Below, piece by piece: positions 1 through 12,554 of a DNA stretch of 12,554 nt. The stretch lies in the UHGV virus genome UHGV-0141061; one strand, written 5' to 3'. The notes under the pieces were generated by a model. The model saw only the letters and a list, made by a program, of their open reading frames with translations. It was not told the origin of the DNA and made no database searches. The DNA comes from a virus. How positions within the stretch are numbered: the first letter of the stretch is position 1; the number at the start of each line of letters is the position of its first letter. The position numbers and the translations under genes were made by a program.

Positions 1-48
1 TCTACACAGAGTAGATCGTCGGCAGCGTCAGATGTGTATAAGAGACAG
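1..48 (+). other. Illumina Nextera adapter (P5 tail CTACAC, i5 index AGAGTAGA, TCGTCGGCAGCGTC, Tn5 mosaic end AGATGTGTATAAGAGACAG); technical, not biological
   Basis: Read directly: 1-7 tctacac, 8-15 agagtaga, 16-29 tcgtcggcagcgtc, 30-48 agatgtgtataagagacag; its reverse complement is at 12508-12554. Confidence 0.9.
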
Positions 49-567
49 GCATATGGGTACGCATCATTCCTTTTTGGTATGGCTATATGTTTATGCGGAT
101 CATATAAGAATAAGGTTATTGGATATGCAATTCTTATTGCATCACTTTACTTGGCTGGATTTAAATATAATCATTATCTTTACGCATGGTTAAAAGAATT
201 TTCATTATCTATTAACAGCATTGAGAAAATAAATTTATACTTGCTTTTCAATCTATTATCTGGAATTGGAGTGGTATATTCCCTATGTAAGATTGGGGTT
301 ATGTCATGGTTTTCTGAATCAAAAATCATGGTCTTTTTAGGAAAGTTATCATTCTCGGCATACTTAATTCAAATGCCTGTATTTTATTGCTTATCAGGGC
401 CAGTTTATCATGAATCAAGGAAAATCATGAGCGACTCCAGCGCATGTTTATCAGCTGTTTTAATATCAGTGGTGATGCTTTATGCATGTTCTTACATCTT
501 TTATTTGCTCATCGACAGAAAAAGCATCGAGGTTTCCCATAGATTTGCCGCGATCTTTTCAAAGTAA
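49..567 (+). CDS. Acyltransferase family 3 (Oac/OafA-like O-antigen acetyltransferase), C-terminal fragment; 5' end cut by the contig/adapter boundary
   Basis: Frame is open from the adapter junction to TAA 565-567; very hydrophobic multi-pass sequence with an FLGKLSFSAYLIQMPVFY-type segment typical of the C-terminal part of family-3 acyltransferases; AT-rich; sits next to a tailspike as in Sf6-type phages. The track's start at 34 lies inside the adapter. Confidence 0.55.
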   Translation, partial: AYGYASFLFGMAICLCGSYKNKVIGYAILIASLYLAGFKYNHYLYAWLKEFSLSINSIEKINLYLLFNLLSGIGVVYSLCKIGVMSWFSESKIMVFLGKLSFSAYLIQMPVFYCLSGPVYHESRKIMSDSSACLSAVLISVVMLYACSYIFYLLIDRKSIEVSHRFAAIFSK

Positions 568-574
568 AATTAGA

Positions 575-596
575 AGCCATGCGTTAGCGCATGGCT
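575..596. terminator. Candidate bidirectional terminator hairpin between convergent genes
   Basis: Perfect 9-bp inverted repeat AGCCATGCG / CGCATGGCT with a 4-nt loop, between stop codons at 565-567 (+) and 603-605 (-); flanks only moderately T-rich. Confidence 0.4.
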
Positions 597-602
597 TGAC
601 CT

Positions 603-1667
603 TTAGTAAGAGATAGGTATTTCTCCTGTAGAGAAGTTGCCTGCTGCACCTTCCCTGCTGCATAAAGCGAACTTCTTATCAACCACATCCCTTGAGTCTG
701 TAGCAATAATTTCATGGCAAATATTATTTGCAGATCTGTGCACGAATGTATTTACAACAGGCTTACTGGACGATGTTCCTTTGGCCCTCGTTCCGTCTAT
801 AAGGCAATCAGACACCGACATAAGTCCTGAAACTAGGTTATTGCTTGAATCCCAATCTATCAACGACTTATCAAAATACACGCTTCCTAACATATAGGTT
901 GTCCCTCCGGAGTAACCAACAAACCTGCGCAGCACTCCACCTTCCAGCCTAATATAGCTGCGAGACATTCCAGACGTAAAGTTCATGAAAGTTATGTCCA
1001 TATTGCTCTCAAGACCATAAAGGCATGATGCATACTCATTCAGGTATCCAATATAAGCTAAAACCTTACAACCAATTGATTTCGCAGGTGTCAGTTTGAC
1101 TATTGATATTTCTCTGGAAGTTGAATCATGGTAAGAGATGGCCCACTCAAATCTTGCATTTTTACCATTAAAGGTGCTTCCGGAGAAATCTATAACGCCA
1201 GGCATAATGAAATCACGAATAATGCTATTTTGTGTCTTAAAATTATTTTTAAATGAAACAATGTTAAGTGTGACTGCGTCAGGCCAGTAGATATTTGTAG
1301 ATATAATTACATTTTTTGGCAGATTTAATGCTCTTGGCTGAACAGGGCTACCAGTGGAAACAACATTATCACACCTGCATGTGAAGAGATCTACAAGCCC
1401 AGTTTTGTCCGATGATATTCTTACCGAACCCCCTTTGACAATAAAATCCCCCTTATGCTCTCCATAGTCAGTGCGAATCCCAAAGGGACCAATATCTGAG
1501 TTTATAATCTGCGTTGATTCATCAAAAGCGCCAGTACCAAAAGCCGCGCCATTAATTATCCTGCAATTGTCTATCAAAACCTTAGACGATCCATAATGAA
1601 GATTGAAGCTATCAACAGTGCAATCTCTTACCACAGTGTCACGGCTATAATTACCATCAATAGAACG
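603..1667 (-). CDS. Tailspike, distal (receptor-binding, beta-helix-like) portion; same frame as 1668-2849 but separated from it by TGA at 1668-1670
   Basis: Track ORF 603-1634 starts at GTG; the frame is open upstream to the TGA (linking codons RSIDGNYSRDTV); Gly/Ser/Asn/Thr-rich beta-strand-like sequence; AT-rich. Confidence 0.55.
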   Translation of the reverse strand, partial: RSIDGNYSRDTVVRDCTVDSFNLHYGSSKVLIDNCRIINGAAFGTGAFDESTQIINSDIGPFGIRTDYGEHKGDFIVKGGSVRISSDKTGLVDLFTCRCDNVVSTGSPVQPRALNLPKNVIISTNIYWPDAVTLNIVSFKNNFKTQNSIIRDFIMPGVIDFSGSTFNGKNARFEWAISYHDSTSREISIVKLTPAKSIGCKVLAYIGYLNEYASCLYGLESNMDITFMNFTSGMSRSYIRLEGGVLRRFVGYSGGTTYMLGSVYFDKSLIDWDSSNNLVSGLMSVSDCLIDGTRAKGTSSSKPVVNTFVHRSANNICHEIIATDSRDVVDKKFALCSREGAAGNFSTGEIPISY

Positions 1668-2849
1668 TCACCCTTTCCCAACAACAGTGCTAAAAAAAGA
1701 ATGCTTCAGAGTAAACTCTAGAGTCAATGTGTAGCGAGATTCAGAATCAGGTTGTGTCATCCCCGATGAGCACAAATACCAATTAACACCGTATGTATTA
1801 CTACTACCAAAAATTGCAGAGTTGATGGGTATTACGCCTAAGGTATTATCATAATTAACCCTTACATCAACCATAGACCTTTTGATATCAACAGCCGTGC
1901 CAGTAAACGTCCCTGATAACTTAGGCAATACAATGACAGTCCTTCGCACAGGCAGCTTATATAAAGTACAGATAAGTGAAGAGTTGTATGTATTCTTAAA
2001 TGTATACGCTAAATCACTTCCTTTGGTTAGTAGGTTAACTTCACCTTTGTATTTTGGCGTGAAAGTGCTGCCAAGCAATCGGTACAAGTCAATTTCAGTA
2101 CCAGACATCTTAACTAAGGAATTATCCCATCCAGTGGTTGACTCTGTAAATGTTAGCGCGGAAGTTAGCTCGTTTAATGGATATGCTGATGGTGTAAAAT
2201 CTTTAATGTATGTAGATGCGTCTCTCTCATCAGCATAAACAATCTTACCGCCAGCCAGGTTGAACGTGCAATTGCTGAGATCAAAATCTCCGTATAACGT
2301 TGTCTCTTTGTCGATAGTGAAAGTCAGTGGCATAGTTGAGTAGATTTTCACTGGAGTTCCTTTAAACTCAGCAAAAACAGAATTCAACTGATCGCTATTT
2401 CTTTCACCATCAGCAGCAGCTATATCGTATACAGAAAGCCTGACCTCTAACCCCCCTATTATTTTGTAACCGTCTGGCGAACTAATTTCATCCATGAACC
2501 TTTGCTCAAACTGGTCAGGGTCATACTTCAGCACATTCGGAAAATAGAACTGCTGAGAACCGTACGCATCGTATACAGCCATAGAATGGCCTTGCACAGT
2601 TACGAATTTGGCAATCTGTCCGTTATATACAGGATACCCGCCAGCGTTAATGATGATTGGCTGTGCAACAGGAACGTGAGAACCGTCTTCGTTTTCCACA
2701 TAAACCTGAATCTGGTTTTCAGGATTTACCGGGTCAGTGCCAATTTTACCGATATAAATTTTGCCATTGGCTACGGCTTTAAAAGAACGAGCCATAGTGA
2801 AGAGTTGCGAAGGCATGCTTACCACAACATTTGCGGTGATATCTGACAT
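1668..2849 (-). CDS. P22-type tailspike, N-terminal part including the head-binding domain; ends at an in-frame TGA
   Basis: From ATG 2847-2849 (GGAG 7 nt upstream): [78 protein letters not shown], which closely parallels the P22 gp9 head-binding domain as I recall it. The track's start at 2897 is an upstream in-frame extension. Confidence 0.8.
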
Positions 2850-2937
2850 TTCATTGCTCCAGACGAATGATATGATGCAACCATGATGTGATTGCATACC
2901 GAAATGGTACTATTGAGTATTTATCCAGTAGGTTACG

Positions 2938-3231
2938 ATGCCATTCCACCCAACTGGTGAGGCATCAAGGATGTACAGCAAATACGACGAGGCGCAGTTT
3001 CACTTGAGACTTCCGCATGAACTTCACGCGAAAATTAAACAGCGTGCGAAGATGAATAACAGGTCGCTGAACTCAGAGATAATTGCAGCGATTGAAGAAT
3101 CATTGACTAAACAAAGCTCTGCATCAGTTTACATTGACGATGCAGAGCGTATGGCAGAACAACAATCCGATATGGTAAAGAAAATTGTCTTTGATACGCT
3201 CAAAGAGCTATATAAAAAAGACAGCAGCTAA
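2938..3231 (+). CDS. mnt: Mnt-like ribbon-helix-helix repressor
   Basis: FHLRLPHELHAKIKQRAKMNNRSLNSEIIAAIEESL...DAERMAEQQSDMVKKIVFDTLKELYKK parallels P22 Mnt (FNFRMPMEVREKLKFRAEANGRSMNSELLQIVQDAL...DAERLADEQSELVKKMVFDTLKDLYKK, recalled). An alternative start is ATG 2971. Confidence 0.8.
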   Translation: MPFHPTGEASRMYSKYDEAQFHLRLPHELHAKIKQRAKMNNRSLNSEIIAAIEESLTKQSSASVYIDDAERMAEQQSDMVKKIVFDTLKELYKKDSS

Positions 3232-3238
3232 CTATCAG

Positions 3239-3742
3239 TTACGGAGGATTCCCGATAGGGGGTAAGGGGGTATTTGTATTTATTGTCTTTTGTATATTGT
3301 CTTTTGTGTTTGACTGATTCGGTAAATTGCTTTTTACCGATTTGGTGAAGGTTTGTTTTACCGAATTGGTAAATGTTTTACCGAATCCGTTAACTTTCGT
3401 TTTCCACTCGGAAATGTTTGTATTCATACCAACTTGACGCCCCACCTGAATGAGAACTCCCATTCTGATAAGCTCGTTTTTGGCGGTAGAGCATTTGGTT
3501 GGTGCCATGCCAGTGAGTTCAGCGAACTGTTCGTTTCCGATCCAATCTATTTTTTTGTTGTAACCGTATGTCTTGCGCCACACAGCCATAACAATCAGTA
3601 ACTGATGTAGAGTAAGTCCAGAAAGCATGGCGGCTTCTAACAGTGTGTTTGCAGTCCGAGTGTAGCCATCTTCGAGTTCTGCCACGCGATGCTCCACGAC
3701 CTCCAGTTGAGGCCTGTAATCAGCTAACTTAACGACGCCCAT
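3239..3742 (-). CDS. Replication initiator O-like protein, N-terminal (iteron-binding) domain only; C-terminal domain absent
   Basis: DGYTRTANTLLEA..LTLHQLLIVMAVWRKTYGYNKKIDWIGNEQFAELTGMAPTKCSTAKNELIRMGVLIQ..NISEW parallels the lambda O N-terminal domain (recalled). AGGAG lies upstream of ATG 3740-3742. The ORF ends at TAA 3239-3241 just after the iteron and A+T-rich segment, where lambda O continues for about 130 more codons. Confidence 0.7.
   Translation of the reverse strand: MGVVKLADYRPQLEVVEHRVAELEDGYTRTANTLLEAAMLSGLTLHQLLIVMAVWRKTYGYNKKIDWIGNEQFAELTGMAPTKCSTAKNELIRMGVLIQVGRQVGMNTNISEWKTKVNGFGKTFTNSVKQTFTKSVKSNLPNQSNTKDNIQKTINTNTPLPPIGNPP
3318..3393. repeat. ori-like iteron array inside the O-like gene
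   Basis: Three direct 18-bp repeats TTTTACCGA(T/A)TTGGT(G/A)AA at 3332-3349 and 3356-3373 and TTTTACCGAATCCGTTAA at 3376-3393, plus an inverted partial copy ATTCGGTAAA at 3318-3327; an A+T-rich segment follows at about 3270-3317, arranged as in lambda ori. Confidence 0.5.
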
Positions 3743-3890
3743 GTTTCACTCCTGCTTTGGCTAGTCTGTAAACACCAACAAGGCGCTCTGCGAACGCCCT
3801 GTTATTTGCTGCGGCTACCACTAATCCCTCAGGTGAATCAGGGTGTCGAATCTCTTCTTTTTCCTGGTATTTCTTACGACGTTTTGTCAT
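3729..3890 (-). CDS. Small basic hypothetical protein (53 aa) between cII and O, overlapping the O-like start
   Basis: ATG 3888-3890 with AGGAG 7 nt upstream; MTKRRKKYQEKEEIRHPDSPEGLVVAAANNRAFAERLVGVYRLAKAGVKHGRR; stop TAA 3729-3731 overlaps the O-like start codon in another frame. Below the track's size cut-off; no homolog recognised. Confidence 0.3.
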   Translation of the reverse strand: MTKRRKKYQEKEEIRHPDSPEGLVVAAANNRAFAERLVGVYRLAKAGVKHGRR

Positions 3891-3900
3891 AATTACTCCT

Positions 3901-3976
3901 GTAGATTGATCCAGTAATTCCCTCAGAATTGCATATCAATTTGCTTAAAATCCTCGGTGGCGGCCGGGGATTTTTT
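3901..3976 (+). ncRNA. oop: OOP-like antisense RNA, antisense to the 3' end of cII, with intrinsic terminator
   Basis: gtagattgatccagtaatt..ctcagaa..tcctcggtggcggccgggga+TTTTTT parallels lambda OOP RNA (GUUGAUAGAUCCAGUAAUGACCUCAGAA...CGCUCGGUUGCCGCCGGGCGUUUUUU, recalled); hairpin 3952-3969 followed by a T-tract 3971-3976; a candidate -10 CATAAT is at 3888-3893. Confidence 0.5.
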
Positions 3977-4219
3977 CTTTGTGATTCCATCCAATGCATA
4001 CTTAAAAGCCCTGCTAATCGGACTGATGTCTGATGCCATTCCGAAAGCACACAAGACCGAAGCAATAAACCTCCAGTCCGTTCTGCTTATCTTCGATTCA
4101 TGACAGCCAATCATCTTTGCCAGACCGCGCTGGGTAAGCGTTGACAGGTTGATGAGTAAATCAGTTTCAGCGCGATCAATTTCTCGCTGTGTTGGCTTGC
4201 TATAACTTGCTTGTGTCAT
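3923..4219 (-). CDS. cII: CII-like transcriptional activator
   Basis: C-terminal ..KISRTDW..ITKKKSPAATEDFKQIDMQF parallels lambda CII ..QISRWKRDW..LTNKKRPAATERSEQIQMEF; position downstream of cro. Confidence 0.85.
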   Translation of the reverse strand: MTQASYSKPTQREIDRAETDLLINLSTLTQRGLAKMIGCHESKISRTDWRFIASVLCAFGMASDISPISRAFKYALDGITKKKSPAATEDFKQIDMQF

Positions 4220-4303
4220 TTGTTAATTTTCCAATAGTGAATAGTTAGTTGAAAGGTATGCGTGGAAACGCATATGGCCTTAGTTGGTCAGATATCTTGG
4301 GGC

Positions 4304-4349
4304 TCGCTTTGTCAGCGACGTAGGACGAATGTCCATTGTGAAAAGAGCG
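4304..4349 (-). promoter_or_regulatory. nutR-like site: boxA CGCTCTTTT and P22-type boxB hairpin TCGCTGACAAAGCGA
   Basis: On the - strand just downstream of the cro stop: boxA-like at 4341-4349, boxB stem-loop at 4304-4318 (5-bp stem, GACAA loop). The spacer is about 22 nt, longer than in lambda. Confidence 0.45.
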
Positions 4350-4356
4350 GTGTTAC

Positions 4357-4557
4357 TTATGCAGTTGTTTTTTTGTTACTTGGGAAGGGCTTTATTTCTT
4401 CCGCATAAACGCTTCCATCAGCGTTTATAGTTAAAAAAATCTTTCGGCCTGCATGAATGGCCTTGTTAATCGCGCTTTGATATACGCCGAGATCTTTAGC
4501 CGTCTTGGTTTGCCCAAAGCGTATTGCATAATCTTTCAGGGTTATGCGTTGTTCCAT
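4357..4557 (-). CDS. cro: Cro repressor, near-identical to lambda Cro
   Basis: 66 aa [66 protein letters not shown]; differs from recalled lambda Cro at about 2 residues; AGGAGG precedes the ATG. Confidence 0.95.
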
Positions 4558-4581
4558 ACAACCTCCTTAGTACAGGCAACC

Positions 4582-5371
<790 letters not shown>

Positions 5372-5402
5372 TTGTTTTATTTTTCACGTAATAGGATGAT
5401 TT

Positions 5403-5744
5403 ATGACACAATTTCAACTTGCATTAATCGCTAGAGAAGTTGATGGAGAAGTCATCCATCTTCGCACCAAAGACGGATACATCAATGCCACCGCGATGTG
5501 CAAGTCTGCGGGGAAGCTACTTGCTGACTATACACGACTAAAAACAACACAAGATTTTTTTGATGAATTATCACGCGATATGGGGATTCCCATATCGGAG
5601 TTAATTCAATCATTTAAAGGCGGAAGAGCAGAGAATCAAGGGACTTGGGTTCATCCAGACATCGCAATTAATTTAGCTCAGTGGCTATCTCCAAAATTTG
5701 CAGTGCAAGTATCGAGATGGGTGCGTGAGTGGATGTCAGGTTAA
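5403..5744 (+). CDS. KilA-N domain protein (113 aa) immediately downstream of cI, in the position of lambda rexA
   Basis: AGGA 6 nt upstream of ATG 5403; GYINATAMCKSAGK...GTWVHPDIAINLAQWLSPKFAVQVSRWV is the characteristic KilA-N pattern; same strand as cI. Confidence 0.7.
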   Translation: MTQFQLALIAREVDGEVIHLRTKDGYINATAMCKSAGKLLADYTRLKTTQDFFDELSRDMGIPISELIQSFKGGRAENQGTWVHPDIAINLAQWLSPKFAVQVSRWVREWMSG

Positions 5745-5783
5745 AGAGCGCCTGCCGAACTCCCTATCCACCTTAAGCGGTAT

Positions 5784-6162
5784 ATGACAAACCGAGGCAG
5801 AGTTCCTCATACGCACTTTTCTATGCTTAATGAACTGACGTTTAACTTGGTTGCGCCACTTGAACAGGCCGGATATACGCTGCCAGAAAAAATGGTCCCT
5901 GATATTTCAGAGGGTAGGGTTTTCTCGCAATGGCTCCGTGACAACCGGGGGGTTGAGCCGAAGACATTCCCAACATATAACCATGAGTACCCAGATGGCC
6001 GGACATTCCCGGTACGTCTATACCCAAACGAATATTGCAGATTTCAAACAATACTTCAACGAAGTGTGGCTGCCTCAGTACGCTCCTAAATATTTTGCTG
6101 AACGAGACCAAAGGGCATTGACGTTGATTGAGAAAATCATGCTACCTGACCTTGATTCCTAA
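5784..6162 (+). pseudogene. Hypothetical protein with a broken reading frame (+1 shift between two overlapping ORFs 5784-6089 and 5851-6162)
   Basis: Frame 1 ...FPTYNHEYPDGRTFPVRLYPNEY and frame 2 ...NIADFKQYFNEVWLPQYAPKYFAERDQRALTLIEKIMLPDLDS both look protein-like and switch near 6020-6040; frame 1 is also in frame with the upstream KilA-N ORF across TAA 5742-5744; weak ribosome-binding site. Confidence 0.4.
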
Positions 6163-6170
6163 ATGTTATT

Positions 6171-6196
6171 CCCGGCCACAGAGCCGGGTTTTCTTT
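6171..6196 (+). terminator. Intrinsic terminator ending the cI operon
   Basis: CCCGGC-cacaga-GCCGGG stem-loop followed by TTTTCTTT, 8 nt after the stop at 6160-6162. Confidence 0.7.
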
Positions 6197-6348
6197 GCCT
6201 CACGATCCCCCTCACCCAAGAACACATAACCAATTGTATCTATTTGAAAATAAATAGATACAACTCACTAAACATAGCAGTTCAGATCTCTCACCTACCA
6301 AACAATGCACCACTGCAAAAAATAAATTCATATAAAAAACATACAGAT

Positions 6349-6410
6349 AACCATCTGCGGTGATGAATTATCTCTAGCGGTGTTGACATAAATACCACTG
6401 GCGGTGATAC
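6349..6410 (+). promoter_or_regulatory. Lambda-type left operator OL3 (6349-6365), OL2 (6369-6385), OL1 (6393-6409) with PL (-35 TTGACA 6382-6387, -10 GATACT 6405-6410)
   Basis: aaccatctgcggtgatg, tatctctagcggtgttg, taccactggcggtgata and the PL hexamers read directly; near-identical to lambda OL/PL. Confidence 0.9.
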
Positions 6411-6479
6411 TAAACACATCAGCAGGACGCACTACTCACCAGGGCGGTGAATATACAACGATTCAAATATGAATCTACG

Positions 6480-6494
6480 GCGCTGACAAAGCGC
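6480..6494 (+). promoter_or_regulatory. nutL-like boxB hairpin GCGCTGACAAAGCGC (P22 type)
   Basis: Perfect 5-bp stem with GACAA loop about 65 nt downstream of PL; matches the P22 boxB-left sequence as I recall it; no clear boxA upstream. Confidence 0.5.
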
Positions 6495-6557
6495 AATAAC
6501 CAAAGTGAACTTTGGGGTGAATGCAGAAGCTAACCTTCTCGGCGGAGGCGCTTTGCA

Positions 6558-6758
6558 ATGATTACGCTAAGCGAAATGCTTCGCTCATATAAACCAGATG
6601 AACACACTAAGGACGCTATCGACTGGCTGGAAGATGATGACTGTAACTATCAGGAAAAAGCCGCTGAATGGTTCTGGGATGCAATAACCGAAAGAGTTAA
6701 GGCTGAATATGCCTTCGCAATATTCAAACGCAGACACATTTTTGGAGAAGCTGCATGA
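6558..6758 (+). CDS. Small acidic hypothetical protein (66 aa), first gene of the PL operon
   Basis: GGAGG 9 nt upstream of ATG 6558; stop overlaps the next start (ATGA at 6755-6758), implying translational coupling; no homolog recognised. Confidence 0.5.
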   Translation: MITLSEMLRSYKPDEHTKDAIDWLEDDDCNYQEKAAEWFWDAITERVKAEYAFAIFKRRHIFGEAA

Positions 6759-7090
6759 GCAATATCGTTGAATTCGTTAAACAGCAGGAGCAGTTATTCT
6801 GCGGAGCATTGACTGAACAGACGGTGACATGGGCTAAGGAAAGCCAGTTTGCAATTCAGTATTTCCAGAAAAACGATTACCTGGCTAAAACAGCACTGGC
6901 AAATCCAACCAGCGCACAGAACGCCATCATCAATGTTGCGGCGATCGGCATCACCTTAAACCCGGCCAGCAAACTGGCTTATCTGGTTCCTCGCGACGGC
7001 ATGGTGTGCCTTGATATCAGTTACATGGGATTACTTCATCTTGCGCAATCGACAGGATCAATTAAGTGGGGGCAATGCAAACTGGTGTAA
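6755..7090 (+). CDS. RecT/Red-beta-family recombinase, N-terminal fragment (truncated)
   Basis: ..NAIINVAAIGITLNPASKLAYLVPRDGMVCLDISYMGLLHLAQSTGSI.. follows the conserved RecT core pattern (E. coli RecT ..IVQCSQLGLEPGSALGHAYLLPFG..IIGYRGMIDLARRSGQI.., recalled) but stops at 111 aa where full-length proteins have about 270. Confidence 0.5.
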   Translation: MSNIVEFVKQQEQLFCGALTEQTVTWAKESQFAIQYFQKNDYLAKTALANPTSAQNAIINVAAIGITLNPASKLAYLVPRDGMVCLDISYMGLLHLAQSTGSIKWGQCKLV

Positions 7091-7223
7091 AGGGTGTGAG
7101 CACTTTTCAATAGTAGCACCGCAGCAAGATGGGTGATGAAAACAAGTATTTATAACTTAAAGGCATTAAAAAATCGCTTATAGATCAAAAGAAATCTACG
7201 TCAAATATTACTATATTTCAATG

Positions 7224-7232
7224 TGTTATAAT
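7224..7232 (+). promoter_or_regulatory. Candidate extended -10 promoter (TGtTATAAT) for the downstream small ORF
   Basis: TG at 7224-7225 and TATAAT at 7227-7232 inside a very AT-rich segment (7091-7250); no good -35. Confidence 0.3.
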
Positions 7233-7261
7233 TACCCGTCCATAAAATGGGGAGACACAAA

Positions 7262-7504
7262 ATGTTCAAACGCTGCATCACCAAGTGTGGAAGCACACCT
7301 GACATCCACGCTTTTATTAATGAAGATGGTAAGCTTGTTGTTGAGAGGAGTGGTCATTTTATTAGCAAACAACTTATCATTACCTCTCCAGCGGAGATGG
7401 CCGGGGAATGGATAGTTTCTGAACCAGAGGAGTGGCACACCCCTCTTCCTTATGGCCCTCAGGGACTGATTTATAACCGTTATGTTCAGAAGGAGGCGGG
7501 TTGA
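7262..7504 (+). CDS. Hypothetical protein (80 aa)
   Basis: GGAGAC 5 nt upstream of ATG 7262; the track ORF begins at the in-frame ATG 7247, which has no ribosome-binding site; no homolog recognised. Confidence 0.4.
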   Translation: MFKRCITKCGSTPDIHAFINEDGKLVVERSGHFISKQLIITSPAEMAGEWIVSEPEEWHTPLPYGPQGLIYNRYVQKEAG

Positions 7505-7781
7505 CAATGCCAGGCATAACATCGCCGAGCAATCGAAAGAAAAACAGAACAAGGTAAACGTTGACCTTGCAGCATCAGGCGTGGCGTACAGAGAGCGCCT
7601 TAACATACCTGTTATCTGAGCAGGTAGCACGAGAGCAACCTGAGCACTCACGCGAGTATTTCATGGAGCGCGTCAGATACTATCGCGAGCAGTCGTTAAA
7701 CCTGCCCAAGGGAAGCAACCCATGGTATATCGAGATGGATGAACAGAACGCCAAGAAGTAAGCGCAATTTGAACGAATGCG

Positions 7782-7838
7782 AACCCGCCGAGTGCGGGTT
7801 TTCTTTTATCTGAACTCGCTACGGCGAGTTTTGTTTTA
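7782..7838 (+). terminator. Two tandem intrinsic terminators
   Basis: AACCCGC-cgagt-GCGGGTT followed by TTTTCTTTT (7782-7807), and ACTCGC-tacg-GCGAGT followed by TTTTGTTTT (7814-7838). Confidence 0.6.
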
Positions 7839-7850
7839 TGGAGACAAGAA

Positions 7851-8195
7851 ATGTCAGATTTGGCTATGAAGGTTTTGAAATGGCAATCAACTGGCGATGT
7901 CGGCATCAGTAGCGCAACTCTTGCCTCAATCGCATGTGGCCTGAAAAAGAATATCTATGGTCATCACTTCGGCGCTCCCCATGACGCAGCAGACTTTCGG
8001 CGATGCGTTGCACTTGTTGAGCAGATTCCAGAAATCAGAGATTCATTCGACAAGGTTGCAAAGCGCGTTCCGGCATTCAAAGGAATCCTCAACGAATGGG
8101 ATTCCCTCGTTGCTCTGTTGAAGTCTGAAATGAAGATACACGGAAACAAAGCACCAGAGACTTACAGAAGAATCAGCGAGCTACGCAAGGACTAA
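7851..8195 (+). CDS. Hypothetical protein (114 aa), moron-like gene bracketed by terminators
   Basis: GGAGAC upstream of ATG 7851; terminator pairs immediately before (7782-7838) and after (8199-8259); no homolog recognised. Confidence 0.5.
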   Translation: MSDLAMKVLKWQSTGDVGISSATLASIACGLKKNIYGHHFGAPHDAADFRRCVALVEQIPEIRDSFDKVAKRVPAFKGILNEWDSLVALLKSEMKIHGNKAPETYRRISELRKD

Positions 8196-8198
8196 CCC

Positions 8199-8259
8199 GC
8201 CTCACACTCGATGAGGCCTGTTTATATCTGATAGAGCCGCTATATGGCGGTTTATTTTT
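8199..8259 (+). terminator. Terminator-like hairpins downstream of the 7851-8195 gene
   Basis: GCCTCA-cactcga-TGAGGC (8199-8217) followed by a T-rich stretch, and CCGC-tatatg-GCGG (8237-8250) followed by TTTATTTTT. Confidence 0.45.
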
Positions 8260-8274
8260 GCCTGGAGAATTAAG

Positions 8275-8466
8275 ATGACCGATACCAGCCTGATTCCTGA
8301 GAAAGAAGTGATGAACAAGCTCGGTGTTTCATCACGTCAGACAATCTGGAACTATACCAAACGGCACGGATTTCCGAAGCCAGTCAGAACCCACCCCAAA
8401 TCATACCTTCGTGAAGCTGTTGAAGGGTGGATTCTTAACGGTGGCGTTAATCAGAAATGCTCCTGA
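8275..8466 (+). CDS. AlpA/Xis-family DNA-binding protein (excisionase or regulator)
   Basis: GGAGA upstream of ATG 8275; ..MNKLGVSSRQTIWNYTKRHGFPKPVRT..YLREAVEGWI is the AlpA-type winged-helix pattern; lies beside the integrase; its 3' end overlaps the integrase 3' end by 20 bp. Confidence 0.8.
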   Translation: MTDTSLIPEKEVMNKLGVSSRQTIWNYTKRHGFPKPVRTHPKSYLREAVEGWILNGGVNQKCS

Positions 8467-8920
8467 TGTGCCAGAACAATTTATCAGCGTGAAGCTCATA
8501 CGCTTTGCGCTGAGCCTCTATCCAATCGAGTTTATTGTATACGGACATTATCCCGCCAAGTTCATGACCGAGCATTCGCTCAGTAACATGAGGCTCGACA
8601 TTCATCTCGGACAGCCGTGTAACAAGCGTTCTTCTGAAATCATGTGTTCGCCAGTAACCTAGGTCCATCCCTCCCCTTATTCTATTTACGAATCGGTTGG
8701 CTGCAGCGATGCTGATCGGTTTGTTTATGTCTTCTCCAGGGAAAAGAACATCATTGTACGTTGTCATGGCCTTTTCGAGGAAAGGCTTAATTTGTTCGAA
8801 GATTGGACGGCGGATAACATTACCCATCTTGCTATGCTCTTTCGGTACGGTCCATACGTTGTCCAGCAGGTCAAATTCTGTCTTTATTGCCAGCCTAAGT
8901 TCTGAGAGCCTCGCCCCCAC
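8447..8920 (-). pseudogene. Tyrosine integrase (P4 type), C-terminal catalytic fragment
   Basis: ..GARLSELRLAIKTEFDLLDNVWTVP..HDFRRT..LGHELGGIMSVYNKLDW.. shows the catalytic R/H-x-x-R/Y region; its frame differs from the central fragment at a C5 run (8914-8918). Confidence 0.8.
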
Positions 8921-9136
8921 AGCATAAGCATCTGATGAAGTAGCTTATTTGACGTAGACGCACGGCTTCTTTCAATAGCAAGCCAAATCTTAGCCAGTTC
9001 GTGATACGACAGTACCCGATCCCCTACCTCAGCGCGGGAGCCGAAGTCCCTTGGTTGGATGCTCATAATTGCGCAACTATCTATCAACTGACGCCGCATG
9101 CACCAACTAATTGCTGATCTTAGTTGACTTAGCACC
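8884..9136 (-). pseudogene. Tyrosine integrase, central fragment between the IS insertion and the frameshift
   Basis: In frame with the N-terminal fragment once the IS and one target duplication are removed (1341 bp, a multiple of 3); ends at a stop 8884-8886 created by the frameshift. Confidence 0.6.
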
Positions 9137-9200
9137 TGATGTAGCCCCCTGAAACACCAGACAGTAGCTGTATCTCCAGATAAGAGATAGGCTTGAATAT

Positions 9201-9596
9201 ATGTCTAACACTAACACCAATATTGAGATGACCGGGATCCTGTTAGGGCAAGAAGTCCGTAAACGTAAAACTCCTCAGGAGAAGATCGCCATTATCCAGC
9301 AGACGATGGAGCCGGGTATGAATGTCTCCCATGTCGCCCGCCTGCATGGTATCCAGCCCAGCCTGCTGTTTAAGTGGAAGAAGCAATATCAGGAAGGCAG
9401 CCTCACCGCCGTTGCGGCTGGAGAGGAAGTCGTTCCTGCTTCTGAGCTTACTGCTGCTCTGAAGCAGGTCCGGGAGCTTCAGCGCCTTCTGGGCAAGAAG
9501 ACGATAGAAGTTGAGATCCTAAAAGAAGCCGTGGAGTACGGTCAGTCGCGAAAATGGATAGCGCACGCGCCCTTGTTGCCAAAGGACGGGGAATAG
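9201..9596 (+). CDS. IS3-family transposase OrfA (helix-turn-helix and leucine zipper)
   Basis: ..[78 protein letters not shown].. resembles IS2 OrfA. Confidence 0.85.
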
Positions 9597-10435
9597 CCAT
9601 GGTCAGCCGGACCATGGGCGTGTCGCGTGCGCAACTGTCACTGCGGATTAACCGTTCTGCCGACTGGCAGGACAGGCGCTGTAACCGGCGTAATGAAGAA
9701 GCAGACGCAGAAATACTGTCGGCTATCCTCAACATTATCAGCGATATGCCGAGTTATGGTTATCGACGCGTGTGGGGCATCCTGCGCAAGCAACGTCGCA
9801 CAGAGGGACAGCCACCTGTGAATGCCAAACGGCTTTACAGGATAATGAGCGAGCATAACCTGTTGTTGTTGCATCACAAACCAGAGCGACCGAAGCGTGA
9901 ACATAAGGGCAAGATAGCGGTGGCAGAAAGCGATATGCGCTGGTGTTCAGATGGCTTCGAGTTCGGCTGCGACAACGGCGAAAAACTGCGGGTAACGTTC
10001 GCGCTGGACTGCTGCGACCGTGAGGCCATAGACTGGGCAGCAAGCACGGGAGGCTATGACAGTTCGACCGTGCAGGATGTGATGCTGAGGTCGGTGGAAA
10101 AGCGCTTCGGCGACAGGCTGCCGGAAACACCAGTGCAGTGGCTGACGGACAACGGTTCAGCATATACCGCGCATGAAACGCGGAGGTTCGCCAAAGAGCT
10201 GAATCTGGAGCCATGTACAACAGCGGTGAGCAGCCCGCAGAGCAATGGCATGGCCGAACGGTTCGTGAAGACGATGAAGGAAGACTATATCGCGTTCATG
10301 CCGAAACCGGATGTGAGAACAGCCCTGCGGAACCTTGCAGCGGCGTTCACGCATTACAATGAAAATCACCCGCATAGTGCGCTGGGATATCACTCTCCGA
10401 GAGAATACCGGCGGCAGCGGGCATCGTTAACTTAA
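9554..10435 (+). CDS. IS3-family transposase OrfB (DDE catalytic domain), in the -1 frame relative to OrfA
   Basis: ..[92 protein letters not shown].. is a DDE integrase-core pattern resembling IS2 OrfB; overlaps orfA by 43 nt. Confidence 0.85.
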
Positions 10436-10472
10436 GATACAAAAGCTGTCCGGAAATGGCGGGTCAAGATCA

Positions 10473-10965
10473 GCACCTGCCTTGCTCGGCGTGGATTATC
10501 TTTTTCTTCTTCGGTAAGCAGGTCAACCCATTGCTTAACCGTGATAGAAGATGCCGGACGATTAGGGAAGGCGTCATGCATGCGCTTCATAACCGTTGAT
10601 CGGTAAAGTGCCTGGGTCTTTTCTCTGAGAGTTGTAGAGACGTAGTTGTCGAACCAGTAGTCGAGACACTGGGCGACCGTCATGGAGTTCTCCACCTTCT
10701 CTTCAAAATAGGTGCGTGGATCCGTTCCTGAGAAATAGAGCTTCCGCAAGTCAGCAGTGATCTGTCTGGCATCCTTCAAAGACAGGGATGGGTATCGACC
10801 AAGCCCAAGTCGTTTAGGCTTGCCATACCAGCGATAGCGGTACTGGAACTGGATGACCCCCTTCGGTGAAATTCGTACGCTGAGGCCATCGGCATCAGCC
10901 ACTTCTTGTGGGCCCGAATATGGTTTACCATAAATAGTACGCAGTTTTGTGTCGCTTATAGCCAT
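10473..10965 (-). pseudogene. Tyrosine integrase (P4 type), N-terminal fragment upstream of the IS insertion
   Basis: MAISDTKLRTIYGKPYSGPQEVADADGLSVRISPKGVIQFQYRYRWYGKPKRLGLGRYPSLSLKDAR is the characteristic N-terminal arm-binding domain of P4-type integrases; the track ORF continues 13 codons into the IS before stopping. Confidence 0.8.
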
Positions 10966-11146
10966 AAATAATATTTGGTACGCTCAAAAATAATGGTTTG
11001 GTACACATCTGGTACACAATATCACATGGACAACAGCGCACAGTAAACAACTATATTTGACGTTCGTAGACATACTCAGGTGAAAAAATGGTTGTTTTTC
11101 GAGTTATAACAGACAGTTAATTAACTACAGTGGACAATGCTAGACA
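10966..11146. promoter_or_regulatory. Putative prophage-host junction (attL-like) and integrase promoter region with short direct repeats
   Basis: TGGTAC(ACA) at 10976-10981, 10999-11007 and 11010-11018; GACAATG at 11133-11139 and 11143-11149; palindrome TTAATTAA at 11118-11125; lies between the integrase start and sbcB. Confidence 0.3.
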
Positions 11147-12507
11147 ATGACAGACACAGATAAACAACCTACCTTCCTCTTTCACGATTACGAAACCTTT
11201 GGCACGCACCCCGCGTTAGATCGCCCTGCACAGTTCGCAGCCATTCGCACCGATAGCGAATTCAATGTCATCGGCGAACCCGAAGTCTTTTACTGCAAGC
11301 CCGCTGATGACTATTTACCCCAGCCAGGAGCCGTATTAATTACCGGTATTACCCCGCAGGAAGCACGGGCGAAAGGAGAAAACGAAGCCGCGTTTGCCGC
11401 CCGTATTCACTCGCTTTTTACCGTACCGAAGACCTGTATTCTGGGCTACAACAATGTGCGTTTCGACGACGAAGTCACACGCAACGTTTTTTATCGTAAT
11501 TTCTACGATCCTTACGCCTGGAGCTGGCAGCATGATAACTCGCGCTGGGATTTGCTGGATGTTATGCGTGCCTGTTATGCCCTGCGCCCGGAAGGAATAA
11601 ACTGGCCTGAAAATGATGACGGTCTACCGAGCTTTCGCCTTGAGCATTTAACCAAAGCGAATGGAATTGAACATAGCAACGCCCACGATGCGATGGCTGA
11701 TGTGTACGCCACTATTGCGATGGCGAAACTGGTAAAAACGCGTCAGCCACGTCTGTTTGATTATCTCTTTACCCATCGTAATAAACACAAACTGATGGCG
11801 TTGATTGATGTTCCGCAGATGAAACCCCTGGTTCACGTTTCCGGAATGTTTGGGGCATGGCGCGGCAATACCAGCTGGGTGGCACCGCTGGCGTGGCATC
11901 CAGAAAATCGCAATGCCGTAATTATGGTGGATTTGGCAGGAGACATTTCGCCATTACTGGAACTGGATAGCGACACATTGCGCGAGCGTTTATATACTGC
12001 AAAAGCCGATCTTGGCGATAACGCCGCCGTTCCGGTTAAGCTGGTGCATATCAATAAATGTCCGGTGCTGGCCCAGGCGAATACGCTACGCCCGGAAGAT
12101 GCCGACCGACTGGGAATTAATCGTCAGCATTGCCTCGATAACCTGAAAATTCTGCGTGAAAATCCGCAAGTGCGTGAAAAAGTGGTGGCGATATTCGCGG
12201 AAGCCGAACCGTTTACGCCTACAGATAACGTGGATGCACAGCTTTATAACGGCTTTTTCAGTGACGCAGATCGTGCAGCAATGAAAATTGTGCTGGAAAC
12301 CGAGCCACGTAATTTACCGGCACTGGATATCACTTTTGTTGATAAACGGATTGAAAAGCTGTTGTTCAATTATCGGGCACGCAACTTCCCGGGGACGCTG
12401 GATTATGCCGAGCAGCAACGCTGGCTGGAGCACCGCCGCCAGGTATTCACGCCAGAGTTTTTGCAGGGTTATGCTGATGAATTGCAGATGCTGGTACAAC
12501 AATATGC
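11147..12507 (+). CDS. sbcB: Exodeoxyribonuclease I (SbcB), 3' end truncated by the contig/adapter boundary
   Basis: By-eye translation with no stops: MTDTDKQPTFLFHDYETFGTHPALDRPAQFAAIRTDSEFNVIGEPEVFYCKPADDYLPQPGAVLITGITPQEA...EFLQGYADELQMLVQQYA matches E. coli SbcB except in the first 12 or so residues. Absent from the ORF track, presumably because it has no stop before the window end. Confidence 0.9.
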
Positions 12508-12554
12508 CTGTCTCTTATACACATCTGACGCTGCCGACGATCTACTCTGTGTAG
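12508..12554 (-). other. Illumina Nextera adapter, reverse complement of 2-48; technical
   Basis: ctgtctcttatacacatct gacgctgccgacga tctactct gtgtag read directly. Confidence 0.9.

What the first reader, a model, noticed from the sequence alone, without database searches (positions are those of the whole stretch)
1..48. Contig is capped at both ends by inverted Nextera adapter copies
1-48 and 12508-12554 are reverse complements of each other and match the Nextera adapter with i5 index AGAGTAGA. The window therefore looks like a single library insert or an adapter-contaminated contig. Terminal ORF ends (start at 34; the last residues of the sbcB frame) are artefacts, and single-base lesions elsewhere (TGA at 1668, frameshifts at 6020-6040 and 8914-8918) could be sequencing errors.
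Basis: seen in the sequence. Interest (0 to 1): 0.35.

Follow-up and report, generated by a model that had tools for sequence, protein, structure and literature searches.

The report
Sequencing adapter left on contig ends
Both ends of this contig carry leftover Illumina Nextera library adapter rather than biology, while the 12.46 kb between them is ordinary, correctly assembled E. coli DNA (a decayed prophage next to sbcB).

Summary
Window 1-48 is the last 48 nt of the Nextera i5 adapter: P5 tail TCTACAC, index S504 AGAGTAGA, read-1 site and the 19-nt Tn5 mosaic end. Window 12508-12554 is the reverse complement of its last 47 nt. Both matches are exact.

The window is the reverse complement of ENA contig ERZ652521 NODE_127_length_12554_cov_12.15. 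A 46-kb scaffold from a separately deposited assembly is 100.000% identical to window 49-12508. It continues on both sides with real genes where the window has adapter.

The adapter is therefore an artefact. Most likely, untrimmed read-through reads were assembled by a de Bruijn assembler. The same adapter caps hundreds of unrelated public contigs, and stub length peaks at 47-48 nt.

- "Single library insert" is not supported: header coverage is 12x, both ends carry i5, and the sequence sits inside a larger scaffold.
- "Terminal ORF ends are artefacts" is correct. The public gene calls on this contig include adapter-coded residues.
- "Lesions could be sequencing errors" is not supported. All three recur in the other assembly, and the KilA-N lesions also occur in an isolate genome. 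They fit decay of a dead prophage.

The finding is known and routine, and interest is low.

The parts
1..7 (+). Last 7 nt (TCTACAC) of the P5 flow-cell sequence of the i5 index primer
   Evidence: Exact suffix match to the adapter. The primer layout AATGATACGGCGACCACCGAGATCTACAC + 8-nt tag + TCGTCGGCAGCGTC is given in PMC6791352.
8..15 (+). i5 index AGAGTAGA (Nextera S504/N504)
   Evidence: S504 = AGAGTAGA in the index table of PMC7845766. In other capped public contigs this 8-nt slot varies while its flanks stay invariant.
16..29 (+). Read-1 sequencing-primer part of the Nextera adapter (TCGTCGGCAGCGTC)
   Evidence: Exact match. Listed as part of iNext_R1_stub in PMC6791352.
30..48 (+). Tn5 mosaic end AGATGTGTATAAGAGACAG, with its 3' end abutting the insert
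   Evidence: Exact match. Only 2 copies in the window with up to 3 mismatches allowed, 0 expected.
49..54 (.). GCATAT, genuine insert bases that happen to extend the terminal inverted repeat to 53 nt (partner 12502-12507 ATATGC)
   Evidence: These bases are genomic in the independent scaffold. 0.083% of pairs of capped ends from different contigs share 6 or more such bases.
49..567 (+). C-terminal 172 codons of a 382-aa Acyl_transf_3 membrane protein gene, cut by the left adapter junction
   Evidence: Pfam Acyl_transf_3 profile positions 189-325 of 326, E 2.6e-4, below Pfam's cutoff. The full 382-aa gene with an Acyl_transf_3 hit is called in scaffold L329.
11147..12507 (+). sbcB (exodeoxyribonuclease I), lacking its last 21 codons because of the right adapter junction
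   Evidence: Pfam RNase_T plus Exonuc_X-T_C, profile positions 1-250 of 269. The full 474-aa SbcB is present in L329 and the gene continues in E272.
12508..12526 (-). Tn5 mosaic end, reverse complement (CTGTCTCTTATACACATCT). Its first C coincides with the true genomic base.
12527..12540 (-). Read-1 primer part of the adapter, reverse complement
12541..12548 (-). i5 index S504, reverse complement (TCTACTCT)
12549..12554 (-). Last 6 nt of P5, reverse complement (GTGTAG). The TAG serves as a false stop codon for ORF 12288-12554.

Best explanation
The two terminal segments are synthetic Illumina Nextera adapter: P5 tail, i5 index S504, read-1 primer site and Tn5 mosaic end. They were assembled onto the ends of a metagenomic E. 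coli contig.

**Proposed mechanism**
1. In a tagmentation library, fragments shorter than the read length make read 2 run through the insert into the reverse complement of the i5 adapter.
2. These reads were not adapter-trimmed.
3. The de Bruijn assembler followed one such read at each end of the contig, out of the genome and into the adapter sequence shared by all such reads.
4. It stopped at the first branching k-mer, leaving stubs of 48 and 47 nt. With k = 55 this corresponds to about 7-8 insert-specific bases.

The two junctions come from two unrelated library fragments 12.46 kb apart. The 12,459-12,460 nt in between are genuine, correctly assembled chromosome.

**Shown**
- The identity of the adapter.
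- Its absence from the same locus in another assembly.
- The contig is a 12x SPAdes-style NODE.
- The stub geometry is the modal one in public assemblies.

**Inferred**
- Read-2 read-through.
- Lack of adapter trimming.
- The k = 55 stopping rule.
For: - **Adapter identity:** exact 48-nt and 47-nt matches to the adapter. Its parts are confirmed in the literature: the R1 stub and i5 primer layout (PMC6791352) and S504 = AGAGTAGA (PMC7845766).
- **Source contig:** the window equals the reverse complement of ena:ERZ652521:NODE_127_length_12554_cov_12.154812.
- **Independent scaffold:** scaffold_37 of ERZ28649434 (46,027 nt) is 100.000% identical to window 49-12508, with 0 mismatches and 0 gaps.
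  - Where the window has adapter, the scaffold has the rest of a 382-aa acyltransferase gene and the rest of a 474-aa sbcB.
  - Adapter versus true flank matches at only 13/48 and 12/46 positions, which is chance level. The scaffold stretch read (21 kb) contains no mosaic end.
- **Reference genome:** E. coli E272 also continues sbcB through the right junction.
- **Spread in public data:** With index S504 it caps 98 IMG/VR contigs and at least 120 GTDB genome contigs.
  - 312 of the 335 copies lie at the very end of the sequence held and are explained entirely by adapter.
  - Every such copy points inward, with its mosaic end next to the insert, as the test required.
- **Stub length:** in the GTDB set, mostly NODE_ contigs, stub length peaks at 47 (30 copies) and 48 (30 copies) out of 126.
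- **k = 55 ceiling:** stub length plus the longest insert prefix shared with any other end has a ceiling near 55.
- **Double capping:** double-capped contigs are routine, with 12 among the fetched loci.
- **Orientation:** the mosaic-end 3' end (...GACAG) faces the insert. That is the geometry of a tagmented target, not of a transposon.
Against: - **No raw reads:** raw reads were not available. Read-through, absence of trimming and the exact k are inferred.
- **Shared 6 bases:** the two ends share 6 insert bases beyond the adapter. In the empirical control this happens in 0.083% of pairs, and I attribute it to chance, noticed post hoc.
- **Why the assembler broke here:** metaSPAdes followed the adapter branch at these two sites rather than the genomic continuation, which a differently named assembly recovered. 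The reason is not explained in detail.
Confidence: 0.97

Rival explanations
1. The window is a single library molecule: one 12.46-kb fragment tagmented at both ends by adapter-A-loaded Tn5 and read in full.
For: Both ends carry a complete mosaic end facing inward, as a tagmented fragment would.
Against: - The contig header gives assembled k-mer coverage of 12.15 and a SPAdes NODE name.
- Both ends carry the i5 arm. A clusterable Illumina molecule needs i5 plus i7 (established library design; layout in PMC6791352).
- 12.46 kb is far beyond Illumina insert sizes.
- The stubs stop 48 and 47 nt into a 70-nt adapter. That is the modal stub length of assembled contigs, not a full-length adapter.
- The identical sequence is internal to a 46-kb scaffold.
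Confidence: 0.01
2. The terminal repeats are biological: either the ends of a Tn5/IS50-derived or engineered mosaic-end transposon, or the natural terminal inverted repeats of a linear element.
For: There is a perfect 53-nt terminal inverted repeat. The 19-nt mosaic end derives from Tn5 ends (established knowledge).
Against: - **Orientation:** it is the reverse of a transposon. A transposon's outer ends read 5'-CTGTCTCTTATACACATCT inward, whereas here that sequence reads outward and the DNA between the copies is the target.
- **Synthetic parts:** the repeat includes a sample index and a flow-cell oligo tail.
- **Content:** there is no transposase. The content is chromosomal sbcB plus a prophage remnant.
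- **Locus elsewhere:** the same locus in another assembly lacks the repeats and is contiguous with dacD and tusA.
- **Spread:** the same sequence caps contigs of Actinobacteria, Flavobacteria, Verrucomicrobia, Streptomyces and others.
Confidence: 0.003
3. The adapter marks a chimeric or misassembled contig, so the internal sequence and its gene lesions are unreliable.
For: - Adapter in contigs can bridge unrelated sequences.
- No complete E. coli genome covers more than 50% of the insert in one place.
Against: - There is no internal adapter copy.
- The whole insert is collinear with, and identical to, another assembly and a Logan contig.
- The low coverage by complete genomes reflects prophage mosaicism. 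The segments align to prophages beside sbcB in the same order and orientation.
- The KilA-N lesions are identical in isolate genome EC2641.
Confidence: 0.01

Closest known systems
Illumina Nextera / Nextera XT i5 adapter (P5 - i5 index S504/N504 - read-1 site - Tn5 mosaic end) as an assembly contaminant. NCBI VecScreen/UniVec and FCS-adaptor screen for this class (my own knowledge).
   Same: The sequence is identical base for base. It sits at contig termini with the mosaic end facing the insert. Stub length is the modal value seen in public SPAdes-type contigs.
   Different: Nothing of substance. Two minor peculiarities: both ends carry the i5 arm, which I would put at roughly one in four for double-capped contigs if the i5 and i7 arms are equally likely (my estimate, not measured). 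The two junctions also share 6 insert bases by apparent coincidence.
Tn5 / EZ-Tn5 mosaic-end transposon insertions
   Same: The same 19-bp mosaic end appears in inverted copies.
   Different: - The orientation is inverted relative to a transposon.
- The copies are attached to index and P5 sequence.
- There is no 9-bp target duplication flanking an element.
- The repeats are absent from the locus in another assembly.
Defective P22-like/lambdoid prophage between dacD and sbcB in E. coli (for example strain E272, NZ_CM173936)
   Same: The insert has the same site and gene order: tailspike, arc/mnt, truncated O, cII, cro, cI, KilA-N/BstA-like gene, recombination genes, xis-like gene, int, sbcB.
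   Different: - The tailspike receptor-binding part and the neighbouring acyltransferase have no megablast match in 5,426 complete E. coli genomes.
- int is split by a 1337-bp IS3-family element.

Membership tests
Illumina Nextera i5 library adapter (artefact) | 19-nt mosaic end AGATGTGTATAAGAGACAG preceded by TCGTCGGCAGCGTC | tested here: met
   Exact at 16-48 and, reverse complemented, at 12508-12540. The sequence is given as iNext_R1_stub in PMC6791352.
Illumina Nextera i5 library adapter (artefact) | 8-nt slot holding a catalogued i5 index, preceded by the ...GATCTACAC end of P5 | tested here: met
   AGAGTAGA = S504 (PMC7845766), preceded by TCTACAC. In other capped contigs the slot holds other 8-mers. 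Eight of them are the S501-S508 indexes in the table, and I recognise the rest as Nextera XT v2 indexes from memory.
Illumina Nextera i5 library adapter (artefact) | Mosaic-end 3' end abuts the insert, and the adapter lies at the contig terminus | tested here: met
   The same geometry holds for 312 of 335 copies in the fetched public contigs.
Illumina Nextera i5 library adapter (artefact) | Not part of the organism's genome: the same locus assembled elsewhere lacks it | tested here: met
   Scaffold L329 is 100% identical over 12,460 nt and continues with gene sequence. Adapter versus true flank matches at 13/48 and 12/46 positions. E272 continues sbcB.
Illumina Nextera i5 library adapter (artefact) | Raw reads show read-through of short inserts into adapter at these positions | not testable with these tools
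Tn5-type transposon with mosaic ends | Outer ends read CTGTCTCTTATACACATCT inward, enclosing cargo or transposase | tested here: not met
   The orientation is the opposite. The content is sbcB plus a prophage remnant.
Tn5-type transposon with mosaic ends | 9-bp direct target duplication outside the ends | tested here: not met
   Outside the mosaic ends lie only index and P5 sequence, then the contig end.
Single Illumina library molecule | One i5 (P5) end and one i7 (P7) end | tested here: not met
   Both ends are i5. No GTCTCGTGGGCTCGG or P7 sequence occurs within 2 mismatches.

The most novel reading that the evidence does not exclude
The six identical insert bases at both junctions (GCATAT next to the mosaic end) may not be coincidence. 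They could mark a sequence-specific Tn5 insertion hot-spot motif, or a quirk of how the assembly graph selects which adapter junctions survive as contig ends.
Probability: 0.08. Interest if true: 0.05.

Novelty: not a real feature. Interest (0 to 1): 0.04.

Why it matters
The finding matters only as data hygiene.

- **Trimming:** the 48 + 47 adapter bases should be trimmed before any analysis.
- **False signals:** they create a false 53-nt "terminal inverted repeat", false start codons at 32 and 34, and a false stop at 12552.
- **Contaminated proteins:** the public gene calls on this contig are a 188-aa product and a 469-aa SbcB. These carry 16 and about 15 adapter-coded residues respectively (STQSRSSAASDVYKRQ... 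and ...CLLYTSDAADDLLCV).
- **Scale:** the scans show the same contaminant on hundreds of public viral and MAG contigs. Terminal repeats in such collections should therefore be screened for adapter before being read as biology, for example as transposon or phage genome ends.

The insert itself can be trusted. Its pseudogenes are real features of a decaying prophage.

Tried and rejected
- **Source contig by junction search:** an exact junction-specific pattern found nothing in viral contigs or metagenome contigs.
- **Source contig by protein look-up:** the 409-aa tailspike ORF from its first ATG was not on record. The look-up succeeded only with the shorter 393-aa start.
- **Acyltransferase in phages:** tblastn of the acyltransferase fragment against the phage records gave no match.
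- **Sample provenance:** a literature search for ERZ652521, SAMN05826553 and SRR8090731 returned nothing. I could not decide whether the three metagenome assemblies derive from independent samples.
- **Do the two ends meet at one graph vertex?** That would explain the shared 6 nt. For k = 55 they would need to share 7-8 insert bases and they share 6, so I rejected it (reasoning).
- **Tn5 target preference for GCATAT:** position-wise base use at 205 junctions does not favour this hexamer.
- **Adapter-coded peptides in the protein database:** I did not run the expensive searches. The gene calls already show the effect.

Full report
**1. The observation**

Reading the two ends and matching them to the full Nextera i5 adapter gives:
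- Window 1-48 is exactly the last 48 nt of AATGATACGGCGACCACCGAGATCTACAC-AGAGTAGA-TCGTCGGCAGCGTC-AGATGTGTATAAGAGACAG.
- Window 12508-12554 is exactly the reverse complement of its last 47 nt.

The 19-nt mosaic end occurs only at these two places even with three mismatches allowed. None was expected in 200 shuffles. No i7, P7 or TruSeq sequence and no internal adapter copy is present.

The literature supports the adapter's parts:
- The R1 stub TCGTCGGCAGCGTCAGATGTGTATAAGAGACAG and the i5 primer layout (P5 + 8-nt tag + TCGTCGGCAGCGTC) are given in PMC6791352.
- S504 = AGAGTAGA is given in PMC7845766.

There are two refinements:
- The repeat finder reports a 53-nt perfect inverted repeat, 2-54 / 12502-12554. 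That is 6 nt (GCATAT) more than the adapter.
- The C at 12508 is also the true next base of the genome.

**2. What the insert is**

Window 49-12507 matches E. coli chromosomes at 96-98% in collinear blocks. The blocks end in sbcB and lie next to a tyrosine integrase. In strain E272 the equivalent locus is a defective P22-like prophage between dacD and sbcB (blocks). Pfam scans give this order:

| Window coordinates | Strand | Feature |
|---|---|---|
| 49-567 | + | Acyl_transf_3 C-terminal fragment |
| 603-2897 | - | Tailspike with P22-type head-binding domain |
| 2938-3231 | + | Arc/Mnt |
| 3239-3742 | - | Truncated replication protein O, with iteron-like repeats at 3332-3403 |
| 3923-4219 | - | cII |
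| 4357-4557 | - | cro |
| 4658-5371 | + | cI-type repressor |
| 5403-5744 | + | KilA-N |
| 6755-7090 | + | RecT-like fragment |
| 8275-8466 | + | Small AlpA/HTH-like ORF (both Pfam hits weak, below cutoff) |
| 8447-9135 and 10432-10965 | - | Integrase, split |
| 9137-10473 | . | IS3-family element |
| 11147 onward | + | sbcB |

**3. Provenance and the decisive comparison**

A look-up of the 393-aa tailspike product returned ena:ERZ652521:NODE_127_length_12554_cov_12.154812. This is exactly the reverse complement of the window.

It also returned a 46,027-nt scaffold from a different ENA assembly, ERZ28649434 (VATT16-1_SAMN05826553_METAG-scaffold_37). That scaffold is 100.000% identical to window 49-12508 over 12,460 nt, without a mismatch or gap, and it continues on both sides.
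- **Left:** the scaffold holds the remaining ~210 codons of a 382-aa acyltransferase, then dacD and sbmC.
- **Right:** it holds the last 21 codons of a 474-aa SbcB, then a TusA-family gene.

Where the window has adapter, the scaffold has unrelated sequence, with 13/48 and 12/46 matching positions, which is chance level. The 21-kb scaffold stretch that was read contains no mosaic end. E272 likewise continues sbcB past the right junction.

The adapter is therefore not part of the genome, and the sequence between the adapters is correctly assembled.

**4. How the artefact arises**

From established knowledge of Illumina paired-end libraries, inserts shorter than the read length make read 2 run into the reverse complement of the i5 adapter. 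The right end shows exactly that string, CTGTCTCTTATACACATCT-GACGCTGCCGACGA-TCTACTCT-GTGTAG..., and the left end shows its reverse complement.

The phenomenon is widespread:
- With index S504 it is found in 98 IMG/VR contigs.
- With index S504 it is found in at least 120 contigs of GTDB representative genomes, mostly MAGs with SPAdes NODE_ names.

Of 335 copies in the fetched loci, 312 lie at the very end of the sequence held and are fully explained by adapter. The 8-nt slot holds various 8-mers while the flanks are invariant. Eight of them are the S501-S508 indexes listed. I recognise the rest as Nextera XT v2 indexes from memory.

In the GTDB set the stub length is sharply peaked. There are 30 copies of 47 nt and 30 of 48 nt out of 126, with nearly all between 42 and 51. 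The window's 48 and 47 nt are the modal geometry.

Stub length plus the longest insert prefix shared with any other capped end has a ceiling near 55. Only 3 of 124 ends exceed it, and those may be pairs from different assemblies. This is what a de Bruijn graph with k = 55 predicts. A contig that leaves the genome through an adapter-containing read runs into the adapter 'hub' shared by all such reads. It stops at the first k-mer shared with another junction.

This part is inference. The k value and the absence of trimming were not checked against the assembly's metadata or reads.

**5. The 'single library insert' reading is rejected**

- The contig is a 12x-coverage assembled NODE.
- Both ends carry the i5 arm, whereas a sequenceable molecule needs i5 and i7 (layout).
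- The stubs are 47-48 nt rather than the full 70 nt.
- The identical sequence is embedded in a 46-kb scaffold.
- Double-capped contigs are common in the affected assemblies, with 12 among the fetched loci.

**6. The six shared insert bases**

Ten of the twelve other double-capped contigs share 0-2 bases beyond the adapter. Among 22,782 pairs of ends from different contigs, 0.083% share 6 or more. The window's GCATAT/GCATAT is therefore unusual.

I found no mechanism for it:
- At k = 55 the two ends would need to share 7-8 bases to meet at one vertex.
- Position-wise base use at 205 junctions does not favour this hexamer.

I treat it as coincidence noticed post hoc. It does inflate the apparent terminal repeat to 53 nt.

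**7. Consequences for gene calls**

- ORFs 32-193 and 34-567 start inside the mosaic end, and ORF 12288-12554 stops at the TAG of GTGTAG.
- The acyltransferase frame reads STQSRSSAASDVYKRQ from adapter.
- The sbcB frame ends ...QQYACLLYTSDAADDLLCV instead of ...QQYADDKEKVALLKALWQYAEEIV.
- The gene calls on record for NODE_127 are a 188-aa product spanning window 1-567 and a 469-aa product spanning window 11147-12553. Both therefore include adapter-coded residues.

**8. The internal 'lesions'**

*Tailspike.* Window 603-2897 (minus strand) is one 765-codon frame with a single TGA at 1668-1670. Phage homologues ECO1230-10 (77% identity) and P433.1 have Trp there (GKGWRS), so the change is TGG to TGA.

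It also has a 2-bp deletion at 6034/6035. Window 5372-6600 is 100.0% identical to isolate genome EC2641, where only the 113-aa stump is annotated.

*Integrase.* A C5 run at 8914-8918 is one base shorter than in E272. The top E. coli hits align 540 record bases to 539 query bases, so they too carry an extra base. The gene is separately split by a 1337-bp IS with a CACC or GCACC target duplication.

All three lesions are present in scaffold_37. Three contigs on record encode the identical TGA-truncated product. A Logan contig from SRR8090731 reproduces the IS/int/sbcB junction at 100% identity.

Random sequencing error is thus excluded for the KilA-N lesions and unlikely for the others, given a 12x consensus reproduced under differently named assemblies. 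Decay of a prophage that has already lost its morphogenesis genes is the simpler reading.

The caveat is that I could not show the metagenome assemblies come from different samples.

**9. Verdict**

It is a routine, well-known artefact and not a biological feature. The adapter bases should be trimmed and the rest of the contig is reliable. Interest is very low.

Noticed in passing
window 49-2445 (acyltransferase 49-567 on +; tailspike receptor-binding part 603 to about 2445 on -): An Acyl_transf_3 membrane protein (382 aa in scaffold L329) lies next to a tailspike. The part of that tailspike after the head-binding domain has essentially no megablast match in 5,426 complete E. coli genomes. The best hit reaches back only to 2211, and most start near 2445-2460. 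The receptor-binding part is 77% identical in protein to a tailspike of phage vB_EcoM_ECO1230-10. It may be an O-antigen-modifying / receptor-specificity module that is rare in sequenced isolates.
   Followed up: partly
window 1668-1670 (- strand): The tailspike carries a single in-frame TGA where homologues have a conserved Trp (GKGWRS). The same truncated 393-aa product is encoded on three contigs on record.
   Followed up: yes
window 5403-6164: A KilA-N / BstA-like gene directly downstream of the cI-type repressor is pseudogenised by a nonsense codon (5742) and a 2-bp deletion (6034/6035). The intact gene is 253 aa in strain ML35. In EC2641 the identical broken copy sits in a different prophage remnant, flanked by intS and torI. 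BstA-type genes at this position are known abortive-infection defences (my own knowledge).
   Followed up: partly
window 9137-10473: A 1337-bp IS3-family element (orfA 9201-9596, orfB 9554-10435) is inserted in the prophage integrase with a CACC or GCACC target duplication. It is about 69% identical to IS2. 100% identical copies occur in several E. coli isolates from frogs and sediment (ET490, ET745 and others). No complete E. coli genome has it at this site.
   Followed up: partly
window 4583-4648 and 6352-6409: Lambda-type operator half-sites (TATCACCGC / GCGGTGATA) flank a 237-aa cI-type repressor, a 66-aa Cro and a 98-aa CII. This is a lambda-like immunity region inside a P22-like prophage remnant, which is ordinary lambdoid mosaicism.
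   Followed up: no
window 3332-3403: Three direct repeats of about 20-28 nt (TTTTACCGA...) lie inside the truncated replication protein O gene. They look like origin iterons of a lambdoid ori.
   Followed up: no
L157 (IMGVR_UViG_3300045988_031658, 13,580 nt) and L017 (IMGVR_UViG_3300045988_179125, 14,934 nt): These two IMG/VR contigs are adapter-capped at both ends and have perfect terminal inverted repeats of 128 and 468 nt including the adapter. The same junction appears to have been assembled onto both ends, which is a different and larger artefact that could be mistaken for genuine terminal repeats of a viral genome.
   Followed up: partly
IMG/VR and GTDB genome collections: Nextera i5 adapter contamination of contig ends is widespread. 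A few datasets contribute most hits: IMG 3300045988 and 3300009124, and MAGs from SRR39331xx-39333xx runs. One isolate genome also carries it (Streptomyces lydicus NRRL ISP-5461, NZ_JNZA01000082).
   Followed up: partly

Follow-up and report, generated by a model that had tools for sequence, protein, structure and literature searches.

A cryptic P22-like prophage remnant at sbcB with a lambda-type immunity region, three internal deletions and an IS-split integrase gene

The window analysed here, 12,554 nt in length, is a whole metagenome contig whose genomic DNA spans positions 49-12507, and it contains most of a cryptic remnant, about 12.8 kb in full, of a temperate P22-like phage with Sf6/Sf101 architecture. 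Ordinary decay of a prophage next to sbcB in the E. coli chromosome, through internal deletions and the splitting of int by an insertion sequence, very probably accounts for its present state. On a single 46-kb scaffold (L003), which is identical to the window, the complete element is flanked by sbcB and dacD, and the interval between these genes holds no phage genes beyond the element. N, the C-terminal part of O, the helicase gene, nin, Q, the lysis genes and all morphogenesis genes are absent from both the window and this interval. A first-pass annotation of the window had already listed N, the O C-terminal domain, P, Q, lysis and morphogenesis as missing; it had also allowed that these modules might lie between the deletion junctions, and the scaffold contains none of them there. 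The attL core is located within the 5' end of sbcB, and a degenerate copy of it, representing attR, is found on the scaffold 1.6 kb to the left of the window start. Since the core lies inside sbcB, the element extends past position 11146, where its end had been placed.

Gene content and state of preservation

The gene order from the acyltransferase to sbcB (Table 1) was borne out by domain, operator and boxB matches, and the proposed lambda-type immunity was likewise upheld. The cI, cro, OR, OL, PL and PR elements of the lambda immunity region are all matched in the window: CI differs from that of lambda at four residues (T3A, K71N, R129K and S157Y), and OR1-3 and OL1-3 have at most one mismatch to the lambda operators. 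A PR-like promoter is present at 4610-4582, OL1-3 occupy 6349-6409, and PL lies at 6383-6411. CI expressed from PRM probably still represses PR and PL, and the cell would then be immune to phages of the lambda immunity type. The cI, mnt and cII genes are intact in all copies seen; no arc or ant gene adjoins mnt. In contrast to lambda, cII, the nut sites, O and ori are non-lambda alleles, boxB being of the P22 type, and the position of rexAB is taken by a dead bstA-family gene.

Table 1. Features of the window in order of position
Feature	Position	Strand	Basis or remark
Acyltransferase, Acyl_transf_3 membrane type, 3' part (last 172 codons and stop)	49-567	+	Window start cut by adapter
Terminator-like hairpin	574-597	-	Between convergent tailspike and acyltransferase genes; consensus scan
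Tailspike, P22 type, 748 codons, pseudogene in window copy	603-2849	-	PF09008 Head_binding, E 2.5e-66
mnt, Arc/Mnt ribbon-helix-helix repressor, intact	2938-3231	+	PF03869, E 9e-15; PF11423 Repressor_Mnt, E 3e-14
O replication initiator, truncated, 167 aa, N-terminal iteron-binding part	3239-3742	-	PF04492
Junction J1	3250/3251		19 nt downstream of mnt stop joined to O codon ~164
Conserved lambdoid ORF, 53 aa, between cII and O	3729-3890	-	phrog_1331, E 1e-37
cII-family activator, intact, allele other than that of lambda	3923-4219	-	PF05269; phrog_191, E 2e-36
nutR-like boxB hairpin, TCGCTGACAAAGCGA	4304-4318	-	Pattern search, 2 mismatches to P22-type boxB
cro, lambda type, intact in window	4357-4557	-	2/66 aa differ from lambda
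OR1-OR2-OR3 with PR and PRM, lambda specificity	4584-4647		
cI repressor, lambda immunity type, 237 aa, intact	4658-5371	+	
bstA-family abortive-infection pseudogene (KilA-N and BstA_C)	5403-6164	+	Versus intact homologue
OL3-OL2-OL1 and PL, lambda specificity	6349-6411	+	
nutL boxB, P22 type, GCGCTGACAAAGCGC	6480-6494	+	
Junction J2	6569/6570		PL leader joined to last 62 codons of phrog_3486 gene
recT fragment, first 111 of ~303 codons	6755-7090	+	PF03837; alignment with HK140 RecT
Junction J3	7087/7088		recT codon 111 joined to last ~48 nt of DUF550 gene
Early-left ORF, phrog_9613	7247-7504	+	
Early-left ORF, DNA polymerase III theta-like fragment	7561-7761	+	
Early-left ORF, phrog_1229	7851-8195	+	
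AlpA-like HTH, putative excisionase-regulator, intact	8275-8466	+	
int, C-terminal catalytic part	8447-9136	-	PF00589
IS3-family (IS2-group) insertion sequence, 1336 bp, orfA/orfB	9137-10472	+	
int, N-terminal arm-binding part	10473-10965	-	PF13356, E 2.5e-18
sbcB, ATG at 11147	11147-12507		Cut by adapter
attL core, TTTCACGATTACG	11180-11192		Within 5' end of sbcB

The bstA-family gene had been described as a KilA-N cassette; the gene is indeed present and is broken. Alignment to the intact 253-aa homologue of phage PhiR5_2, which matches the PADLOC BstA model (E 2.5e-20) and the PHROG BstA family (E 1.8e-82), shows that codon 114 (5742-5744) has changed from GAA to TAA and that 2 nt have been lost near 6034. 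As a result of the stop codon and the frameshift, the product is at most a 113-aa KilA-N fragment, which is very common (at least 1000 contigs). BstA of prophage BTP1 and its relatives is similarly positioned directly downstream of cI, and BTP1 BstA has the same KilA-N and BstA_C architecture as the intact homologue (PMC8585504), but unlike it the gene of the window is interrupted by the two lesions.

The truncated O compares with 276 aa in the reference gene and retains an origin, comprising four iterons at 3309-3403 found by a repeat search and an AT-rich region at 3262-3308. Both boxB sites are orphans because N has been deleted; in the related remnant of strain E272 the same PL leader reaches the N gene 54 nt beyond the nutL boxB.

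The acyltransferase part in the window is 100% identical to the sister copies, and only sister contigs contain the whole gene, which codes for 382 aa and in its full-length form matches PF01757 (E 2e-25). The acyltransferase also matches a PHROG O-acetyltransferase family (E 7e-26), and proteins of its cluster are common across Escherichia and Enterobacter hormaechei. Where intact, the enzyme may modify surface polysaccharide. The earlier assignment as oac-like, in the sense of an orthologue of Oac/OacB, was rejected, the identity to Sf101 OacB being just 25% over 103 aa. The convergent tailspike gene is present as annotated, but translation reveals a single in-frame stop that had been overlooked, a TGA at 1668-1670 replacing W394. 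The same stop occurs in L003, while codon 394 is TGG in eight of the nine sister loci (L004, L005 and L007-L012).

In reference prophages, the annotation of the early-left theta-like gene is that of a pseudogene interrupted by an internal stop. The gene previously labelled alpA/xis does encode a helix-turn-helix protein; its AlpA match is weak (Pfam E 0.003, below the curated cutoff), it also matches a PHROG excisionase/regulator family (E 2e-8), and in Stx phages the gene carries an AlpA family annotation. The int gene was correctly recognised, although both of its lesions were missed. One nucleotide is missing from a G run near 8913, a frameshift read from alignment to an intact 392-aa integrase and polymorphic among the sister copies, and int is split by the IS3-family element, which is bounded by a 5-bp target duplication, GCACC (9132-9136 and 10473-10477). 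Thus, the remnant is unable to excise. Copies of this element with 100% identity occur in other E. coli, with a near-full copy in 106 of 5426 genomes, and sister contigs read into it or break within it at the same position of int.

Deletion junctions and sister copies

The three deletion scars proposed earlier do exist; two of them, placed at 3232-3240 and 6495-6560, lie instead at J1 and J2, and the one at about 7090 corresponds to J3. J1 removed the C-terminal part of O and the helicase, nin, Q, lysis, head and ejection genes. A three-way alignment with intact O and with an intact mnt-gp16 region limits its microhomology to 1-2 nt. Intact P22-like prophages at argW (L020) and sbcB (L021) match positions 49-3250 of the window with 99.69% identity; the match ends exactly at J1, and in both prophages gp16, gp20, gp7 and the coat and scaffold genes follow. 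J2, with a 'ta' microhomology in comparison with E272 and phage HK140, removed N and the early-left genes that follow it, and created a chimeric 66-aa ORF (6558-6758; WP_249440021.1) whose PHROG match is limited to positions 40-102 of 102. J3 removed the block from mid-recT to DUF550. Microhomology at J1-J3 amounts to 0-2 nt where both sides are readable.

Ten related loci were found, including the contig of the window itself; the other nine match it with 99.4-100% identity where they overlap, and those reaching J2, J3 and the boundary between int and the IS align across them without interruption. Both the chromosomal background and the immunity region that accompany J1 and its tailspike-acyltransferase block come in two forms, L007 and L008 differing from the other loci. 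The spread of the J1 block, and the intact state of cI, mnt, cII and, L009 apart, the acyltransferase, could reflect some persistence or selection in place of pure neutrality.

The first-pass annotation had considered that the contig might be chimeric. An assembly chimera of two prophages, arising during assembly or from reads that were chimeric or carried adapter, would be in keeping with the untrimmed Nextera adapter at both contig ends (1-48 and 12508-12554) and with the lack of J1 in complete RefSeq E. coli genomes (0 of 5426), the host lineage being known solely from draft and metagenome assemblies. However, a search for internal adapter found none, and the same junctions recur at 99.8-100% identity in numerous independently produced assemblies, for which different assemblers were used and which include an NCBI genome: the truncated O protein is found in 58 blocks of the collection, from SPAdes, MEGAHIT, Logan and NCBI assemblies, and the junction-specific proteins in 28 (J1, truncated O), 36 (J2) and 30 (J3) contigs. 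The chimeric ORF at J2 even exists as a RefSeq protein. Moreover, the parental sequences have no repeat in common at any junction, so that an assembler would have had nothing to join on, and a chimeric origin is exceedingly improbable.

Decay versus retention for benefit

The ancestor of the remnant would have resembled the intact prophages L020 and L021. Three internal illegitimate deletions stripped the replication-to-ejection block, N with the adjacent early-left genes, and the interval from mid-recT to DUF550, and the IS3-family element split int, presumably afterwards. The resulting element is incapable of excision, replication, lysis or particle building. Its survivors are the tailspike, mnt and acyltransferase genes on the attR side, int and early-left genes on the attL side, and, in the immunity region, the cI/cro/cII switch, accompanied by ori and nut sites that are now orphans. 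This set follows from geometry, because internal deletions spare the ends of a prophage. Decay is ongoing: bstA is dead, the window copy has lost its tailspike, and sister copies have lost either cro or the acyltransferase.

The first-pass annotation had offered two readings, ordinary decay or a set kept because it benefits the host. According to the latter, the remnant would be a domesticated module in which superinfection immunity due to cI (with Mnt) and an O antigen altered by the acyltransferase were selected, the tailspike being a passenger or having a host function; the acyltransferase would then block adsorption of related phages or alter antigenicity. That the host might gain from immunity due to cI or from acylation of its O antigen is plausible, and cI, the OR and OL operators and mnt are intact. 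Of the eight sister loci spanning the whole acyltransferase gene, seven have it complete, its protein cluster is widespread, and the J1 block persists in L007 and L008 with a swapped immunity region and another flank. That a P22-like remnant kept its acetylase has also drawn comment before (PMC3303846). However, knockouts affect the tailspike in the window, the acyltransferase in L009 (W166 to stop) and cro in L011 (Q16 to stop), and the sole recognisable defence gene, bstA, is dead. Since the copies are 99.8-100% identical, intact ORFs elsewhere are expected without selection and are uninformative about it. Nonsense changes are over-represented rather than depleted among the coding point changes (3 of 11, against about 4.7% expected at random; a rough count, with a rough binomial P of about 0.013), which indicates that no filter operates against knockouts. 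At the same site, cI or mnt has disappeared entirely from other remnants, and geometry alone accounts for the retained set. Retention for host benefit thus finds no positive support, with the tailspike broken and the remnants keeping different subsets, some without cI, and domestication is considered unlikely. Ordinary decay is well supported by the deletions, the IS and frameshift in int, the dead bstA and the nonsense codons, including those of the sister copies.

A helper-dependent, satellite-like or rescuable phage, which would exploit its ori, nut sites and tailspike upon infection by a related helper, or confer a new host range on the helper by recombination, is very improbable. A complete ori and P22-type nut sites do remain, the tailspike is intact in most copies, and L007 and L008 have a swapped immunity region, which demonstrates that recombination with other lambdoid elements takes place. 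Nevertheless, excision is impossible with int destroyed, and the packaging signal region and the terminase, capsid-redirecting and primase genes are all absent, while gene donation by recombination is general to any prophage remnant and involves no dedicated mechanism.

Comparison with related phages and remnants

The sbcB site is also used by Sf101, a serotype-converting Lederbergvirus of Shigella flexneri, and by 2851, the Stx2c phage 1717, mEp234, HK544 and HK140. These phages have an integrase of the same family (about 98% nucleotide identity over the int parts), and the 13-bp att core in the 5' end of sbcB is identical in Sf101 and 2851 (PMC4159516). In Sf101 the acyltransferase likewise adjoins the tailspike, and its ends have the same architecture as those of the window, namely, a mnt-like gene, tailspike, convergent acyltransferase, att and int (PMC4159516). 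However, the sbcB-integrating phages are complete, at 38-62 kb, whereas the element described here is a 12.8-kb remnant with a destroyed int; its lambda-type immunity region sets it apart from Sf101 and the others, and the DNA of the Sf101 acyltransferase and of the receptor-binding part of its tailspike is unrelated to that of the window.

In the E. coli O104:H4 strain of the 2011 outbreak, a defective P22-like remnant retains a tailspike and a downstream O-antigen acetylase (PMC3303846). It belongs to another strain, and its tailspike, of 659 aa versus 748 aa here, is apparently different, to judge by length alone; in contrast to it, the tailspike of the window is a pseudogene.

Other reduced P22-like remnants, whose deletions arose independently, occur in the complete E. 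coli genomes E272, P276M and PEC41 (at sbcB) and EC2641 (at argW). None of the four contains J1, J2 or J3, and the deletion endpoints differ in each, although the morphogenesis block has been lost in all of them. The int and att of the three sbcB remnants are the same as, or related to, those of the window. The tailspike is full in E272 and PEC41, reduced to an N-terminal fragment in P276M and split by an IS in EC2641. P276M and PEC41 are without cI, while E272 and EC2641 have the same cI-cro-cII module as the window. E272 keeps N and a full-length O, and EC2641 shares with the window both the 113-aa KilA-N product and the IS3-family element.

Gene content and immunity region

The element is a P22-like remnant and not a complete member of its group. 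Neither the window nor the complete element, as seen in L003 (a 46-kb scaffold with 12,460 bases identical to those of the window), contains P22-type genes for coat, scaffold, portal, tail-accessory and ejection proteins; morphogenesis genes, present in near-identical intact relatives (L020 and L021), are missing as the first-pass annotation had stated. The gene order that it proposed agrees with the map obtained by listing the ORFs, scanning them with Pfam, PHROG and PADLOC, and comparing the sequence with lambda.

Features of the prophage remnant, in window coordinates
Feature	Position	Strand	Evidence
Acyl_transf_3 acyltransferase, last 172 of 382 codons	49-567	+	PF01757, E 2e-25 (full-length sister copy)
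Tailspike, 748 codons, P22 head-binding domain	2849-603	-	PF09008, E 2.5e-66, residues 1-113
mnt	2938-3231	+	PF03869 and PF11423, both above cutoffs
Lambdoid O, first 167 codons	3742-3239	-	four iterons (3309-3403) and AT-rich ori segment
53-aa ORF, cII, cro		-	
OR1-3	4584-4647		
cI	4658-5371	+	
KilA-N gene (bstA family)	5403-6164		
OL1-3 and PL	6349-6411		
boxB, P22 type	6480-6494		
Small early-left ORFs, then AlpA-like HTH gene			
int		-	
sbcB	from 11147		

An immI-type Mnt repressor adjoins the tailspike, and a second, slightly diverged boxB is located between cro and cII. The cI protein is identical to that of lambda at 233 of 237 residues and Cro at 64 of 66, and all six operators (OR1-3 and OL1-3) have at most one mismatch to lambda; judged from these sequences, the immunity region is of predicted lambda specificity, as had been proposed. 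The cII, O/ori and nut sites are alleles other than those of lambda, and such mixing of alleles is the usual mosaicism of lambdoid phages. Lambda nutL and nutR are absent within two mismatches, the boxB hairpins being of the P22 type. Among the sister loci, point differences occur in OR2 and OL3 of L010 (window 4608 and 6365) and beside OR1 in L005 and L009 (window 4583), and represent possible operator variants.

The KilA-N gene previously described as a cassette is present, and is in fact a broken bstA-family abortive-infection gene located downstream of cI. The position immediately downstream of cI is the canonical one for bstA (PMC8585504). An intact 253-aa homologue from phage PhiR5_2 matches the BstA models of PADLOC (E 2.5e-20) and PHROG (E 1.8e-82); in the window copy, codon 114 is changed from GAA to TAA and 2 nt are deleted from the C-terminal part, and a single protein comprising KilA-N and BstA C-terminal domains is not encoded in the window. 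The 113-aa KilA-N product that ends at this stop codon (window 5403-5744), annotated as 'MULTISPECIES: KilA-N domain-containing protein [Enterobacteriaceae]', occurs in at least 1000 contigs, and also in EC2641, a complete E. coli genome with another reduced P22-like remnant; this truncated bstA allele circulates widely.

The lesions in int were overlooked in the first-pass annotation. An IS3-family (IS2-group) element of 1336 bp at 9137-10472, accompanied by a 5-bp target duplication, GCACC, splits int at about codon 163, and the C-terminal part of the gene contains an additional 1-nt deletion in a G run, a frameshift that is polymorphic among the sister copies. The insertion is common to the family: at one and the same position of int, sister contigs either run into the IS or end within it. 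An identification as IS2 proper was rejected, since its ends and protein appear to differ from those of IS2 and the RefSeq label is only 'IS3 family'. This IS is uncommon: a near-full copy is carried by 106 of the 5426 complete E. coli genomes, and the eight matches listed first are copies of 100% identity from Chinese frog and sediment isolates. The tailspike of the EC2641 remnant is interrupted by the same IS family.

Insertion site, parent type and deletion junctions

The L003 scaffold has the order yeeE-yeeD-sbcB-[element]-dacD-sbmC-yeeA-yeeX-cobU, and between sbcB and dacD it adds to the part seen in the window only the remainder of the acyltransferase gene and a 67-aa fragment of HumD/UmuD type. 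The latter, an ORF by attR just outside the left end of the window (L004:10082-10285 in another sister locus), is an N-terminal HumD/UmuD-like fragment covering 55 of 129 profile positions, and is a further accessory gene that has decayed in this element. A degenerate attR copy is located 1.6 kb to the left of the window start, which brings the element to a total of about 12.8 kb. The 13-bp att core CGTAATCGTGAAA is found at 11180-11192, at the 5' end of sbcB, by a homologous tyrosine integrase. The same core has been published for Sf101 and phage 2851 (PMC4159516), and the parts of the window int are 98% identical to the integrases of Sf101, 2851 and HK140. The host is E. coli. Its dacD-cobU flank reaches at most 99.0% identity to any complete genome.

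Intact prophages of the parent type, L020 at argW and L021 at sbcB/dacD, were found by a search with the full-length tailspike protein followed by contig look-up, and not by megablast; when the block from tailspike through acyltransferase to attR was compared by megablast with complete E. coli genomes and phages, matches were limited to the head-binding domain and the att/dacD end. Both prophages are 99.69% identical to window 49-3250. Since this match ends exactly at the first junction (J1), where gp16, other ejection, tail accessory, coat and scaffold genes then continue, J1 represents a deletion within such a phage.

The three scars proposed at about 3232-3240, 6495-6560 and 7090 are real, and their positions were corrected by base-level mapping to 3250/3251 (J1), 6569/6570 (J2) and 7087/7088 (J3). 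The left side of J1 follows the mnt-gp16 region and the right side enters the O gene at about codon 164, with at most 1-2 nt shared by the parental sequences where they cross over. At J2, an overlap of 'ta' joins the PL leader to the 3'-terminal 62 codons of a phrog_3486 gene, and the fusion creates a chimeric 66-aa ORF; in E272, a complete E. coli genome with a different reduced remnant, the PL leader reaches the N gene 54 nt further on. J3 joins codon 111 of recT to the 3'-terminal ~48 nt of a DUF550 gene.

The first-pass annotation had raised the possibility of a chimeric contig. The window is an entire metagenome contig (ENA ERZ652521 NODE_127_length_12554, locus L006), in which positions 1-48 and 12508-12554 are untrimmed Nextera i5 adapter (index AGAGTAGA and mosaic end AGATGTGTATAAGAGACAG), present as an inverted repeat at both ends. 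Because these terminal 48 and 47 bases are adapter, both contig ends are artificial and the genomic part is 49-12507; the acyltransferase gene is truncated at the left end and sbcB at the right. An adapter-tailed contig of this kind is a data-quality flag for its assembly, which was made from untrimmed reads. Inside the contig no adapter copies are present, and no repeat shared between the parental sequences was found at the junctions. The 167-aa truncated O protein, which exists only because of J1, is indexed as an exact match in 58 blocks of a public assembly collection, from which ten related loci were returned, including the window's own contig, in SPAdes, MEGAHIT, Logan and NCBI assemblies. 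In all their overlaps with the window the nine other loci show 99.4-100% identity, and those reaching J2, J3 or the int/IS boundary align across each of them without a break. The junction-specific proteins of J1, J2 and J3 were found in 28, 36 and 30 contigs, respectively, and the chimeric J2 ORF has a RefSeq accession, WP_249440021.1. A chimeric contig is thus ruled out by the clean interior and by the identical junctions of independent assemblies. J1 occurs in 0 of 5426 complete E. coli genomes, none of which covers 80% or more of the window; a search of complete genomes alone would have wrongly suggested an artefact.

Tailspike and acyltransferase

The tailspike, previously listed among the genes kept, has TGA at codon 394 in the window and in the identical L003; the codon is TGG in the other eight sister loci. 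The acyltransferase, described as oac-like, is an integral-membrane protein of the Acyl_transf_3 family, and its gene does adjoin the tailspike and att; orthology with Oac or OacB was rejected, the protein having 25% identity to Sf101 OacB over 103 aa (E 2e-4) and no NCBIfam match, and sharing with Oac/OacB only the fold family. A megablast of the receptor-binding part of the tailspike and of the acyltransferase (window 603-2500 and 49-567, plus L004:8733-9881) returned no matches among 5426 complete E. coli genomes and 50,697 phage records.

At the protein level, the receptor-binding part is 58-69% identical to tailspikes with a different N-terminal anchor (PF18668) or with no recognised anchor, among them one from Enterobacter hormaechei and that of myophage vB_EcoM_ECO1230-10; its identity to proteins of Proteus mirabilis is about 45%. 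For the acyltransferase, identity to E. hormaechei proteins is 90% or more, and its protein cluster is widespread in Escherichia and this species. Together, the receptor-binding part and the acyltransferase could supply a receptor-binding module for engineered pyocins or phages, a use to which the O104 module has reportedly already been put.

Residual functions, decay and retention

The element cannot excise because int is destroyed, cannot replicate from its own ori because the C-terminal part of O and the helicase are absent, and cannot perform antitermination because N and Q are absent; nor can it lyse the cell or build particles. Expressed from PRM, cI would repress PR and PL and confer lambda-type immunity, while Mnt, left without an ant gene as its target, may do no more than reduce transcription into the tailspike gene. 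In copies with an intact acyltransferase, which is transcribed convergently with the tailspike, this enzyme may add acyl groups to a surface polysaccharide.

The first-pass observations are for the most part correct but incomplete. Of the two readings offered in the first-pass annotation, ordinary prophage decay is well supported by the deletions, the IS in int, the dead bstA, the tailspike stop and further knockouts in sister copies, in which stop codons replace Q16 of cro (L011) and W166 of the acyltransferase (L009). Retention of the repressors, tailspike and acyltransferase for host benefit is unsupported, although a benefit is plausible for cI and the acyltransferase. In favour of it, every copy seen has an intact cI with its operators, an intact mnt and an intact cII, and the acyltransferase is intact in 7 of the 8 sister loci holding the whole gene; however, the copies differ by no more than 0.2%, too little for dN/dS, so intact ORFs in most of them are expected without selection. 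With one recombinant SNP cluster left out, the family contains 11 distinct coding point changes (3 nonsense, 3 missense and 5 synonymous), whereas nonsense changes are expected at about 4.7% for random substitutions in these ORFs (binomial P ~0.013, rough in view of the few changes and imperfect metagenome assemblies). Despite the small numbers, knockouts are clearly not being filtered out. In L009, 10 differences, compensating indels included, are found within 110 nt of the phrog_1229 ORF (window 7889-8000), which looks like a short recombination patch and not point mutation.

Other remnants in complete E. coli genomes also argue against host benefit. At sbcB, E272 retains tailspike-mnt...O-cII-cro-cI-bstA-N...int; P276M retains a tailspike fragment, mnt, tail-gene scraps and N...int, without cI; and in PEC41 a full tailspike is joined directly to cIII-kil...int, without mnt and cI. 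EC2641, at argW, shares its cI module and its IS family with the window. These remnants are independently deleted and have in common just the two prophage ends, as expected because internal deletions leave the ends behind. A small fixed 'immunity and surface' island, rather than mere debris, is an improbable interpretation, although the J1-tailspike-acyltransferase block is found in two sister loci, L007 and L008, with a different cI/cro pair and chromosomal flank, and has therefore outlived at least one recombination or transfer. These loci have a 71-aa Cro (HTH_3) and a 217-aa cI in the region matching window ~4350-4960, and a dacD-ISL3 transposase-hlyE flank; either the immunity region was recombined after the deletion, or the block moved between strains. 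Were the island interpretation true, phages of lambda immunity would be blocked by a working lambda-type cI, and phages with the matching tailspike would be countered by the change that the acyltransferase makes to the O antigen; the orphan ori, truncated iteron-binding O fragment and orphan nut sites might be decoys that disturb related superinfecting phages. Selection would then have spread the block to different E. coli backgrounds, and the costly lytic genes, int and bstA would have been shed.

With ordinary decay as the preferred explanation, the main use of the element is as a clean, well-documented case of stepwise prophage decay, in which base-mapped breakpoints, an intact parent type for comparison and further independent sister knockouts are available. 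A working cI would make carriers in this gut E. coli lineage resistant, through immunity, to phages of the lambda immunity type, and a working acyltransferase would change the serotype; these predicted effects bear on phage therapy and serotyping, but in principle both are familiar.

Phage satellites (PICI or P4-like) possess their own integrase, a primase/replicase and genes redirecting helper capsids or packaging. The element is not such a satellite; its int is dead, and Pfam and PHROG scans of all ORFs revealed no primase/replicase and no genes for helper capsid or packaging redirection. It is a cryptic P22-like or lambdoid prophage remnant of a well-known kind, and a P22-like remnant that keeps a tailspike and an adjacent acetylase has been described in the O104:H4 outbreak strain (PMC3303846).

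What the first reader, a model, noticed from the sequence alone, without database searches (positions are those of the whole stretch)
1635..1670. Single in-frame TGA splits a roughly 747-codon tailspike into a head-binding N-terminal part and a receptor-binding C-terminal part
ORFs 1668-2849 and 603-1667 are in the same frame with no other stop; the only interruption is TGA at 1668-1670. This could be a nonsense mutation (pseudogene), a base-call error, or a low-level readthrough site. If real, the lysogen would make a 393-aa N-terminal fragment that retains the virion-attachment domain but lacks most of the receptor-binding body, which could act as a poison subunit for related phages. That last idea is speculation.
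Basis: seen in the sequence. Interest (0 to 1): 0.5.

Follow-up and report, generated by a model that had tools for sequence, protein, structure and literature searches.

The report
Nonsense-mutated tailspike in decayed prophage
The stop codon is real and is a single G-to-A change (Trp TGG to TGA) that kills the tailspike gene of an already gutted, non-viable P22-like prophage remnant in a gut E. coli, which is ordinary prophage decay.

Summary
Window 603-2849 (- strand) is one 748-codon frame broken only by TGA at 1668-1670. The codon was TGG (Trp). Near-identical intact 748-aa alleles in other E. coli carry TGG at this exact position, and the Trp is invariant in 22 homologs down to 42% identity. 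No homolog has the two halves as separate genes. The break does not fall at the boundary between the head-binding and receptor-binding domains (about residue 115-125). It lies in the middle of the predicted parallel beta-helix. The gene sits in a roughly 12-kb prophage remnant between sbcB and dacD. A deletion (junction at 3250|3251) has removed every head, tail, lysis and most replication genes. The integrase carries both an IS insertion and a frameshift. The best explanation is a recent nonsense mutation in a dead prophage, that is, a pseudogene. A base-call error is unlikely, because three assemblies give the same TGA, but these may derive from the same reads. Background UGA readthrough by tRNA-Trp would regenerate a few percent of wild-type protein by accident. 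Nothing suggests it is programmed. The poison-subunit idea has no support. Interest is low.

The parts
1668..1670 (-). In-frame TGA at codon 394 of the tailspike gene. It derives from TGG (Trp) by a G-to-A transition at window position 1668 on the coding strand. The next base is C (UGA-C).
   Evidence: One search gives the translation. One search shows L006, L007 and L012 with GGG TGG CGT where the window, L008 and L013 have GGG TGA CGT. One search shows four phage homologs with W at this column. One search shows W394 invariant in 22 homologs.
1671..2849 (-). 5' part of the tailspike pseudogene, encoding a 393-aa product. It comprises the P22-type head-binding domain (aa 1-113), a linker, and the first ~270 residues of the beta-helix body. 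A GGAG Shine-Dalgarno sequence sits 8 nt upstream of the ATG at 2849.
   Evidence: PF09008, E = 2.5e-66, residues 1-113. Sf6 gp14 and P22 gp9 N-terminal domains, E down to 5e-64. Searches show the sequence; this exact 393-aa product is on record.
603..1667 (-). 3' part of the tailspike pseudogene: 354 codons downstream of the TGA in the same frame, ending at TAA 603-605. It encodes the C-terminal half of the beta-helix and the C-terminal domain. Gene callers annotate it as a 343-aa ORF from the GTG at 1634.
574..597 (-). Terminator-like hairpin (10-bp stem, then a T-rich tail) just after the tailspike stop codon.
   Evidence: a consensus scan only.
2971..3231 (+). Intact Mnt/Arc-family repressor gene (86 aa), transcribed divergently from the tailspike gene as in the intact relatives.
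   Evidence: PF03869 and PF11423; an 86-aa gene is called in L006, L007 and L008.
3250..3251 (.). Deletion junction. Sequence just 3' of mnt is fused to the middle of the O-like replication gene. Helicase, nin genes, Q, lysis genes and all head, tail and ejection genes are missing.
   Evidence: window 49-3250 matches L006/L007, window 3251 onward matches the replication gene of L005, and there is no shared sequence at the joint; none of 5426 complete E. coli genomes spans the junction.
3239..3742 (-). Truncated O-like replication gene (167 aa against 273 aa in the L005 relative). It contains four iteron-like repeats at 3307-3394.
   Evidence: PF04492; the match to L005 RepO is lost after residue 161 of 273, at window 3251; the repeats.
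8450..10965 (-). Integrase pseudogene, interrupted by an IS3-family insertion sequence (about 9139-10471) and also frameshifted near 8915.
   Evidence: three tblastn pieces in two frames; rve and HTH_Tnp_1 genes; the IS ends.
49..567 (+). 3' part of the O-antigen-type acyltransferase gene (Acyl_transf_3), cut by the contig end. It is intact (382 aa) in the longer assembly L008.

Best explanation
A single G-to-A transition converted the invariant Trp-394 codon (TGG) of a P22-type tailspike gene into TGA. The gene lies in a defective prophage remnant at the sbcB-dacD locus of an E. coli strain assembled from a metagenome. The remnant had already lost, or at some point also lost, all virion, lysis and most replication genes through a deletion that I estimate at roughly 25-30 kb. 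Its integrase is destroyed by an IS insertion plus a frameshift. The tailspike therefore has nothing to attach to and is under no purifying selection, so the stop is ordinary pseudogenisation. If the gene is transcribed at all, translation ends at codon 393. The product would be a head-binding domain attached to less than half of a parallel beta-helix, lacking the C-terminal half. I infer that this fragment is non-functional and probably unstable. Shown here: the ancestral codon, the continuity of all homologs, the mid-fold position of the stop in a moderate-confidence model, the deletion, and the integrase lesions. Inferred: the absence of selection, the fate of the fragment, and the order of the events.
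For: One search shows a single in-frame TGA. Searches show intact 748-aa alleles inside complete P22-like prophages (L006, L007) with TGG at this site. These differ from the window by only 7 nt in 2247: 4 synonymous changes, A339V, I486V and W394*. One search shows that the intact protein's 50-member cluster includes at least ten listed 748-aa E. coli proteins. Searches show Trp at this column in all four phage homologs and in all 22 aligned homologs (42-79% identity), and every homolog is a single continuous gene. Searches give an AF2 model (pLDDT 74) that matches P22/Sf6 tailspikes and beta-helix depolymerases (K64-ORF41, TMq 0.53), with W394 opening strand 394-400 in mid-helix. Searches show that the remnant lies between sbcB and dacD, that the junction is at 3250|3251, and that the late genes are absent. 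One search shows the integrase split by the IS and frameshifted. One search shows a RecT fragment and a truncated O-like gene. Searches show the same TGA and the same remnant, 100% identical over 12460 nt, in a second assembly (46-kb scaffold, ERZ28649434) and the same TGA in a Logan contig (SRR4305497). The window's contig header gives k-mer coverage of about 12.
Against: The reads were not inspected. The three assemblies that show TGA may all derive from one sample or one read set, so they exclude an assembler artefact but give no independent biological confirmation. No expression data exist. The order of the deletion and the nonsense mutation is unknown, so the stop could have arisen while the phage was still viable. 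The mnt repressor and (in L008) the acyltransferase gene flanking the tailspike are intact, so the region is not uniformly decayed.
Confidence: 0.9

Rival explanations
1. Leaky stop. Near-cognate Trp-tRNA(Trp) reads UGA at a low rate, so a few percent of ribosomes would insert exactly the ancestral Trp and make full-length wild-type tailspike. The gene would then be hypomorphic rather than dead.
For: PMC10570021 reports about 2% UGA readthrough at 37 C and about 4% at 25 C in E. coli K-12 reporters, through competition between Trp-tRNA(Trp) and RF2. The ancestral residue is Trp, so readthrough would restore the native sequence. The base after the stop is C. From my own recollection of fourth-base context studies, UGA-C is among the weaker termination contexts in E. 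coli. That point was not checked here.
Against: This is a generic property of any UGA and not evidence of a programmed site. The TGA is absent from all other alleles examined. No stimulatory element was looked for or seen. There is no virion for the protein to join. From my own knowledge, K-12 has an unusually weak RF2 allele, so natural isolates probably read through less.
Confidence: 0.3
2. Sequencing or consensus error. The true base at 1668 is G (TGG) and the gene is intact.
For: The contig is a raw metagenome SPAdes contig with untrimmed Nextera adapters at both ends and only about 12x k-mer coverage. The assemblies that share TGA may use the same reads.
Against: Three different assembly pipelines give the same base. 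Illumina substitution errors rarely dominate a consensus at about 12x (my own assessment). The rest of the contig shows no sign of error, since sbcB is open over 454 aa at 98.7% identity. The window differs from the intact alleles at nine other positions in 3202 nt, which is consistent with a genuinely distinct lineage.
Confidence: 0.04
3. Domesticated decoy or poison subunit. The 393-aa fragment is retained because its head-binding domain occupies tailspike sites on superinfecting P22-like phages and lowers their infectivity.
For: The fragment keeps a complete head-binding domain. That domain folds on its own and docks on the tail hub in solved structures (1LKT, 7SG7 and 8TVR). The SD sequence and start codon are intact. 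The flanking mnt and acyltransferase genes are intact.
Against: The allele was found in one lineage only, while all other listed full-length cluster members are intact. It differs from intact alleles by just 7 nt, so there has been no time for selection to act. The stop lies in mid-beta-helix rather than at a domain boundary, which favours misfolding. The late promoter and antiterminator that normally drive tailspike expression are deleted. The neighbouring genes show random decay.
Confidence: 0.03
4. Selected loss of function. A tailspike endoglycosidase expressed from a remnant could trim the host's own O-antigen, so inactivating it would be beneficial rather than neutral.
For: In Salmonella ST313, deleting the BTP1 prophage tailspike restored the O-antigen length of a gtrC mutant (PMC4413052 abstract). 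This shows that prophage tailspikes can act on the lysogen's own LPS. Here the tailspike is paired with an O-antigen-type acyltransferase.
Against: There is no evidence that this tailspike is expressed, or that its substrate is the host's O-antigen. In BTP1 the effect was studied in a strain carrying the BTP1 prophage, whereas here no particles can form. A single occurrence cannot separate selection from drift.
Confidence: 0.1

Closest known systems
P22 gp9 / Sf6 gp14 / HK620 gp9 tailspikes (Lederbergvirus-type podophage tailspikes)
   Same: The N-terminal head-binding domain is a clear member of this group: PF09008 with E = 2.5e-66, 85% identity to the Sf6 gp14 N-terminal domain in the Foldseek alignment, and a hit to the 1LKT domain. 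The gene position is also the same, after the ejection-protein genes and mnt and before an O-antigen-modifying gene at the prophage end. The predicted body is a parallel beta-helix.
   Different: The receptor-binding body has no sequence relative in the PDB and no Pfam family. Its relatives are uncharacterised tailspikes of myo-, podo- and kuraviruses: ECO1230-10 at 68%, P433.1 at 59%, Paul at 55% and Proteus PM16 at 41%. This copy is interrupted by a stop.
Defective (cryptic) lambdoid/P22-like prophage remnants of E. coli
   Same: The element shows a large internal deletion, an IS insertion, a frameshift and a nonsense mutation, yet it keeps the repressor (cI-like, 237 aa), cro, cII and a lysogenic-conversion-type acyltransferase.
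   Different: Nothing differs in kind. This particular deletion junction is not found in any of 5426 complete E. coli genomes.
Programmed stop-codon readthrough in phage structural genes (for example the Q-beta A1 coat extension at a UGA). This is recalled from my own knowledge and was not tested here.
   Same: A UGA that tRNA-Trp can read at a low level.
   Different: In programmed cases the stop is conserved and both products are needed. Here the stop is absent from every relative examined and replaces an invariant Trp in the middle of a fold.

Membership tests
P22-type tailspike (head-binding domain family PF09008) | N-terminal head-binding domain matching PF09008 above the gathering score | tested here: met
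   221.4 bits against a cut-off of 24, residues 1-113 covering the full profile; hits to Sf6 gp14, P22 gp9 and the 1LKT domain.
P22-type tailspike (head-binding domain family PF09008) | A single polypeptide joining the head-binding domain to a beta-helix receptor-binding/depolymerase body | tested here: met
   The ancestral allele meets this. P0001 and other cluster members are single 748-aa proteins. The AF2 model matches full-length P22/Sf6 tailspikes and beta-helix depolymerases. The window copy itself is interrupted by the stop.
P22-type tailspike (head-binding domain family PF09008) | Encoded within a P22-like late gene cluster (coat, gp4, gp10, gp26, ejection proteins) | tested here: not met
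   L006 and L007 meet this. The window does not. Its late genes are deleted and the gene abuts a truncated replication gene.
P22-type tailspike (head-binding domain family PF09008) | Trimeric assembly and O-antigen endoglycosidase or deacetylase activity | not testable with these tools
   Only a monomer model of moderate confidence is available. No catalytic residues were assigned.
Pseudogene by nonsense mutation | Orthologous intact alleles carry a sense codon at the position of the stop | tested here: met
   TGG in L006, L007 and L012. W invariant in 22 homologs.
Pseudogene by nonsense mutation | The stop is a property of the DNA and not an assembly or sequencing artefact | tested here: inconclusive
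   Three assemblies agree, but the independence of their reads is unknown and no pileup is available.
Programmed translational readthrough | The stop codon is conserved among relatives, with coding constraint downstream | tested here: not met
   The stop occurs only in this lineage. All other alleles examined have TGG.

The most novel reading that the evidence does not exclude
The 393-aa fragment (a complete head-binding domain plus a partial beta-helix) is expressed from the remnant, for example by read-through transcription from PR across the deletion junction when the cI-like repressor is inactivated. It would then act as a dominant-negative decoy that caps the tail hubs of superinfecting P22-like phages. 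That would be a prophage-remnant-encoded assembly poison.
Probability: 0.03. Interest if true: 0.55.

Novelty: already known. Interest (0 to 1): 0.08.

Why it matters
It matters little beyond correct annotation. The two ORFs (393 aa and 343 aa) should be annotated as one tailspike pseudogene in a defective prophage, not as two genes. Both fragments are already in protein databases as separate entries, which can mislead clustering. The intact allele belongs to an uncharacterised beta-helix tailspike body that is shared across unrelated phage types (P22-like, Jilinvirus, Vectrevirus, Kuravirus, Proteus Novosibovirus). This is a modest example of horizontal exchange of receptor-binding modules and is unrelated to the stop codon.

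Tried and rejected
1. Separate genes. I tested whether the two halves are normally separate genes. This is rejected, because every homolog from 41% to about 100% identity is continuous.

2. Low-quality sequence. I suspected this when no sbcB ORF was listed at the right end of the window. It is rejected. sbcB simply runs off the contig and is open over 454 aa. The odd terminal ORFs come from Nextera adapter sequence.

3. Exact-match scan. A scan of genome contigs for the 50-nt site with N at the third codon base found nothing. The representative-genome set lacks this allele.

4. E. coli and phage DNA searches. Megablast against complete E. coli genomes and against phages matched only the head-binding domain portion. 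The receptor-binding body is absent from 5426 complete E. coli genomes at megablast ('near') sensitivity.

5. DRR859738 (L012). It first looked like an independent TGA carrier because the same 343-aa ORF was called there. Inspection showed TGG, and the contig merely starts nearby.

6. P0138 (L014). I asked whether this 395-aa protein ending in ...GKGW indicates a natural module boundary. The contig continues with TGA plus unrelated sequence and then ends. This is probably a mobile-element insertion. It does not match the IS in the window, and I did not pursue it further.

7. Chimeric junction. I considered whether the 3250|3251 junction is an assembly chimera. This is unlikely. There is no shared sequence at the joint, the same joint appears in a 46-kb scaffold, and the remnant is flanked correctly by sbcB and dacD.

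Full report
**Observation**

On the - strand, window 603-2849 translates as 749 codons with one internal stop. That stop is TGA at codon 394 (window 1668-1670), and the terminal TAA is at 603-605. The mechanical ORF list shows the two in-frame pieces. The real start is the ATG at 2849. It is preceded by GGAG and gives the P22-family N-terminus [10 protein letters not shown].

**What the codon was**

A tblastn search with the receptor-binding part found continuous tailspike genes in four phage lineages:
- Escherichia phage ECO1230-10, 68% identity
- Escherichia phage P433.1, 59%
- Escherichia phage Paul, 55%
- Proteus phage PM16, 41%

In the alignment all four have Trp at the stop column, within the motif G-x-G-W-R-x-x-D-G-N-Y.

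The large protein search, run with the sequence in which W replaces the stop, returned a 748-aa E. coli protein at about 100% identity (P0001). Its 90% cluster has 50 members, and at least ten of the listed ones are full-length 748-aa proteins.

Two genomes carrying P0001 (L006 and L007) have GGG TGG CGT where the window has GGG TGA CGT. Over the 2247-nt gene they differ from the window at only 7 positions: 4 synonymous changes, A339V, I486V and W394*.

In a 22-sequence alignment spanning 42-79% identity, W394 is an invariant column. The stop is therefore a TGG-to-TGA transition. No relative has the two halves as separate genes.

**Where the break lies in the protein**

Pfam recognises only the head-binding domain, at residues 1-113 (PF09008, 221 bits). 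PDB sequence hits are limited to that domain in the Sf6 and P22 tailspikes.

An AlphaFold2 model of the intact protein has mean pLDDT 74 and pTM 0.71. From about residue 165 onward it is almost entirely beta-strand. Foldseek matches it to full-length P22 and Sf6 tailspikes and to beta-helix capsule depolymerases such as Klebsiella K64-ORF41 (TMq 0.53).

W394 opens strand 394-400 in the middle of this body. The truncated product would be a head-binding domain plus less than half of the beta-helix.

**Context**

The window is ENA contig ERZ652521 NODE_127_length_12554_cov_12.15. Untrimmed Nextera i5 adapter sits at both ends.

A second assembly, the 46-kb scaffold_37 of ERZ28649434 (L008), is 100% identical to the window over 12460 nt. 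It extends the picture on both sides. The whole prophage-derived segment is about 12 kb and lies between sbcB and dacD-sbmC-yeeA.

In the orientation of tailspike transcription, L008 reads as follows:
- sbcB
- an integrase interrupted by an IS3-family element
- early-left genes, including a 111-aa RecT fragment and a KilA-N protein
- a cI-like repressor (237 aa), cro and cII
- an O-like replication gene truncated to 167 aa
- mnt (on the opposite strand)
- the tailspike (393 aa + 343 aa as called)
- an acyltransferase (382 aa, on the opposite strand)
- dacD

Window 49-3250 matches the mnt-tailspike-acyltransferase end of the intact prophages L006 and L007 at 99.69%. From 3251 onward the window matches the replication gene of another sbcB-site prophage, L005. 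There is no shared sequence at the joint. None of 5426 complete E. coli genomes spans it, although each half is common on its own.

Everything an intact relative carries between the replication gene and mnt is therefore missing. That includes the helicase, nin genes, Q, lysis genes, terminase, portal, scaffold, coat, gp4/10/26 and the ejection proteins (compare).

The integrase aligns to its intact homolog in three pieces: aa 1-165, aa 159-237 and aa 237-392. The IS lies between the first two pieces and a frame change lies between the last two. In contrast, sbcB is open across all 454 codons present in the contig, so the sequence is not generally error-ridden.

**Interpretation**

The simplest reading is that the TGA is one more lesion in a dead prophage. 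The tailspike has no virion to join, so the stop is neutral and the gene is a pseudogene. The low divergence from intact alleles (7 nt in 2247) shows that the event is recent.

The same TGA occurs in three assemblies: the SPAdes contig, the 46-kb scaffold and a Logan contig from SRR4305497. This rules out an assembler artefact. However, I could not establish that these come from different samples, and I could not inspect reads. A consensus error therefore remains a small residual possibility.

A contig from DRR859738 first looked like a further carrier. It actually has TGG and simply begins nearby.

**Readthrough**

E. coli K-12 reporters show about 2% UGA readthrough at 37 C and about 4% at 25 C, through competition between Trp-tRNA(Trp) and RF2 (PMC10570021). 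The lost residue is Trp, so such readthrough would regenerate the exact wild-type protein.

This is an incidental consequence of the type of mutation. It is not evidence for a programmed site, because the stop is absent from every relative examined and replaces an invariant residue.

**Poison subunit and selected loss**

The head-binding domain is complete, and solved structures show that it docks on the tail hub as an independent domain (entries). The decoy idea is therefore physically conceivable.

Several observations argue against it:
- The allele was found in one lineage only.
- The break is in mid-fold.
- The regulatory genes that normally drive late expression are deleted.
- Neighbouring genes show random decay.

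A different idea is that loss of an O-antigen-cleaving enzyme could be beneficial. It has a precedent in Salmonella BTP1, where deleting the prophage tailspike restored the O-antigen length of a gtrC mutant (PMC4413052). It is untested here.

**Verdict**

This is a real, well-explained and ordinary feature: a TGG-to-TGA nonsense mutation in the tailspike gene of a degraded P22-like prophage remnant. Interest is low. The only useful consequence is for annotation, which should record one pseudogene rather than two genes.

Noticed in passing
window 1-48 and 12507-12554: Both contig ends are untrimmed Illumina Nextera i5 adapter in inverted orientation (…TCTACAC AGAGTAGA TCGTCGGCAGCGTC AGATGTGTATAAGAGACAG). 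The listed start of ORF 34-567 and the tail of ORF 12288-12554 are artefacts of this adapter sequence.
   Followed up: yes
window 3250|3251: Deletion junction that fuses sequence just 3' of mnt to the middle of the O-like replication gene and removes all late genes. There is no microhomology at the joint, and no complete E. coli genome among 5426 spans it.
   Followed up: yes
window 8450-10965: The integrase is disrupted twice: by an IS3-family element (about 9139-10471; orfA 9201-9596, orfB 9554-10435) and by a frameshift near 8915.
   Followed up: partly
window 3307-3394: Four roughly 17-nt palindromic iteron-like repeats (TTTACCGAATTGGTAAA and variants) lie inside the truncated O-like gene, followed by an A-rich stretch. 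This looks like a lambdoid replication origin cut just beyond the iterons by the deletion.
   Followed up: partly
L014 9180-9213 (Logan SRR25248545, 48.5-kb contig): A different P22-like prophage (with arc and ant) carries the same tailspike family, truncated immediately after the same Trp codon: GGG TGG TGA CCTGCCCCCACGATTAGATACAACA, then the contig ends. This is probably a mobile-element insertion at the adjacent position. It is unrelated to the IS in the window.
   Followed up: partly
window 603-2849 versus L001-L004: The beta-helix body of this tailspike is shared at 41-68% identity with tailspikes of unrelated phage types (Jilinvirus ECO1230-10, Vectrevirus P433.1, Kuravirus Paul, Proteus Novosibovirus PM16). 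Each is fused to a different N-terminal adaptor. The body has no Pfam family and no solved structure.
   Followed up: partly
window 6755-7090 and 5784-6560: There is a 111-aa RecT fragment and, per the gene table for the identical contig, a weak BstA_C fragment. This indicates further deletions in the early-left operon of the remnant.
   Followed up: no
window 4658-5371, 2971-3231 and L008 12283-13431: The cI-like S24 repressor (237 aa), Mnt (86 aa) and the Acyl_transf_3 O-antigen-type acyltransferase (382 aa in L008) are intact despite the decay around them. This is the usual pattern of retained immunity and conversion genes.
   Followed up: no

Follow-up and report, generated by a model that had tools for sequence, protein, structure and literature searches.

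The closest described systems are the immI regions of phage P22 and its relatives. In P22, Omnt overlaps the beginning of the divergent ant promoter while abutting that of mnt; operators of the Mnt family are roughly 17 bp long, two-fold symmetric and located next to the repressor's own promoter. The corresponding stretch of the related phages, the "ant moron", is highly variable, and is mnt-only in ST64T, ST104 and Para1 (Villafane et al. 2008, PMC2629481). Likewise, the phage L genome paper reports a lone mnt homolog (bioRxiv 10.1101/2020.10.05.325894). The lone-mnt arrangement is already known from related phages, and for phage L the question has been raised why selection would retain a repressor with no visible target beyond its own promoter region.

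The present analysis concerns a 12,554-nucleotide stretch of viral DNA (UHGV virus genome UHGV-0141061), referred to at its full length as the window, which carries an mnt-like gene next to a tailspike gene. The two-domain protein is common to the window and P22, with an identity of approximately 49% in the alignment and an almost identical C-terminal third. The gene occupies the same genome position and orientation as immI of P22, upstream of and divergent from the tailspike-side genes, and in both cases a palindrome abuts the -35 of the mnt promoter. The window differs in that arc, ant, sar, Oarc and Pant are missing, in the palindrome (ATACCnAAAnGGTAC as compared with GGTCCAC-C-GTGGACC in P22), and in the recognition strand of the protein (QFHLR versus HFNFR). 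As arc, ant, Oarc and Pant are absent, the repressor of the window has no antirepressor to control.

The lone-mnt phages ST64T, ST104 and L are similar to the window class in that mnt is the only remaining immI gene between gene 16 and the tailspike, and they share the same promoter and leader architecture, including a GATGCC...GGCATC repeat, with an intact and widespread gene. They belong to a separate class (QFNLR; identity approximately 58% with 720R6 and 49% with ST64T), whose operator reads AGACCAC-N-GTGGTCT and whose gene-9 leader is of the P22 type, whereas the window belongs to the QFHLR class and has a different tailspike leader with a putative stem-loop of its own. Phages Sf101 and IME10 share the acyltransferase neighbour and the sbcB integration site with the window; they are complete phages in which mnt is followed by a gene-16 homolog, while the window joins mnt to a truncated O.

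The reading we favour, at a probability of about 70%, is that the locus is an autoregulated remnant cassette in an Sf101-like prophage. In this prophage the variable ant moron, which adjoins the tailspike on its upstream side, contains nothing but mnt. According to the model, the Mnt protein would bind one palindrome (2896-2910) abutting the -35 of its own promoter, with a geometry as in P22 Omnt/Pmnt. With Pant, arc and ant gone from the window, what remains would be a self-contained, probably autoregulated repressor-operator cassette with no visible target beyond its own promoter region. The new elements are the likely start codon, the proposed operator and promoter for the QFHLR class, and the interpretation of an inverted repeat noticed in the first-pass annotation as a possible leader stem-loop. 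The significance beyond annotation is small; an operator and a promoter are proposed for a common class of Mnt-like genes.

The mnt-like gene and the prophage remnant that carries it

The window corresponds to contig NODE_127_length_12554 of a metagenome assembly (ENA ERZ652521). Its outermost 48 bases at each end are Nextera adapter and not genome, and the genomic matches all begin at base 49. The gene order, as determined from ORFs and Pfam matches, is acyltransferase, tailspike, mnt-like gene and truncated O (O'), followed by the immunity region (Table 1). Beyond O' come the minus-strand genes cII and cro, followed by a plus-strand gene for a lambda-cI-like repressor; a broken bstA, a truncated recT, early genes, a split integrase gene and sbcB are found further along. 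No gene is located between the mnt-like ORF and the tailspike, and the two diverge, in agreement with what the first-pass annotation had described.

Table 1. Features of the window, with positions counted from its first base
Feature	Position	Strand	Basis or remarks
Acyltransferase gene (O-antigen), cut by contig end	34-567	+	ORF and Pfam
Tailspike gene (P22 gene 9 homolog)	603-2849	-	Head_binding domain, E 1.8e-66; start at 2849
Inverted repeat of the first-pass annotation	2875-2897	-	Probable 9-bp stem, 5-nt loop; 25-47 nt upstream of tailspike ATG
Proposed Mnt operator ATACCgAAAtGGTAC, centred on 2903	2896-2910		Positional homolog of P22 Omnt
Proposed mnt promoter	2913-2939	+	-35 TTGAGT 2913-2918, 15-nt spacer, -10 TACGAT 2934-2939
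Second inverted repeat GATGCC-N18-GGCATC	2937-2966	+	From -10 edge to ribosome-binding site of mnt
In-frame upstream ORF extension	2938-2970	+	Overlaps invariant TACGAT -10; probably mnt promoter and 5' leader
mnt-like gene, 86 aa	2971-3231	+	Pfam, PDB chains, P22 Mnt/Arc alignment
Truncated replication gene O (O')	3251-3742	-	Phage_rep_O domain; BLAST break 3250/3251

The window holds a defective Sf101-like (P22-type, Lederbergvirus) prophage inserted at sbcB, which is also the integration site of Shigella phage Sf101 (PMC4159516). Replication, lysis and virion (morphogenesis) genes are missing from the prophage. An old deletion begins midway through replication gene O and reaches the end of the gene-16 homolog; nothing in between is left, and the immunity region is joined directly to the mnt, tailspike and O-antigen acyltransferase genes. 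All BLAST matches break where O' is fused to DNA just downstream of mnt. The 167-aa protein encoded across this junction is indexed in 58 blocks of the assembly collection, which include several human-gut metagenomes and one NCBI genome. As the junction recurs across the collection, the remnant is real and widespread rather than an assembly artefact. In contigs long enough to include the flanks, the remnant is located between sbcB and a PBP5/6-type carboxypeptidase gene, and one contig pairs it with a different immunity region. The tailspike gene is split by a nonsense change at 1668-1670, which is explained by a single-base difference at window position 1668; the change is carried by the window and an identical sister contig, while sister contigs mostly have an intact tailspike of 748 aa. 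The integrase gene is interrupted by an IS element, for which the Pfam matches show an IS3-family transposase only and which we take to be IS2. The replication genes of Sf101 are annotated differently from those of the window.

The ORF at 2938-3231 on the plus strand matched both Pfam families of the Mnt repressors: Arc (PF03869) with an E-value of 8.6e-15 and 54.8 bits (cut-off 20.4), and Repressor_Mnt (PF11423) with an E-value of 3.4e-14 and 52.7 bits (cut-off 20.9). It likewise matched the solved Mnt chain 1MNT (E 3.2e-19, residues 6-79) and the chain of the tetramerisation peptide 1QEY (E 1.5e-8, residues 56-84). The ORF is a genuine homolog of Mnt as judged from these matches, with an Arc-like ribbon-helix-helix domain and an Mnt tetramerisation tail, and the earlier assignment was right in this respect. 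The recognition strand reads Q9-F-H-L-R13 where the alignment places HFNFR of P22 Mnt. The product is predicted to be a tetrameric ribbon-helix-helix repressor of another specificity class (QFHLR) than the P22 protein.

Translation probably starts at ATG 2971, giving 86 aa, and not at ATG 2938, so that the intergenic region is 2850-2970. With the start at 2971, the N-terminus aligns with those of Mnt and Arc, and the 86-aa form is the one chosen by most gene callers in sister contigs. Furthermore, ATG 2938 overlaps the invariant -10-like TACGAT, and in the QFNLR class the corresponding ATG is not in frame with the gene, as read from the sequences. The extension preceding ATG 2971 is consequently best regarded as probably untranslated, and as part of the promoter and 5' leader.

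Prevalence of lone mnt loci and selection on the gene

A set of 232 Mnt loci was collected and sorted by the recognition strand of the ribbon-helix-helix domain. Arc and ant accompany mnt in 79 of the 82 loci of the HFNFR class, exemplified by P22. Neither gene was found in any of the 84 QFHLR loci, to which the window belongs, or in any of the 66 QFNLR loci (examples ST64T, L and 720R6). A lone mnt is the normal state in two of the three main Mnt classes. The mnt gene, the spacer and the start of the tailspike gene are found at 97% DNA identity in phages Sf101 (NC_027398) and IME10, and the module is carried by 270 of 5,426 complete E. coli genomes (approximately 5%).

The cassette is directly upstream of the tailspike in 150/150 lone-mnt loci; the tailspike start is no more than 200 bp from mnt in 125 of them and 201-800 bp away in 23 more. 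Within the QFHLR class, the distance is within 200 bp in 69 of 84 loci. In VSe13, JEP4, 720R6 and ST64T mnt is directly beside the tailspike, with neither arc nor ant between them. About a dozen QFHLR loci have extra DNA between mnt and the tailspike that resembles, in our assumption, an HNH homing endonuclease gene; in JEP4 and one other QFHLR locus the extra DNA is AT-rich and holds no long ORF. In the complete relatives Sf101, 720R6 and ST64T, no other immI gene than mnt lies between the gene-16 homolog and the tailspike gene, and mnt is transcribed away from the latter. The window has the same mnt-only ant moron, with the gene-16 side deleted.

The absence of the remaining immI functions was apparent by several approaches. 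The first-pass annotation had noted no arc or ant nearby, and neither gene is present in the window: tblastn with P22 Arc and Ant gave no match, and no antirepressor domain was detected by Pfam in the window ORFs scanned. In addition, no ant is annotated in the whole Sf101 genome. With regard to a P22-type immI region, the window thus contains no ant under Mnt control, and no arc, Oarc or Pant with an overlapping Omnt.

The mnt gene is under purifying selection. Among 82 QFHLR-class copies, representing 55 alleles, 33 synonymous and 32 non-synonymous distinct variants were observed, corresponding to a pN/pS of 0.23. Constraint is stronger in the DNA-binding half, with 18 synonymous versus 10 non-synonymous variants, than in the C-terminal half. 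All copies but one (81/82) are intact, and the remaining copy carries a stop.

Candidate operator and promoter of mnt, and the repeat upstream of the tailspike

The 15-bp palindrome ATACCnAAAnGGTAC is the likely operator of the window Mnt, as judged from sequence comparison. It abuts ATTGAG (-35), as Omnt does in P22. Alignment of the upstream regions showed that every class has a palindrome and, immediately after it, (T)ATTG as the -35 of the promoter of mnt. Across the four Mnt classes the sequence of this palindrome covaries with the recognition strand: GGTCCAC-C/G-GTGGACC (Omnt) with HFNFR, AGACCAC-N-GTGGTCT with QFNLR, ATATCAC-C-GTGATAT with QFNFR (a Phlomobacter contig), and ATACC-n-AAA-n-GGTAC with QFHLR. 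The arms of the QFNLR palindrome are fixed, while its central base takes all four values. According to a passage in PMC3413123 that cites Knight and Sauer 1989 and Raumann et al. 1995, the specificity of Arc and Mnt is set by N-terminal residues, and the co-variation of operator and strand fits this rule. The four recognition-strand/operator pairings could serve the study or engineering of DNA recognition by ribbon-helix-helix proteins.

Further details of the candidate operator were obtained from 29 distinct QFHLR-class sequences, drawn from E. coli, Salmonella, Serratia and Citrobacter contexts. TACC, AAA and GGTA are almost invariant in this set, and the symmetric inner positions vary in 5 and 6 sequences. 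The only copy with a degraded arm (AGTA) belongs to a pseudogenised mnt with a stop (Citrobacter, L352). In the window the left half-site is imperfect, reading ATACCGA as compared with the ideal GTACCAT. The 4-bp palindrome with its 5-nt spacer is present in 43% of shuffles and is not above chance in the single sequence; the operator call is consequently built wholly on comparison. Indeed, the single-sequence statistics are at chance level for all three inverted repeats of the region.

The proposed mnt promoter was assigned in the same manner. Its -35 TTG and -10 TACGAT are invariant across the 29 QFHLR-class sequences. As counted on the sequences, P22 Pmnt, the QFNLR class and the 135-bp type of QFHLR spacer agree in how far the palindrome centre, the -35 and the -10 lie apart, and this spacing is 2 nt shorter in the 121-bp type found in the window. 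The short spacer of 15 nt explains why the putative promoter was not called by the consensus scanner. The second inverted repeat, GATGCC-N18-GGCATC, is a conserved element of both lone-mnt classes, QFHLR and QFNLR, but is not conserved in P22; its Serratia counterpart is shifted (ACGATGC...GCATCGT).

In approximately 1 Mb of DNA flanking the loci, each locus contains the operator core once; the complete Sf101 genome likewise contains a single copy, with no second one found. The genome-collection operator scan returned 6 loci, which covered Escherichia sp., Serratia, Citrobacter and Phlomobacter. Scanning of the viral collection with CATACCNAAANGGTAC returned at least 122 matches. Of those listed, 37 had an Mnt-like frame just downstream, a further match came from this module truncated at the end of a contig, and the remainder were scattered in unrelated environmental contigs; among the matches listed, all in module-related DNA adjoin mnt itself. 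One phage family carrying the motif twice, 515 bp apart, before small genes was judged unrelated; the large gene downstream of these small genes presumably encodes a terminase. A second TACC-N5-GGTA in the window (3359-3371) was treated as a coincidence. It is absent from Sf101, and we take it to be one of the replication-origin repeats inside O'.

A different element of the spacer had been put forward as the possible operator in the first-pass annotation, namely an ATGCAA/TTGCAT repeat given with an N10 spacing and ending at 2896. The repeat is real, but the spacing is N11 and the element ends at 2897. Its arms moreover extend to 9 nt, ATGCAACCA and TGATTGCAT; they contain one mismatch and enclose a loop of 5 nt. 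When the 121-bp spacer is dinucleotide-shuffled, 43% of the shuffles contain a perfect inverted repeat of 6 bp spaced by 3-20 nt, and 13% contain one of 9 bp with a single mismatch. The repeat is confined to the 121-bp spacer type and is absent from the 132- and 135-bp types, and relatives that combine this recognition strand with a gene-9 leader of the P22 type do not have it.

The pattern of variation within the repeat suggests a stem-loop in the tailspike mRNA leader, which is more likely than a protein-binding site. The mismatch is a C.A on the plus strand and corresponds to a G.U pair on the tailspike-sense (minus) strand. Some natural variants change this pair to A-U or G-C, other variants add a further three G.U pairs that exist on the tailspike-sense strand alone, and one Escherichia relative shows a G-C to U-A double change in the stem. 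Pairing was retained in 185 of 189 cells on the minus strand versus 164 of 189 on the plus strand, a comparison that draws on few variant events in closely related sequences. The folding z-score of the repeat was -1.3, and RNA folding z-scores were weak overall (-0.3 to -1.3); the P22-type leader also folds to a stem at a similar place.

That the repeat is itself an Mnt operator, or a second one, appears highly improbable in view of these data. In its favour, it is a near-palindrome of 23 bp located between the divergent genes and perfect in two natural variants, and the double change in one relative is compensatory. Still, it is lacking from the 132- and 135-bp types, VSe13, JEP4 and the Serratia locus, where the recognition strand, like the DNA-binding domain, is that of the window. 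The non-Watson-Crick states are all G.U on the tailspike-sense strand only, which is the pattern of an RNA stem and not of a symmetric protein site, and in a protein site the compensatory G-C to T-A change would alter which bases are contacted in each half. The repeat is in addition not above chance in the single sequence, and the position equivalent to Omnt is occupied by the other palindrome.

Possible roles of the lone repressor and its labels in public records

Two roles had been proposed for an Mnt lacking arc and ant. One is an action in trans, in which it would shut down the ant promoter of a P22-type phage that superinfects and so shield the resident cI repressor. There is precedent in P22 lysogens, where the prophage Mnt represses ant of incoming P22 (PMC11016777). 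The gene is also under purifying selection and apparently has its own promoter, and selection for a function beyond regulating that promoter would explain its retention. This role is nevertheless very unlikely. The QFHLR strand differs from that of P22 by His6 -> Gln and Asn8 -> His, two positions that Sauer's work reportedly tied to Mnt specificity. The cognate palindrome differs from Omnt in both half-sites, and neither Omnt nor Oarc of P22 was found in the window with up to 3 mismatches allowed; this includes the 2850-2940 region singled out earlier for comparison with Omnt. None of the 84 QFHLR loci has ant. Likewise, a QFHLR Mnt or the TACC operator is used in none of the 79 sampled arc-and-ant loci, in none of the 82 HFNFR loci as a whole, and in neither CUS-3 nor 611R6, which carry ant. 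The operator copies in module-related DNA, all next to mnt among the viral-scan matches listed, also count against it. Finally, a passage of the phage L genome paper describes this mnt-only phage as having no functional secondary immunity (bioRxiv 10.1101/2020.10.05.325894, citing Susskind and Botstein 1978). The other proposed role is control of the tailspike, either via repression of a leftover ant-type promoter or by impeding late-operon transcription, which has to pass the operator and to oppose that of mnt. The candidate operator is located 47-61 nt upstream of the tailspike ATG, the cassette adjoins the tailspike in every lone-mnt locus, and Villafane et al. suggest that late read-through into gene 9 is modulated by the ant moron and possibly by Mnt and Arc (PMC2629481). 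This too is improbable. The consensus promoter scan of 2600-3500 gave 2 sites versus 2.2 expected, with no promoter-like site directed leftward towards the tailspike. The equivalents of the -35 (TTGACA) and -10 (TATATT) of P22 Pant are lost in the QFHLR and QFNLR loci, as read from the sequences. Moreover, the blocking of antiterminated late transcription by a bound repressor is not established for Mnt, and the P22-like phages Sf6 and HK620 make tailspike normally without any mnt (PMC2629481).

The gene could also be a functionless relic of a decaying immI region, an option raised for phage L. The state of the prophage is in line with such decay, with O cut short, the morphogenesis genes lost, int interrupted by what we take to be IS2, and both the tailspike and bstA genes broken. 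This explanation has a very low probability given the pN/pS of 0.23, the stronger constraint on the DNA-binding half and the single stop among the 82 copies. The operator arms and the -10 are near-invariant across E. coli, Salmonella and Serratia contexts, and the module persists in inducible phages such as Sf101. The autoregulated cassette accordingly remains the preferred reading, although purifying selection is not explained by a target at the gene's own promoter, so that a further target may have been missed. It is conceivable, if still unlikely, that both lone-Mnt classes (QFHLR and QFNLR) are kept for a job other than ant control. Mnt would then set the late transcription reaching the tailspike, through the bound operator and convergent mnt transcription, or a matching site in other resident or incoming phages would be repressed. 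QFHLR would in that case represent a new specificity type of small stand-alone phage regulator.

The gene is not mentioned in the Sf101 paper (PMC4159516), and PADLOC contains no defence-system model matching Mnt. Public records of Sf101 and IME10 label it "partition protein ATPase" or "chromosome segregation ATPase". This labelling is an annotation error, carried by PHROG 795; the present assignment corrects this spread mislabel and fixes the likely start codon.

Deletion and the remnant prophage

The junction at 3250/3251 fuses the truncated replication gene O, O', to the DNA immediately downstream of the Mnt-like repressor gene, mnt, and the deletion has removed the remaining replication region together with the nin, Q, lysis, head and tail genes. 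Public assemblies contain the fused O' protein of 167 aa in 58 indexed blocks. The remnant carrying it is flanked by sbcB and a PBP5/6-type carboxypeptidase gene; one contig combines the fused O' with a different cI region. In combination, these observations reveal that the deletion-bearing prophage is old, widespread and defective.

The mnt gene and its leader

In an alignment (A1) of the window with VSe13, JEP4 and P22, the N-terminal DNA-binding domain of mnt in the window and in the complete relative Sf101 is common with VSe13 and JEP4, and the C-terminal tetramerisation helix is common with P22. mnt is itself a mosaic gene, and this distribution implies that recombination occurred within it, between the DNA-binding and tetramerisation domains. 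Several public phage records (Sf101 NC_027398 gp14, epsilon34 gp16 and UAB_Phi20 mnt), and PHROG 795 too, give Mnt homologs the name "partition protein ATPase" or "chromosome segregation ATPase". These labels are an annotation error; the protein is a ribbon-helix-helix repressor of 83-86 aa.

The mnt leader contains a second inverted repeat, GATGCC-N18-GGCATC, that starts at the mnt promoter's -10 element and extends as far as the ribosome-binding site (coordinates in the table). It is kept in both lone-mnt classes, QFHLR, that of the window, and QFNLR (there with an N19 spacer), and is displaced to ACGATGC...GCATCGT in Serratia. P22-type loci having Arc lack the GATGCC...GGCATC repeat. The repeat could form a hairpin in the leader, or it could serve as a second site for protein binding.

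In about a dozen related prophages, an insert of 650-730 bp lies between mnt and the tailspike gene (collected loci L013, L037, L050, L052, L057, L060, L064, L081, L082, L083 and L086). It contains a gene resembling those for HNH (plus AP2-like) homing endonucleases, in the same orientation as mnt. The insertion point lies exactly at the tailspike start; the few opening codons of the tailspike gene are duplicated, and next to mnt the old leader remains intact.

Operator-like sites away from mnt

The sequence TACCGAATTGGTA agrees with the core of the proposed Mnt operator, TACCGAAATGGTA, at 12 of 13 positions, and is located inside the O' repeats, which we take to be replication-origin repeats. 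By shuffling, it is unusual for the window to have two TACC-N5-GGTA sites (1/200 shuffles). Still, as Sf101 has the mnt site and no second copy like that in O', the resemblance was treated as coincidence.

A promoter-like element, TATGGCTGTATATACATACCGAAACGGTACACAACA, which includes the same TACCGAAACGGTA palindrome, occurs twice, 515 bp apart, in the unrelated viral contigs L240, L247, L283, L299 and L336. No connection of this element to Mnt was established in these contigs, where each copy directly precedes a small gene, with a large, terminase-like gene downstream.

Other broken genes and the window ends

A single-base nonsense change divides the tailspike gene into ORFs of 393 aa and 343 aa; sister contigs bearing the same deletion have an intact 748-aa tailspike and an adjoining intact acyltransferase gene. 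cI is followed downstream by a broken bstA, an abortive-infection defence gene. The integrase gene is broken up by an IS3-family element resembling IS2.

Coordinates of sites, broken genes and end features in the window
Feature	Position	Remark
Nextera adapter	1-48; 12507-12554	inverted orientation
End ORFs (examples)	32-193; 34-567; 12288-12554	34-567, first codons; 12288-12554, end
Tailspike nonsense change	1668-1670 (-)	
Leader inverted repeat	2937-2966	
O' repeats	3333-3400	
Operator-like site in O'	3359-3371	
Broken bstA	5403-6162	
KilA-N ORF of bstA	5403-5744	
Two further bstA fragments	5784-6089; 5851-6162	match middle and C-terminal parts of BstA models (PADLOC, PHROGs)
recT, truncated	6755-7090	
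Integrase region	about 8447-10965	
Integrase gene pieces	10432-10965 (-); 8884-9135 (-); 8447-8920 (-)	
IS3-family ORFs	9201-9596; 9554-10435	

Both window ends consist of Illumina Nextera adapter (TCGTCGGCAGCGTCAGATGTGTATAAGAGACAG and part of the i5 index), and ORFs called there are partly artefacts. The first genomic base is 49 in all genomic matches of the window.

What the first reader, a model, noticed from the sequence alone, without database searches (positions are those of the whole stretch)
3239..3400. O-type initiator ends immediately after its own ori iterons and abuts a convergent mnt
The O-like ORF keeps the N-terminal iteron-binding domain, the iteron array (3318-3393) and the A+T-rich segment, then stops at 3239-3241, only 7 bp from the mnt stop codon. 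The whole C-terminal helicase-loader-recruiting domain and the P gene are missing. This is a precise candidate for the deletion junction that removed everything between the replication module and the immI-like region. A DNA-binding-only O fragment with its cognate iterons could in principle titrate or block the origin of related phages, but it sits in the cI-repressed PR operon, which argues against that.
Basis: partly seen in the sequence, partly recalled or inferred. Interest (0 to 1): 0.6.

Follow-up and report, generated by a model that had tools for sequence, protein, structure and literature searches.

The report
Deletion scar truncating a prophage replication initiator
A roughly 22 kb deletion in a defective P22-like prophage of E. 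coli cut the phage's replication-initiator gene just past its built-in origin and joined it to the spacer after the mnt repressor gene; this is an ordinary relic of prophage decay, not a new kind of initiator.

Summary
A 167-codon O/gp18-type ORF (3239-3742, minus strand) has a complete Phage_rep_O DNA-binding domain. It also contains four dyad-symmetric iterons (3310-3393) and a 40-bp A+T-rich tract (3270-3309). Its stop codon lies 7 bp from the convergent mnt stop.

BLAST from both sides places the junction at 3250|3251. O homology (99% to a 276-aa O in an intact prophage at the same sbcB site) ends after codon 164. The tail NPP-stop is read from the spacer downstream of mnt. About 112 C-terminal residues, the DnaB-type helicase gene and roughly 22 kb of nin, lysis, head and ejection genes are missing.

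The junction is not a misassembly. Eleven independent assemblies share it at 98.4-100% identity, in an att-flanked 12.8-kb remnant between sbcB and dacD. It is also not a naturally short initiator: most listed homologues are 258-293 aa.

O' is most likely an inert, young relic that cannot start replication. It shows no DNA variation in any copy, so selection on it cannot be assessed.

One side finding is more interesting. Within this remnant family, three independent mutations hit the PR -35/-10 hexamers and one introduces a cro nonsense codon.

The parts
3251..3742 (-). O-derived part of the truncated initiator gene O' (codons 1-164), including the complete Phage_rep_O DNA-binding domain
   Evidence: Pfam PF04492 matches residues 19-113. 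There are 5 mismatches in 492 nt to the 276-aa O of the intact E. coli 980-2 prophage, and then identity is lost completely.
3239..3250 (-). Junction-derived tail of O': codons Asn-Pro-Pro plus TAA, read from the complement of the spacer 3' of mnt
   Evidence: Identity to IME10 runs through 3250 and to Sf101 through 3239. O identity starts at 3251.
3250..3251 (.). Deletion junction with no microhomology (O ...CTATCGGG | AATCCTCC... spacer)
   Evidence: Comparing the parental sequences shows no shared base on either side of the junction.
3310..3393 (.). Four 17-bp dyad-symmetric iterons (consensus TTTACCGAATTGGTAAA), start-to-start spacing 23, 24 and 20 bp
   Evidence: 0.02 matches expected by chance. 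Same position within O as the lambda iterons.
3270..3309 (.). A+T-rich tract of the origin (22.5% GC, contains a 14-nt direct repeat ACAAAAGACAATAt/a on the O strand)
3251..3269 (.). G+C-rich segment next to the A+T-rich tract. In the parent it forms the palindrome CCCCCTAACGGGGG, and the deletion cuts its 3' arm.
   Evidence: The hairpin is predicted but is not more stable than shuffled sequence.
2971..3231 (+). mnt (Arc/Mnt-family repressor; 86 aa from this ATG, 97 aa from the ATG at 2938), convergent with O'
   Evidence: Pfam Arc plus Repressor_Mnt. 97-98% identity to Sf101 and IME10.
3232..3250 (.). The 19 bp that remain of the 89-bp spacer between mnt and the convergent ejection-protein gene of an IME10-like parent
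3729..3890 (-). 53-aa ORF (HK97 gp53; occupies the position that P22 orf48 holds between oop and gene 18) overlapping the O' start
3901..3975 (+). Homologue of the oop antisense RNA with its terminator (3947-3974). Boundaries are approximate.
   Evidence: The terminator scan found it. It aligns by eye to lambda oop. No Rfam family matched.
3923..4219 (-). cII
   Evidence: Pfam Phage_CII.
4357..4557 (-). cro (lambda type)
   Evidence: PF09048.
4582..4610 (-). PR promoter, TTGACT-17-GATAGT. The -10 hexamer carries a derived A-to-G change; lambda, HK97, the 980-2 prophage, 10 control loci and sisters L006/L010 have GATAAT.
4658..5371 (+). cI repressor (lambda type, 237 aa, intact HTH plus S24 peptidase domains), which represses the operon containing O'
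11180..11192 (-). 13-bp att core CGTAATCGTGAAA at the sbcB end of the remnant
   Evidence: The second copy lies 12,759 bp away in sister locus L004. The core sequence was taken from PMC4159516.

Best explanation
O' is the left stump of a single illegitimate deletion of about 22 kb inside a P22-like (Lederbergvirus, Sf101/IME10-type) prophage. The prophage has lambda-type immunity and is integrated at sbcB in E. coli or Shigella. The deletion runs from O codon 164, inside the short G+C-rich palindrome that follows the origin's A+T-rich tract. It ends in the spacer 19 bp downstream of mnt.

What was removed: the helicase-recruiting C-terminal third of O, the DnaB-type helicase gene, the nin genes, Q, and the lysis, packaging, head and ejection genes.

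What remains: PR-cro-cII-oop-orf53-O'(ori) fused tail-to-tail to mnt, followed by the tailspike gene and the O-antigen acetyltransferase gene.

Shown: the junction position, the colinearity on both sides, and the missing domain and genes.

Inferred:
- If cI is inactivated, O' can be made and can bind its four iterons, but it cannot recruit a helicase, so the origin is dead.
- With the integrase also split by an IS element, the element is locked in the chromosome.
- O' itself is a neutral relic. It is intact only because the deletion is recent.
For: - Junction position. Megablast of 3100-3400 against 5,426 complete E. coli genomes splits exactly into 3100-3250 (annotated Arc-family protein) and 3251-3400 (annotated replication protein). 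No genome covers both halves. Phage hits give the same split.
- Intact relative. An intact prophage at the same sbcB-dacD site in E. coli 980-2 has a 276-aa O that differs at 5 of 492 nt up to the junction, followed by helicase, nin, Q, lysis, head and ejection genes, then mnt, arc, ant and tailspike. The distance from O nt 493 to the end of the last ejection-protein gene is about 22.3 kb.
- Independent copies. The identical 167-aa protein and junction occur in 11 independent assemblies at 98.4-100% identity. These include NCBI GCA_050029375.1, several gut metagenomes, Logan assemblies and an IMG/VR contig. Where the flanks are present they are sbcB and dacD.
- Prophage boundaries. The 13-bp att cores described for Sf101 and phage 2851 flank a 12,759-bp remnant in L004.
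- Domain architecture. Literature read here describes an N-terminal DNA-binding domain, a linker and a C-terminal partner-binding domain, with the origin in the middle of O (PMC6022878, PMC7466680).
- Recency. Positions 2971-3742 are invariant at the DNA level in all 11 sister loci.
Against: - No parent with exactly this combination (lambda-type immunity, this O allele, and IME10-type mnt, tailspike and oac) was recovered. The single-deletion scenario therefore rests on parsimony and on the shared gene order of P22-like prophages at this site.
- No reads were available to me.
- 'Neutral relic' cannot be separated from 'retained by selection', because the family is too young to show decay anywhere in O'.
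- The remnant keeps the oop-plus-iteron combination that interferes with lambda replication when cloned on plasmids (PMC3349717), so a residual activity is not excluded.
Confidence: 0.85

Rival explanations
1. Assembly chimera: the contig wrongly joins the replication region of one prophage to the mnt-tailspike region of another.
For: Both contig ends carry untrimmed Nextera i5 adapter plus mosaic-end sequence, so read cleaning was poor. No complete E. coli RefSeq genome has the junction.
Against: The same junction, base for base, is found in 11 other assemblies made from different samples, including a 46-kb scaffold and an NCBI genome assembly that run from sbcB to dacD and cobU. The adapters are confined to positions 1-48 and 12507-12554.
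Confidence: 0.02
2. A naturally short initiator: a functional O variant made only of the DNA-binding domain, working with a separately encoded partner.
For: Several other database proteins of this family end at 147-159 aa, in or right after the origin (P0025 with 153 member sequences, P0033, P0070, P0112).
Against: P0025, P0070 and P0112 sit directly upstream of a helicase gene, with the C-terminal domain still present in another reading frame. In P0025 the cause is loss of one 14-nt repeat unit in the A+T-rich tract. They are frameshifted full-length genes, not a short family. In the window nothing of the C-terminal domain or the helicase remains, and identity to full-length alleles stops abruptly at 3251. 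Most of the 120 listed homologues are 258-293 aa.
Confidence: 0.02
3. Domesticated interference module: the retained oop RNA gene, iterons and O' together inhibit replication of superinfecting phages that use the same iteron and O specificity. This would work by titration, by handcuffing, or by the oop-plus-iteron 'inhibition phenotype' described for lambda.
For: The remnant keeps a homologue of tO-oop-pO plus all four iterons. That combination is necessary and sufficient for CI-independent inhibition of lambda-type replication when cloned on pBR322, and the A+T-rich tract is not needed (PMC3349717). The deletion end lies just outside this unit.
Against: The published phenotype was obtained with multicopy plasmids, whereas this is a single chromosomal copy. 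[quoted passage not shown] O' is under PR, which cI represses. The family is too young to show conservation. Independent mutations are weakening PR, which would lower O' expression further.
Confidence: 0.06
4. Two-step or recombinational origin: the mnt-tailspike-oac block was brought next to O by recombination between two different prophages, not by one internal deletion.
For: The two sides have different best database relatives: Salmonella and E. coli lambdoid O alleles on one side, IME10 and Sf101 on the other. Lambdoid genomes are mosaics. Sister loci L008 and L009 show a later swap of the immunity region.
Against: Both sides are in the order and orientation expected for one P22-like prophage between the sbcB att cores. 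Sf101 itself integrates at sbcB and carries mnt, tailspike and oacB at that end. The junction has no homology on which recombination could act.
Confidence: 0.05

Closest known systems
Lambda O / P22 gp18 / HK97 gp54 replication initiators (Pfam PF04492) with the origin inside the gene
   Same: The N-terminal domain matches the full Pfam model. There are four dyad-symmetric iterons followed by a 40-bp A+T-rich tract, at the same nucleotide positions within the gene as in lambda (350-433 against 349-433). The gene sits in the same place in the PR operon, after cII, oop and a small ORF.
   Different: It lacks the last ~112 residues (the partner-binding domain) and the adjacent helicase gene. It ends in three foreign codons. 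It cannot be a working initiator.
Sf101, IME10 and other P22-like prophages integrated at sbcB, and their IS-disrupted remnants in Shigella flexneri (PMC4159516)
   Same: Same 13-bp att core, the same integrase type, and the same mnt, tailspike and O-acetyltransferase end at 97-98% identity. The paper already reports Sf101-like integrases in most, and IS elements in all, of the sequenced S. flexneri genomes it inspected at this site.
   Different: This remnant has lambda-type cI and cro, a different O allele, and a specific ~22-kb internal deletion that the paper does not describe.
Replication-defective cryptic lambda prophages selected as survivors of 'replicative killing' (Hayes laboratory; PMC6022878, PMC3349717)
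   Same: Trapped prophages that can no longer initiate replication from ori because O or P is hit by insertions or deletions. They retain the immunity region plus part of the replication region.
   Different: Those are laboratory constructs and selections. This one is a natural lineage found in gut metagenomes and isolates.
Plasmid-borne oop-ori-lambda fragments that give a CI-independent 'inhibition phenotype' (PMC3349717)
   Same: Same set of sequence elements: the oop gene with its terminator, plus iterons 1-4.
   Different: Single copy in the chromosome, a P22/HK97-type replicon rather than rep-lambda, and no phenotype measured.

Membership tests
Lambda-O / P22-gp18 type replication initiator | N-terminal DNA-binding domain matching PF04492 above the gathering score | tested here: met
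   125.3 bits against a cut-off of 28.7, model positions 1-95 of 95.
Lambda-O / P22-gp18 type replication initiator | Origin (iterons plus an adjacent A+T-rich tract) located inside the gene | tested here: met
   Four iterons at 3310-3393 and a 22.5% GC tract at 3270-3309. Same intragenic position as in lambda.
Lambda-O / P22-gp18 type replication initiator | C-terminal domain that binds the partner (P or the gp12 helicase) | tested here: not met
   Alignment to the 273-aa and 276-aa alleles ends at residue 164. The last three residues are foreign.
Lambda-O / P22-gp18 type replication initiator | Partner gene (helicase or loader) immediately downstream | tested here: not met
   The next gene is the convergent mnt. 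The window contains no helicase gene.
Lambda-O / P22-gp18 type replication initiator | Binds its iterons and initiates replication | not testable with these tools
   Needs EMSA or footprinting and a replication assay.
Defective (cryptic) prophage produced by internal deletion | Colinear with intact relatives on both sides of a sharp junction | tested here: met
Defective (cryptic) prophage produced by internal deletion | Bounded by att repeats at a known integration site | tested here: met
   13-bp cores 12,759 bp apart in L004, between sbcB and dacD. attL lies at window 11180-11192.
Defective (cryptic) prophage produced by internal deletion | Junction reproducible in independent samples (not an assembly artefact) | tested here: met
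   11 sister loci from different assemblies.
oop-ori interference fragment (CI-independent replicative inhibition) | oop with promoter and terminator, plus iterons, in cis | tested here: met
   Sequence elements are present. Transcription of oop was not tested.
oop-ori interference fragment (CI-independent replicative inhibition) | Inhibits plating of phages with the same replicon type | not testable with these tools
   Published only for multicopy plasmids carrying lambda sequences.

The most novel reading that the evidence does not exclude
The deletion left a unit (oop, four iterons and a DNA-binding-only O') that works as a replicon-type-specific block against superinfecting phages sharing this O and iteron specificity. 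It would complement the cI immunity and O-antigen modification kept by the same remnant. The parallel PR and cro mutations would then reflect tuning of a domesticated defence and immunity island, not simple decay.
Probability: 0.06. Interest if true: 0.6.

Novelty: new member of a known kind. Interest (0 to 1): 0.25.

Why it matters
As described, the finding is a well-resolved example of ordinary prophage decay. It defines to the base pair how a P22-like serotype-converting prophage was reduced to an immunity, tailspike and O-acetyltransferase island.

Two by-products could matter more.

1. After the deletion, the family accumulated parallel mutations in the PR promoter hexamers and in cro while keeping cI intact. 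This is a natural record of selection on a lambda-type genetic switch once lysis and replication are gone.

2. Several unrelated lesions of O genes fall in or right after the origin: a blunt deletion, a microhomology fusion to the scaffolding gene 9 nt away, a fusion inside the iterons, loss of a 14-nt repeat unit, and two further frameshifts at the origin whose cause was not examined. This hints that the repeat-rich origin is a fragile site.

Tried and rejected
- **Rfam scan of the whole window:** no family at gathering score, so the oop call rests on the terminator scan and on direct comparison with lambda.
- **PDB sequence search with O':** only chance matches, E >= 0.1.
- **Exact 24-mer across the junction:** 0 hits in GTDB species representatives, 1 in JGI metagenomes and 1 in IMG/VR. 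The junction is also absent from 5,426 complete E. coli genomes, so the lineage is rare in reference collections.
- **Context of the O::scaffold fusion protein P0009:** A synthetic chimeric DNA query found no complete E. coli genome with that fusion, so it is documented only at the protein level.
- **Hairpin at the breakpoint:** the parental CCCCCTAACGGGGG stem is predicted but is not more stable than shuffles (z = 0.67). I treat the palindrome-hotspot idea as a hint only.
- **sieA-like gene at the right end:** I first thought the right end lay at the ribosome-binding site of a sieA-like gene, because GGAGGATTTATG follows mnt in IME10. ORF listing showed no ORF of 50 aa or more starting there, and the junction lies in the 89-bp spacer before the convergent 797-aa ejection-protein gene. 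The idea was rejected.
- **cII start-region SNPs (4196, 4202, 4215):** two are synonymous and one lies next to a recombination boundary, so they do not count as evidence of selection.
- **L028 and L032 (same cI):** these turned out to be different rearranged remnants without this O allele.

Full report
**What is in the window.** The window is ENA contig ERZ652521 NODE_127, reverse-complemented. Its first 48 and last 48 bases are Nextera i5 adapter (index AGAGTAGA) plus the transposase mosaic end. Homology to E. coli stops at 12508.

The gene order on the + strand is as follows:
- the 3' part of an O-antigen acyltransferase gene (34-567, +);
- a P22-type tailspike gene split by a nonsense codon (603-1634 and 1668-2849, -);
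- mnt (2971-3231, +);
- the truncated initiator O' (3239-3742, -);
- a 53-codon ORF (3729-3890, -);
- cII (3923-4219, -);
- lambda-type cro (4357-4557, -) and cI (4658-5371, +);
- fragments of a KilA-N/BstA-like gene;
- a truncated recT;
- an AlpA-like gene;
- an integrase split by an IS3-family element;
- the att core at 11180-11192, followed by sbcB.

**Check of the observation.**
- O' is 167 aa and matches the complete Phage_rep_O model (residues 19-113, 125 bits).
- Four 17-bp dyad-symmetric iterons lie at 3310-3326, 3333-3349, 3357-3373 and 3377-3393. With up to 3 mismatches to TTTACCGAATTGGTAAA, these are the only matches in the 12.5-kb window, against 0.02 expected. The array starts at 3310, not 3318.
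- Downstream in the O reading direction is a 40-bp tract of 22.5% GC with strong strand asymmetry (3270-3309).
- The iterons occupy O nucleotides 350-433. The annotated lambda iterons occupy 349-433, so the architecture is conserved in position.
- The O' stop (3239-3241) is 7 bp from the mnt stop (3229-3231).

**Where the junction is.** Megablast of 2850-3330 against phage records gives IME10 identity through 3250 (Sf101 through 3239), and O or gene 18 identity (P6, SaI_NFG_5581, BTP1; P22 from 3256) starting at 3251. Megablast of 3100-3400 against 5,426 complete E. coli genomes splits into 3100-3250 (Arc-family protein) and 3251-3400 (replication protein). No genome holds both halves in one place.

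The best full-length allele is the 276-aa O of an intact prophage at the same chromosomal site in E. coli 980-2. It differs at 5 of the first 492 nucleotides and has no similarity from nucleotide 493 onward. O' therefore consists of 164 O codons plus Asn-Pro-Pro-stop read from the complement of the spacer downstream of mnt.

On the mnt side, the IME10 parent has an 89-bp spacer between mnt and a convergent 797-aa ejection-protein gene. The junction lies 19 bp into that spacer. The two parental sequences share no base at the junction, so this was a blunt illegitimate join. In the parental O sequence the break falls in the 3' arm of a short palindrome, CCCCCTAACGGG|GG. That stem is not more stable than shuffled sequence, so I give it little weight.

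**What was lost.** In the 980-2 prophage, the segment between O nucleotide 493 and the end of the last ejection-protein gene is about 22.3 kb. It contains the C-terminal 112 residues of O, a 458-aa DnaB-type helicase, ninB through ninH, Q, the lysis genes, terminase, portal, scaffold, coat, head-completion and needle genes, and three DNA-transfer proteins. The partner gene in this replicon type is a helicase (P22 gene 12 type; HK97 'P, similar to DnaB'), not a lambda-P loader.

**Real, not an artefact, and not a short family.** The identical 167-aa protein is indexed in 58 blocks of the assembly collection and is recorded on 28 contigs. Nine assemblies other than the window's own were retrieved through this protein, and two more through the junction 24-mer. 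Ten of these are 99.4-100% identical to the window over the shared remnant. The eleventh, L014, is 98.4% identical because of a divergent tailspike tract.

Long contigs place the element between sbcB and dacD-sbmC-yeeA. The 13-bp att core reported for Sf101 and phage 2851 (PMC4159516) occurs twice in L004, 12,759 bp apart.

Most of the 120 best homologues are 258-293 aa. The shorter ones I examined are contig-end partials, frameshifted full-length genes still followed by a helicase (P0025, P0070, P0112), or other fusions (P0009, P0041).

**How it works.** The origin (iterons plus A+T-rich tract) sits in the middle of the gene (PMC6022878; PMC7466680).

O' keeps the first domain and the whole origin up to 19 bp past the A+T-rich tract, and lacks everything needed to recruit a helicase. 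It sits downstream of PR, which was found by the promoter scan at 4610-4582 and is controlled by an intact cI. My inference is that O' is silent in the repressed state. If cI is cleaved, O' could bind its iterons, but the complex would be a dead end.

All six sister contigs that extend to this point (L005, L006, L010, L011, L012, L015) end within about 200 bp of the start of the IS (window 9166-9349). This is consistent with the same IS-disrupted integrase in the whole family, so the element is probably locked in place twice over.

The region 2971-3742 has no DNA difference in any of the 11 sister loci. The intactness of O' is therefore explained by youth and says nothing about selection.

**The decoy idea.** The remnant also keeps a homologue of oop (about 3901-3975, +). 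Its terminator was found at 3947-3974. Its 5' part is nearly identical to lambda oop.

Hayes et al. (PMC3349717) showed that pBR322 clones carrying tO-oop-pO plus iterons block lambda-type replication independently of cI. The A+T-rich tract is dispensable for this. Clones with O and ori but without oop do nothing, whether or not O is expressed.

The remnant thus contains the required sequence elements, but as a single chromosomal copy of a different replicon type. I give this reading about 6%.

**Side findings.**

(a) Selection on PR and cro. Among 29 unique SNP sites in about 9.1 kb across the family, three fall in the 12 bases of the PR hexamers (binomial P about 8e-6).
- The window and most sisters have -10 GATAGT.
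- Lambda, HK97, the 980-2 prophage, sisters L006 and L010, and 10 unrelated loci encoding the identical cI all have GATAAT.
- L011 adds -35 TTAACT and L015 adds -35 TTGGCT.
- L012 carries cro Q16*.
- The cI gene is an intact 237 codons in every sister contig that includes it, except L008, whose immunity region has been replaced.

This looks like selection against PR-operon expression, or for locking the immune state, after the deletion. O expression alone is reported as non-toxic (PMC6022878), so O' is probably not the cause.

(b) Other lesions at the origin. P0009 (E. coli, WP_445547730.1) is this same O allele fused in frame after codon 161 to the C-terminus of a P22-type scaffolding protein, through the microhomology TTACC. 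That break is 9 nt from the window's. P0041 is fused inside the iterons. P0025, with 153 member sequences, lost one 14-nt repeat unit of the A+T-rich tract. Because my query was the N-terminal domain, the sample is biased, and a hotspot is only suggested.

(c) Immunity swap. L008 and L009 have the same junction but a different cro, operator region and cI N-terminus, with the recombination boundary near 4350.

(d) A comparable remnant elsewhere. E. coli WS4437A-1 has an independent remnant that keeps a glucosyltransferase-domain gene, tailspike and mnt. Next to these are an ejection-protein pseudogene and a helicase C-terminal fragment.

**Verdict.** The feature is a recent deletion scar in a defective, serotype-converting P22-like prophage: a new example of a well-known kind of object.

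Noticed in passing
window 4582-4610 (PR), 4512 (cro); sister loci L006, L010, L011, L012, L015: Three independent mutations hit the PR -35/-10 hexamers in the family that carries the deletion: -10 GATAAT to GATAGT in the window and most sisters, -35 TTGACT to TTAACT in L011, and -35 to TTGGCT in L015. L012 also has cro Q16*. All 13 comparison sequences (lambda, HK97, the 980-2 prophage and 10 loci with the identical cI) have the consensus hexamers. Three of 29 SNP sites fall in 12 bp (P about 8e-6).
   Followed up: partly
window 1-48 and 12507-12554: Both contig ends are untrimmed Nextera i5 adapter (TCTACAC-AGAGTAGA-TCGTCGGCAGCGTC) plus the mosaic end AGATGTGTATAAGAGACAG, in inverted orientation. 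They are not biological sequence, and the ORFs called across them are artefacts.
   Followed up: yes
protein P0009 (WP_445547730.1, E. coli); S. flexneri fragments P0004, P0006, P0007, P0013: A second, independent deletion in the same O allele. O codons 1-161 are fused in frame to the last 44 residues of a P22-type scaffolding protein through the microhomology TTACC, 9 nt from the window's breakpoint. The genomic context could not be retrieved.
   Followed up: partly
L019 2996-3800, L020 2936-3740, L024 797-1649, L025 3073-3962, L018 1958-2605: Other O genes are broken in or just after their origin. L019 and L020 lost one 14-nt direct-repeat unit of the A+T-rich tract, which shifts the frame to a stop in the palindrome (P0025, 153 member sequences). 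L024 and L025 have split O genes upstream of helicase genes. L018 has a fusion inside the iterons to a scaffold-like C-terminus.
   Followed up: partly
window 1668: The tailspike gene is interrupted by a single nonsense change (TGG to TGA), shared only with L004. All other sister loci that include this position have an intact tailspike of about 750 aa.
   Followed up: yes
window 8447-10965: The integrase gene is split by an IS3-family (IS2-like) element at about 9150-10450. Six sister contigs end within about 200 bp of the IS start, which suggests the insertion is shared by the whole family.
   Followed up: partly
window 5403-6162: Downstream of cI is a KilA-N ORF (113 aa) followed by overlapping ORF fragments; the sister loci's precomputed annotation gives a weak BstA_C hit for a 55-aa ORF in this stretch. 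It looks like a pseudogenised BstA-type abortive-infection gene. A 301-aa protein with a BstA_C domain occupies this position in L029.
   Followed up: no
L008 76-1063 and L009, against window 4350-5372: Two sister loci have the identical O'|mnt junction but a different cro, operator region and repressor N-terminus (217-aa HTH_3/S24 repressor, 71-aa Cro). The immunity region was exchanged by recombination after the deletion.
   Followed up: partly
L017 (E. coli WS4437A-1, NZ_CP035822.1 1969713-1976863): An independent P22-like remnant next to dsdX keeps a glucosyltransferase-domain gene, tailspike and mnt. These are joined to an ejection-protein pseudogene and a 222-aa helicase C-terminal fragment. 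Remnants that retain the O-antigen-modification, tailspike and mnt end seem to recur.
   Followed up: no
window 3901-3975 (+): A homologue of the oop antisense RNA overlaps the 3' end of cII and has a strong terminator hairpin at 3947-3974. No Rfam family matched it.
   Followed up: partly
L023 (lambda NC_001416) 39157/39158 and 39165/39166: The lambda record annotates two misc_recomb points just after the A+T-rich tract of ori. This is the same place within O as the breakpoints found here. I did not establish what they refer to.
   Followed up: no
window 6755-7090: A truncated recT (111 aa, matching model positions 4-76 of 198) points to at least one further internal deletion in the early-left region of the remnant.
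   Followed up: no

What the first reader, a model, noticed from the sequence alone, without database searches (positions are those of the whole stretch)
3901..3976. Conserved OOP-like antisense RNA retained in a remnant lacking replication genes
The OOP promoter-to-terminator unit is conserved relative to lambda and overlaps the cII 3' end antisense. Its retention, along with intact cII, cI and cro, suggests the lysis-lysogeny regulatory circuit is under purifying selection even though the element cannot replicate.
Basis: partly seen in the sequence, partly recalled or inferred. Interest (0 to 1): 0.35.

Follow-up and report, generated by a model that had tools for sequence, protein, structure and literature searches.

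The report
Ordinary oop antisense RNA in prophage remnant
The stretch is a normal copy of oop, the long-known small antisense RNA gene of lambda-like phages, sitting in a recently truncated E. coli prophage; its survival there is what one expects by default and gives no evidence of selection.

Summary
Window 3901-3977 (+) is collinear with lambda oop, with no indels: 58/77 identical to lambda and 75/77 to HK97. It has the conserved extended -10 (TGTCATAAT, 3885-3893) and a two-hairpin fold (-31.8 kcal/mol, z -5.5). An intact intrinsic terminator (3947-3974 plus U-run) lies inside the last codons of cII (3923-4219, minus strand). Across 33 distinct variants the terminator stem pairs in 98.5% of cells, with two compensatory pairs.

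The element is a real remnant. O is cut after residue 164 of 276, the helicase gene and all late genes are gone, and the same junction recurs in many public assemblies.

The purifying-selection inference is not supported:
- Remnant copies differ by about 0.01-0.07%, so roughly 0.07 or fewer changes are expected in the oop unit.
- Nearly every oop base is also constrained by cII codons or by the Shine-Dalgarno/ATG of gp53.
- One copy has a swapped immunity region, which shows recombination with other phages.
- One copy has cro Q16*, and two derived pR promoter-down changes exist.

This oop type occurs in 755 of 5426 complete E. coli genomes and 346 phage records. It is already known and of low interest.

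The parts
3864..3869 (+). Candidate pO -35 (CTGGTA, 18-nt spacer). It is weak (3/6 to TTGACA) and of the HK97/P22 type, not the lambda type.
   Evidence: Not called by the promoter scan.
3885..3893 (+). pO extended -10 (TGTCATAAT). Its CAT is the reverse complement of the gp53 ATG.
   Evidence: The TG and CATAAT are identical in lambda. CATAAT is invariant across all 22 distinct upstream variants; the TG extension is kept in most of them.
3897..3916 (.). LexA-box-like sequence TCCTGTAGATTGATCCAGTA (CTG-N10-CAG) spanning +1, at the same position as in lambda.
   Evidence: Positional homology. A LexA site in lambda oop-pO is cited in PMC5869508. The core pattern is not above chance in the window.
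3901..3977 (+). Predicted oop transcript, 77 nt by homology to lambda.
3901..3944 (+). Hairpin I of OOP. The pairing register differs from lambda, but a hairpin forms in all 33 variants.
3947..3976 (+). Terminator tO: 12-bp stem 3947-3958/3963-3974, loop GGCG, U-run to 3976.
3923..4219 (-). cII (98 aa, HK97 type). Its last 52 coding nt plus the stop codon are complementary to oop nt 23-77.
   Evidence: (PF05269).
3729..3890 (-). gp53-like small gene (phrog_1331, function unknown). Its start codon and Shine-Dalgarno overlap pO.
3239..3742 (-). Truncated replication initiator O' (residues 1-164 of 276, then 3 foreign codons).
   Evidence: (PF04492).
3273..3393 (.). Retained origin: four iterons (3310-3393) and an AT-rich tract (3273-3306).
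3232..3250 (.). Deletion junction joining O' to the Arc/Mnt-tailspike end of the prophage.
4357..4557 (-). cro (66 aa, lambda type), intact in the window.
4558..4657 (.). OR1-3 with pR and pRM. In the window the pR -10 is GATAGT.
4658..5371 (+). cI repressor (237 aa, lambda immunity), intact.

Best explanation
Window 3901-3977 (+) is the oop gene of a lambdoid prophage remnant that lies between sbcB and dacD in E. coli. The remnant combines lambda/HK97 immunity with an HK97-type cII-gp53-O module. By homology with lambda, RNA polymerase starts at G3901 from pO (extended -10 TGTCATAAT) and transcribes against the direction of pR. It stops at the intrinsic terminator inside cII, giving a ~77-nt RNA with two hairpins. 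[quoted passage not shown] In lambda this duplex leads to RNase III-dependent cleavage and loss of CII, which pushes the phage towards lytic growth (inferred here, shown for lambda). The unit looks fully functional in sequence. It is present because it lies inside the small cI-cro-cII block that a recent large deletion happened to spare, not because selection has demonstrably kept it. With N, O-C/P and all late genes gone, and with oop output in lambda staying basal in replication-defective prophages, it probably has little or no role in this element.
For: Homology and collinearity with lambda and HK97 oop are shown. The two-hairpin fold has z -5.5 on the + strand only, and the terminator is called by the scan. 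Among 33 distinct variants from 130 loci the terminator stem is paired in 98.5% of cells, against 37-58% for slid controls. Two pairs show compensatory changes (C-G/U-A and G-C/C-G), and RNAalifold independently predicts the same helix. All 33 variants fold into two hairpins. The four terminator variants change the CII tail (SPAATED, RPAATER, SPVAAGD, RPVCKTER) while keeping the stem. The remnant is real and recurrent: the exact 167-aa O' occurs in 58 blocks of public assemblies with the same gene order. The copies are nearly identical at 99.5-99.99%. Literature supports the mechanism and context: OOP and RNase III (PMC2327240), pO-oop-tO suppressing CII (PMC5869508), an OOP-like RNA detected by RNA-seq in the P22-like prophage BTP1 (PMC7067206), and basal oop output with no rise in O, P or ori mutants (PMC3349717).
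Against: There are no transcript data for this element. The -35 region is not lambda-like and is weak, and the promoter scan does not call pO. PMC5869508 reports that 45 nt upstream of lambda oop is not enough and that 94 nt reaching into O is needed; that stretch is replaced here by gp53 sequence. Rfam has no oop model, and lambda's own oop gives no hit, so no curated covariance test was possible. An independent remnant (EC2641, L003) with a different deletion also keeps gp53-cII-cro-cI. That leaves some room for selection on the block as a whole.
Confidence: 0.85

Rival explanations
1. One reading: the cI-cro-cII-oop switch is kept by purifying selection in the replication-dead remnant.
For: cI, cro, cII and gp53 are intact, while bstA, recT, int and the tailspike carry lesions. 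The few changes in cII among the copies are mostly synonymous: 4070, 4196 and 4202. A second remnant with a different deletion keeps the same block.
Against: Divergence among the copies is too small to test this, with about 0.07 or fewer changes expected in oop. Several changes argue the other way: cro Q16* in one sample, derived pR -10 and -35 down changes, and an oop nt 19-20 polymorphism that removes two pairs of the inner stem. An immunity swap in L138 shows that recombination can refresh the block. Escape of a 1.65-kb block from about 6 lesions has p of about 0.26. N appears to be missing, so the circuit is incomplete. Any selection would plausibly act on cI (immunity, or repression of toxic genes) rather than on oop.
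Confidence: 0.08
2. The retained oop, alone or together with the adjacent ori iterons, benefits the host by acting in trans on superinfecting phages. It could do so as an antisense RNA against their identical cII tail. Alternatively it could act as the CI-independent 'inhibition phenotype' that lambda tO-oop-pO plus ITN3-4 confer from plasmids.
For: The deletion endpoint (3250/3251) lies just past the iterons and AT-rich tract, so tO-oop-pO through ori is kept whole. PMC3349717 shows that oop transcription plus iterons are required for the phenotype, and that oop+ plasmids act in trans on the cII of other phages. Many phages share this exact oop/cII tail.
Against: The phenotype was shown only for multicopy plasmids, and the remnant is single copy with basal oop output expected. 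The EC2641 remnant lost the iterons yet kept oop. Lowering CII in an incoming phage would favour lysis, which harms the host.
Confidence: 0.05
3. The sequence is conserved only because it encodes the CII tail and the gp53 translation start, and no RNA is made from it in HK97-type modules.
For: The -35 is weak and of a different type, and the promoter scan does not call pO. All conserved promoter bases double as Shine-Dalgarno or ATG on the other strand. Lambda pO needs extended upstream sequence (PMC5869508).
Against: Compensatory stem changes alter CII residues yet keep the pairing, and a U-run follows the stem on the + strand only. Fold stability is specific to the + strand. An OOP RNA is seen by RNA-seq in a P22-like prophage.
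Confidence: 0.07

Closest known systems
Bacteriophage lambda OOP RNA (pO-oop-tO)
   Same: It sits at the same position between cII and the replication module and has the same orientation. It has the same 77-nt length without indels and the same 55-nt overlap with the cII end. It shares the extended -10 that overlaps the start codon of the next gene, the CTG-N10-CAG at +1, and the two-hairpin architecture with a 12-bp terminator.
   Different: It is 75% identical. The -35 and upstream region differ, being gp53 instead of O. Hairpin I uses a register shifted by 4 nt. Two terminator pairs are swapped by compensatory changes.
oop of HK97 and HK97-type cII-gp53-O modules (HK106, mEp234, Stx2 phages 1717 and 2851)
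   Same: It is 75/77 identical to HK97 and 99.1% identical to HK106 over 106 nt. The flanking cII and gp53 are the same.
   Different: There are single-base differences (nt 3 and one loop base). Here the downstream O gene is truncated and the phage is dead.
OOP-BTP1 of the Salmonella P22-like prophage BTP1 (PMC7067206)
   Same: It is an antisense RNA at the 3' end of cII, detected in a lysogen transcriptome. The P22-type upstream region resembles the one here, and P22 matches nt 3881-3915.
   Different: BTP1 is a functional prophage. Its sequence was not compared directly here.
Lambda oop-ori 'inhibition phenotype' fragment (PMC3349717)
   Same: The remnant keeps tO-oop-pO plus all four iterons, which are the elements required for that phenotype.
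   Different: That phenotype is plasmid-borne and multicopy and is specific to the lambda rep type. Here the module is a single chromosomal copy with a P22/HK97-type origin, and it is untested.

Membership tests
OOP antisense RNA of lambdoid phages | Located between cII and the replication initiator module, on the strand opposite to pR transcription | tested here: met
   cII 3923-4219 (-), gp53 3729-3890 (-), O' 3239-3742 (-), oop on +.
OOP antisense RNA of lambdoid phages | Sequence homology to lambda oop over the whole transcript | tested here: met
   58/77 identical with no indels; 75/77 to HK97.
OOP antisense RNA of lambdoid phages | Intrinsic terminator tO inside the cII coding end, giving about 77 nt | tested here: met
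   12-bp stem plus U-run at 3947-3976. Pairing is 98.5% with two compensatory pairs across 33 variants. The true 3' end was not measured.
OOP antisense RNA of lambdoid phages | 3' portion complementary to about 52-55 nt of the cII mRNA end | tested here: met
   oop nt 23-77 cover the cII stop codon plus 52 coding nt. PMC5869508 gives 52 for lambda.
OOP antisense RNA of lambdoid phages | Promoter pO with its -10 located 8-13 nt upstream of +1 | tested here: inconclusive
   The extended -10 TGTCATAAT is conserved. The -35 is weak and not lambda-like, the scan makes no call, and the conserved bases double as the gp53 Shine-Dalgarno and ATG.
OOP antisense RNA of lambdoid phages | LexA operator overlapping pO/+1 | tested here: inconclusive
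   CTG-N10-CAG is kept at the lambda position (3899-3914). The core pattern is not enriched, with 6 hits against 4.2 expected.
OOP antisense RNA of lambdoid phages | A ~77-nt transcript is made and causes RNase III-dependent loss of cII mRNA | not testable with these tools
   No expression data are available. The mechanism is taken from lambda (PMC2327240, PMC5869508).
Domesticated prophage module under purifying selection | Fewer disruptive or non-synonymous changes than neutral expectation within the post-deletion lineage | tested here: inconclusive
   About 20 loci from about 17 distinct contigs carrying the junction show 0.01-0.07% divergence, which is too few changes to test. cro Q16* and two pR-down changes point the other way.
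Lambda oop-ori inhibition-phenotype module | tO-oop-pO together with ori iterons ITN3-4 | tested here: met
   oop at 3901-3977 and four iterons at 3310-3393.
Lambda oop-ori inhibition-phenotype module | Present in many copies per cell, and excludes phages of the same rep type | tested here: not met
   The locus is chromosomal, between sbcB and a dacD-like gene, and is a single copy. The phenotype itself is not testable here.

The most novel reading that the evidence does not exclude
The block spared by the deletion (tO-oop-pO through the four ori iterons and the AT-rich tract) might work as a chromosomal, CI-independent exclusion or decision-skewing device against superinfecting phages that share this cII tail and rep type. 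That would be a natural counterpart of the plasmid 'inhibition phenotype' described for lambda. The derived pR-down and cro-null changes would then reflect ongoing domestication of the remnant.
Probability: 0.05. Interest if true: 0.45.

Novelty: already known. Interest (0 to 1): 0.12.

Why it matters
It matters little. oop is one of the oldest known antisense RNAs, and this allele is common: 755 of 5426 complete E. coli genomes and 346 phage records carry it. The useful result is negative and methodological. An intact small element in a prophage remnant says nothing about selection when three things hold: the remnant copies are about 99.9% or more identical, the element overlaps coding and translation signals on the other strand, and the remnant recombines with live phages. 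If the low-probability reading were true, it would give a natural example of a dead prophage using an oop-ori fragment for phage exclusion.

Tried and rejected
- Rfam at gathering and at E<=1 gave no oop hit, not even for lambda's own oop, so Rfam has no such family and is uninformative here. The two weak hits (rsmX-like at 7700-7834, Xist) are chance level.
- The sigma-70 scan did not call pO.
- The LexA core pattern is not above chance.
- No complete E. coli genome spans the O'/Arc junction, which raised the possibility of an assembly chimera. I rejected that because the exact truncated O protein and gene order recur in 58 blocks of independent assemblies. The junction 33-mer was found once more in the JGI metagenomes and not at all in the GTDB representative genomes.
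- L140 seemed to lack cII, but the gap is a run of scaffold Ns.
- I considered a synonymous-site test for oop constraint within cII. I dropped it because the CII tail is a separate mosaic module that assorts independently.

Full report
**What is at the coordinates**

The plus strand from 3860 to 3990 aligns with the leftward strand of lambda around oop. Window G3901 corresponds to lambda oop +1 (38675), and there is no indel through 3977. Identity is 58/77 to lambda and 75/77 to HK97. The surrounding 601 bases (3700-4300) are 98.8% identical to the HK97 cII-gp53-O segment and 96% identical to several Stx2 phages.

The minus strand encodes cII (3923-4219, 98 aa, 97/98 to HK97). It also encodes the small gene gp53 (3729-3890, identical to HK97 gp53, phrog_1331, function unknown) and an O-type initiator fragment (3239-3742). 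The cII stop codon is at 3923-3925, so oop nt 23-77 are complementary to the last 52 coding bases plus the stop codon. This is the same geometry as in lambda (PMC5869508).

**Structure and signals**

The 77-mer folds into two hairpins at -31.8 kcal/mol, with z = -5.5 and 0 of 200 shuffles as stable. Lambda oop folds at -28.5 with z = -3.9. The opposite strand of the window is unremarkable at z = -1.3. The terminator scan calls a 12-bp stem at 3947-3974 followed by a T-run.

The extended -10 (TGTCATAAT, 3885-3893) is identical to lambda's and lies 7 nt before +1. The -35 region is not lambda-like. The best candidate is CTGGTA at 3864-3869 with an 18-nt spacer, and the promoter scan does not call pO. 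A CTG-N10-CAG motif spans +1 (3899-3914) at the same place as the LexA site reported for lambda oop-pO (PMC5869508). That core pattern is not above chance in the window, with 6 hits against 4.2 expected. The LexA assignment therefore rests on positional homology only.

Rfam holds no oop family. Lambda's own oop gives no hit at E<=1.

**Comparative evidence that oop is a real structured RNA in this phage group**

A scan of viral contigs for a 19-base core of oop returned 120 loci. Together with the other loci these gave 130 copies and 33 distinct transcript sequences.

- All 33 variants fold into a 5' hairpin plus a terminator hairpin.
- On the alignment, the 12-bp terminator helix is paired in 98.5% of cells, against 37-58% when the partner is slid by 1-3 columns.
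- Two pairs show compensatory changes (C-G to U-A and G-C to C-G) in 15 of the 33 variants. Other pairs show G-U/A-U and U-G/C-G changes.
- RNAalifold predicts the same helix on its own.
- These variants change the CII C-terminal residues (SPAATED, RPAATER, SPVAAGD, RPVCKTER) while the stem is kept. This argues for a constraint on the RNA or terminator and not only on the protein.
- Hairpin I is kept through a register shift rather than column-by-column covariation.

These counts reflect a few ancestral events shared by many sequences, and the search pattern fixed nt 8-28.

The unit is common. There are 346 phage records with a match, 214 of them nearly full length, from Escherichia, Salmonella, Klebsiella and Stx phages. 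In addition, 755 of 5426 complete E. coli genomes carry it.

**The element is a true remnant**

O' keeps residues 1-164 of a 276-aa protein, followed by three foreign codons. The DnaB-type helicase gene that follows O in intact relatives is absent. The four origin iterons (3310-3393) and the AT-rich tract (3273-3306) are still there, and the deletion endpoint (3250/3251) lies just beyond them.

The deletion joins O' to an Arc/Mnt-like gene (2938-3231). Next come a P22-type tailspike (1668-2897 and 603-1634, split by a nonsense codon) and an O-antigen acyltransferase. To the right of cI there are further lesions:
- bstA is broken into three pieces.
- No N gene is detectable.
- recT is truncated.
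- The integrase is split by an IS3-family element (about 9137-10472).

The window ends in sbcB.

No complete E. coli genome spans the junction. However, the exact 167-aa O' is on record in 58 blocks of public assemblies. These are mostly human gut metagenomes plus one NCBI genome, and all show the same gene order and a dacD-like gene beyond the acyltransferase. The junction is therefore real and belongs to a circulating lineage.

**Testing the purifying-selection claim**

Copies that share the junction are 99.5-99.99% identical to the window. Outside two obvious recombination tracts the differences are 1-6 per 3.4-9.7 kb. At 6.5e-4 or less per site, the ~114-nt oop unit is expected to carry about 0.07 or fewer changes. 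An intact oop is therefore the null expectation.

One change is in fact seen: TC to GA at oop nt 19-20 in one sublineage. It removes two pairs of the inner stem and recreates the lambda sequence.

The unit is also not free to vary. Nt 23-77 are cII codons, the CAT of the -10 is the gp53 start codon, and ACTCCT is its Shine-Dalgarno sequence.

The remnant recombines with other phages. L138 has the same junction, cII and gp53 but a different cro and cI N-terminus. Across phages, the upstream module, the oop 3' type and the cII body assort freely.

The pR arm shows derived damaging changes:
- cro Q16* in one sample (L010/L136).
- pR -10 GATAAT to GATAGT in the window's sublineage. This change is absent from the other remnant sublineage (L006, L007, L011) and from the 35 other lambda-immunity loci held.
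- pR -35 TTGACT to TTAACT in L008.

Some evidence favours selection on the block as a whole. The few cII changes are mostly synonymous. An unrelated remnant at argW (EC2641) with a different deletion keeps the same gp53-cII-cro-cI-KilA-N block at 99.7% identity. This is weak and would most plausibly concern cI. With about six lesions over about 8 kb, a 1.65-kb block escapes by chance about 26% of the time.

**Mechanism and expected activity**

In lambda, OOP pairs with the cII message and promotes RNase III-dependent decay (PMC2327240). pO-oop-tO on a plasmid abolishes CII activity (PMC5869508). oop is dispensable for growth and has little role in removing CII after SOS induction. Its level is low in a repressed prophage and rises only when the prophage replicates, not in O, P or ori mutants (PMC3349717).

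An OOP-like RNA has been seen by RNA-seq in the P22-like prophage BTP1 (PMC7067206). This supports activity of non-lambda pO types. I infer that the window's oop is probably transcribed at a basal level and has no target unless pR is derepressed or a related phage infects.

**Less ordinary reading**

Plasmids carrying lambda tO-oop-pO plus iterons ITN3-4 silence replication of incoming lambda-rep phages independently of CI. oop+ plasmids also act in trans on the cII of other phages (PMC3349717). The remnant keeps exactly this set of elements. However, it is single copy, the EC2641 remnant lost the iterons, and lowering an invader's CII would favour lysis. I give this reading about 5%.

**Verdict**

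The element is already known and very common. The selection inference is not supported by the data available.

Noticed in passing
window 1-49: The window starts with Illumina Nextera adapter sequence (TCGTCGGCAGCGTCAGATGTGTATAAGAGACAG). Homology to the other copies begins at base 49, so this is a contig-end artefact. It also creates the spurious 'MCIRDR/MYKRQ' ORF starts.
   Followed up: yes
window 4512, 4583, 4608 (pR/cro); loci L008, L010/L136: Within the remnant lineage, three derived changes hit the pR-cro arm. The pR -10 is GATAAT->GATAGT in the window sublineage, the pR -35 is TTGACT->TTAACT in L008, and cro carries Q16* in one sample. That is about 3 of roughly 9-13 derived point changes falling in ~130 bp of 9 kb. 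It suggests selection for, or tolerance of, silencing of pR. This is a post hoc observation.
   Followed up: partly
window 1668: The P22-type tailspike is split by a TGG->TGA nonsense codon (W410*). Among the copies that cover this position, only the window and L004 have it; the others encode an intact 748-aa protein.
   Followed up: yes
window 3273-3393: The origin (four iterons plus the AT-rich tract) survives intact inside the truncated O gene. The deletion endpoint lies only about 20 bp beyond it.
   Followed up: partly
window 5403-6162: The BstA abortive-infection gene next to cI is broken into a KilA-N piece and two C-terminal pieces (phrog_6287). The same fragmentation is seen in the other copies.
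   Followed up: partly
window ~9137-10472, flanked by 8447-8920 and 10432-10965: An IS3-family element (orfA 9201-9596, orfB 9554-10435) splits the prophage integrase into C-terminal and N-terminal fragments.
   Followed up: partly
L138 (ERZ920157), 1-1100: One carrier of the same O'/Arc junction has a different immunity region (71-aa Cro-like protein, 217-aa repressor). The crossovers lie between window 4350 and 4961, so the remnant has recombined with another phage.
   Followed up: partly
L003 (E. coli EC2641, argW-intS locus) 8216-10231: A second, independent prophage remnant with a different deletion and at a different chromosomal site keeps the same gp53-cII-cro-cI-KilA-N block, 99.7% identical to the window.
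   Followed up: partly
oop region across L012-L131: oop sits at a mosaic junction. Three upstream modules (lambda O, gp53, a third type), four terminator/CII-tail types and two CII bodies occur in most combinations. The last ~18 CII residues travel with oop rather than with the CII body.
   Followed up: partly
window 7700-7834 (+): There is a weak, sub-threshold Rfam resemblance to rsmX (26.8 bits against a gathering score of 56, E = 0.14) ending in a terminator-like hairpin. It is probably chance.
   Followed up: no

What the first reader, a model, noticed from the sequence alone, without database searches (positions are those of the whole stretch)
5372..6196. Cassette in the rexAB slot: KilA-N protein plus a frame-broken ORF, expressed with cI and closed by its own terminator
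In lambda the genes between cI and OL are rexA and rexB, a lysogen-expressed exclusion system. Here that slot holds a 113-aa KilA-N domain ORF and a downstream ORF of about 125 codons with a +1 frame break. The two are in the same frame across TAA 5742-5744, so the ancestral gene may have been a single protein of about 250 aa (KilA-N plus C-terminal domain) now carrying a nonsense codon and a frameshift. This is a classic position for prophage-encoded anti-phage or lysogenic-conversion functions, and I do not recognise the C-terminal region.
Basis: partly seen in the sequence, partly recalled or inferred. Interest (0 to 1): 0.65.

Follow-up and report, generated by a model that had tools for sequence, protein, structure and literature searches.

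The report
Broken BstA phage-defence gene beside cI
The stretch after the lambda-type repressor gene is an inactivated copy (one stop codon plus a 2-base deletion) of a 253-residue protein of the BstA family of prophage abortive-infection defence proteins, so it is a dead copy of a known kind of gene in a known hotspot.

Summary
Window 5403-6162 is one ancestral 253-codon gene broken by a GAA->TAA change at 5742 (codon 114) and a 2-bp deletion after 6034. Intact alleles (E. coli ML35, phage PhiR5_2) differ from the window at only four other-wise trivial positions.

The intact protein is a canonical KilA-N DNA-binding domain plus a BstA_C domain. It matches PHROG 6287 (BstA abortive infection) full length at E 1.8e-82. 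It is a divergent relative of BstA of Salmonella prophage BTP1, which occupies the same slot downstream of cI.

The lesions are not sequencing errors. The exact 825-bp allele occurs in independent complete genomes and in 10 of 10 sampled contexts, inside a shared 2.9-kb lambda-immunity module with differing flanks.

One correction: the terminator (6171-6188) is not the cassette's own. It is the conserved immunity-region terminator shared with lambda, HK97 and BTP1.

The window's prophage is a deletion remnant, so the gene is most likely a dead defence gene. At most it yields a free 113-residue KilA-N domain.

A modest twist is that TAA114 lies in the interdomain linker and occurs on at least two allelic backgrounds. 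This subfamily has not been tested experimentally in anything I found. Interest is low to moderate.

The parts
4658..5371 (+). Lambda-immunity cI repressor gene (237 aa, intact), presumed to supply the PRM transcript that runs into the cassette
   Evidence: ORF list. 96% nt identity to lambda cI and 99% to E272 cI. Annotated as a LexA family protein in identical modules.
5372..5402 (+). 31-nt leader of the cassette with Shine-Dalgarno AGGA (5393-5396). It is the left mosaic junction with lambda and the expected position of a cognate aba element, if there is one.
   Evidence: Homology to lambda and E272 ends at 5371/5372. The leader is conserved with the gene behind other repressors (H6, DY612, Enterobacter L024). 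No aba-like terminal direct repeat was found.
5403..5744 (+). N-terminal fragment of the bstA-like pseudogene: a 113-codon KilA-N domain ORF ending at the premature TAA
   Evidence: Pfam KilA-N E 1.7e-27. PHROG 6287 profile positions 6-121, E 4.3e-28. The exact product P0121 is on at least 1000 contigs.
5742..5744 (+). Lesion 1: nonsense codon TAA where intact alleles have GAA (Glu114). It lies in the predicted interdomain linker.
   Evidence: Alignments. The AlphaFold model has low confidence at residues about 112-120 between the two domains.
5745..6034 (+). Middle of the pseudogene (codons 115-211 of the intact gene) in the original frame: linker plus the first part of the BstA_C domain
   Evidence: ORF 5784-6089 maps to PHROG 6287 positions 164-253 (E 6.6e-30) and to the PADLOC BstA model positions 160-226 (E 4.3e-12).
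6034..6035 (+). Lesion 2: site of the 2-bp deletion (TC/CT missing between GAATA and TTGCAG), shifting the last 42 codons into another frame
   Evidence: Alignment A1 columns 664-665. Haplotype table columns 633-634.
6035..6162 (+). Last 42 codons of the BstA_C domain plus the natural stop TAA (6160-6162), now out of frame
   Evidence: ORF 5851-6162 residues 53-102 map to PHROG 6287 positions 245-301 (E 4.4e-09). Translation of the intact allele.
6171..6196 (+). Rho-independent terminator (CCCGGC-CACAGA-GCCGGG plus TTTTCTTT). It is the right mosaic junction, shared with lambda (after rexB), HK97, E272 and BTP1 (after bstA).
   Evidence: Terminator scan. Fold of -12 kcal/mol, z -2.2. Homology to lambda, HK97, E272 and BTP1 starts at 6171-6173.
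6383..6411 (+). PL promoter within the OL operator region (context: end of the cI-to-PL slot)
   Evidence: Promoter scan TTGACA-17-GATACT. 91% identity to the lambda OL/PL region.

Best explanation
Window 5403-6162 is a pseudogene of a bstA-family prophage defence gene. It sits in the moron slot between cI and the immunity-region terminator/PL of a lambda-immunity module.

The intact gene (253 aa) encodes an N-terminal KilA-N (APSES-like) DNA-binding domain and a C-terminal BstA_C domain joined by a flexible linker. By homology with BstA of Salmonella prophage BTP1, the intact protein would be made in the lysogen from the cI transcript. It would associate with the replicating DNA of a superinfecting phage, block phage DNA replication and abort the infection. 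A short cognate DNA element (aba) at the 5' end of the gene would spare the prophage's own lytic growth. These steps are inferred, not shown.

In this window the gene is dead. TAA at codon 114 cuts the protein in the linker, and a 2-bp deletion frameshifts the last 42 codons of BstA_C. At most a free 113-aa KilA-N domain is produced.

The null allele was not created in this decayed prophage. It travels with a 2.9-kb cII-cro-cI-PL module (window 3712-6569) that recombines among many lambdoid and P22-like prophages.
For: Lesions and intact homolog
- Intact 253-aa homologs sit in the same position after cI in E. coli ML35 and phage PhiR5_2. There are 15 further E. coli genomes at 99.4% identity.
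- Only two disabling lesions separate them from the window.

Family assignment
- PHROG 6287 'BstA abortive infection system' matches full length at E 1.8e-82. BstA-BTP1 itself hits the same PHROG at 2.1e-150.
- The PADLOC BstA model gives E 2.5e-20.
- Precomputed Pfam PF26567 (BstA_C) plus PF04383 (KilA-N) is on all 120 listed homologs.
- BLASTP against BstA-BTP1 gives 29% identity over residues 133-251, E 5e-15.
- hhalign gives probability 97.8% and is collinear over 186 columns, including part of the N-terminal domain.

Structure
- The AlphaFold model (pLDDT 91.3) has two domains and a linker.

Synteny
- cI followed by a bstA-type gene followed by the terminator is seen in BTP1, E272 and Proteus phage vB_BPM-V3.
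- The 29-bp terminator is shared with BTP1.

Lesions are real and widespread
- The identical allele is in 10 of 10 sampled contexts with different flanks.
- The index lists the 113-aa product in 1970 blocks of the collection.

Mechanism of the family
- Taken from Owen et al. 2021 (PMC8585504).
Against: - No member of this short subfamily (canonical KilA-N, 253 aa) was found to have been tested experimentally in the papers searched. Defence activity is inferred from about 29% identity in one domain to tested proteins.
- The PADLOC BstA model aligns only to the C-terminal half.
- No aba-like terminal direct repeats flank the start codon.
- Expression from PRM was not measured.
- The 113-aa ORF is intact and very common, so a residual function is not excluded.
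Confidence: 0.88

Rival explanations
1. The truncation is not simple decay. The free 113-aa KilA-N domain, or a split KilA-N plus BstA_C pair in alleles carrying only TAA114, is retained because it does something. It might bind the cognate aba or phage DNA and act as a decoy or dominant-negative against BstA-like proteins of other lysogens, or as a regulator.
For: - TAA114 falls exactly in the interdomain linker.
- It occurs on at least two nucleotide backgrounds: GGT-TAA in the window lineage, and GGC-TAA in E. coli H6/H5 and metagenome contig L040.
- It also occurs in a Klebsiella protein variant.
- The H6 and L040 alleles keep an otherwise uninterrupted C-terminal reading frame.
- The 113-aa product is on at least 1000 contigs, comparable to the intact alleles at 924 and 670.
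- Owen et al. note natural homologs that have only the N-terminal or only the C-terminal domain.
Against: - Many other disruptions of the same gene exist at other positions: products of 69, 81, 93, 144 and 175/176 aa, and a 1-bp deletion in L041. That is the pattern of general loss of function.
- There is no convincing ribosome-binding site before the downstream ATGs at 5784 and 5826.
- The window allele has a second lesion in the C-terminal half.
- The alleles are mosaic, so recombination or homoplasy at the adjacent synonymous site 5741 can explain the shared TAA without selection.
- The double-lesion allele is nearly invariant, consistent with recent hitch-hiking on a successful immunity module.
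Confidence: 0.08
2. The stop codon and frame break are sequencing or assembly errors in an intact gene.
For: The window comes from a short-read assembly that still carries Nextera adapter sequence at both ends. Strain 81 carries additional small indels in this gene and in cI that may be assembly noise.
Against: The identical 825-bp sequence with both lesions is in two independent complete genomes, in three metagenome contigs and in 10 of 10 sampled contigs from different projects. The lesions are not in homopolymer runs.
Confidence: 0.01
3. The KilA-N protein is not a defence protein. It would be a phage regulatory or host-killing protein of the KilA/Bro/antirepressor type that happens to lie next to cI.
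For: KilA-N domains occur in P1 KilA, in Bro-type proteins and in antirepressors. PHROG 129 'transcriptional regulator' also matches the N-terminal domain (E 8e-24). RefSeq calls the protein only 'KilA-N domain-containing protein' or 'DNA-binding protein'.
Against: The C-terminal domain is specifically BstA_C and not an ANT, Bro-C or KilA-C domain. The full-length best match is the BstA PHROG. The position and orientation downstream of the repressor are the hallmark of BstA loci.
Confidence: 0.04

Closest known systems
BstA of Salmonella prophage BTP1 (ST313-td, STMMW_03531; Owen et al. 2021, PMC8585504), with the tested homologs BstA-Ec and BstA-Kp
   Same: - Two-domain layout: a KilA-N-type N-terminal domain plus BstA_C.
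- Same PHROG (6287) and same PADLOC model.
- Same position and strand immediately downstream of the prophage repressor, before PL/N.
- The same 29-bp terminator follows the stop codon.

   Different: - The ancestral protein is shorter: 253 aa against 307 aa.
- Only 29% identity, confined by BLASTP to the C-terminal domain.
- The N-terminal domain is a canonical Pfam KilA-N, whereas BstA-BTP1 and the E272 BstA score no Pfam KilA-N hit.
- No CCCGCC-type terminal direct repeats of an aba element around the start codon.
- The window copy is inactivated by a nonsense codon and a frameshift.
Canonical 301-aa BstA in E. coli E272 (WP_042111333.1, 'BstA C-terminal domain-containing protein')
   Same: It occupies the identical slot behind the same cI protein (WP_021568302.1) in a P22-like prophage at sbcB. 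The flanks are 99% (cI side) and 95% (terminator/PL side) identical to the window.
   Different: It is a different cassette: 42% identical to BstA-BTP1 but only 22% identical (E 1e-4) to the window's ancestral protein. It is intact.
Lambda rexA-rexB
   Same: Positional and functional analogue. It is a lysogen-expressed abortive-infection cassette between cI and the same terminator/OL-PL region, with the same mosaic junctions at 5371/5372 and 6171.
   Different: There is no sequence similarity between the cassettes. RexAB is a two-protein sensor and membrane-channel system (as summarised in PMC8585504), not a DNA-binding single protein.
APSES / KilA-N DNA-binding domains (yeast Mbp1, fission-yeast Bqt4)
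   Different: Those are eukaryotic transcription or telomere-tethering factors. Only the DNA-binding domain is shared.

Membership tests
BstA prophage abortive-infection family | C-terminal BstA_C domain | tested here: met
   - PADLOC BstA model: E 2.5e-20 on residues 120-237 of the intact allele.
- The window fragments hit the same model at 4.3e-12 and 8e-4.
- Precomputed Pfam PF26567 (BstA_C) is on the homologs.
- BLASTP to BstA-BTP1: E 5e-15.
BstA prophage abortive-infection family | N-terminal KilA-N(-like) putative DNA-binding domain, collinear with the C-terminal domain | tested here: met
   - Pfam KilA-N: E 8e-27.
- hhalign to BstA-BTP1 covers residues 67-279 of BstA, probability 97.8%.
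- PHROG 6287 matches full length: E 1.8e-82.
BstA prophage abortive-infection family | Gene located directly downstream of, and co-oriented with, the prophage repressor gene | tested here: met
   There is a 31-nt gap after the cI stop, on the same strand, and PL follows. The same arrangement is seen in ML35, PhiR5_2, the Proteus phage, BTP1 and E272.
BstA prophage abortive-infection family | Uninterrupted open reading frame encoding both domains | tested here: not met
   TAA at codon 114 (5742-5744) and a 2-bp deletion after 6034. The window holds a pseudogene of a family member, not a functional member.
BstA prophage abortive-infection family | Cognate anti-BstA (aba) DNA element overlapping the 5' end of the gene. 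In BTP1 it is 63 bp, from -29 to +34, with terminal CCCGCC direct repeats. | tested here: inconclusive
   The BTP1 repeats were recovered (CCCGCCA at -28 and +28), and an analogous ATCCCT pair was found in E272 at -34 and +23. No comparable repeat flanks the start codon in the window or in its intact alleles. aba elements are cognate and sequence-diverse, so absence of this motif proves nothing.
BstA prophage abortive-infection family | Abortive-infection phenotype: block of phage DNA replication and co-localisation with phage DNA | not testable with these tools
   This needs plaque, survival and microscopy assays as in PMC8585504.
Lambda RexAB exclusion system | Homology to RexA or RexB | tested here: not met
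   blastn of window 4300-6600 against the lambda immunity region aligns only 4343-5372 and 6171-6450. The cassette itself has no match. No Rex families appear in the Pfam or PHROG hits.
KilA / Bro / antirepressor proteins (KilA-N plus ANT, Bro-C or KilA-C) | KilA-N domain combined with one of those C-terminal domains | tested here: not met
   KilA-N is present, but no ANT, Bro-C or KilA-C domain was detected. The C-terminal domain is BstA_C.

The most novel reading that the evidence does not exclude
The premature stop at codon 114 is a recurrent or selectively retained event. It would convert a BstA-like abortive-infection gene into a stand-alone KilA-N DNA-binding protein, optionally with a separately translated BstA_C. 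That protein could work as a decoy or dominant-negative that shields the carrier phage from BstA-like defences of other lysogens. Alternatively, it could simply remove a costly suicide function while keeping a regulatory DNA-binding activity. If so, the slot would hold a defence gene turned counter-defence or regulator, spreading with the lambda immunity module.
Probability: 0.08. Interest if true: 0.6.

Novelty: new member of a known kind. Interest (0 to 1): 0.25.

Why it matters
It matters little as a discovery. The family (BstA), its position next to the repressor and its role as a lysogen-expressed abortive-infection defence were described in 2021, and databases already carry models for it.

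Three points have some value:

1. **Annotation.** The 113-aa 'KilA-N domain-containing protein' and the adjacent 'hypothetical protein' found in many Enterobacteriaceae assemblies are halves of one dead bstA-like gene.
2. **An untested subfamily.** The short, highly conserved form (KilA-N plus BstA_C, about 250 aa) has 2748 homologs at E <= 1e-5. Relatives 55-70% identical are named by their sources from Vibrio, Shewanella, Paraburkholderia, Rhizobium, Neisseria and others. I found no experimental test of it, and it is a compact candidate for working out how BstA_C acts.
3. **Population genetics.** A null allele of a defence gene is about as common as the intact one and rides on a recombining immunity module. 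That bears on the cost and turnover of prophage-borne abortive-infection genes.

Tried and rejected
- **Sequencing error.** Rejected: identical lesions occur in many independent assemblies.
- **Cassette-specific terminator.** Rejected: the hairpin belongs to the conserved flank shared with lambda, HK97, E272 and BTP1.
- **aba-like element around the start codon.** A search for direct repeats spanning it recovered the published BTP1 repeats but nothing comparable here.
- **Known RNA families.** Rfam found none in the whole window at gathering thresholds.
- **NCBIfam.** No model matches the intact protein. The local Pfam copy lacks BstA_C, so only KilA-N was reported. The BstA_C name came from precomputed annotations.
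- **Base composition.** The cassette is not distinguishable from its flanks.
- **Literature.** Searches for later mechanistic work on BstA, or for phage PhiR5_2, found nothing beyond Owen et al..
- **Programmed recoding.** Considered and rejected. It would need both readthrough of TAA and a frameshift at a non-slippery GAATATTGC site.

Full report
**1. What is in the sequence**

The window carries a lambda-immunity region in reversed lambda orientation:
- cII at 3923-4219 (-);
- cro at 4357-4557 (-);
- cI at 4658-5371 (+, 237 aa);
- PL/OL around 6383-6411.

- 5403-5744, 113 aa;
- 5784-6089, 101 aa, in the same frame as the first;
- 5851-6162, 103 aa, in the next frame.

The first ORF is a clear KilA-N domain (Pfam E 1.7e-27). 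A six-G-C-pair hairpin followed by TTTTCTTT sits at 6171-6196.

**2. The ancestral gene and the lesions**

Megablast against 5,426 complete E. coli genomes found 139 genomes with the region. Two are 100% identical and 15 are 99.4% identical with a match two bases longer.

In E. coli ML35 and in phage PhiR5_2 the region is a single 762-nt gene for a 253-aa 'KilA-N domain-containing protein' (WP_000191544.1). It lies 31 nt downstream of cI.

The alignment shows four differences from the window:
- G->T at 5742, turning GAA (Glu114) into TAA;
- loss of two bases (TC/CT) after 6034, at codons 211/212;
- a synonymous change at 5411;
- His218->Tyr at 6052.

**3. Not an artefact**

- The same 825 bp with both lesions occur in complete genomes EC2641 and 1008S19.
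- They occur in metagenome contigs L026, L027 and L031.
- They occur in all 10 contigs returned for the 113-aa product.
- That product is indexed in 1970 blocks of the collection and counted on at least 1000 contigs. The two common intact alleles are on 924 and 670 contigs.

The ten contexts share window 3712-6569 at 99.6-99.9% identity, or 4466-6569 in two of them (L016, L022), which carry a shorter shared stretch. They diverge on both sides. Replication genes are DnaB-type or O-type. The PL operons carry N, Nmad5, RecT, Erf or nothing. The null allele is thus a fixed passenger of a recombining cII-cro-cI-PL module, not a product of local decay.

**4. Identity**

- The intact protein matches PHROG 6287, 'BstA abortive infection system, replication inhibitor', over its whole length (E 1.8e-82).
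- BstA of Salmonella prophage BTP1 matches the same PHROG (E 2.1e-150). The three window fragments map to consecutive parts of the profile: 6-121, 164-253 and 245-301.
- The PADLOC BstA model matches residues 120-237 (E 2.5e-20).
- All 120 listed homologs carry precomputed Pfam PF04383 (KilA-N) plus PF26567. The contig annotation names PF26567 as BstA_C.
- Direct BLASTP to BstA-BTP1 gives 29% identity over residues 133-251 (E 5e-15).
- Profile comparison extends the collinear alignment into the N-terminal domain (probability 97.8%).
- An AlphaFold model of an 86%-identical homolog (pLDDT 91.3) shows two compact domains joined by a low-confidence linker at about 112-120.

Canonical BstA proteins (BTP1 at 307 aa, E272 at 301 aa) score no Pfam KilA-N hit. 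The window's lineage is therefore a distinct, shorter subfamily with a canonical KilA-N domain.

The subfamily is large and well conserved:
- 2748 homologs at E <= 1e-5;
- about 55-70% identity to relatives that their sources name from Vibrio, Shewanella, Paraburkholderia, Rhizobium, Neisseria and others;
- many invariant residues.

**5. The slot**

blastn against lambda, HK97, E272 and BTP1 places the left junction at the cI stop (5371/5372). It places the right junction at 6171, the first base of the terminator stem.

Lambda-immunity phages carry different cassettes between these junctions:
- rexAB in lambda;
- hicAB in mEp234 and HK106;
- gp48/gp49 in HK97;
- a canonical 301-aa BstA in E. 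coli E272;
- the 253-aa BstA-like gene here and in PhiR5_2.

The terminator belongs to the conserved flank. Even BTP1 has the same 29 bp right after bstA. So 'its own terminator' is the one part of the title that needs correcting.

**6. How it works: shown and inferred**

For BstA-BTP1, BstA-Ec and BstA-Kp, Owen et al. (PMC8585504) reported the following:
- high expression of bstA-BTP1 in the lysogen;
- co-localisation with infecting phage DNA;
- a block of phage DNA replication;
- abortive infection;
- a DNA-based cognate self-immunity element (aba).

The aba element is 63 bp, from -29 to +34 of bstA-BTP1, with terminal CCCGCC repeats.

For the window's family, only homology, domain architecture and synteny are shown here. 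The defence function of the intact 253-aa protein is inferred.

Co-transcription with cI is inferred from the 31-nt gap, the AGGA Shine-Dalgarno sequence at 5393-5396, and the absence of a terminator or promoter-like site between the genes.

I recovered the BTP1 repeats and a similarly placed ATCCCT pair in E272. I found nothing equivalent around the start codon here, so an aba element is neither shown nor excluded.

In the window the protein cannot be made. Translation stops in the linker, the downstream ATGs (5784, 5826) lack a convincing ribosome-binding site, and the last 42 codons are out of frame.

**7. The prophage**

The surrounding element is a remnant:
- a P22-type tailspike gene broken in two (603-2897, -);
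- mnt/arc (2938-3231);
- a truncated replication O gene abutting it (3239-3742);
- no N gene after PL;
- a RecT fragment (6755-7090);
- an integrase split by an IS3-family element (about 9140-10440);
- sbcB at the right end.

Compared with L015, the PL operon from N to upstream of recT is deleted.

**8. A loose end**

TAA114 also occurs without the 2-bp deletion on a different nucleotide background (GGC-TAA). It is found in E. coli H6/H5, behind a different repressor, and in metagenome contig L040, behind a lambda-type cI. A Klebsiella protein variant also ends at residue 113.

Adjacent sites 5741 and 5742 show all four combinations. That requires recombination between neighbouring bases, or a repeated mutation at one of the two sites. 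The alleles are visibly mosaic.

The same gene is also broken at other places in other isolates: products of 69, 81, 93, 144 and 175/176 aa, and a 1-bp deletion in L041. The overall picture is therefore frequent loss of function of an abortive-infection gene.

A retained role for the free KilA-N domain cannot be excluded, but nothing here requires it.

**9. Verdict**

The object is an inactivated member of the known BstA family, from an untested short subfamily, in the known cI-PL moron slot. Interest is low to moderate.

Noticed in passing
window 30-48 (-) and 12508-12526 (+): Exact Nextera transposase adapter sequence (CTGTCTCTTATACACATCT) sits near both ends of the window. Bases 1-29 and 12527-12554 are probably library artefact rather than genome.
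   Followed up: partly
window 5741-5742; L011:1530-2291 (E. coli H6); L040:1554-2315: The same GAA->TAA nonsense at codon 114 occurs on a second allelic background (GGC-TAA), without the 2-bp deletion and behind a different repressor. A Klebsiella 113-aa variant also exists. Adjacent sites show all four haplotypes, so recombination or recurrent mutation is needed.
   Followed up: partly
L009:6441-6504 (E. coli E272, canonical 301-aa bstA): A direct repeat ATCCCT lies at -34 and +23 relative to the bstA start codon. It mirrors the geometry of the BTP1 aba terminal repeats (CCCGCC at -28 and +28), so it is a candidate cognate aba element for that variant.
   Followed up: no
window 603-3742: A P22-type tailspike gene is split into two ORFs (1668-2897 head-binding part, 603-1634 C-terminal part), followed by mnt/arc (2938-3231). 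This directly abuts a truncated replication O gene (3239-3742). All late genes of the prophage are deleted.
   Followed up: partly
window 6450-7090: PL is not followed by an N gene or nutL. Relative to contig L015, the stretch from N to just upstream of recT is missing. What follows is a 66-aa ORF (6558-6758) and a 111-aa RecT N-terminal fragment (6755-7090).
   Followed up: partly
window 8447-10965: The tyrosine integrase gene next to sbcB is interrupted by an IS3-family insertion sequence (two overlapping transposase ORFs, 9201-9596 and 9554-10435). The integrase fragments lie at 8447-9135 and 10432-10965 (-).
   Followed up: no
window 3712-6569: This 2.9-kb block (end of a small ORF, cII, cro, cI, the bstA pseudogene, OL/PL and leader) is 99.6-99.9% identical in most of the ten sampled prophages that differ on both sides. 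Two of them (L016, L022) share only window 4466-6569. It behaves as a discrete mosaic module, with sharp junctions near 3712 and 6569.
   Followed up: partly
L005:3501-4274; L013:2468-3241: An 86%-identical paralogous form (257 aa) is present in 117 E. coli genomes and in three vB_EcoS phages. There it does not follow an annotated repressor: it lies near hokD or DUF551/replication genes. The subfamily is therefore not strictly tied to the cI slot.
   Followed up: no

What the first reader, a model, noticed from the sequence alone, without database searches (positions are those of the whole stretch)
6417..6560. P22-type nut sites are present on both arms but there is no N antiterminator gene
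boxB hairpins GCGCTGACAAAGCGC (6480-6494, downstream of PL) and TCGCTGACAAAGCGA (4304-4318, downstream of cro) match the P22 boxB type as I recall it. The first gene after nutL is a 66-aa acidic protein that is not arginine-rich or N-like, and no N-like ORF occurs anywhere in the window. The element keeps cis-acting antitermination sites but would need N supplied in trans, so its early operons would respond to a superinfecting P22-type phage.
Basis: partly seen in the sequence, partly recalled or inferred. Interest (0 to 1): 0.5.

Follow-up and report, generated by a model that had tools for sequence, protein, structure and literature searches.

The report
N-deleted relic of a lambdoid prophage
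The two hairpins are genuine, intact antitermination (nut) sites of a known phage type, and the N gene is missing because a deletion removed it from a prophage that has also lost most of its other genes, which is an ordinary case of prophage decay.

Summary
GCGCTGACAAAGCGC (6480-6494, +) and TCGCTGACAAAGCGA (4304-4318, -) are real boxB hairpins. The first is identical to the annotated P22 nutL boxB. Both sit in nutL and nutR blocks that match phages HK97, mEp234 and H-19B/BP-4795 nearly base for base, and each of those phages has an N gene directly downstream. No N-like ORF exists in the window.

The cause is a deletion whose joint I mapped to 6567-6570, with a 2-bp TA overlap. On the left, the H-19B-type N leader stops 56 nt before the experimentally used N start codon. 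On the right, the sequence resumes at codon 41 of the 103-aa gene that precedes recT. The "66-aa acidic protein" is therefore an accidental in-frame fusion of a leader ATG to the 3' part of that gene.

The element is a cryptic P22-like prophage next to sbcB. It also carries a 4-kb recT-DUF550 deletion, a truncated O gene, no late genes, an IS in int, a broken BstA-like gene and, in this copy, a tailspike nonsense codon. The same joint occurs in E. coli EC2641 and in assemblies from many samples.

The idea that the nut sites are kept to respond to N supplied in trans has no support. cI is intact, so PL and PR should be repressed, and almost nothing useful lies downstream. Interest is low.

The parts
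6350..6418 (+). OL operators and the PL promoter (-35 TTGACA 6383-6388, -10 GATACT 6406-6411, inferred start A6418), of lambda/HK97 type
   Evidence: Identical to the annotated pL/oL of mEp234 and to HK97, apart from natural polymorphisms such as G->A at 6376 in OL2, which E. coli 1190 also has.
6460..6494 (+). nutL: spacer hairpin GATTCAAATATGAATC (6460-6475) followed by boxB GCGCTGACAAAGCGC (6480-6494). There is no good boxA; the 'putative boxA' annotated in mEp234 corresponds to CGCACTACT at 6428-6436.
   Evidence: The boxB is annotated in mEp234 and is identical to the P22 nutL boxB. Fold. The region is invariant in HK97, mEp234, BP-4795, EC2641 and E. coli 1190.
6495..6569 (+). Remnant of the H-19B/BP-4795/E. 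coli 1190-type N leader, ending at the deletion joint
   Evidence: Window 6414-6567 is 98.7% identical to H-19B and BP-4795 and 100% identical to E. coli 1190 through 6569. The H-19B N start lies 56 nt beyond the break.
6567..6570 (.). Deletion joint 1, with a 2-bp TA overlap at 6568-6569. It removed the rest of the leader, all of N, the genes that follow it and the first 40 codons of the gene preceding recT.
   Evidence: Three-way comparison. The right side is 100% identical to L016 from 6568 onward. The same joint is present in EC2641 and in contigs from many samples.
6558..6758 (+). Chimeric 66-aa ORF: the leader ATG (GGAGG at 6544-6548, 9 nt upstream) plus 3 codons, fused in frame to codons 41-103 of a 103-aa phrog_3486 protein of unknown function
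   Evidence: PHROG match covers residues 4-66 against profile positions 40-102 of 102, while the full-length mEpX1 gp35 matches positions 1-102. Alignment. No Pfam hit.
6755..7090 (+). 5' third of recT (111 codons), cut off by deletion joint 2 at 7088-7089 (TA overlap). About 4.0 kb is missing relative to E. coli 2016C04-116.
7781..7831 (+). Two tandem intrinsic-terminator-like hairpins within the remaining PL operon, upstream of orf114 and xis. Further terminator-like sites lie at 8199-8253.
   Evidence: This is a consensus scan only and is not evidence of function.
4304..4349 (-). nutR: boxA CGCTCTTTT (4341-4349), spacer hairpin GGACATTCGTCC (4323-4334) and boxB TCGCTGACAAAGCGA (4304-4318)
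   Evidence: 100% identical to HK97 and E. coli 1190 nutR and near-identical to BP-4795. The two-hairpin layout matches the one described for H-19B nutR (PMC3526286). Fold.
4357..4557 (-). cro (66 aa, Pfam Cro), the first gene of the PR operon
4658..5371 (+). cI repressor with lambda immunity specificity, intact
   Evidence: 235 of 237 residues identical to HK97 cI.
3239..4219 (-). What remains downstream of nutR: cII (3923-4219), a 53-aa ORF (3729-3890) and a truncated O-like replication gene (3239-3742, 167 aa, matching only the N-terminal part of O profiles). This is joined directly to an Mnt-like gene (2938-3231, +) and the tailspike gene.

Best explanation
The window is a cryptic P22-like/lambdoid prophage beside sbcB in E. 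coli. Its ancestor had a lambda-specificity immunity region (cI, cro, OL/OR) joined to an HK97/H-19B-type N-nut antitermination module.

An illegitimate recombination event (2-bp TA microhomology, joint at 6567-6570) deleted DNA starting 56 nt upstream of the N start codon. It removed N and the genes that follow it and ended at codon 41 of the gene preceding recT. Judged from relatives, roughly 1.6-1.9 kb is missing, and at least 0.44 kb.

nutL and nutR lay outside the deletion and are unchanged relics. The '66-aa protein' is an accidental fusion ORF.

A prophage without N cannot run its early operons past their terminators. Losing N therefore removes the lethality of induction, a known route by which prophages become stranded in the chromosome. 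The element later suffered further deletions, an IS insertion and point lesions.

Shown here: the homologies, the joints, the absence of N, the intact cI, and the recurrence of the joint in other assemblies. Inferred: the order of the events, the size of the deletion, and the view that the nut sites now have no function of their own.
For: - **nut sites match phages that have N.** nutL and PL are near-identical to mEp234 and HK97, where PL, nutL boxB and N are annotated. Window 6414-6567 matches H-19B/BP-4795, and the window matches E. coli 1190 through 6569. In all of these an intact 127-aa N (MTRRTQFKGNSRSRRRER...) follows.
- **The true N start lies beyond the break.** PMC3526286 numbers H-19B N residues R3, S11, R15 and R18 from that methionine.
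- **The right side of the joint is a different gene.** It is 100% identical to the gp35-like/recT module of E. coli 2016C04-116 from 6568 onward. The ORF covers only positions 40-102 of phrog_3486.
- **No N homologue is present**.
- **There are other lesions in the window.** These are the recT-DUF550 deletion, the truncated O gene, missing late genes, an IS2-like insertion in int with a 5-bp duplication, a BstA-like pseudogene and a tailspike nonsense codon.
- **The joint is not an assembly artefact.** The same chimeric ORF is indexed in 74 blocks of the assembly collection. All 8 loci shown carry the same decayed gene order, up to where their contigs end.
- **The N deletion appears to be early.** EC2641 carries the same joint but different flanking deletions.
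- **N loss from prophages is already described** for E. coli O157 EDL933 (PMC6379469).
Against: - No exact ancestor with both flanks in one prophage was found, so the deleted content and its size are estimates.
- The nut sites show no decay at all. That would also be expected if they were under selection, but the copies are too similar (1-17 differences over 7-12 kb) to tell the two apart.
- EC2641 holds the same joint at a different chromosomal site (near dsdA/csc, with torI). This needs an extra recombination or rearrangement step that I did not resolve.
- No expression data are available.
Confidence: 0.9

Rival explanations
1. One reading: the element retains nut sites as working cis elements, so that N supplied in trans by a superinfecting or co-resident P22/HK97/H-19B-type phage switches on its early operons, as a helper does for a satellite.
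For: Both nut sites are intact and identical to functional ones. P22 gp24 and H-19B-type N belong to the same Pfam family, and the P22 nutL boxB is identical to the window's. About 13% of complete E. coli genomes (694 of 5426) carry this nutL/N-leader type, so a co-resident source of N is plausible. Terminator-like hairpins at 7781-7831 and 8199-8253 would give N something to overcome.
Against: cI is intact. PL and PR should therefore be silent unless cI is inactivated, and N acts only on nut RNA that is being transcribed. Downstream there is little to express: O is truncated, recT is truncated, int is split by an IS, and there are no late or lysis genes. The intactness of the nut sites is explained by the young age of the remnant. 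PR also carries a -10 change, GATAAT to GATAGT, in this sublineage.
Confidence: 0.06
2. The deletion made the PL operon independent of N. By removing the tL1-type terminator region together with N, it lets derepressed PL express the remaining left-arm genes without antitermination, so the arrangement would be a selected rewiring and not plain decay.
For: In HK97 and mEpX1 an annotated terminator lies between N and the recombination genes. That interval is inside the deleted stretch.
Against: The first genes now downstream are a truncated fusion ORF and a truncated recT. Terminator-like hairpins remain before orf114 and xis. The further deletions and the IS argue for continuing decay.
Confidence: 0.04
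3. The joint is an assembly artefact, in which a chimeric metagenome contig joined two different prophages.
For: The contig comes from a metagenome assembly and carries adaptor sequence at both ends.
Against: The same joint is present in a complete E. coli chromosome (EC2641) and in independent ENA, NCBI and Logan assemblies of different samples, with the same flanking sequence on both sides.
Confidence: 0.01

Closest known systems
HK97 / mEp234 / HK106 and H-19B / BP-4795 early-left control regions (PL-nutL-N)
   Same: PL and OL, the transcript start, the spacer hairpin and the boxB all match. The N leader up to 6567 matches only H-19B/BP-4795, because HK97 and mEp234 diverge from the window after 6519. 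nutR (boxA, spacer hairpin, boxB) is 100% identical to HK97. cI is 99% identical to HK97 cI.
   Different: Those phages encode a 127-aa N starting 56 nt beyond the point where the window's homology ends. The window has none and continues into the middle of an unrelated gene.
Phage P22 nutL / gene 24
   Same: The nutL boxB is identical (GCGCTGACAAAGCGC). P22 gp24 and HK97/H-19B N fall in the same Pfam family (PF25694), share the C-terminal LP.VALYAAG.RKSKQ.TAR motif and have a similar arginine-rich motif (GNAKTRRHERRRK against GNSRSRRRERLKAK).
   Different: P22 has a good boxA (CGCTCTTTA) 11 nt before the nutL boxB, a different nutR boxB (CCGCCGACAACGCGG), a different leader and a different immunity region (c2). 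The window's flanks are not P22-like at the DNA level.
N-less defective lambdoid prophages of E. coli, such as those described for O157:H7 EDL933
   Same: Loss of the N antiterminator together with other lesions, while immunity and accessory genes are kept.
   Different: This is a specific, apparently undescribed remnant at sbcB with an exactly mapped joint and a fusion ORF. It retains both nut sites unchanged.

Membership tests
P22/HK97/H-19B-type N-nut antitermination module | boxB RNA hairpin with a 5-bp stem and a GACAA pentaloop | tested here: met
   Two exact copies of the core, against 0.03 expected. Folds. The nutL copy is identical to the P22 nutL boxB and to the annotated mEp234 boxB.
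P22/HK97/H-19B-type N-nut antitermination module | nut sites placed early in the PL transcript and just after cro in the PR transcript | tested here: met
   The nutL boxB lies 62 nt after the PL start. The nutR boxB lies 39 nt after the cro stop codon.
P22/HK97/H-19B-type N-nut antitermination module | boxA (CGCTCTT[T]A-like) upstream of boxB | tested here: inconclusive
   nutR has CGCTCTTTT at 4341-4349. nutL has only the weak CGCACTACT that is annotated as putative boxA in mEp234. Intact relatives show the same state, so this is not decay.
P22/HK97/H-19B-type N-nut antitermination module | N gene (Pfam PF25694, N-terminal arginine-rich motif) encoded directly downstream of nutL | tested here: not met
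   Homology to N-bearing relatives stops 56 nt before the N start. No tblastn hit better than E = 0.12. No PF25694 hit among the tested window ORFs, whereas the positive controls scored 57.8 and 152 bits.
P22/HK97/H-19B-type N-nut antitermination module | N-dependent read-through of downstream terminators | not testable with these tools
   This needs reporter or transcript assays with and without N.
Defective (cryptic) lambdoid prophage | Integrated next to host genes with an integrase at the end | tested here: met
   int lies next to sbcB, as in many E. coli prophages at this site.
Defective (cryptic) lambdoid prophage | Essential phage functions missing or disrupted | tested here: met
   N is deleted. 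O is truncated. No P, nin, Q, lysis or head genes lie between O' and mnt/tailspike. recT is truncated. int is split by an IS2-like element. A BstA-like gene is broken. The tailspike carries a nonsense codon at 1668.
HK022-type N-independent antitermination (put RNA, Nun) | put-type two-stem-loop RNA in place of nut, and a Nun-like protein | tested here: not met
   The leader is homologous to N-using phages throughout. There is no Nun-like hit and no Rfam match in 6418-6567 at E <= 1. I did not check whether Rfam holds a put model.

The most novel reading that the evidence does not exclude
The remnant could be a domesticated element that a helper phage can still address. When cI is inactivated (by SOS or a helper's antirepressor) and a helper supplies an H-19B/HK97/P22-type N, N-modified polymerase starting at PR could read through O' into the same-strand tailspike gene. 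That gene is intact (748 aa) in most sister copies. The helper's virions could then acquire a second tailspike, or the nut RNAs could titrate the helper's N. Either outcome would give the relic nut sites a present-day role.
Probability: 0.03. Interest if true: 0.6.

Novelty: new member of a known kind. Interest (0 to 1): 0.12.

Why it matters
It matters little beyond annotation. The case shows base by base how a lambdoid prophage was disabled. A short-microhomology deletion removed N and left both nut sites untouched, and because a second, differently decayed remnant shares the joint, this was probably an early step in the decay.

Three practical points follow:
- The 66-aa ORF should not be annotated as a gene of its own.
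- The 149-aa 'N' annotation of BP-4795 starts at an upstream leader ATG, not at the true N start.
- Intact nut sites without N in a young remnant are not evidence of function.

Tried and rejected
- **Exact-match scan for the joint in one genome per species** (genome contigs) found nothing. This says little, because the remnant is lineage-specific within E. coli.
- **My first boxB pattern, YCGCTGACAAAGCGR, was too strict** and missed the nutL copy. The 13-nt core replaced it.
- **No single comparator carries both flanks.** E. coli 1190 and 20AR0300 have the left side with N but different recombination modules. 2016C04-116 and JKHS016 have the right side but P22-type immunity. The size of the deletion is therefore only bracketed.
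- **OL2 (6376) and OR1 G->A changes as lambda-vir-like operator mutations.** Rejected: HK97 and E. coli 1190 carry them too, so they are natural polymorphisms.
- **ATG 6558 as the true N start,** as BP-4795 annotates it. Rejected: the frame relation to N is not conserved. It is out of frame in E. coli 1190 and the sequence is absent from HK97. The H-19B literature numbering also fits the downstream Met.
- **Rfam scan at E <= 1** found nothing relevant.
- **A six-frame scan for arginine-rich stretches** found none in a phage ORF.

Full report
**Observation.** The window reads GCGCTGACAAAGCGC at 6480-6494 (+) and TCGCTGACAAAGCGA at 4304-4318 (-). The shared 13-nt core occurs exactly twice. About 0.03 matches are expected by chance, and none of 200 shuffles gave two. 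Each copy folds as a 5-bp stem with a GACAA pentaloop. In the annotated P22 genome, the nutL feature ends with exactly GCGCTGACAAAGCGC, preceded by boxA CGCTCTTTA. P22's own nutR boxB is a different sequence.

**Setting.** The window is a metagenome contig (ENA ERZ652521 NODE_127) from E. coli, with sbcB at its right end. From left to right it carries:
- an acyltransferase gene, cut off by the contig end, and a P22-type tailspike gene (- strand);
- an Mnt-like gene;
- a truncated O-like replication gene, a 53-aa ORF and cII;
- nutR and cro;
- OR and cI;
- a broken KilA-N/BstA-like gene and a terminator;
- OL and PL;
- nutL;
- the 66-aa ORF and a 111-codon recT fragment;
- three small ORFs and an AlpA-like xis;
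- an integrase split by an IS2-like element;
- sbcB.

PL (TTGACA 6383-6388, GATACT 6406-6411, start 6418) and the operators are those of lambda, HK97 and mEp234. cI is identical to HK97 cI at 235 of 237 residues.

**What the nut sites are.**
- From the terminator after the BstA-like gene to 6519, the window aligns with HK97, mEp234 and HK106. In mEp234 the authors annotated pL, oL1-3, nutL boxA and boxB, and a 127-aa N.
- From 6414 to 6567 it is 98.7% identical to H-19B, BP-4795 and many Stx phages. It is 100% identical through 6569 to a prophage of E. coli 1190 that has cI-rexA-rexB-PL-nutL-N.
- nutR consists of boxA CGCTCTTTT at 4341-4349, a spacer hairpin at 4323-4334 and boxB at 4304-4318. 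It is 100% identical to HK97 and E. coli 1190 and near-identical to BP-4795.
- The two-hairpin layout matches the description of H-19B nutR in PMC3526286.
- HK97/H-19B N and P22 gp24 both hit Pfam PF25694 (N_peptide). They share the C-terminal motif and a similar arginine-rich motif.
- The module is therefore the known HK97/H-19B member of the P22-type N-nut family, attached to a lambda-specificity immunity region.

**Why N is missing.** The left homology ends at 6567 (H-19B, BP-4795) or at 6569 (E. coli 1190). From 6568 the window is 100% identical to the gp35-like/recT module of E. coli 2016C04-116 and 98% identical to mEpX1, EC.P3 and others. The two homologies overlap by the dinucleotide TA at 6568-6569, which is the mark of an illegitimate, microhomology-level deletion.

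In H-19B, the N gene as annotated by its discoverers begins 56 nt past the break. That start (MTRRTQFKGNSRSRRRER...) fits the residue numbering used in experiments on H-19B N (R3, S11, 12-RSRRRER-18; PMC3526286). All of N, including its Shine-Dalgarno sequence, is gone.

On the right, the joint falls at the second base of codon 41 of a 103-aa protein (phrog_3486, function unknown) that precedes recT in intact phages. In relatives the interval from just before N to that codon measures 1.6-1.9 kb and holds N plus genes such as ral, sieB, cIII and kil, as well as a terminator. The exact ancestor was not found. The size is therefore an estimate, with a floor of about 0.44 kb.

**The 66-aa ORF.** Its ATG at 6558 is an ATG within the N leader, with GGAGG 9 nt upstream.
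- BP-4795's annotation uses this ATG as the N start, which gives a 149-aa product.
- In E. coli 1190 the same ATG is out of frame with N. It opens a 22-codon leader ORF whose TGA overlaps the N ATG.
- HK97 lacks this sequence altogether.
- The ATG is therefore not the N start.

In the window it happens to be in frame with the truncated downstream gene. The product is Met-Ile-Thr, a joint codon, and then residues 42-103 of the phrog_3486 protein. It has no Pfam match and nothing resembling an antiterminator.

**The element is decaying.**
- A second deletion at 7088-7089, again with a TA overlap, removes about 4.0 kb from mid-recT to a DUF550 gene.
- O is cut to 167 codons and abuts mnt. There are no P, nin, Q, lysis or head genes.
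- An IS2-like element with a 5-bp GCACC duplication splits int.
- The BstA-like gene is broken.
- The tailspike gene has a nonsense change at 1668 that is absent from 6 of 7 sister contigs.
- The PR -10 reads GATAGT instead of GATAAT in this sublineage.

**Distribution.** The exact chimeric protein is indexed in 74 blocks of the assembly collection. The 8 loci shown (of 24 contigs read) come from ENA, NCBI and Logan assemblies of different samples. All have the same decayed gene order, up to where their contigs end, and are 99.8-99.99% identical to the window. No record among 50,697 phage genomes spans the joint.

Among 5,426 complete E. coli genomes only EC2641 spans it. That strain has the joint inside a 2.96-kb block that is 99.7% identical. 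Its flanking deletions differ, however, and the block lies at another chromosomal site, next to torI and the csc/dsdA genes. The simplest reading is that the N deletion came first and the other lesions accumulated later and independently. How the block reached two sites is unresolved.

**Mechanistic reading.** With cI intact, PL and PR should be repressed, and no nut RNA is made. On SOS induction the promoters would fire. Without N, polymerase should stop at the Rho-dependent tR1 region on the right and at the terminator-like hairpins at 7781-7831 and 8199-8253 on the left (a pattern scan only).

If N of the same specificity were supplied together with derepression, read-through is conceivable. 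About 13% of complete E. coli genomes carry this nutL/N-leader type, and the P22 nutL boxB is identical. The genes reached would still be truncated or disrupted.

The unchanged nut sites are explained by the remnant's youth, because the sister copies differ at only 1-17 positions. Loss of N from resident prophages has already been described (PMC6379469).

**Verdict.** It over-reaches in treating the relic sites as a retained trans-responsive system. This is a new instance of a well-known kind of object and is of low interest.

Noticed in passing
window 1-48 and 12509-12554: Both contig ends are sequencing adaptor, not genome: an index-like stretch plus the Nextera read-1 sequence TCGTCGGCAGCGTCAGATGTGTATAAGAGACAG, present as an inverted repeat. 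Sister contigs match only 49-12508. ORFs that run into these ends are artefacts.
   Followed up: yes
window 5403-6162 (+): In the position where lambda has rexAB, between cI and PL, there is a KilA-N/BstA-like abortive-infection gene (phrog_6287; Pfam KilA-N plus a weak BstA_C hit). It is broken by a stop codon at 5742-5744 and a frameshift, so it is a pseudogene in all copies seen.
   Followed up: partly
window 1668 (tailspike gene, 603-2897, - strand): A single T (C in 6 of 7 sister contigs) splits the 748-aa P22-type tailspike into 343-aa and 393-aa ORFs in this contig and in L008. In the other copies the tailspike is intact and lies beside an acyltransferase gene.
   Followed up: partly
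window 7088-7089: This is a second deletion joint with the same 2-bp TA overlap. It fuses codon 111 of recT to the 3' part of a DUF550 gene, and about 4.0 kb is missing relative to E. coli 2016C04-116 (L016 4802-8798).
   Followed up: yes
window about 9137-10467, inside int (8447-9135 and 10432-10965, - strand): An IS3-family, IS2-like element of about 1.33 kb (orfA 9201-9596, orfB up to 10435) is inserted in the integrase gene with a 5-bp target duplication, GCACC.
   Followed up: partly
L006 (E. coli EC2641, NZ_JALDNN010000001.1) 4267-7223, compared with window 3666-6622: The same immunity block with the same N-deletion joint (99.7% identity) sits in a differently decayed remnant at another chromosomal locus, next to torI and csc/dsdA. 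It has different deletions on both sides. How one N-less block came to lie at two sites is not explained.
   Followed up: partly
L018 (E. coli 1190) 6659-6727; L005 (BP-4795) 3645-3711: Intact H-19B-type N leaders contain an upstream ATG preceded by GGAGG. In E. coli 1190 it opens a 22-codon ORF whose TGA overlaps the N start (ATGA). In BP-4795 a 1-nt length difference puts it in frame with N, and the record annotates a 149-aa N. PGAP left N mostly unannotated in strain 1190.
   Followed up: partly
window 4583 (PR -10, - strand): The PR -10 hexamer reads GATAGT here and in several sister contigs. It reads GATAAT in lambda, HK97, E. coli 1190, EC2641 and sister contigs L011 and L012. This is probably a promoter-down change in this sublineage.
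   Followed up: partly
window 7561-7761 (+): A DNA polymerase III theta-like (HolE-like) ORF lies in the early-left remnant (Pfam PF06440, matching only the C-terminal half). The homologous gene is flagged as a pseudogene with an internal stop in related complete genomes (L016, L017).
   Followed up: no
window 3947-3974 (+): A strong terminator-like hairpin with a T run lies antisense to the 3' end of cII. This is the position expected for the oop RNA terminator of lambdoid phages.
   Followed up: no

What the first reader, a model, noticed from the sequence alone, without database searches (positions are those of the whole stretch)
7088..7264. RecT-like gene cut off at codon 111 by an AT-rich segment carrying its own promoter and a novel small gene
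The recombinase ORF stops at 7088-7090 in the middle of the conserved core. It is followed by about 160 bp of very AT-rich DNA containing an extended -10 element (TGtTATAAT 7224-7232) and an 80-aa ORF (7262-7504) with a ribosome-binding site. This looks like a replacement of the recombination module by a small foreign gene of unknown function.
Basis: partly seen in the sequence, partly recalled or inferred. Interest (0 to 1): 0.45.

Follow-up and report, generated by a model that had tools for sequence, protein, structure and literature searches.

The report
Deletion-truncated recT beside a prophage moron
A decaying E. coli prophage lost about 2.5 kb, which cut its recT recombinase gene at codon 111 and placed the stump next to a small self-contained gene cassette (own promoter, 80-aa protein of unknown function) that already belonged to this phage family; this is ordinary prophage decay, and the rare, uncharacterised cassette is the only mildly interesting part.

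Summary
The 111-aa ORF (6755-7090) is 100% identical to residues 1-111 of a 300-aa phage RecT. An AT-rich spacer follows (27% GC in 7137-7261), carrying TGTTATAAT at 7224-7232. Then come a Shine-Dalgarno sequence and an 80-aa ORF (7262-7504).

The interpretation "recombination module replaced by a foreign gene" is not supported. Related prophages such as L013 carry both an intact recT and the same spacer-plus-gene cassette about 2.5 kb apart. The window is that layout minus one internal stretch. The join is at a 2-bp microhomology (TA, 7088-7089), and the join itself creates the TAA stop. The same junction is found on 30 independent public contigs, so it is not a misassembly.

The cassette looks like a moron, an autonomous accessory gene unit in a phage genome. 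The gene is under purifying selection (dN/dS 0.14-0.20). The family is very small: E. coli and Pectobacterium prophages plus a few unidentified sequencing runs. It sits at different places in lambdoid prophages. Its upstream DNA keeps two invariant blocks in six diverged lineages: CTACGTC and TGnTATnnT, the latter being the extended -10. The protein's function is unknown; the predicted fold is a small all-beta barrel with no significant structural match. The surrounding prophage is heavily degraded.

The parts
6383..6411 (+). pL-type early-left promoter (TTGACA-17-GATACT). It is context only: it lies upstream of the recT stump, and cI (4658-5371) is intact.
   Evidence: Promoter scan. Region 6171-6519 matches the annotated immunity/promoter/nutL region of HK97, mEp234 and HK106.
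6558..6758 (+). 5'-truncated copy of a 103-aa early gene (PHROG 3486). Homology to intact prophages starts only at 6568, so this marks a second deletion scar. The N gene is missing between nutL and this point.
   Evidence: PHROG match covers profile positions 40-102 of 102. L013 has the 103-aa ORF at 647-958, and the window aligns to L013 only from L013:768.
6755..7090 (+). recT stump: codons 1-111 of a 300-codon RecT-family single-strand annealing protein gene, ended by a stop codon that the deletion junction created.
   Evidence: 111/111 identity to E212 RecT residues 1-111. Pfam RecT positions 4-76 of 198. DNA homology to recT ends at 7089.
7088..7089 (.). Deletion junction. The 2-bp microhomology TA is shared by both parental sequences (recT ...CTGGTGTA|CTCAAACG; ead/DUF550 ...TTTGGGCTA|AAGGGTG). 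The TAA stop at 7088-7090 is made by the join.
   Evidence: Three-way alignment, L013 sequences and BLAST boundaries 7089/7088 in all loci.
7089..7136 (+). 3' remnant (last 15 codons plus stop) of an Ead/Ea22-DUF550 gene whose first ~240 codons were deleted.
   Evidence: L013 has the 261-aa ORF at 3108-3893, ending ...WAKGCEHFSIVAPQQDG.... It matches Pfam Ead_Ea22 and is annotated DUF550 in L002.
7137..7261 (+). AT-rich regulatory spacer of the cassette (27% GC). It is conserved with the gene in unrelated prophage contexts.
   Evidence: Composition. Against the 69%-identical copy, 7153-7232 is 77.5% identical and 7190-7232 is 84% identical, while synonymous sites in the ORF differ at p = 0.65.
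7193..7202 (+). Conserved upstream motif AATCTACGTC, with the core CTACGTC invariant. It is centred about 41 bp upstream of the predicted transcription start. A second copy sits 21 bp further upstream in the Pectobacterium-type copies. Candidate regulator binding site.
   Evidence: Alignments A6 and A8. Two exact copies at L044:4911 and 4932. The combined motif-plus-promoter pattern hits 31 stretches in IMG/VR, 30 on the contigs that carry the gene and the other next to a diverged copy of it.
7224..7232 (+). Predicted extended -10 sigma-70 promoter element TGtTATAAT. There is no recognisable -35. The predicted start is near 7238-7242.
   Evidence: Exact match. T7224, G7225, T7227, A7228, T7229 and T7232 are invariant in six diverged lineages. 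The -35/-10 scan did not report it because the -35 is poor.
7249..7254 (+). Shine-Dalgarno sequence GGGGAG, 7 nt before ATG 7262.
   Evidence: Sequence. A purine-rich SD lies at the equivalent place in all homologous loci.
7262..7504 (+). 80-aa protein gene (PHROG 9613, function unknown). Predicted small six-strand all-beta protein with no signal peptide or membrane segment.
   Evidence: PHROG E = 8e-49. dN/dS 0.14-0.20 and codon-position differences of 14/16/30 against L043. No indels in 24 unique copies, and the ORF is intact in all fetched copies except L017. AF2 pLDDT 80.7 and pTM 0.70. No Pfam, NCBIfam, PADLOC or PDB sequence match.
7482..7761 (+). Pol III theta (HolE / P1 Hot)-like gene, here a pseudogene through a 2-bp deletion after 7615. 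It is the second gene of the E. coli version of the cassette.
   Evidence: Pfam DNA_pol3_theta E = 1e-10 on the 3' frame. Indel analysis. Translations across loci.
7781..7831 (+). Two tandem intrinsic-terminator-like hairpins that close the cassette.
   Evidence: Terminator scan: 8 found against 2.0 +/- 1.4 expected. The Pectobacterium copy has a similar hairpin directly after the small gene.

Best explanation
The window is a heavily eroded lambdoid/P22-like prophage integrated next to sbcB.

An illegitimate deletion of roughly 2.5 kb, measured against the L013-type layout, joined recT codon 111 to the last 15 codons of an Ead/Ea22-DUF550 gene. The join is at a 2-bp microhomology. The deletion removed recT codons 112-300, a Sipho_Gp157 gene, a 104-aa gene, a DUF5405 gene, a DUF2737 gene and about 240 codons of the ead gene. 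The recT stump is a dead remnant.

The AT-rich DNA and the 80-aa gene were not inserted. They are a pre-existing moron-type cassette of this phage family that the deletion happened to bring next to recT. The cassette consists of:
- a conserved upstream site, AATCTACGTC;
- an extended -10 promoter, TGnTATnnT;
- a Shine-Dalgarno sequence;
- a ~75-80-aa all-beta cytoplasmic protein gene;
- in E. coli, a theta/Hot-like gene;
- intrinsic terminators.

Shown here: the truncation, the deletion architecture, the recurrence of the junction, the reality of the gene, and the conservation of the promoter and motif.

Inferred: that the promoter fires independently of pL, for instance in the lysogen where cI represses pL; that CTACGTC is a regulator binding site; and that the protein acts as a lysogen-expressed accessory factor by binding a host or phage protein.
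For: Truncation:
- The ORF is 100% identical to residues 1-111 of a 300-aa RecT.
- It matches Pfam RecT only over profile positions 4-76 of 198.

Deletion rather than replacement:
- L013, L019 and L037 carry an intact recT together with the cassette, 2.5-3.0 kb apart.
- The left and right homologies abut at 7089/7088 with TA microhomology.
- The block shared by all relatives extends 220 bp to the left of the junction.
- The missing genes were identified.

Real junction, not an artefact:
- The exact 111-aa product is on 30 contigs in 65 index blocks, from NCBI, ENA and Logan, all within the same remnant prophage.

The cassette is native and mobile as a unit:
- It is in 88 of 5,426 complete E. 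coli genomes and 31 IMG/VR prophages.
- Diverged copies sit next to xis/int in Pectobacterium (L044-L046; likewise L050, organism unknown), in a nin region (L047) and beside a Rac-like replication module (L043). Where an upstream gene is called, the upstream gap is 170-260 bp.
- The Pectobacterium copy has promoter, gene and terminator in sequence.

Promoter:
- The TG and T-A-T-x-x-T positions, and CTACGTC, are invariant in six lineages.
- The motif-plus-promoter pattern is essentially exclusive to this gene in 2.9 million viral contigs.

Gene:
- dN/dS is 0.14-0.20.
- The ORF is kept intact in every fetched copy except L017, while the neighbouring theta gene carries at least two independent lesions.
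Against: - No transcription data exist. TGNTATAAT alone is expected 0.62 times per window by chance, the -35 is poor, and the standard scan did not call the promoter.
- AT-rich DNA also yields promoter-like hexamers on the minus strand, for example TTGAAA-17-TAGATT.
- L013 is 96.5-98.9% identical to the window, not its direct ancestor, so the exact size and content of the deletion are inferred.
- Within the closely related E. coli copies, variable sites fall 2/8/8 by codon position. That gives no evidence of constraint at short range; the constraint is seen only against the diverged copy.
Confidence: 0.8

Rival explanations
1. One reading: a foreign AT-rich cassette carrying its own promoter and gene was inserted into, or replaced, the recombination module, cutting recT.
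For: - Composition drops sharply right after the recT stop, to 27-33% GC.
- The cassette does behave as a mobile unit and is found in several prophage contexts.
Against: - The DNA immediately right of the junction (7089-7136) is the tail of an Ead/Ea22-DUF550 gene. That gene precedes the cassette in relatives which still have an intact recT 2.5-3.0 kb upstream.
- The junction lies inside a block conserved in all relatives. Nothing is present in the window that is absent from L013-type prophages.
Confidence: 0.04
2. The junction is an assembly chimera. The contig comes from untrimmed Nextera data, with adapter sequence at both ends.
For: Both contig ends are i5 Nextera adapter sequence. None of 5,426 complete E. 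coli genomes holds the joined sequence.
Against: - The identical 111-aa junction product and the same flanking genes occur on 30 contigs from independent NCBI, ENA and Logan assemblies, with contigs up to 46 kb.
- A 2-bp overlap cannot cause a k-mer mis-join.
Confidence: 0.02
3. The conserved spacer is not a plus-strand promoter. The 80-aa gene is then expressed only by read-through from pL, and the conserved blocks serve another role, such as an operator or silencer site, a minus-strand promoter for an antisense RNA, or a 5'-UTR element.
For: - No plus-strand terminator-like hairpin was found between pL (6383-6411) and the gene.
- Minus-strand promoter-like hexamers overlap the CTACGTC motif.
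- There is no -35 element.
- No Rfam family matches the spacer; the only hit is a weak rsmX-like match at 7700-7834, outside it.
Against: - The invariant positions are exactly those that define an extended -10 (TG at -15/-14; T-12, A-11, T-10, T-7), at a fixed 30-45 nt before the start codon in six lineages.
- Candidate minus-strand -10 elements are not conserved between lineages (my reading).
- The cassette occurs where no pL-type read-through is expected in the same way (nin region), and in Pectobacterium it carries its own terminator.
Confidence: 0.15
4. The 111-aa RecT N-terminal fragment is a functional short protein retained by selection.
For: The ORF is intact and identical on 30 contigs. 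A weak match exists to a 108-aa PHROG of unknown function (phrog_19737, E = 9e-5).
Against: - Its stop codon is created by the deletion junction.
- It lacks about two thirds of the RecT core.
- Identity across contigs reflects one recent clonal lineage, since the loci are 99.3-100% identical over 2.1 kb.
- The rest of the prophage is decaying. N is missing, the BstA and tailspike reading frames are split, theta is frameshifted and the integrase is cut by an IS.
Confidence: 0.03

Closest known systems
RecT-family single-strand annealing proteins of lambdoid/P22-like phages (e.g. E212, mEpX1, Kapi1 RecT; Pfam PF03837, PHROG 148)
   Same: Residues 1-111 are identical to the E212 RecT. The gene sits in the same place, downstream of the PHROG 3486 gene in the early-left operon.
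   Different: Only 111 of 300 codons remain. The Pfam core is covered to position 76 of 198, and the downstream Sipho_Gp157 gene is also lost. It is a pseudogene fragment, not a working recombinase.
Phage 'morons' (autonomous promoter-gene-terminator units in lambdoid prophages, as defined by Hendrix and colleagues; named from my own knowledge)
   Same: - AT-rich upstream region with a promoter-like element.
- A single small gene.
- Terminator(s) downstream.
- Patchy presence among related phages, at different genomic positions.
   Different: - Promoter activity and expression in the lysogen have not been shown.
- The ORF itself is 46.5% GC, which is not unusual for this contig.
- The E. coli version carries a second gene (theta-like).
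- The product is unrelated to known moron functions such as Bor, Lom, Cor or SieB.
Extended -10 (TGn) sigma-70 promoters
   Same: The sequence is TGtTATAAT. TG and the key -10 positions are invariant across the family, and no -35 is needed for this promoter class (class properties from my own knowledge).
   Different: No mapped transcription start. The invariant CTACGTC at about -41 suggests extra regulation that is not part of the class definition.
P1 Hot / E. coli HolE (Pol III theta) homologues in prophages
   Same: The gene directly downstream of the 80-aa ORF matches PF06440. It accompanies both E. coli cassette types, the window type and the L074 type.
   Different: It is frameshifted here and carries an internal stop in most copies. 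It is absent from the Pectobacterium-type and L047-type cassettes, so it is not the conserved core of the unit.
Split beta-barrel small domains (PilZ, FMN-binding split barrel, phage head-tail adaptor/stopper proteins)
   Different: - The scores indicate only a general fold resemblance, at 3-13% sequence identity.
- Foldseek found nothing at E <= 0.001 in either PDB or BFVD.
- Reading the sequence, the PilZ RxxxR and D/NxSxxG motifs are absent.

Membership tests
RecT family (PF03837 / TIGR00616) | Significant sequence match to the family profile | tested here: met
   Pfam E = 4.5e-6, 26.8 bits against a cut-off of 24. PHROG 148 E = 2.6e-34. The match is 100% identical to a full-length RecT N-terminus.
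RecT family (PF03837 / TIGR00616) | Complete annealing-protein core (about 198 profile positions; protein of about 270-300 aa) | tested here: not met
   Only profile positions 4-76 of 198 are present. TIGR00616 scores 17.6 bits against a cut-off of 52.65. The protein has 111 of 300 residues. It is a gene fragment.
Moron (autonomous accessory unit in a prophage) | Own promoter upstream of the gene | tested here: inconclusive
   The extended -10 is present and phylogenetically invariant. No transcription data are available, and the element alone is not above chance in the window.
Moron (autonomous accessory unit in a prophage) | Own terminator downstream | tested here: met
   Terminator-like hairpins lie at 7781-7801 and 7812-7831. 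The Pectobacterium copy has a hairpin plus T-run immediately after the gene. These are predictions only.
Moron (autonomous accessory unit in a prophage) | Present or absent among otherwise related phages, and found in different genomic contexts | tested here: met
   - Present in 88 of 5,426 E. coli genomes, against 2,009 genomes that match the neighbouring early-left/xis DNA.
- Contexts: next to xis/int, in a nin region, and beside a Rac-like replication module.
Moron (autonomous accessory unit in a prophage) | Nucleotide composition different from flanking phage genes | tested here: inconclusive
   The spacer is 27% GC, in the lowest 0.8% of windows, but the ORF is 46.5% GC against a contig mean of 45.3%.
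Extended -10 sigma-70 promoter | TG at -15/-14 directly upstream of a good -10 hexamer | tested here: met
   TGTTATAAT at 7224-7232. TG, TAT and the final T are invariant in six lineages.
Extended -10 sigma-70 promoter | Transcription initiates 6-8 nt downstream and depends on the TG motif | not testable with these tools
   Needs 5'-RACE or dRNA-seq, or reporter mutagenesis.
DNA Pol III theta / Hot (PF06440), for the neighbouring gene | Intact reading frame of about 76-93 aa matching the profile | tested here: not met
   The profile match covers only the 3' frame (positions 35-67 of 70). A 2-bp deletion after 7615 splits the frame.
PilZ domain (considered for the 80-aa protein) | RxxxR and D/NxSxxG c-di-GMP binding motifs; significant fold match | tested here: not met

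The most novel reading that the evidence does not exclude
The cassette is a previously unrecognised, lysogen-expressed prophage accessory system. A small all-beta protein family, found so far only in a few Enterobacterales prophages, would be driven by an extended -10 promoter under control of an unknown regulator that binds AATCTACGTC repeats. The protein would modulate a host process.

Two observations hint, very weakly, at a link to the Pol III proofreading complex. The gene is repeatedly paired with a Pol III theta homologue. Among the fetched copies, the only one with an intact 93-aa theta gene (L017) is also the only one in which the small ORF carries a nonsense codon.
Probability: 0.15. 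Interest if true: 0.5.

Novelty: new member of a known kind. Interest (0 to 1): 0.22.

Why it matters
The truncated recT does not matter much. It is one of several deletion scars in a dying prophage, and it shows how an illegitimate deletion can mimic a module swap when the sequence is read alone.

The cassette is a tidy example of a moron whose regulatory DNA is better conserved than the synonymous sites of its gene. That gives a concrete, testable promoter and operator (CTACGTC plus TGnTATnnT) and an orphan protein family (PHROG 9613) kept intact while its neighbouring gene decays. If the protein proved to be a lysogen-expressed exclusion, defence or host-modulating factor, it would add a small new family to that catalogue. 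Nothing here yet shows that.

Tried and rejected
- Homology for the 80-aa protein: Pfam, NCBIfam, PADLOC and a PDB sequence-profile search found nothing. tblastn against 50,697 phage records found no match. A word-indexed search of 5.8 billion proteins gave 9-12 clusters. An exhaustive HMMER profile search of 1.84 billion representatives gave 14 hits. Four of these (P0014-P0017) are repetitive large proteins that I judged spurious, and one (P0010) is a read-through gene-calling artefact.
- Taxonomic range: GTDB species representatives hold no protein relative. The DNA motif there gave only 8 hits, in unrelated taxa, which I took as chance. JGI metagenomes yielded only E. coli-type copies.
- RNA families: nothing in the spacer; the only hit was a weak rsmX-like match at 7700-7834, well below the gathering score.
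- Other copies of AATCTACGTC in the window, as a route to a regulon or regulator: only near-matches that tell nothing.
- Literature on prophage theta/Hot cassettes: nothing relevant.
- Minus-strand promoter reading of the conserved motif: rejected as the main explanation because the candidate -10 elements are not conserved between lineages.
- Programmed +1 frameshift at AUC-UGA in the theta gene: rejected because most relatives simply have two extra bases (CA) there.
- IS terminal inverted repeats: the repeat finder did not detect any.

Full report
**What the window is.** ORF listing, Pfam/PHROG scans and the gene tables of identical public contigs show a remnant lambdoid/P22-like prophage beside sbcB. 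In order along the window:

| Coordinates | Feature |
|---|---|
| 34-567 | acyltransferase fragment |
| 603-2897 | split tailspike |
| 2938-3231 | mnt |
| 3239-3742 | truncated O replication gene |
| between 3742 and 4658 | cII, cro |
| 4658-5371 | intact lambda-type cI |
| 5403-6089 | BstA fragments |
| 6383-6411 | pL (TTGACA-17-GATACT) |
| 6558-6758 | 5'-truncated PHROG 3486 gene |
| 6755-7090 | the 111-codon recT ORF |
| 7137-7261 | AT-rich spacer |
| 7262-7504 | the 80-aa ORF |
| 7482-7761 | theta/HolE-like gene |
| 7781-7831 | two terminator-like hairpins |
| 7851-8195 | 114-aa gene |
| 8275-8466 | AlpA/xis-like gene |
| 8447-9135 and 10432-10965 | integrase, split by an IS3-family element (orfA 9201-9596, orfB 9554-10435) |

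Both contig ends are Nextera adapter sequence.

**Checking the observation.**
- The ORF 6755-7090 matches Pfam RecT only over profile positions 4-76 of 198. It is 111/111 identical to the first 111 residues of the 300-aa RecT of phage E212.
- The intergenic DNA 7137-7261 is 27.2% GC, in the lowest 0.8% of 125-bp windows of the contig.
- TGTTATAAT lies at 7224-7232.
- GGGGAG lies at 7249-7254, 7 nt upstream of ATG 7262.
- The 80-aa reading is the one annotated by PGAP in relatives. The upstream in-frame ATG at 7247 and the 94-aa gene calls found in some databases are not conserved. An indel in the window shifts the frame of the 94-aa start, so 7262 is the start shared by all homologues.

**What cut recT.**
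- Megablast against phages and against 5,426 complete E. coli genomes splits the region exactly at 7088/7089. recT-type homology ends at 7089, and homology to the right-hand block starts at 7088.
- A three-way alignment shows the junction ...CTGGTGTA|AAGGGTG.... Intact recT continues ...GTGTA|CTCAAACG. The right-hand parent reads ...TTTGGGCTA|AAGGGTG. The two share only TA, or 5 of 7 bases over TGGTGTA/TGGGCTA. The TAA stop is made by the join.
- The right-hand parent is the 3' end of an Ead/Ea22-DUF550 gene, 261 aa in L013. Bases 7089-7136 are therefore its last 15 codons plus stop, not spacer.
- The IMG/VR prophages L013, L019 and L037 contain the intact 300-codon recT and the spacer-plus-gene block on the same molecule, 2.5-3.0 kb apart.
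- Relative to L013, the window lacks L013:1290-3826. That stretch holds recT codons 112-300, a Sipho_Gp157 gene, a 104-aa gene, a DUF5405 gene, a DUF2737 gene and about 240 codons of the ead gene.
- The block conserved in all 30-odd relatives starts about 220 bp to the left of the window's junction (L013:3602-3611). The junction therefore sits inside a conserved block. It is a lineage-specific illegitimate deletion, not a mosaic module boundary or an insertion.
- It is not a misassembly. The exact 111-aa product occurs on 30 contigs, in 65 index blocks, from NCBI, ENA and Logan, always inside the same remnant. No complete E. coli genome in the collection carries the junction.

**The cassette.**
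- The 80-aa protein matches PHROG 9613 (unknown function, E = 8e-49) and nothing in Pfam, NCBIfam, PADLOC or PDB sequences.
- The family is very small. An exhaustive HMMER profile search of 1.84 billion representatives gave 14 hits, several of them artefacts. There is no relative in 185,579 GTDB species representatives and none in INPHARED phages.
- The E. coli type occurs in 88 of 5,426 complete E. coli genomes, in 31 IMG/VR prophages, and in gut metagenomes.
- Diverged members (42-69% identity) occur in a second E. coli-type prophage (L043, L074), in Pectobacterium carotovorum prophages (L044-L046) and in unidentified Logan samples (L047, L050, L105).
- Their positions differ: next to xis/int, in a nin region between a methylase and NinG/Q, and beside a Rac-like replication module. 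Where an upstream gene is called, a 170-260 bp gap precedes the gene.
- The gene is real. Against the 69% copy, dN/dS is 0.14-0.20, and differences fall 14/16/30 by codon position. Among 24 unique E. coli-type sequences there are no indels, and the ORF is intact in every fetched copy except L017.
- The adjacent theta gene, by contrast, carries an internal stop in most copies and a 2-bp deletion in the window lineage and L013.

**The promoter question.**
- On its own, TGNTATAAT is not above chance in 12.5 kb: 0.62 matches are expected. The standard -35/-10 scan misses it because the -35 is poor.
- The comparative evidence is much stronger. In alignments of six diverged lineages, the invariant non-coding columns fall into two blocks.
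  - One is CTACGTC (7196-7202) with the AA that follows it.
  - The other covers TG (7224-7225), TAT (7227-7229) and T (7232). These are exactly the defining positions of an extended -10.
- Against the 69% copy, 7190-7232 is 84% identical, while synonymous sites in the ORF differ at p = 0.65.
- The combined pattern ATCTACGTCRAA-N14-17-TGTGNTATNNT hits 31 stretches in 2.9 million IMG/VR contigs. Thirty are the contigs that carry the gene, and the other one led to a further diverged copy.
- In the Pectobacterium-type copies the AATCTACGTC motif is duplicated 21 bp upstream, which is two helical turns. The gene there is followed at once by a hairpin and T-run.
- With a start near 7239, the motif centre lies at about -41.5, a position typical of activator or operator sites (my inference).
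- I therefore rate an autonomous sigma-70 promoter at about 0.7-0.75. It remains a prediction.

**Verdict.**
- Observation: confirmed.
- Interpretation: partly supported. The truncation is real, the promoter is plausible, and the small gene is real and uncharacterised.
- "Replacement by a foreign gene": wrong. A deletion of about 2.5 kb in a decaying prophage placed a dead recT stump next to a pre-existing moron cassette.
- Novelty: the stump is ordinary, and the cassette is a new, rare member of a known kind.

Noticed in passing
window 1-47 and 12508-12554: Both contig ends are the Illumina Nextera i5 adapter (TCTACAC-AGAGTAGA-TCGTCGGCAGCGTCAGATGTGTATAAGAGACAG) and its reverse complement. The assembly was made from untrimmed reads, so ORFs called across these ends (32-193, 34-567, 12288-12554) are partly artefactual.
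   Followed up: partly
window 7482-7761 (lesion after 7615): The Pol III theta (HolE / P1 Hot)-like gene is frameshifted by a 2-bp deletion, shared with L013. Most other copies instead have an in-frame stop after codon 50. Among the fetched copies, the only one with an intact 93-aa theta (L017) is also the only one in which the upstream 80-aa ORF has a nonsense codon. That pattern rests on a single case and may be coincidence.
   Followed up: partly
window 5403-5744 and 5784-6089: A BstA-type abortive-infection gene lies downstream of cI, in the position of lambda rexAB. It is broken into a KilA-N ORF and a fragment matching BstA profile positions ~160-250 (PHROG 6287, PADLOC BstA).
   Followed up: partly
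window 6383-6568: pL (TTGACA-17-GATACT) and a nutL-type region matching HK97/mEp234 run to about 6519. Homology to L013 resumes at 6568, inside a 103-aa gene. The N antiterminator gene and everything between nutL and that gene are missing, so this is a second deletion scar.
   Followed up: partly
window 8447-10965: The tyrosine integrase is split by an IS3-family insertion sequence (orfA 9201-9596, orfB 9554-10435). The upstream integrase part is further split into two overlapping ORFs (8447-8920 and 8884-9135). Intact versions exist in other E. coli genomes. The repeat finder did not detect the IS terminal inverted repeats.
   Followed up: partly
window 603-2897 (minus strand): The P22-type tailspike, identified by its head-binding domain, is split into 343-aa and 409-aa ORFs here and in L004. 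In sister contigs L005-L008 it is a single ORF of 748 aa, which points to recent pseudogenisation within the lineage.
   Followed up: no
window 2938-3742: A 167-aa N-terminal fragment of replication protein O abuts mnt and the tailspike. The P, nin, Q, lysis and head genes are all absent, so a large deletion fused the replication region to the tailspike/immI region.
   Followed up: no
L044 4900-5265 (Pectobacterium carotovorum CP046377.1): This is the clearest version of the cassette. It has two exact AATCTACGTC repeats 21 bp apart, then TGTGTTATGAT, an SD, a 74-aa gene, and immediately afterwards the hairpin AAACCCGCCCTGTGCGGGTTTTTT. A conserved 158-aa gene of unknown function follows in L044-L046, L050 and L105.
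   Followed up: partly
window 7781-7831 and 8199-8253: Two pairs of tandem terminator-like hairpins on the plus strand bracket the 114-aa gene (PHROG 1229, unknown function). This suggests a second moron-like unit between the theta gene and xis.
   Followed up: no
window 7232-7651 (minus strand): A 139-aa antisense ORF overlaps the 80-aa gene and the start of theta. Variable sites fall 8/8/2 by its codon positions, the opposite of what a coding frame would show, so it is probably spurious.
   Followed up: partly

Follow-up and report, generated by a model that had tools for sequence, protein, structure and literature searches.

An ISEcl1-like insertion sequence in the integrase gene of a defective sbcB-adjacent prophage remnant, and the target duplications of its copies

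The window, meaning the whole stretch of 12,554 nucleotides that was analysed, comes from the virus genome UHGV-0141061. The host element is a lambdoid, P22-like prophage that adjoins sbcB in an E. coli-like chromosome. The integrase gene of this prophage lies in two parts, and the DNA between them, at 9137-10472, is a complete insertion sequence of 1,336 bp that belongs to the IS2 group of the IS3 family. The features of this part of the window are listed below in the order of their coordinates.

8447-9136, minus strand: 3' part of the integrase gene with the catalytic domain, frameshifted (domain search and alignment)
8914-8918, minus strand: run of five C where intact alleles have six, a 1-nt deletion that shifts the frame at about codon 236 (alignment with the intact allele L007)
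9132-9136, no strand assigned: left GCACC of the target-site duplication, present once in uninterrupted integrase alleles
9137-10472, plus strand: complete ISEcl1-like insertion sequence, IS3 family, IS2 group (full-length 100% identical copies, 52 sites, 96.6% identity to ISEcl1)
9137-9177, plus strand: left terminal inverted repeat, about 40 bp, imperfect, starting with 5'-TG (alignment with the right end and with the left end of IS2)
9201-9596, plus strand: orfA, a HTH_Tnp_1 DNA-binding protein of 131 aa from the first ATG (PF01527, 68 bits; 75% identity to IS2 InsC)
9551-9554, plus strand: A4 run (CGA AAA U), first candidate -1 frameshift site, aligned with the A6G window of IS2
9554-10435, plus strand: orfB, HTH_21 and rve DDE core, 293 aa from ATG, in the -1 frame (63% identity to IS2 InsD)
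9561-9632, plus strand: predicted mRNA structure, closed by a 9-bp stem of GCGCACGCG (9561-9569) and CGCGUGCGC (9624-9632) (minimum free energy fold)
9579-9585, plus strand: CCA AAG G, second candidate -1 frameshift site (A AAG) (alignment of variants)
10433-10472, plus strand: right terminal inverted repeat, about 40 bp, ending with CA-3', homologous to the right end of IS2
10473-10477, no strand assigned: right copy of the target-site duplication GCACC (flank comparison)
10478-10965, minus strand: 5' part of the integrase gene, codons 1-163, with the Arm-DNA-bind_3 domain (open reading frames and domain search)

Fifty-two independent sites of insertion define the ends of the element. Copies at unrelated sites have all 1,336 bp in common with it from end to end, and the flanks of these copies are all different. 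The element opens with TGATGTAGCCCCC and closes with GGGTCAAGATCA, and the boundary stretches read TGATGTAG... on the left and ...CAAGATCA on the right. Full-length copies that are 100% identical to it are present at unrelated sites in at least nine E. coli chromosomes. Copies of 90-99% identity are found in many other Enterobacterales, and the match always ends at 9137 and 10472. Contigs of exactly 1,336 bp also occur in three short-read draft assemblies.

The internal anatomy is that of an IS3-family element. The terminal inverted repeats are imperfect and have the 5'-TG...CA-3' tips that are a feature of the family. The overlap of orfA (9201-9596) and orfB (9554-10435), the latter read in the -1 frame, is the ORF layout of the family as well; in RefSeq copies, orfA starts at the ATG equivalent to 9228. 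Domain matches to PF01527, PF00665, PF13683 and PF13276 supply the helix-turn-helix and DDE components expected of IS3-family proteins. The catalytic residues of OrfB were placed by three conserved motifs and by alignment with IS2, and they are D133, D199 and E235; the second D and the E lie 36 residues apart, and E+7 is a K. A modelled OrfAB fusion scores 268.8 bits against NF033516, the NCBIfam model of the IS3 family, for which the cut-off is 160.

The initial annotation had described the insertion as an IS2-like element, and its placement in the IS2 group of the IS3 family holds. OrfA and OrfB are 75% and 63% identical to those of IS2A of E. coli K-12 (insC1/insD1), and the inverted repeats are homologous. 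However, the DNA identity is 69%, and the element falls below the cut-offs of the NCBIfam models for IS2 TnpB and TnpA (NF006918, 418.5 bits against a cut-off of 597; NF006928, 165 against 229). As a result, "IS2-like" is right, and IS2 itself is ruled out. In both elements orfA and orfB overlap in the 0 and -1 frames, the left and right inverted repeats, each about 40 bp long, are offset by 1 nt, and the frameshift window is followed by the same 9-bp stem. The copy in the window also shares the 5-bp duplication of IS2. In contrast, its tips are TG...CA whereas the left tip of IS2 is TA, it has CGAAAAU where IS2 has the A6G slippery motif, and the duplications across its copies are mostly 15-17 bp, not 5 bp.

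Over all 1,336 bp, the element is 96.6% identical at the nucleotide level to the ISEcl1 copy of pKPT698-mcr. This copy lies adjacent to mcr-8.2 and is named ISEcl1 in several papers (PMC8969419, PMC8805313). ISEcl1 is described as a 1,336-bp IS3-family element (PMC5001619) and has been assigned to the IS2 group (PMC10425158). ISEcl1 is an Enterobacter cloacae element catalogued in ISfinder, and its published length equals that of the element in the window. Other copies of this element sit in IS1, as in the published IS1X1::ISEcl1 arrangement (PMC7319535). By these sequence comparisons the element is ISEcl1-like, a name that follows copies named by other authors and not the ISfinder reference AF342826. 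With a nucleotide divergence of about 3.4% from the pKPT698-mcr copy, it may be an isoform of ISEcl1.

The integrase that received the element belongs to the tyrosine integrases. The repaired protein matches PF13356 (Arm-DNA-bind_3) at aa 4-85 and PF00589 (Phage_integrase) at aa 204-366, and the translation contains GARLSEL, HDFRRT and SVYNK, in keeping with the R...HxxR...Y of a tyrosine integrase catalytic domain. The ORF is not intact in the window, as the insertion sequence splits it at codons 163-165 and a frameshift follows at about codon 236. For an empty-site test, the element and one GCACC were removed and the joined flanks were searched. The joined flanks are 100% identical over 408 nt to the uninterrupted integrase of E. 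coli EC3 and XJ23PTE1. At a coverage of at least 80%, the query matches 563 genomes. Because the empty site is 100% identical, the GCACC duplication is real and not a 1-in-1,024 coincidence. The empty site is also exact, with one GCACC and no bases lost, and an origin of the 5-bp repeat by chance or as the leftover of a longer duplication is thereby rejected. The restored frame reads ...RRARQVLSQLRSAISW..., and the duplicated GCACC corresponds to codons 163-165 of the 392-aa integrase. The arm-binding domain (aa 4-85) thus lies on one side of the insertion point and the catalytic domain (aa 204-366) on the other.

These results bear out what had been proposed for the insertion site, namely that an insertion sequence at 9137-10472 is flanked by GCACC, that its removal restores a continuous integrase frame, and that it separates the N-terminal domain of the integrase from the rest. 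The ends match those of copies elsewhere, and the comparison with uninterrupted alleles in related prophages, which the initial annotation had suggested, gave a site with one GCACC. The insertion had further been described as relatively recent. Copies elsewhere match the element at 100% identity, its two GCACC repeats are still perfect, and the junction occurs in 0 of 5,426 complete E. coli genomes; all three agree with that description, and the insertion looks recent and private.

The length of the duplication is a different matter. Five bp is canonical for the IS2 group, but it is a minority outcome for the element in the window (3 sites against 30). We gathered 190 loci from E. coli genomes, plasmids, species-representative genomes, viral contigs and metagenomes, and the flanks of each full-length copy were compared. 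The 52 distinct sites are distributed as follows.

Perfect 15-bp direct repeat: 19 of 52 sites
16-bp repeat: 10 of 52 sites
17-bp repeat: 1 of 52 sites
5-bp repeat: 3 of 52 sites (the window, pOSUEC_D and an IMG/VR contig)
Imperfect 11-12-bp repeat: 1 of 52 sites
3-bp repeat: 1 of 52 sites
No repeat: 17 of 52 sites

The 17 sites without a repeat are probably rearrangements or chimeric assemblies. Duplications of 15-17 bp account for 30 of the 34 other copies with a clear repeat, and the 5-bp length of the IS2 group holds for the copy in the window but not for the element at large. That the longer repeats are false duplications was considered and, for the IS1 target, rejected, since the 16-mer that was hit inside IS1 is single-copy in intact IS1 elements. 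A second 5-bp case is borne out by its empty site, which R478 and many IncHI2 plasmids carry with 100% identity over 400 nt. Both duplication lengths arise from identical or 99.4%-identical copies, and the difference therefore does not come from sequence variants of the element. The mcr-8.2-adjacent ISEcl1 copy has a 16-bp repeat, and a relative of 77% identity has a decayed 15-bp repeat in which 11 of 15 positions match. An IS2 variant and IS2A have 5 bp.

Published descriptions give 5 bp for the IS2 subgroup of IS3 (PMC10045372, PMC10425158), and PMC10045372 lists 5 bp only. Our literature search turned up no paper that gives a duplication length for ISEcl1. Discrete classes of duplication length, about 10 bp or one helical turn apart, have been described for IS481EU, IS481 and IS1202 (PMC10045372). 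The classes there are 4, 15 and 25 bp, as compared with 5 and 15-17 bp here. The transposases are of the same retroviral-integrase-like DDE kind, but the families are different. The duplications of the element in the window also form two length classes that are about one DNA helical turn apart. It is possible, at odds that fall a little short of even, that in the ISEcl1 lineage, the 77% relative included, the joined target phosphates are normally 15-17 bp and occasionally 5 bp apart, whereas in IS2 they are only 5 bp apart. The copy in the window would then be one of the rare 5-bp events. The two-class pattern is a statistical one from database sequences, not a biochemical one, and ISfinder may already record it.

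If the pattern is true, the 'quantised' duplication lengths of IS481EU, IS481 and IS1202 would extend to the IS3 family. ISEcl1 and IS2, with 63% identity between their catalytic proteins, would also make a pair of close homologues for dissecting the spacing of the target cuts. Unless it is already in ISfinder, the pattern would break the textbook rule of a fixed duplication of 3, 4 or 5 bp for IS3-family subgroups, and IS-finding software that assumes a fixed length would be affected. The distribution of duplication lengths is the only part of this analysis that merits follow-up, and it may interest transposition specialists.

The integrase gene has a second lesion, the deletion at 8914-8918, which was overlooked in the initial annotation. 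Compared with the intact 392-aa allele L007, the joined integrase has 13 substitutions and one 1-nt deletion. The 392-aa integrases of lambdoid prophages at the sbcB site (e.g., WP_001007958.1) occupy the same sbcB-adjacent position and show only these 14 differences over the 1,179-nt gene, but the gene in the window is split by the insertion sequence and frameshifted. Of the 559 E. coli genomes that match the stretch with the C run, not one is as much as 99% identical over it, and among the matches listed the extra C is present in all but one. From these matches, the deletion looks as private as the insertion sequence; a sequencing error in the homopolymer would be another explanation. In an annotation, the two pieces of the integrase should be entered as a single pseudogene with two lesions, and the insertion sequence should be given as ISEcl1-like and not as IS2.

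The prophage itself is a remnant of about 11 kb. The sbcB site holds related prophages in hundreds of E. coli genomes, and comparison shows a fuller prophage at this same site in another genome. A search of the whole window for tRNA genes found none, and the attachment site adjoins sbcB rather than a tRNA gene. The O-like replication protein is an N-terminal fragment of 167 aa that abuts an Arc/Mnt-like gene and a tailspike gene, with no late region in between. The BstA-like gene is broken in two pieces, and 111 aa are left of the RecT-like protein. Because of the second integrase frameshift and the truncated O-like, BstA-like and RecT-like genes, the prophage is defective with or without the insertion sequence.

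It had been proposed that the insertion locks the prophage in the chromosome, which would make it the event that inactivated an otherwise functional integrase. The insertion does split the gene between the arm-binding and catalytic domains, and it appears to be recent and private. However, the independent frameshift at 8914-8918 disables the same gene, and the insertion may be older or younger than the other lesions. Moreover, a remnant whose replication, RecT-like and BstA-like genes are truncated, and in which the late region is missing, would be unable to make phage even if it were given a working Int. On this evidence, the proposal is not supported in its original form, and we consider it improbable that the insertion sequence was what immobilised the prophage. 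Far more improbable still is an assembly artefact, in which a repeat copy of the element was misplaced into the integrase gene. Some genomes have several copies of the element, and in short-read assemblies it collapses to 1,336-bp contigs, which could invite such an error. A mis-join, however, would not leave two perfect copies of 5 bp that occur only once in the empty site, and both flanks continue exactly across that site.

We favour, with a probability of about 0.93, the reading that an ISEcl1-type insertion sequence transposed into the integrase of an sbcB-adjacent prophage remnant and counts among several lesions of its decay, without being the event that immobilised it. The element entered at codons 163-165 and duplicated the 5 bp GCACC. 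By analogy with IS2, OrfAB would be the active transposase and would be made by rare -1 ribosomal frameshifting. Transposition probably followed the copy-out-paste-in pathway described for IS2, with a figure-of-eight and then a minicircle as intermediates (PMC3219604, PMC3299598). The abutted ends of the minicircle would attack the target with staggered cuts. Int is inactive, as the insertion parts its arm-binding N-terminal part from the catalytic domain. The element is a known one, and the event is ordinary and of an already known kind. It represents routine genome decay, in which a named insertion sequence disrupts the integrase of a dead prophage, and its importance lies mainly in annotation.

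The frameshift of IS2 takes place in an A6G window (PMC3219604). A slippery motif of this kind, with a structure downstream of it, is typical of IS3-family elements. The orfA/orfB overlap of the element in the window has no canonical X XXY YYZ slippery heptamer and offers only A4 (9551-9554) or A AAG (9581-9584). The initial annotation had held that frameshifting must use the A4 run. The position of this run is homologous to the A6G of IS2, and this part of the claim stands, but the necessity does not, as CCA AAG G (9579-9585) is a rival site. We put the chance of slippage at the A4 run at about even. The run is invariant in all variants, the 77%-identity relative included. A frameshift at CCA AAG G, which would move the slip site about 30 nt downstream of its position in IS2, seems rather unlikely, and slippage at a place other than A4 or A AAG is less likely again.

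Slippage of tRNA-Lys on A AAG is well established in E. coli, as in IS3. CCA AAG G is kept in all intact, ungapped variants of 90-100% identity and is missing from IS2 and L023, which instead retain A6G/A7G upstream. In the variant of the window, it is also followed after 12 nt by an 8-bp hairpin, CCAUGGUC...GACCAUGG. However, the 77% relative L190 (CCAACGG) and the variant L167 (CCAGAGG) lack the A AAG, yet both keep CGAAAAUGG. The downstream hairpin is not kept among the variants, and on that ground the inner hairpin at 9597-9617 was rejected as a conserved stimulator. The conserved 9-bp stem also speaks for the A4 run, as it starts 6 nt after the run, which is the classical spacing, and it would already be unwound once the ribosome had reached A AAG.

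A scan of 9100-10500 against Rfam, at E values up to 10, found no frameshift element and no other RNA family. An exact look-up of ten modelled OrfAB fusions in a protein collection, in which a join made by RefSeq/PGAP was sought, found 0 of the 10. The predicted fold of 9545-9645 does not differ significantly in stability from shuffled sequences (z = -1.43), and the support for the stem is modest, consisting of conservation and covariation only. The alignment used for the stem covers this lineage, a 77% relative, a more distant relative and IS2. Both arms of the stem are coding, and the observed level of conservation was reached by 25 of 500 shuffles. The stem encloses the remainder of the overlap beyond the A4 run, and all 180 of 180 pair cells across 20 distinct sequences are paired, with none broken. 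The changes within it consist of four pairs altered on one side to G.U and one pair altered on both sides, from C-G to U-A.

The ISEcl1-like element that splits the prophage integrase differs from most of its copies elsewhere in the length of its target duplication. When the insertion and its flanks (window 9132-10477) were set against the related loci L001-L191, 52 independent insertion sites could be distinguished. Target duplications of the same IS are 15-17 bp long at 30 of these sites, and a 5-bp duplication is found at only three, the window copy being one of them. The two length classes lie approximately one helical turn apart. Among related elements, IS2 and an IS2 variant generate 5-bp duplications, and a relative with 77% identity to the element generates duplications of about 15 bp.

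The element is present in many copies in some E. coli genomes, including those of strains EC2641 and ABWA45, and the latter (NZ_CP022154.1) carries it at 14 places. Active expansion of the element thus appears to be under way in certain strains. An identical insertion site with identical flanks also occurs across two genera, in Enterobacter sp. BRE11 (L011) and Pantoea septica (L025), and the copies at this common site have no target duplication. Such sharing suggests that the segment around the copy was transferred horizontally, or that the copy was rearranged.

The IS is not the only lesion in the integrase. A run of five Cs at window 8914-8918 replaces the six Cs of intact alleles, shifting the frame near codon 236. 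The extra base is present in all but one of the E. coli matches listed, and none of the 559 matching E. coli genomes reaches at least 99% identity over the stretch that contains the five-C run. The shortened run could be a homopolymer sequencing error. Decay extends to other genes of the prophage remnant, whose features are as follows.

1668-2897, minus strand: tailspike gene, ORF of 409 aa
2938-3231: Arc/Mnt-like gene
3239-3742, minus strand: O-like replication protein, N-terminal fragment of 167 aa
5403-6089: BstA-like pseudogene
6755-7090: RecT-like pseudogene

The BstA-like (KilA-N) abortive-infection gene is broken into two ORFs, one of 113 aa and the other of 101 aa, and the RecT-like protein is reduced to 111 aa; both genes are further pseudogenes. 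The O-like fragment directly abuts the Arc/Mnt-like gene (window 2938-3742) and the tailspike gene, which implies that a P22-like prophage has lost its entire late region. There is a comparable remnant in E. coli EC2641 (L006), and its tailspike gene contains an ISEcl1-like copy. In the window, matches of the tailspike ORF to tailspike profiles are confined to the N-terminal head-binding part. After a gap of 33 nt comes a separate ORF of 343 aa without a PHROG match (603-2897 for the pair, minus strand), and the two ORFs may represent a split or mosaic tailspike.

Unusual ends were observed in other copies. In two K. pneumoniae IncFIB(K) plasmids (L039, positions 2500-2640, and L045), a single C separates the right end of an ISEcl1 copy from the left end of IS2 (its first 98 bp, 99% identity), after which comes IS1. 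Two different IS2-group ends thus abut head-to-tail with a 1-nt spacer, an arrangement similar to a minicircle-type junction or to targeted insertion beside a related end. An odd end duplication occurs in one copy on a viral contig (L063, IMGVR_UViG_2788500177_000005), in which the element's own right end is repeated directly after it for 23 nt (ccggaaatggcgggtcaagatca) before the flank resumes.

Follow-up and report, generated by a model that had tools for sequence, protein, structure and literature searches.

An sbcB-side attachment junction of a 2851-type prophage with a phage-derived start of the exonuclease I gene

Gene content of the prophage contig

We examined a 12,554-bp stretch of the virus genome UHGV-0141061 (here called the window), in which prophage DNA is joined on its right side to sbcB, the gene for exodeoxyribonuclease I (ExoI). 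Translation, BLASTP, and matches to PDB entries place sbcB at 11147..12508 on the plus strand, with 454 native codons; the last ∼20 codons of the gene are missing and are replaced by adapter at the right end of the contig. Both contig ends (1-48 and 12508-12554) consist of Illumina Nextera adapter in inverted orientation, TCTACAC-AGAGTAGA-TCGTCGGCAGCGTCAGATGTGTATAAGAGACAG, with an 8-mer that we take to be the i5 index N504/S504. The right-end adapter creates a false SbcB tail, ...QQYACLLYTSDAADDLLCV.

Divergent from sbcB is an integrase gene (int) that encodes both domains expected of a tyrosine recombinase, Arm-DNA-bind_3 and Phage_integrase, on two minus-strand fragments. The N-terminal fragment, at 10473..10965, carries Arm-DNA-bind_3 (Pfam PF13356; E value, 2.5e-18), and the C-terminal catalytic part, at 8447..9136, carries Phage_integrase (Pfam PF00589; E value, 2.4e-13). 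The gene is cut by an ISEcl1-like element of the IS3 family (9137..10472, plus strand; 1,336 bp) with TG...CA ends and the transposase domains HTH_Tnp_1 and rve, and homology to the int gene of phage mEp234 resumes at 10472. Direct reading of the junctions showed a 5-bp target duplication, GCACC, at 9132-9136 and 10473-10477. The element is ∼99% identical to IS3-family/ISEcl1 copies found mostly on plasmids, with 1,588 of 1,910 records from Klebsiella, 140 from Enterobacter, and few from Escherichia. When the insertion was removed, int was identical to mEp234 int at 1,162 of 1,179 positions, with one gap. A 1-bp deletion near 8915, within a run of C's (five in the window versus six in mEp234), frameshifts the catalytic half; this deletion could be genuine or an assembly error. 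The integrase gene of the window is thus not intact, being both split by the insertion and frameshifted. The 3′ end of int is overlapped by a convergent, excisionase-like helix-turn-helix gene (8275..8466, plus strand; phrog_66, excisionase and transcriptional regulator), and the same 192-nt gene was found in all related loci.

Left of int lie a RecT fragment and intact cI, cro, and cII genes. A BstA-type abortive-infection gene appears to be in two pieces, a KilA-N ORF and a BstA C-terminal ORF (5403-5744 and 5784-6089), and is probably a pseudogene. At ∼3232-3250 the replication gene O, cut to 167 aa, abuts mnt, which encodes an Arc/Mnt repressor (2938-3231). This joint implies a deletion of P, nin, Q, the lysis genes, and all head genes, amounting to ∼25 to 30 kb relative to the prophage of strain TB06053 (see below), or, alternatively, a chimeric assembly joint. 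Beyond it, on the minus strand, are a 409-aa tailspike ORF with a P22-type head-binding domain (1668-2897) and a 343-aa ORF with no family match (603-1634); the two may be one tailspike gene split by a frameshift. The C-terminal half of an O-acetyltransferase (34-567, plus strand; phrog_3333) lies at the contig edge, in a position resembling that of oac/oacB in Sf6/Sf101-like phages. Judged by its predicted genes, the prophage of the window is a decayed Sf6/Sf101-like remnant without a replication, lysis, or morphogenesis block.

The sbcB start and the attachment core

Positions 11147-11203 of the window read ATG ACA GAC ACA GAT AAA CAA CCT ACC TTC CTC TTT CAC GAT TAC GAA ACC TTT GGC, and translation from the ATG at 11147 gives MTDTDKQPTFLFHDYETFG. 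Since an in-frame TAG lies two codons 5′ of this ATG (11141-11143), 11147 is the earliest possible sbcB start; the left coordinate of the first-pass annotation, 11133, is 14 nt 5′ of it. At the empty site of the K-12-type genome NZ_CP043185, the gene begins instead with ATG ATG AAT GAC GGT AAG CAA CAA TCT ACC TTT TTG TTT CAC GAT TAC GAA, for an N terminus of MMNDGKQQSTFLFHDYE, and the K-12-type SbcB opening is MMNDGKQQSTFLFHDYETFG. The first-pass annotation had described the N terminus as noncanonical and the protein as otherwise essentially identical to that of K-12. Both descriptions hold, the first in the difference between MTDTDKQPTFLFHDYETFG and MMNDGKQQSTFLFHDYETFG and the second in the 445 identities (98%) that BLASTP found between the two proteins over 453 native codons. 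Of the eight differences, five lie in residues 1 to 8, and three (I>V, T>A, and S>T) are allelic changes scattered elsewhere. Because the variant start comes from comparing the sequences directly, the question of chance does not arise. In RefSeq, SbcB has 474 aa in lysogens versus 475 aa in the empty-site genome.

The protein of the window has full-length similarity to ExoI, and over residues 1-453 it matches two exonuclease I chains in the PDB, 1FXX and 4JRP. This similarity includes the N-terminal HDYET exonuclease motif, the D and E of which are catalytic residues of the DEDD family. The substitute start itself comprises the ATG and codons 2 to 11 (MTDTDKQPTFL; 11147..11179, plus strand). 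The same bases lie next to int in mEp234 and in IMG/VR phages, and they differ from the empty site. On direct reading they form a diverged copy of host codons 1 to 12, with ∼60% identity there, in which the residues T-F-L are kept through synonymous codons (TTC/CTC in the phage copy versus TTT/TTG in the host). The phage copy looks like an old, diverged 5′ fragment of sbcB.

Immediately after the substitute start comes a 13-bp attachment core, TTTCACGATTACG, at 11180..11192, which we take as the crossover region. It occupies sbcB codons 12 to 16 (F H D Y E), so that the HDYET codons span the core, and it bears out the first-pass suggestion that the att core overlaps the 5′ end of sbcB. When every copy of the 13-mer was extracted from 24 loci, all of these loci could be assigned without ambiguity to attB, attP, attL, and attR classes, and TTTCACGATTACG was the only stretch common to the four. 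The attB class was represented by the empty site of NZ_CP043185 and the attP class by mEp234 and two IMG/VR loci (L012 and L021). The attL type, in which the host start is followed by phage DNA, was found in TB06053 and 12 IMG/VR prophage loci, and the attR type, in which the phage start is followed by host DNA, in the window, in TB06053, and in four further loci (L001, L005, L006, and L022). The homology of the window to mEp234 ends exactly at 11192.

TB06053 is a complete lysogen, with a prophage of ∼41 kb between sbcB and dacD. Its dacD-side junction consists of host ATGATGAATGACGGTAAGCAACAATCTACCTTTTTG, the core TTTCACGATTACG, and phage CGCAATACCCC, with the phage text continuing as cgcaatacccctga; the native MMNDGKQQSTFLFHDY start and the native promoter region are retained there, fused to phage DNA. 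In the free phage mEp234, the sequence next to int is ATGACAGACACAGATAAACAACCTACCTTCCTC, TTTCACGATTACG, and then CGCAATACCCC (cgcaatacccc...). The window contains the sbcB-side junction; the dacD-side junction lies outside it, the contig ending inside the prophage, and was seen in TB06053 and the 12 IMG/VR loci. With adapter at both ends and a rearranged prophage, the contig shows only part of the element. The displaced native start in TB06053 (44370-44420), as in the 12 IMG/VR loci, now encodes a 20-codon stub, MMNDGKQQSTFLFHDYAQYP followed by a stop, that runs into the far arm of the phage, and the free phage likewise has a 19-codon mini-ORF, MTDTDKQPTFLFHDYAQYP and a stop.

The segment consisting of the ATG, 11 codons, and the core is carried next to int by mEp234 and by L012 and L021, and the reading frame through it is continuous in the window. 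The first-pass proposal that the prophage supplies a substitute start of the ORF is supported by these phages. The alignment with prophage-free sbcB that it had recommended places the beginning of identity at ∼11163-11180, with the core at 11180-11192. On these sequence comparisons, everything left of the core is phage DNA, including the 181 bp that separate sbcB from the divergent int as well as the ATG and the first 11 codons.

The junction belongs to an already known system, the 2851-type integration module. Within a phage collection, 28 records were 98.3 to 99.3% identical to 10472-11192, among them 2851, 1717, Sf101, mEp234, HK544, HK140, and several Stx2a, Stx1a, and Stx2c phages. The 13 bp are labeled "prophage attachment site (type 2851)" in the mEp234 record and "duplication due to insertion of stx2c phage" in the record of phage 1717. 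In the Sf101 paper, the attP core of the Stx2c phage 2851 and of the Shigella phage Sf101 is given as 5′-CGTAATCGTGAAA-3′, which is the reverse complement of TTTCACGATTACG and an exact match at 11180-11192. The window shares with the phages that have this module (2851, 1717, the Stx2a_WGPS phages, Sf101, mEp234, HK544, and HK140) the 13-bp core, the insertion point at the 5′ end of sbcB, and the ATG...CTC segment, which the phages carry in attP. Their integrase, which has an Arm-DNA-bind_3 domain, is of the P4-like tyrosine type. At the DNA level, the window is 98.6 to 99.3% identical to them in its int fragments and int-att spacer, and as in the 2851/Sf101 module, int adjoins the core and is divergent from sbcB, though disrupted. 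Unlike in these phages, the int of the window is interrupted by the ISEcl1-like element and carries the 1-bp deletion, and its prophage is a deleted remnant. The accessible portions of the 2851-type papers name the site and the core and give no explicit account of the N-terminal replacement or of a promoter swap. The sbcB site is a standard locus for typing Stx2c and Stx2a prophages in O157:H7 as well as the Shigella phage Sf101, which converts the serotype.

We conclude that 11180-11192 is almost certainly an attR core, produced by recombination of the attP of a 2851-type phage with an attB in the first codons of sbcB. The phage attP carries, next to int, a diverged copy of the sbcB 5′ end, with its own ATG and 11 codons leading into the core, and strand exchange within the core would fuse this copy in frame to host codon 13 and onwards. 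The lysogen would then retain a full-length exonuclease I, one residue shorter and altered only before the first conserved strand (TFLFHDYETFG), and would make SbcB from the ATG at 11147. The native promoter, together with the native ATG and 16 codons, is displaced by ∼40 kb to the dacD-side junction, where this sequence ends in the 20-codon stub. Because int is split and frameshifted and much of the prophage has been deleted, the prophage of the window has very likely lost the ability to excise unaided, and the exchanged start of sbcB is probably fixed in this strain. The IS-split int suggests a prophage remnant locked in place in the window contig.

Occurrence of the phage-derived start in E. 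coli genomes

We compared positions 10700-11500 with 5,426 complete E. coli genomes by megablast. The sbcB gene was found in 5,423 of the genomes, of which only 578 matched through the upstream part of the query. In the remaining ∼4,850 genomes, the match started abruptly at query positions 464 to 481, corresponding to window positions 11163-11180. The gene 5′ of sbcB was a divergent tyrosine integrase in lysogens versus dacD in empty-site genomes. The wholly phage-derived 214 bp (10966-11179) was present in 581 of the 5,426 genomes. Among the matches listed, the annotated sbcB CDS overlapped these 214 bp in 39 of 39 chromosomal rows, so the RefSeq start of sbcB lies inside phage DNA in the listed genomes. 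For instance, the annotated start in ECONIH4 is 33 nt before the core, the same as in the window. In a 90%-identical variant, FDAARGOS_1277, the reading frame is kept, with one T2A change and one synonymous change.

We considered whether the MTDTDKQP start might be a plain allelic variant, that is, a chromosomal polymorphism with no tie to the neighboring prophage. The rest of the gene does show ordinary variation, in the form of the three scattered substitutions relative to K-12. However, the segment and the 181 bp 5′ of it occur in free phages, where they are joined to phage DNA past the core, and lysogens keep the native start at their other junction. Moreover, 578 of the 581 segment-bearing genomes also match at least 80% of the int-to-sbcB query. 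A degenerate-codon scan for MTDTDKQPTFLFHDYE in 185,579 species-representative genomes (one genome per GTDB species) returned one locus, in E. coli, and so no donor species with a native MTDTDKQP SbcB. The first-pass annotation had named prophage-free genomes with the MTDTDKQP start and the same upstream sequence as the sign of such a polymorphism; the comparisons did not bear this out, and the start and its upstream sequence are carried by free phages. There is hardly any chance that the start is a chromosomal allele of this kind, and we rejected this reading on the strength of the segment in free phages and the native start at the far junction.

The variant N terminus is an easy way to recognize a site that is, or has been, occupied. 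The main bearing of the sbcB junction is on correct annotation, and it has little beyond that.

The int-sbcB spacer and the expression of sbcB

The phage-derived spacer between int and sbcB (10966..11146; 181 bp) is the int-side arm of attP and is 98.6 to 99.3% identical to phages 2851, 1717, Sf101, mEp234, and HK544. Alignment of 10966-11146 with the native dacD-sbcB spacer gave no real similarity. The spacer contains three direct TGGTAC(G/A)C repeats on the plus strand, at 10976-10983, 10999-11006, and 11010-11017, all within 42 bp (10976..11017), which are putative arm-type integrase sites. The window has 3 matches to TGGTACRC, against 0.34 expected. The attP of mEp234 has the same three repeats plus two on the other arm, 57 to 88 bp past the core (5 matches versus 0.10 expected). 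We infer that the TGGTACRC repeats bind Int, their layout being as expected for the arm sites of an integrase with an Arm-DNA-bind_3 domain.

Among other prophages located in coding sequences, the nearest parallel outside the 2851-type family is Rac in ttcA of E. coli K-12. As in sbcB, the insertion is at the 5′ end of the target gene, and att flanks that match imperfectly alter N-terminal residues; the integrase, the core, and the target gene are different. Att sites of the e14 and Gifsy-1 type come with a substitute gene end that is carried by the phage. In icd, e14 and phage 21 exchange the 3′ end, which leaves the promoter and start untouched, whereas in sbcB it is the 5′ end that is replaced, including the promoter region and the start codon. 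In ttcA, four N-terminal residues of TtcA differ with versus without Rac, and a phenotypic consequence has been measured; e14 in icd and Gifsy-1 in lepA are att sites within coding sequences at which the target gene stays functional (PMC4632033). The 5′ location of the sbcB att site means that the promoter region is replaced as well, and this replacement is the only aspect not already documented in the part of the literature that is accessible. Literature searches on the occupied sbcB site yielded no effect on expression or function and nothing comparable to the phenotype measured for Rac.

Since int is divergent from sbcB, the 181-bp spacer must hold the int promoter (minus strand) plus any sbcB promoter (plus strand). 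A strict scan of 10900-11250 for sigma-70 promoters and terminators returned 0 sites. The native K-12 spacer gave one weak match only, 220 bp upstream, in the strict scan; consensus scanning therefore cannot locate either promoter. The best candidate in the window from a custom relaxed scan, which we treat as hypothetical, is a sigma-70-like TGGACA-N19-TATATT at 11027..11057 (plus strand), with 10 of 12 matches and an overlong, suboptimal spacer of 19 nt. The TGGACA and TATATT hexamers are unchanged in four variants, including the 90%-identical one, as is most of the region. Another pair of elements, TTGACG and TATAAC, had been picked by eye and was discarded, both being altered in FDAARGOS_1277.

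These scans bear on whether integration simply inactivates sbcB, in which case the in-frame phage ATG would be fortuitous and unexpressed and lysogens would effectively be sbcB nulls. The site is often termed "disrupted" in the literature, the phage-derived spacer has no consensus promoter, and the Shine-Dalgarno match before 11147 is weak on direct reading. Nevertheless, the native K-12 spacer scores no better in the same strict and relaxed scans, so that a missing consensus is no evidence against expression. The residues from T9 onward are preserved through synonymous codon differences (TTC/CTC versus TTT/TTG), the in-frame start is exactly where it is needed, the frame is kept even in the 90%-identical variant, and in the lysogens examined the RefSeq annotation gives sbcB its full length. 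We therefore regard inactivation as improbable. The conservation and the annotation suggest that the substitute start is functional. An occupied sbcB is not a knockout by its sequence: it encodes a full-length ExoI with a phage-derived N terminus and upstream region.

As for the source of the transcript, no upstream gene points toward sbcB except through antisense int, so in a repressed lysogen the sbcB transcript is expected to begin within the phage-derived spacer. From this gene layout, sbcB would be transcribed from a phage-derived promoter within 10966-11146, as the first-pass annotation had suggested. Transcription mainly by read-through, from the ISEcl1-like element or from the prophage pL operon antisense through int, would be another way to express the gene. 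The transposase genes of the element are on the plus strand, with the right end of the element 675 bp upstream of sbcB; these genes and the early-left genes (KilA-N/BstA, the RecT fragment, and xis) are all oriented toward sbcB, and no terminator-like site was found in 10900-11250. Against this, the cI-like repressor gene (4658-5371) is intact, and pL is repressed in a lysogen, as is general for lambdoid phages. Further, related lysogens and phages examined that have an uninterrupted int of 1,179 nt have the same spacer. Read-through as the main source of sbcB transcripts in the window thus appears unlikely, and a promoter within the phage-derived spacer remains our preferred reading.

Such a promoter would lie ∼130 bp or less from the Int arm-type sites and from the divergent int promoter. 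It is conceivable, if very doubtful, that Int, or read-through from pL at the time of induction, could modulate host ExoI to the benefit of the phage, as opposed to a neutral repair of the target gene. If so, a phage promoter would set ExoI levels in about 10% of E. coli, and the enzyme modulated would be a nuclease whose substrate, 3′ single-strand ends, phage recombinases also use.

The int-side att arm was also present on a replicon annotated as a plasmid. The 39,096-bp circular "plasmid" pEM03-18-08_2 (NZ_CP063485.1) contains the same int together with its int-side att arm, which reaches to 12 bp or less from the record end, and looks like a circularized phage genome of the sbcB-integrating type that was assembled as an extrachromosomal replicon.
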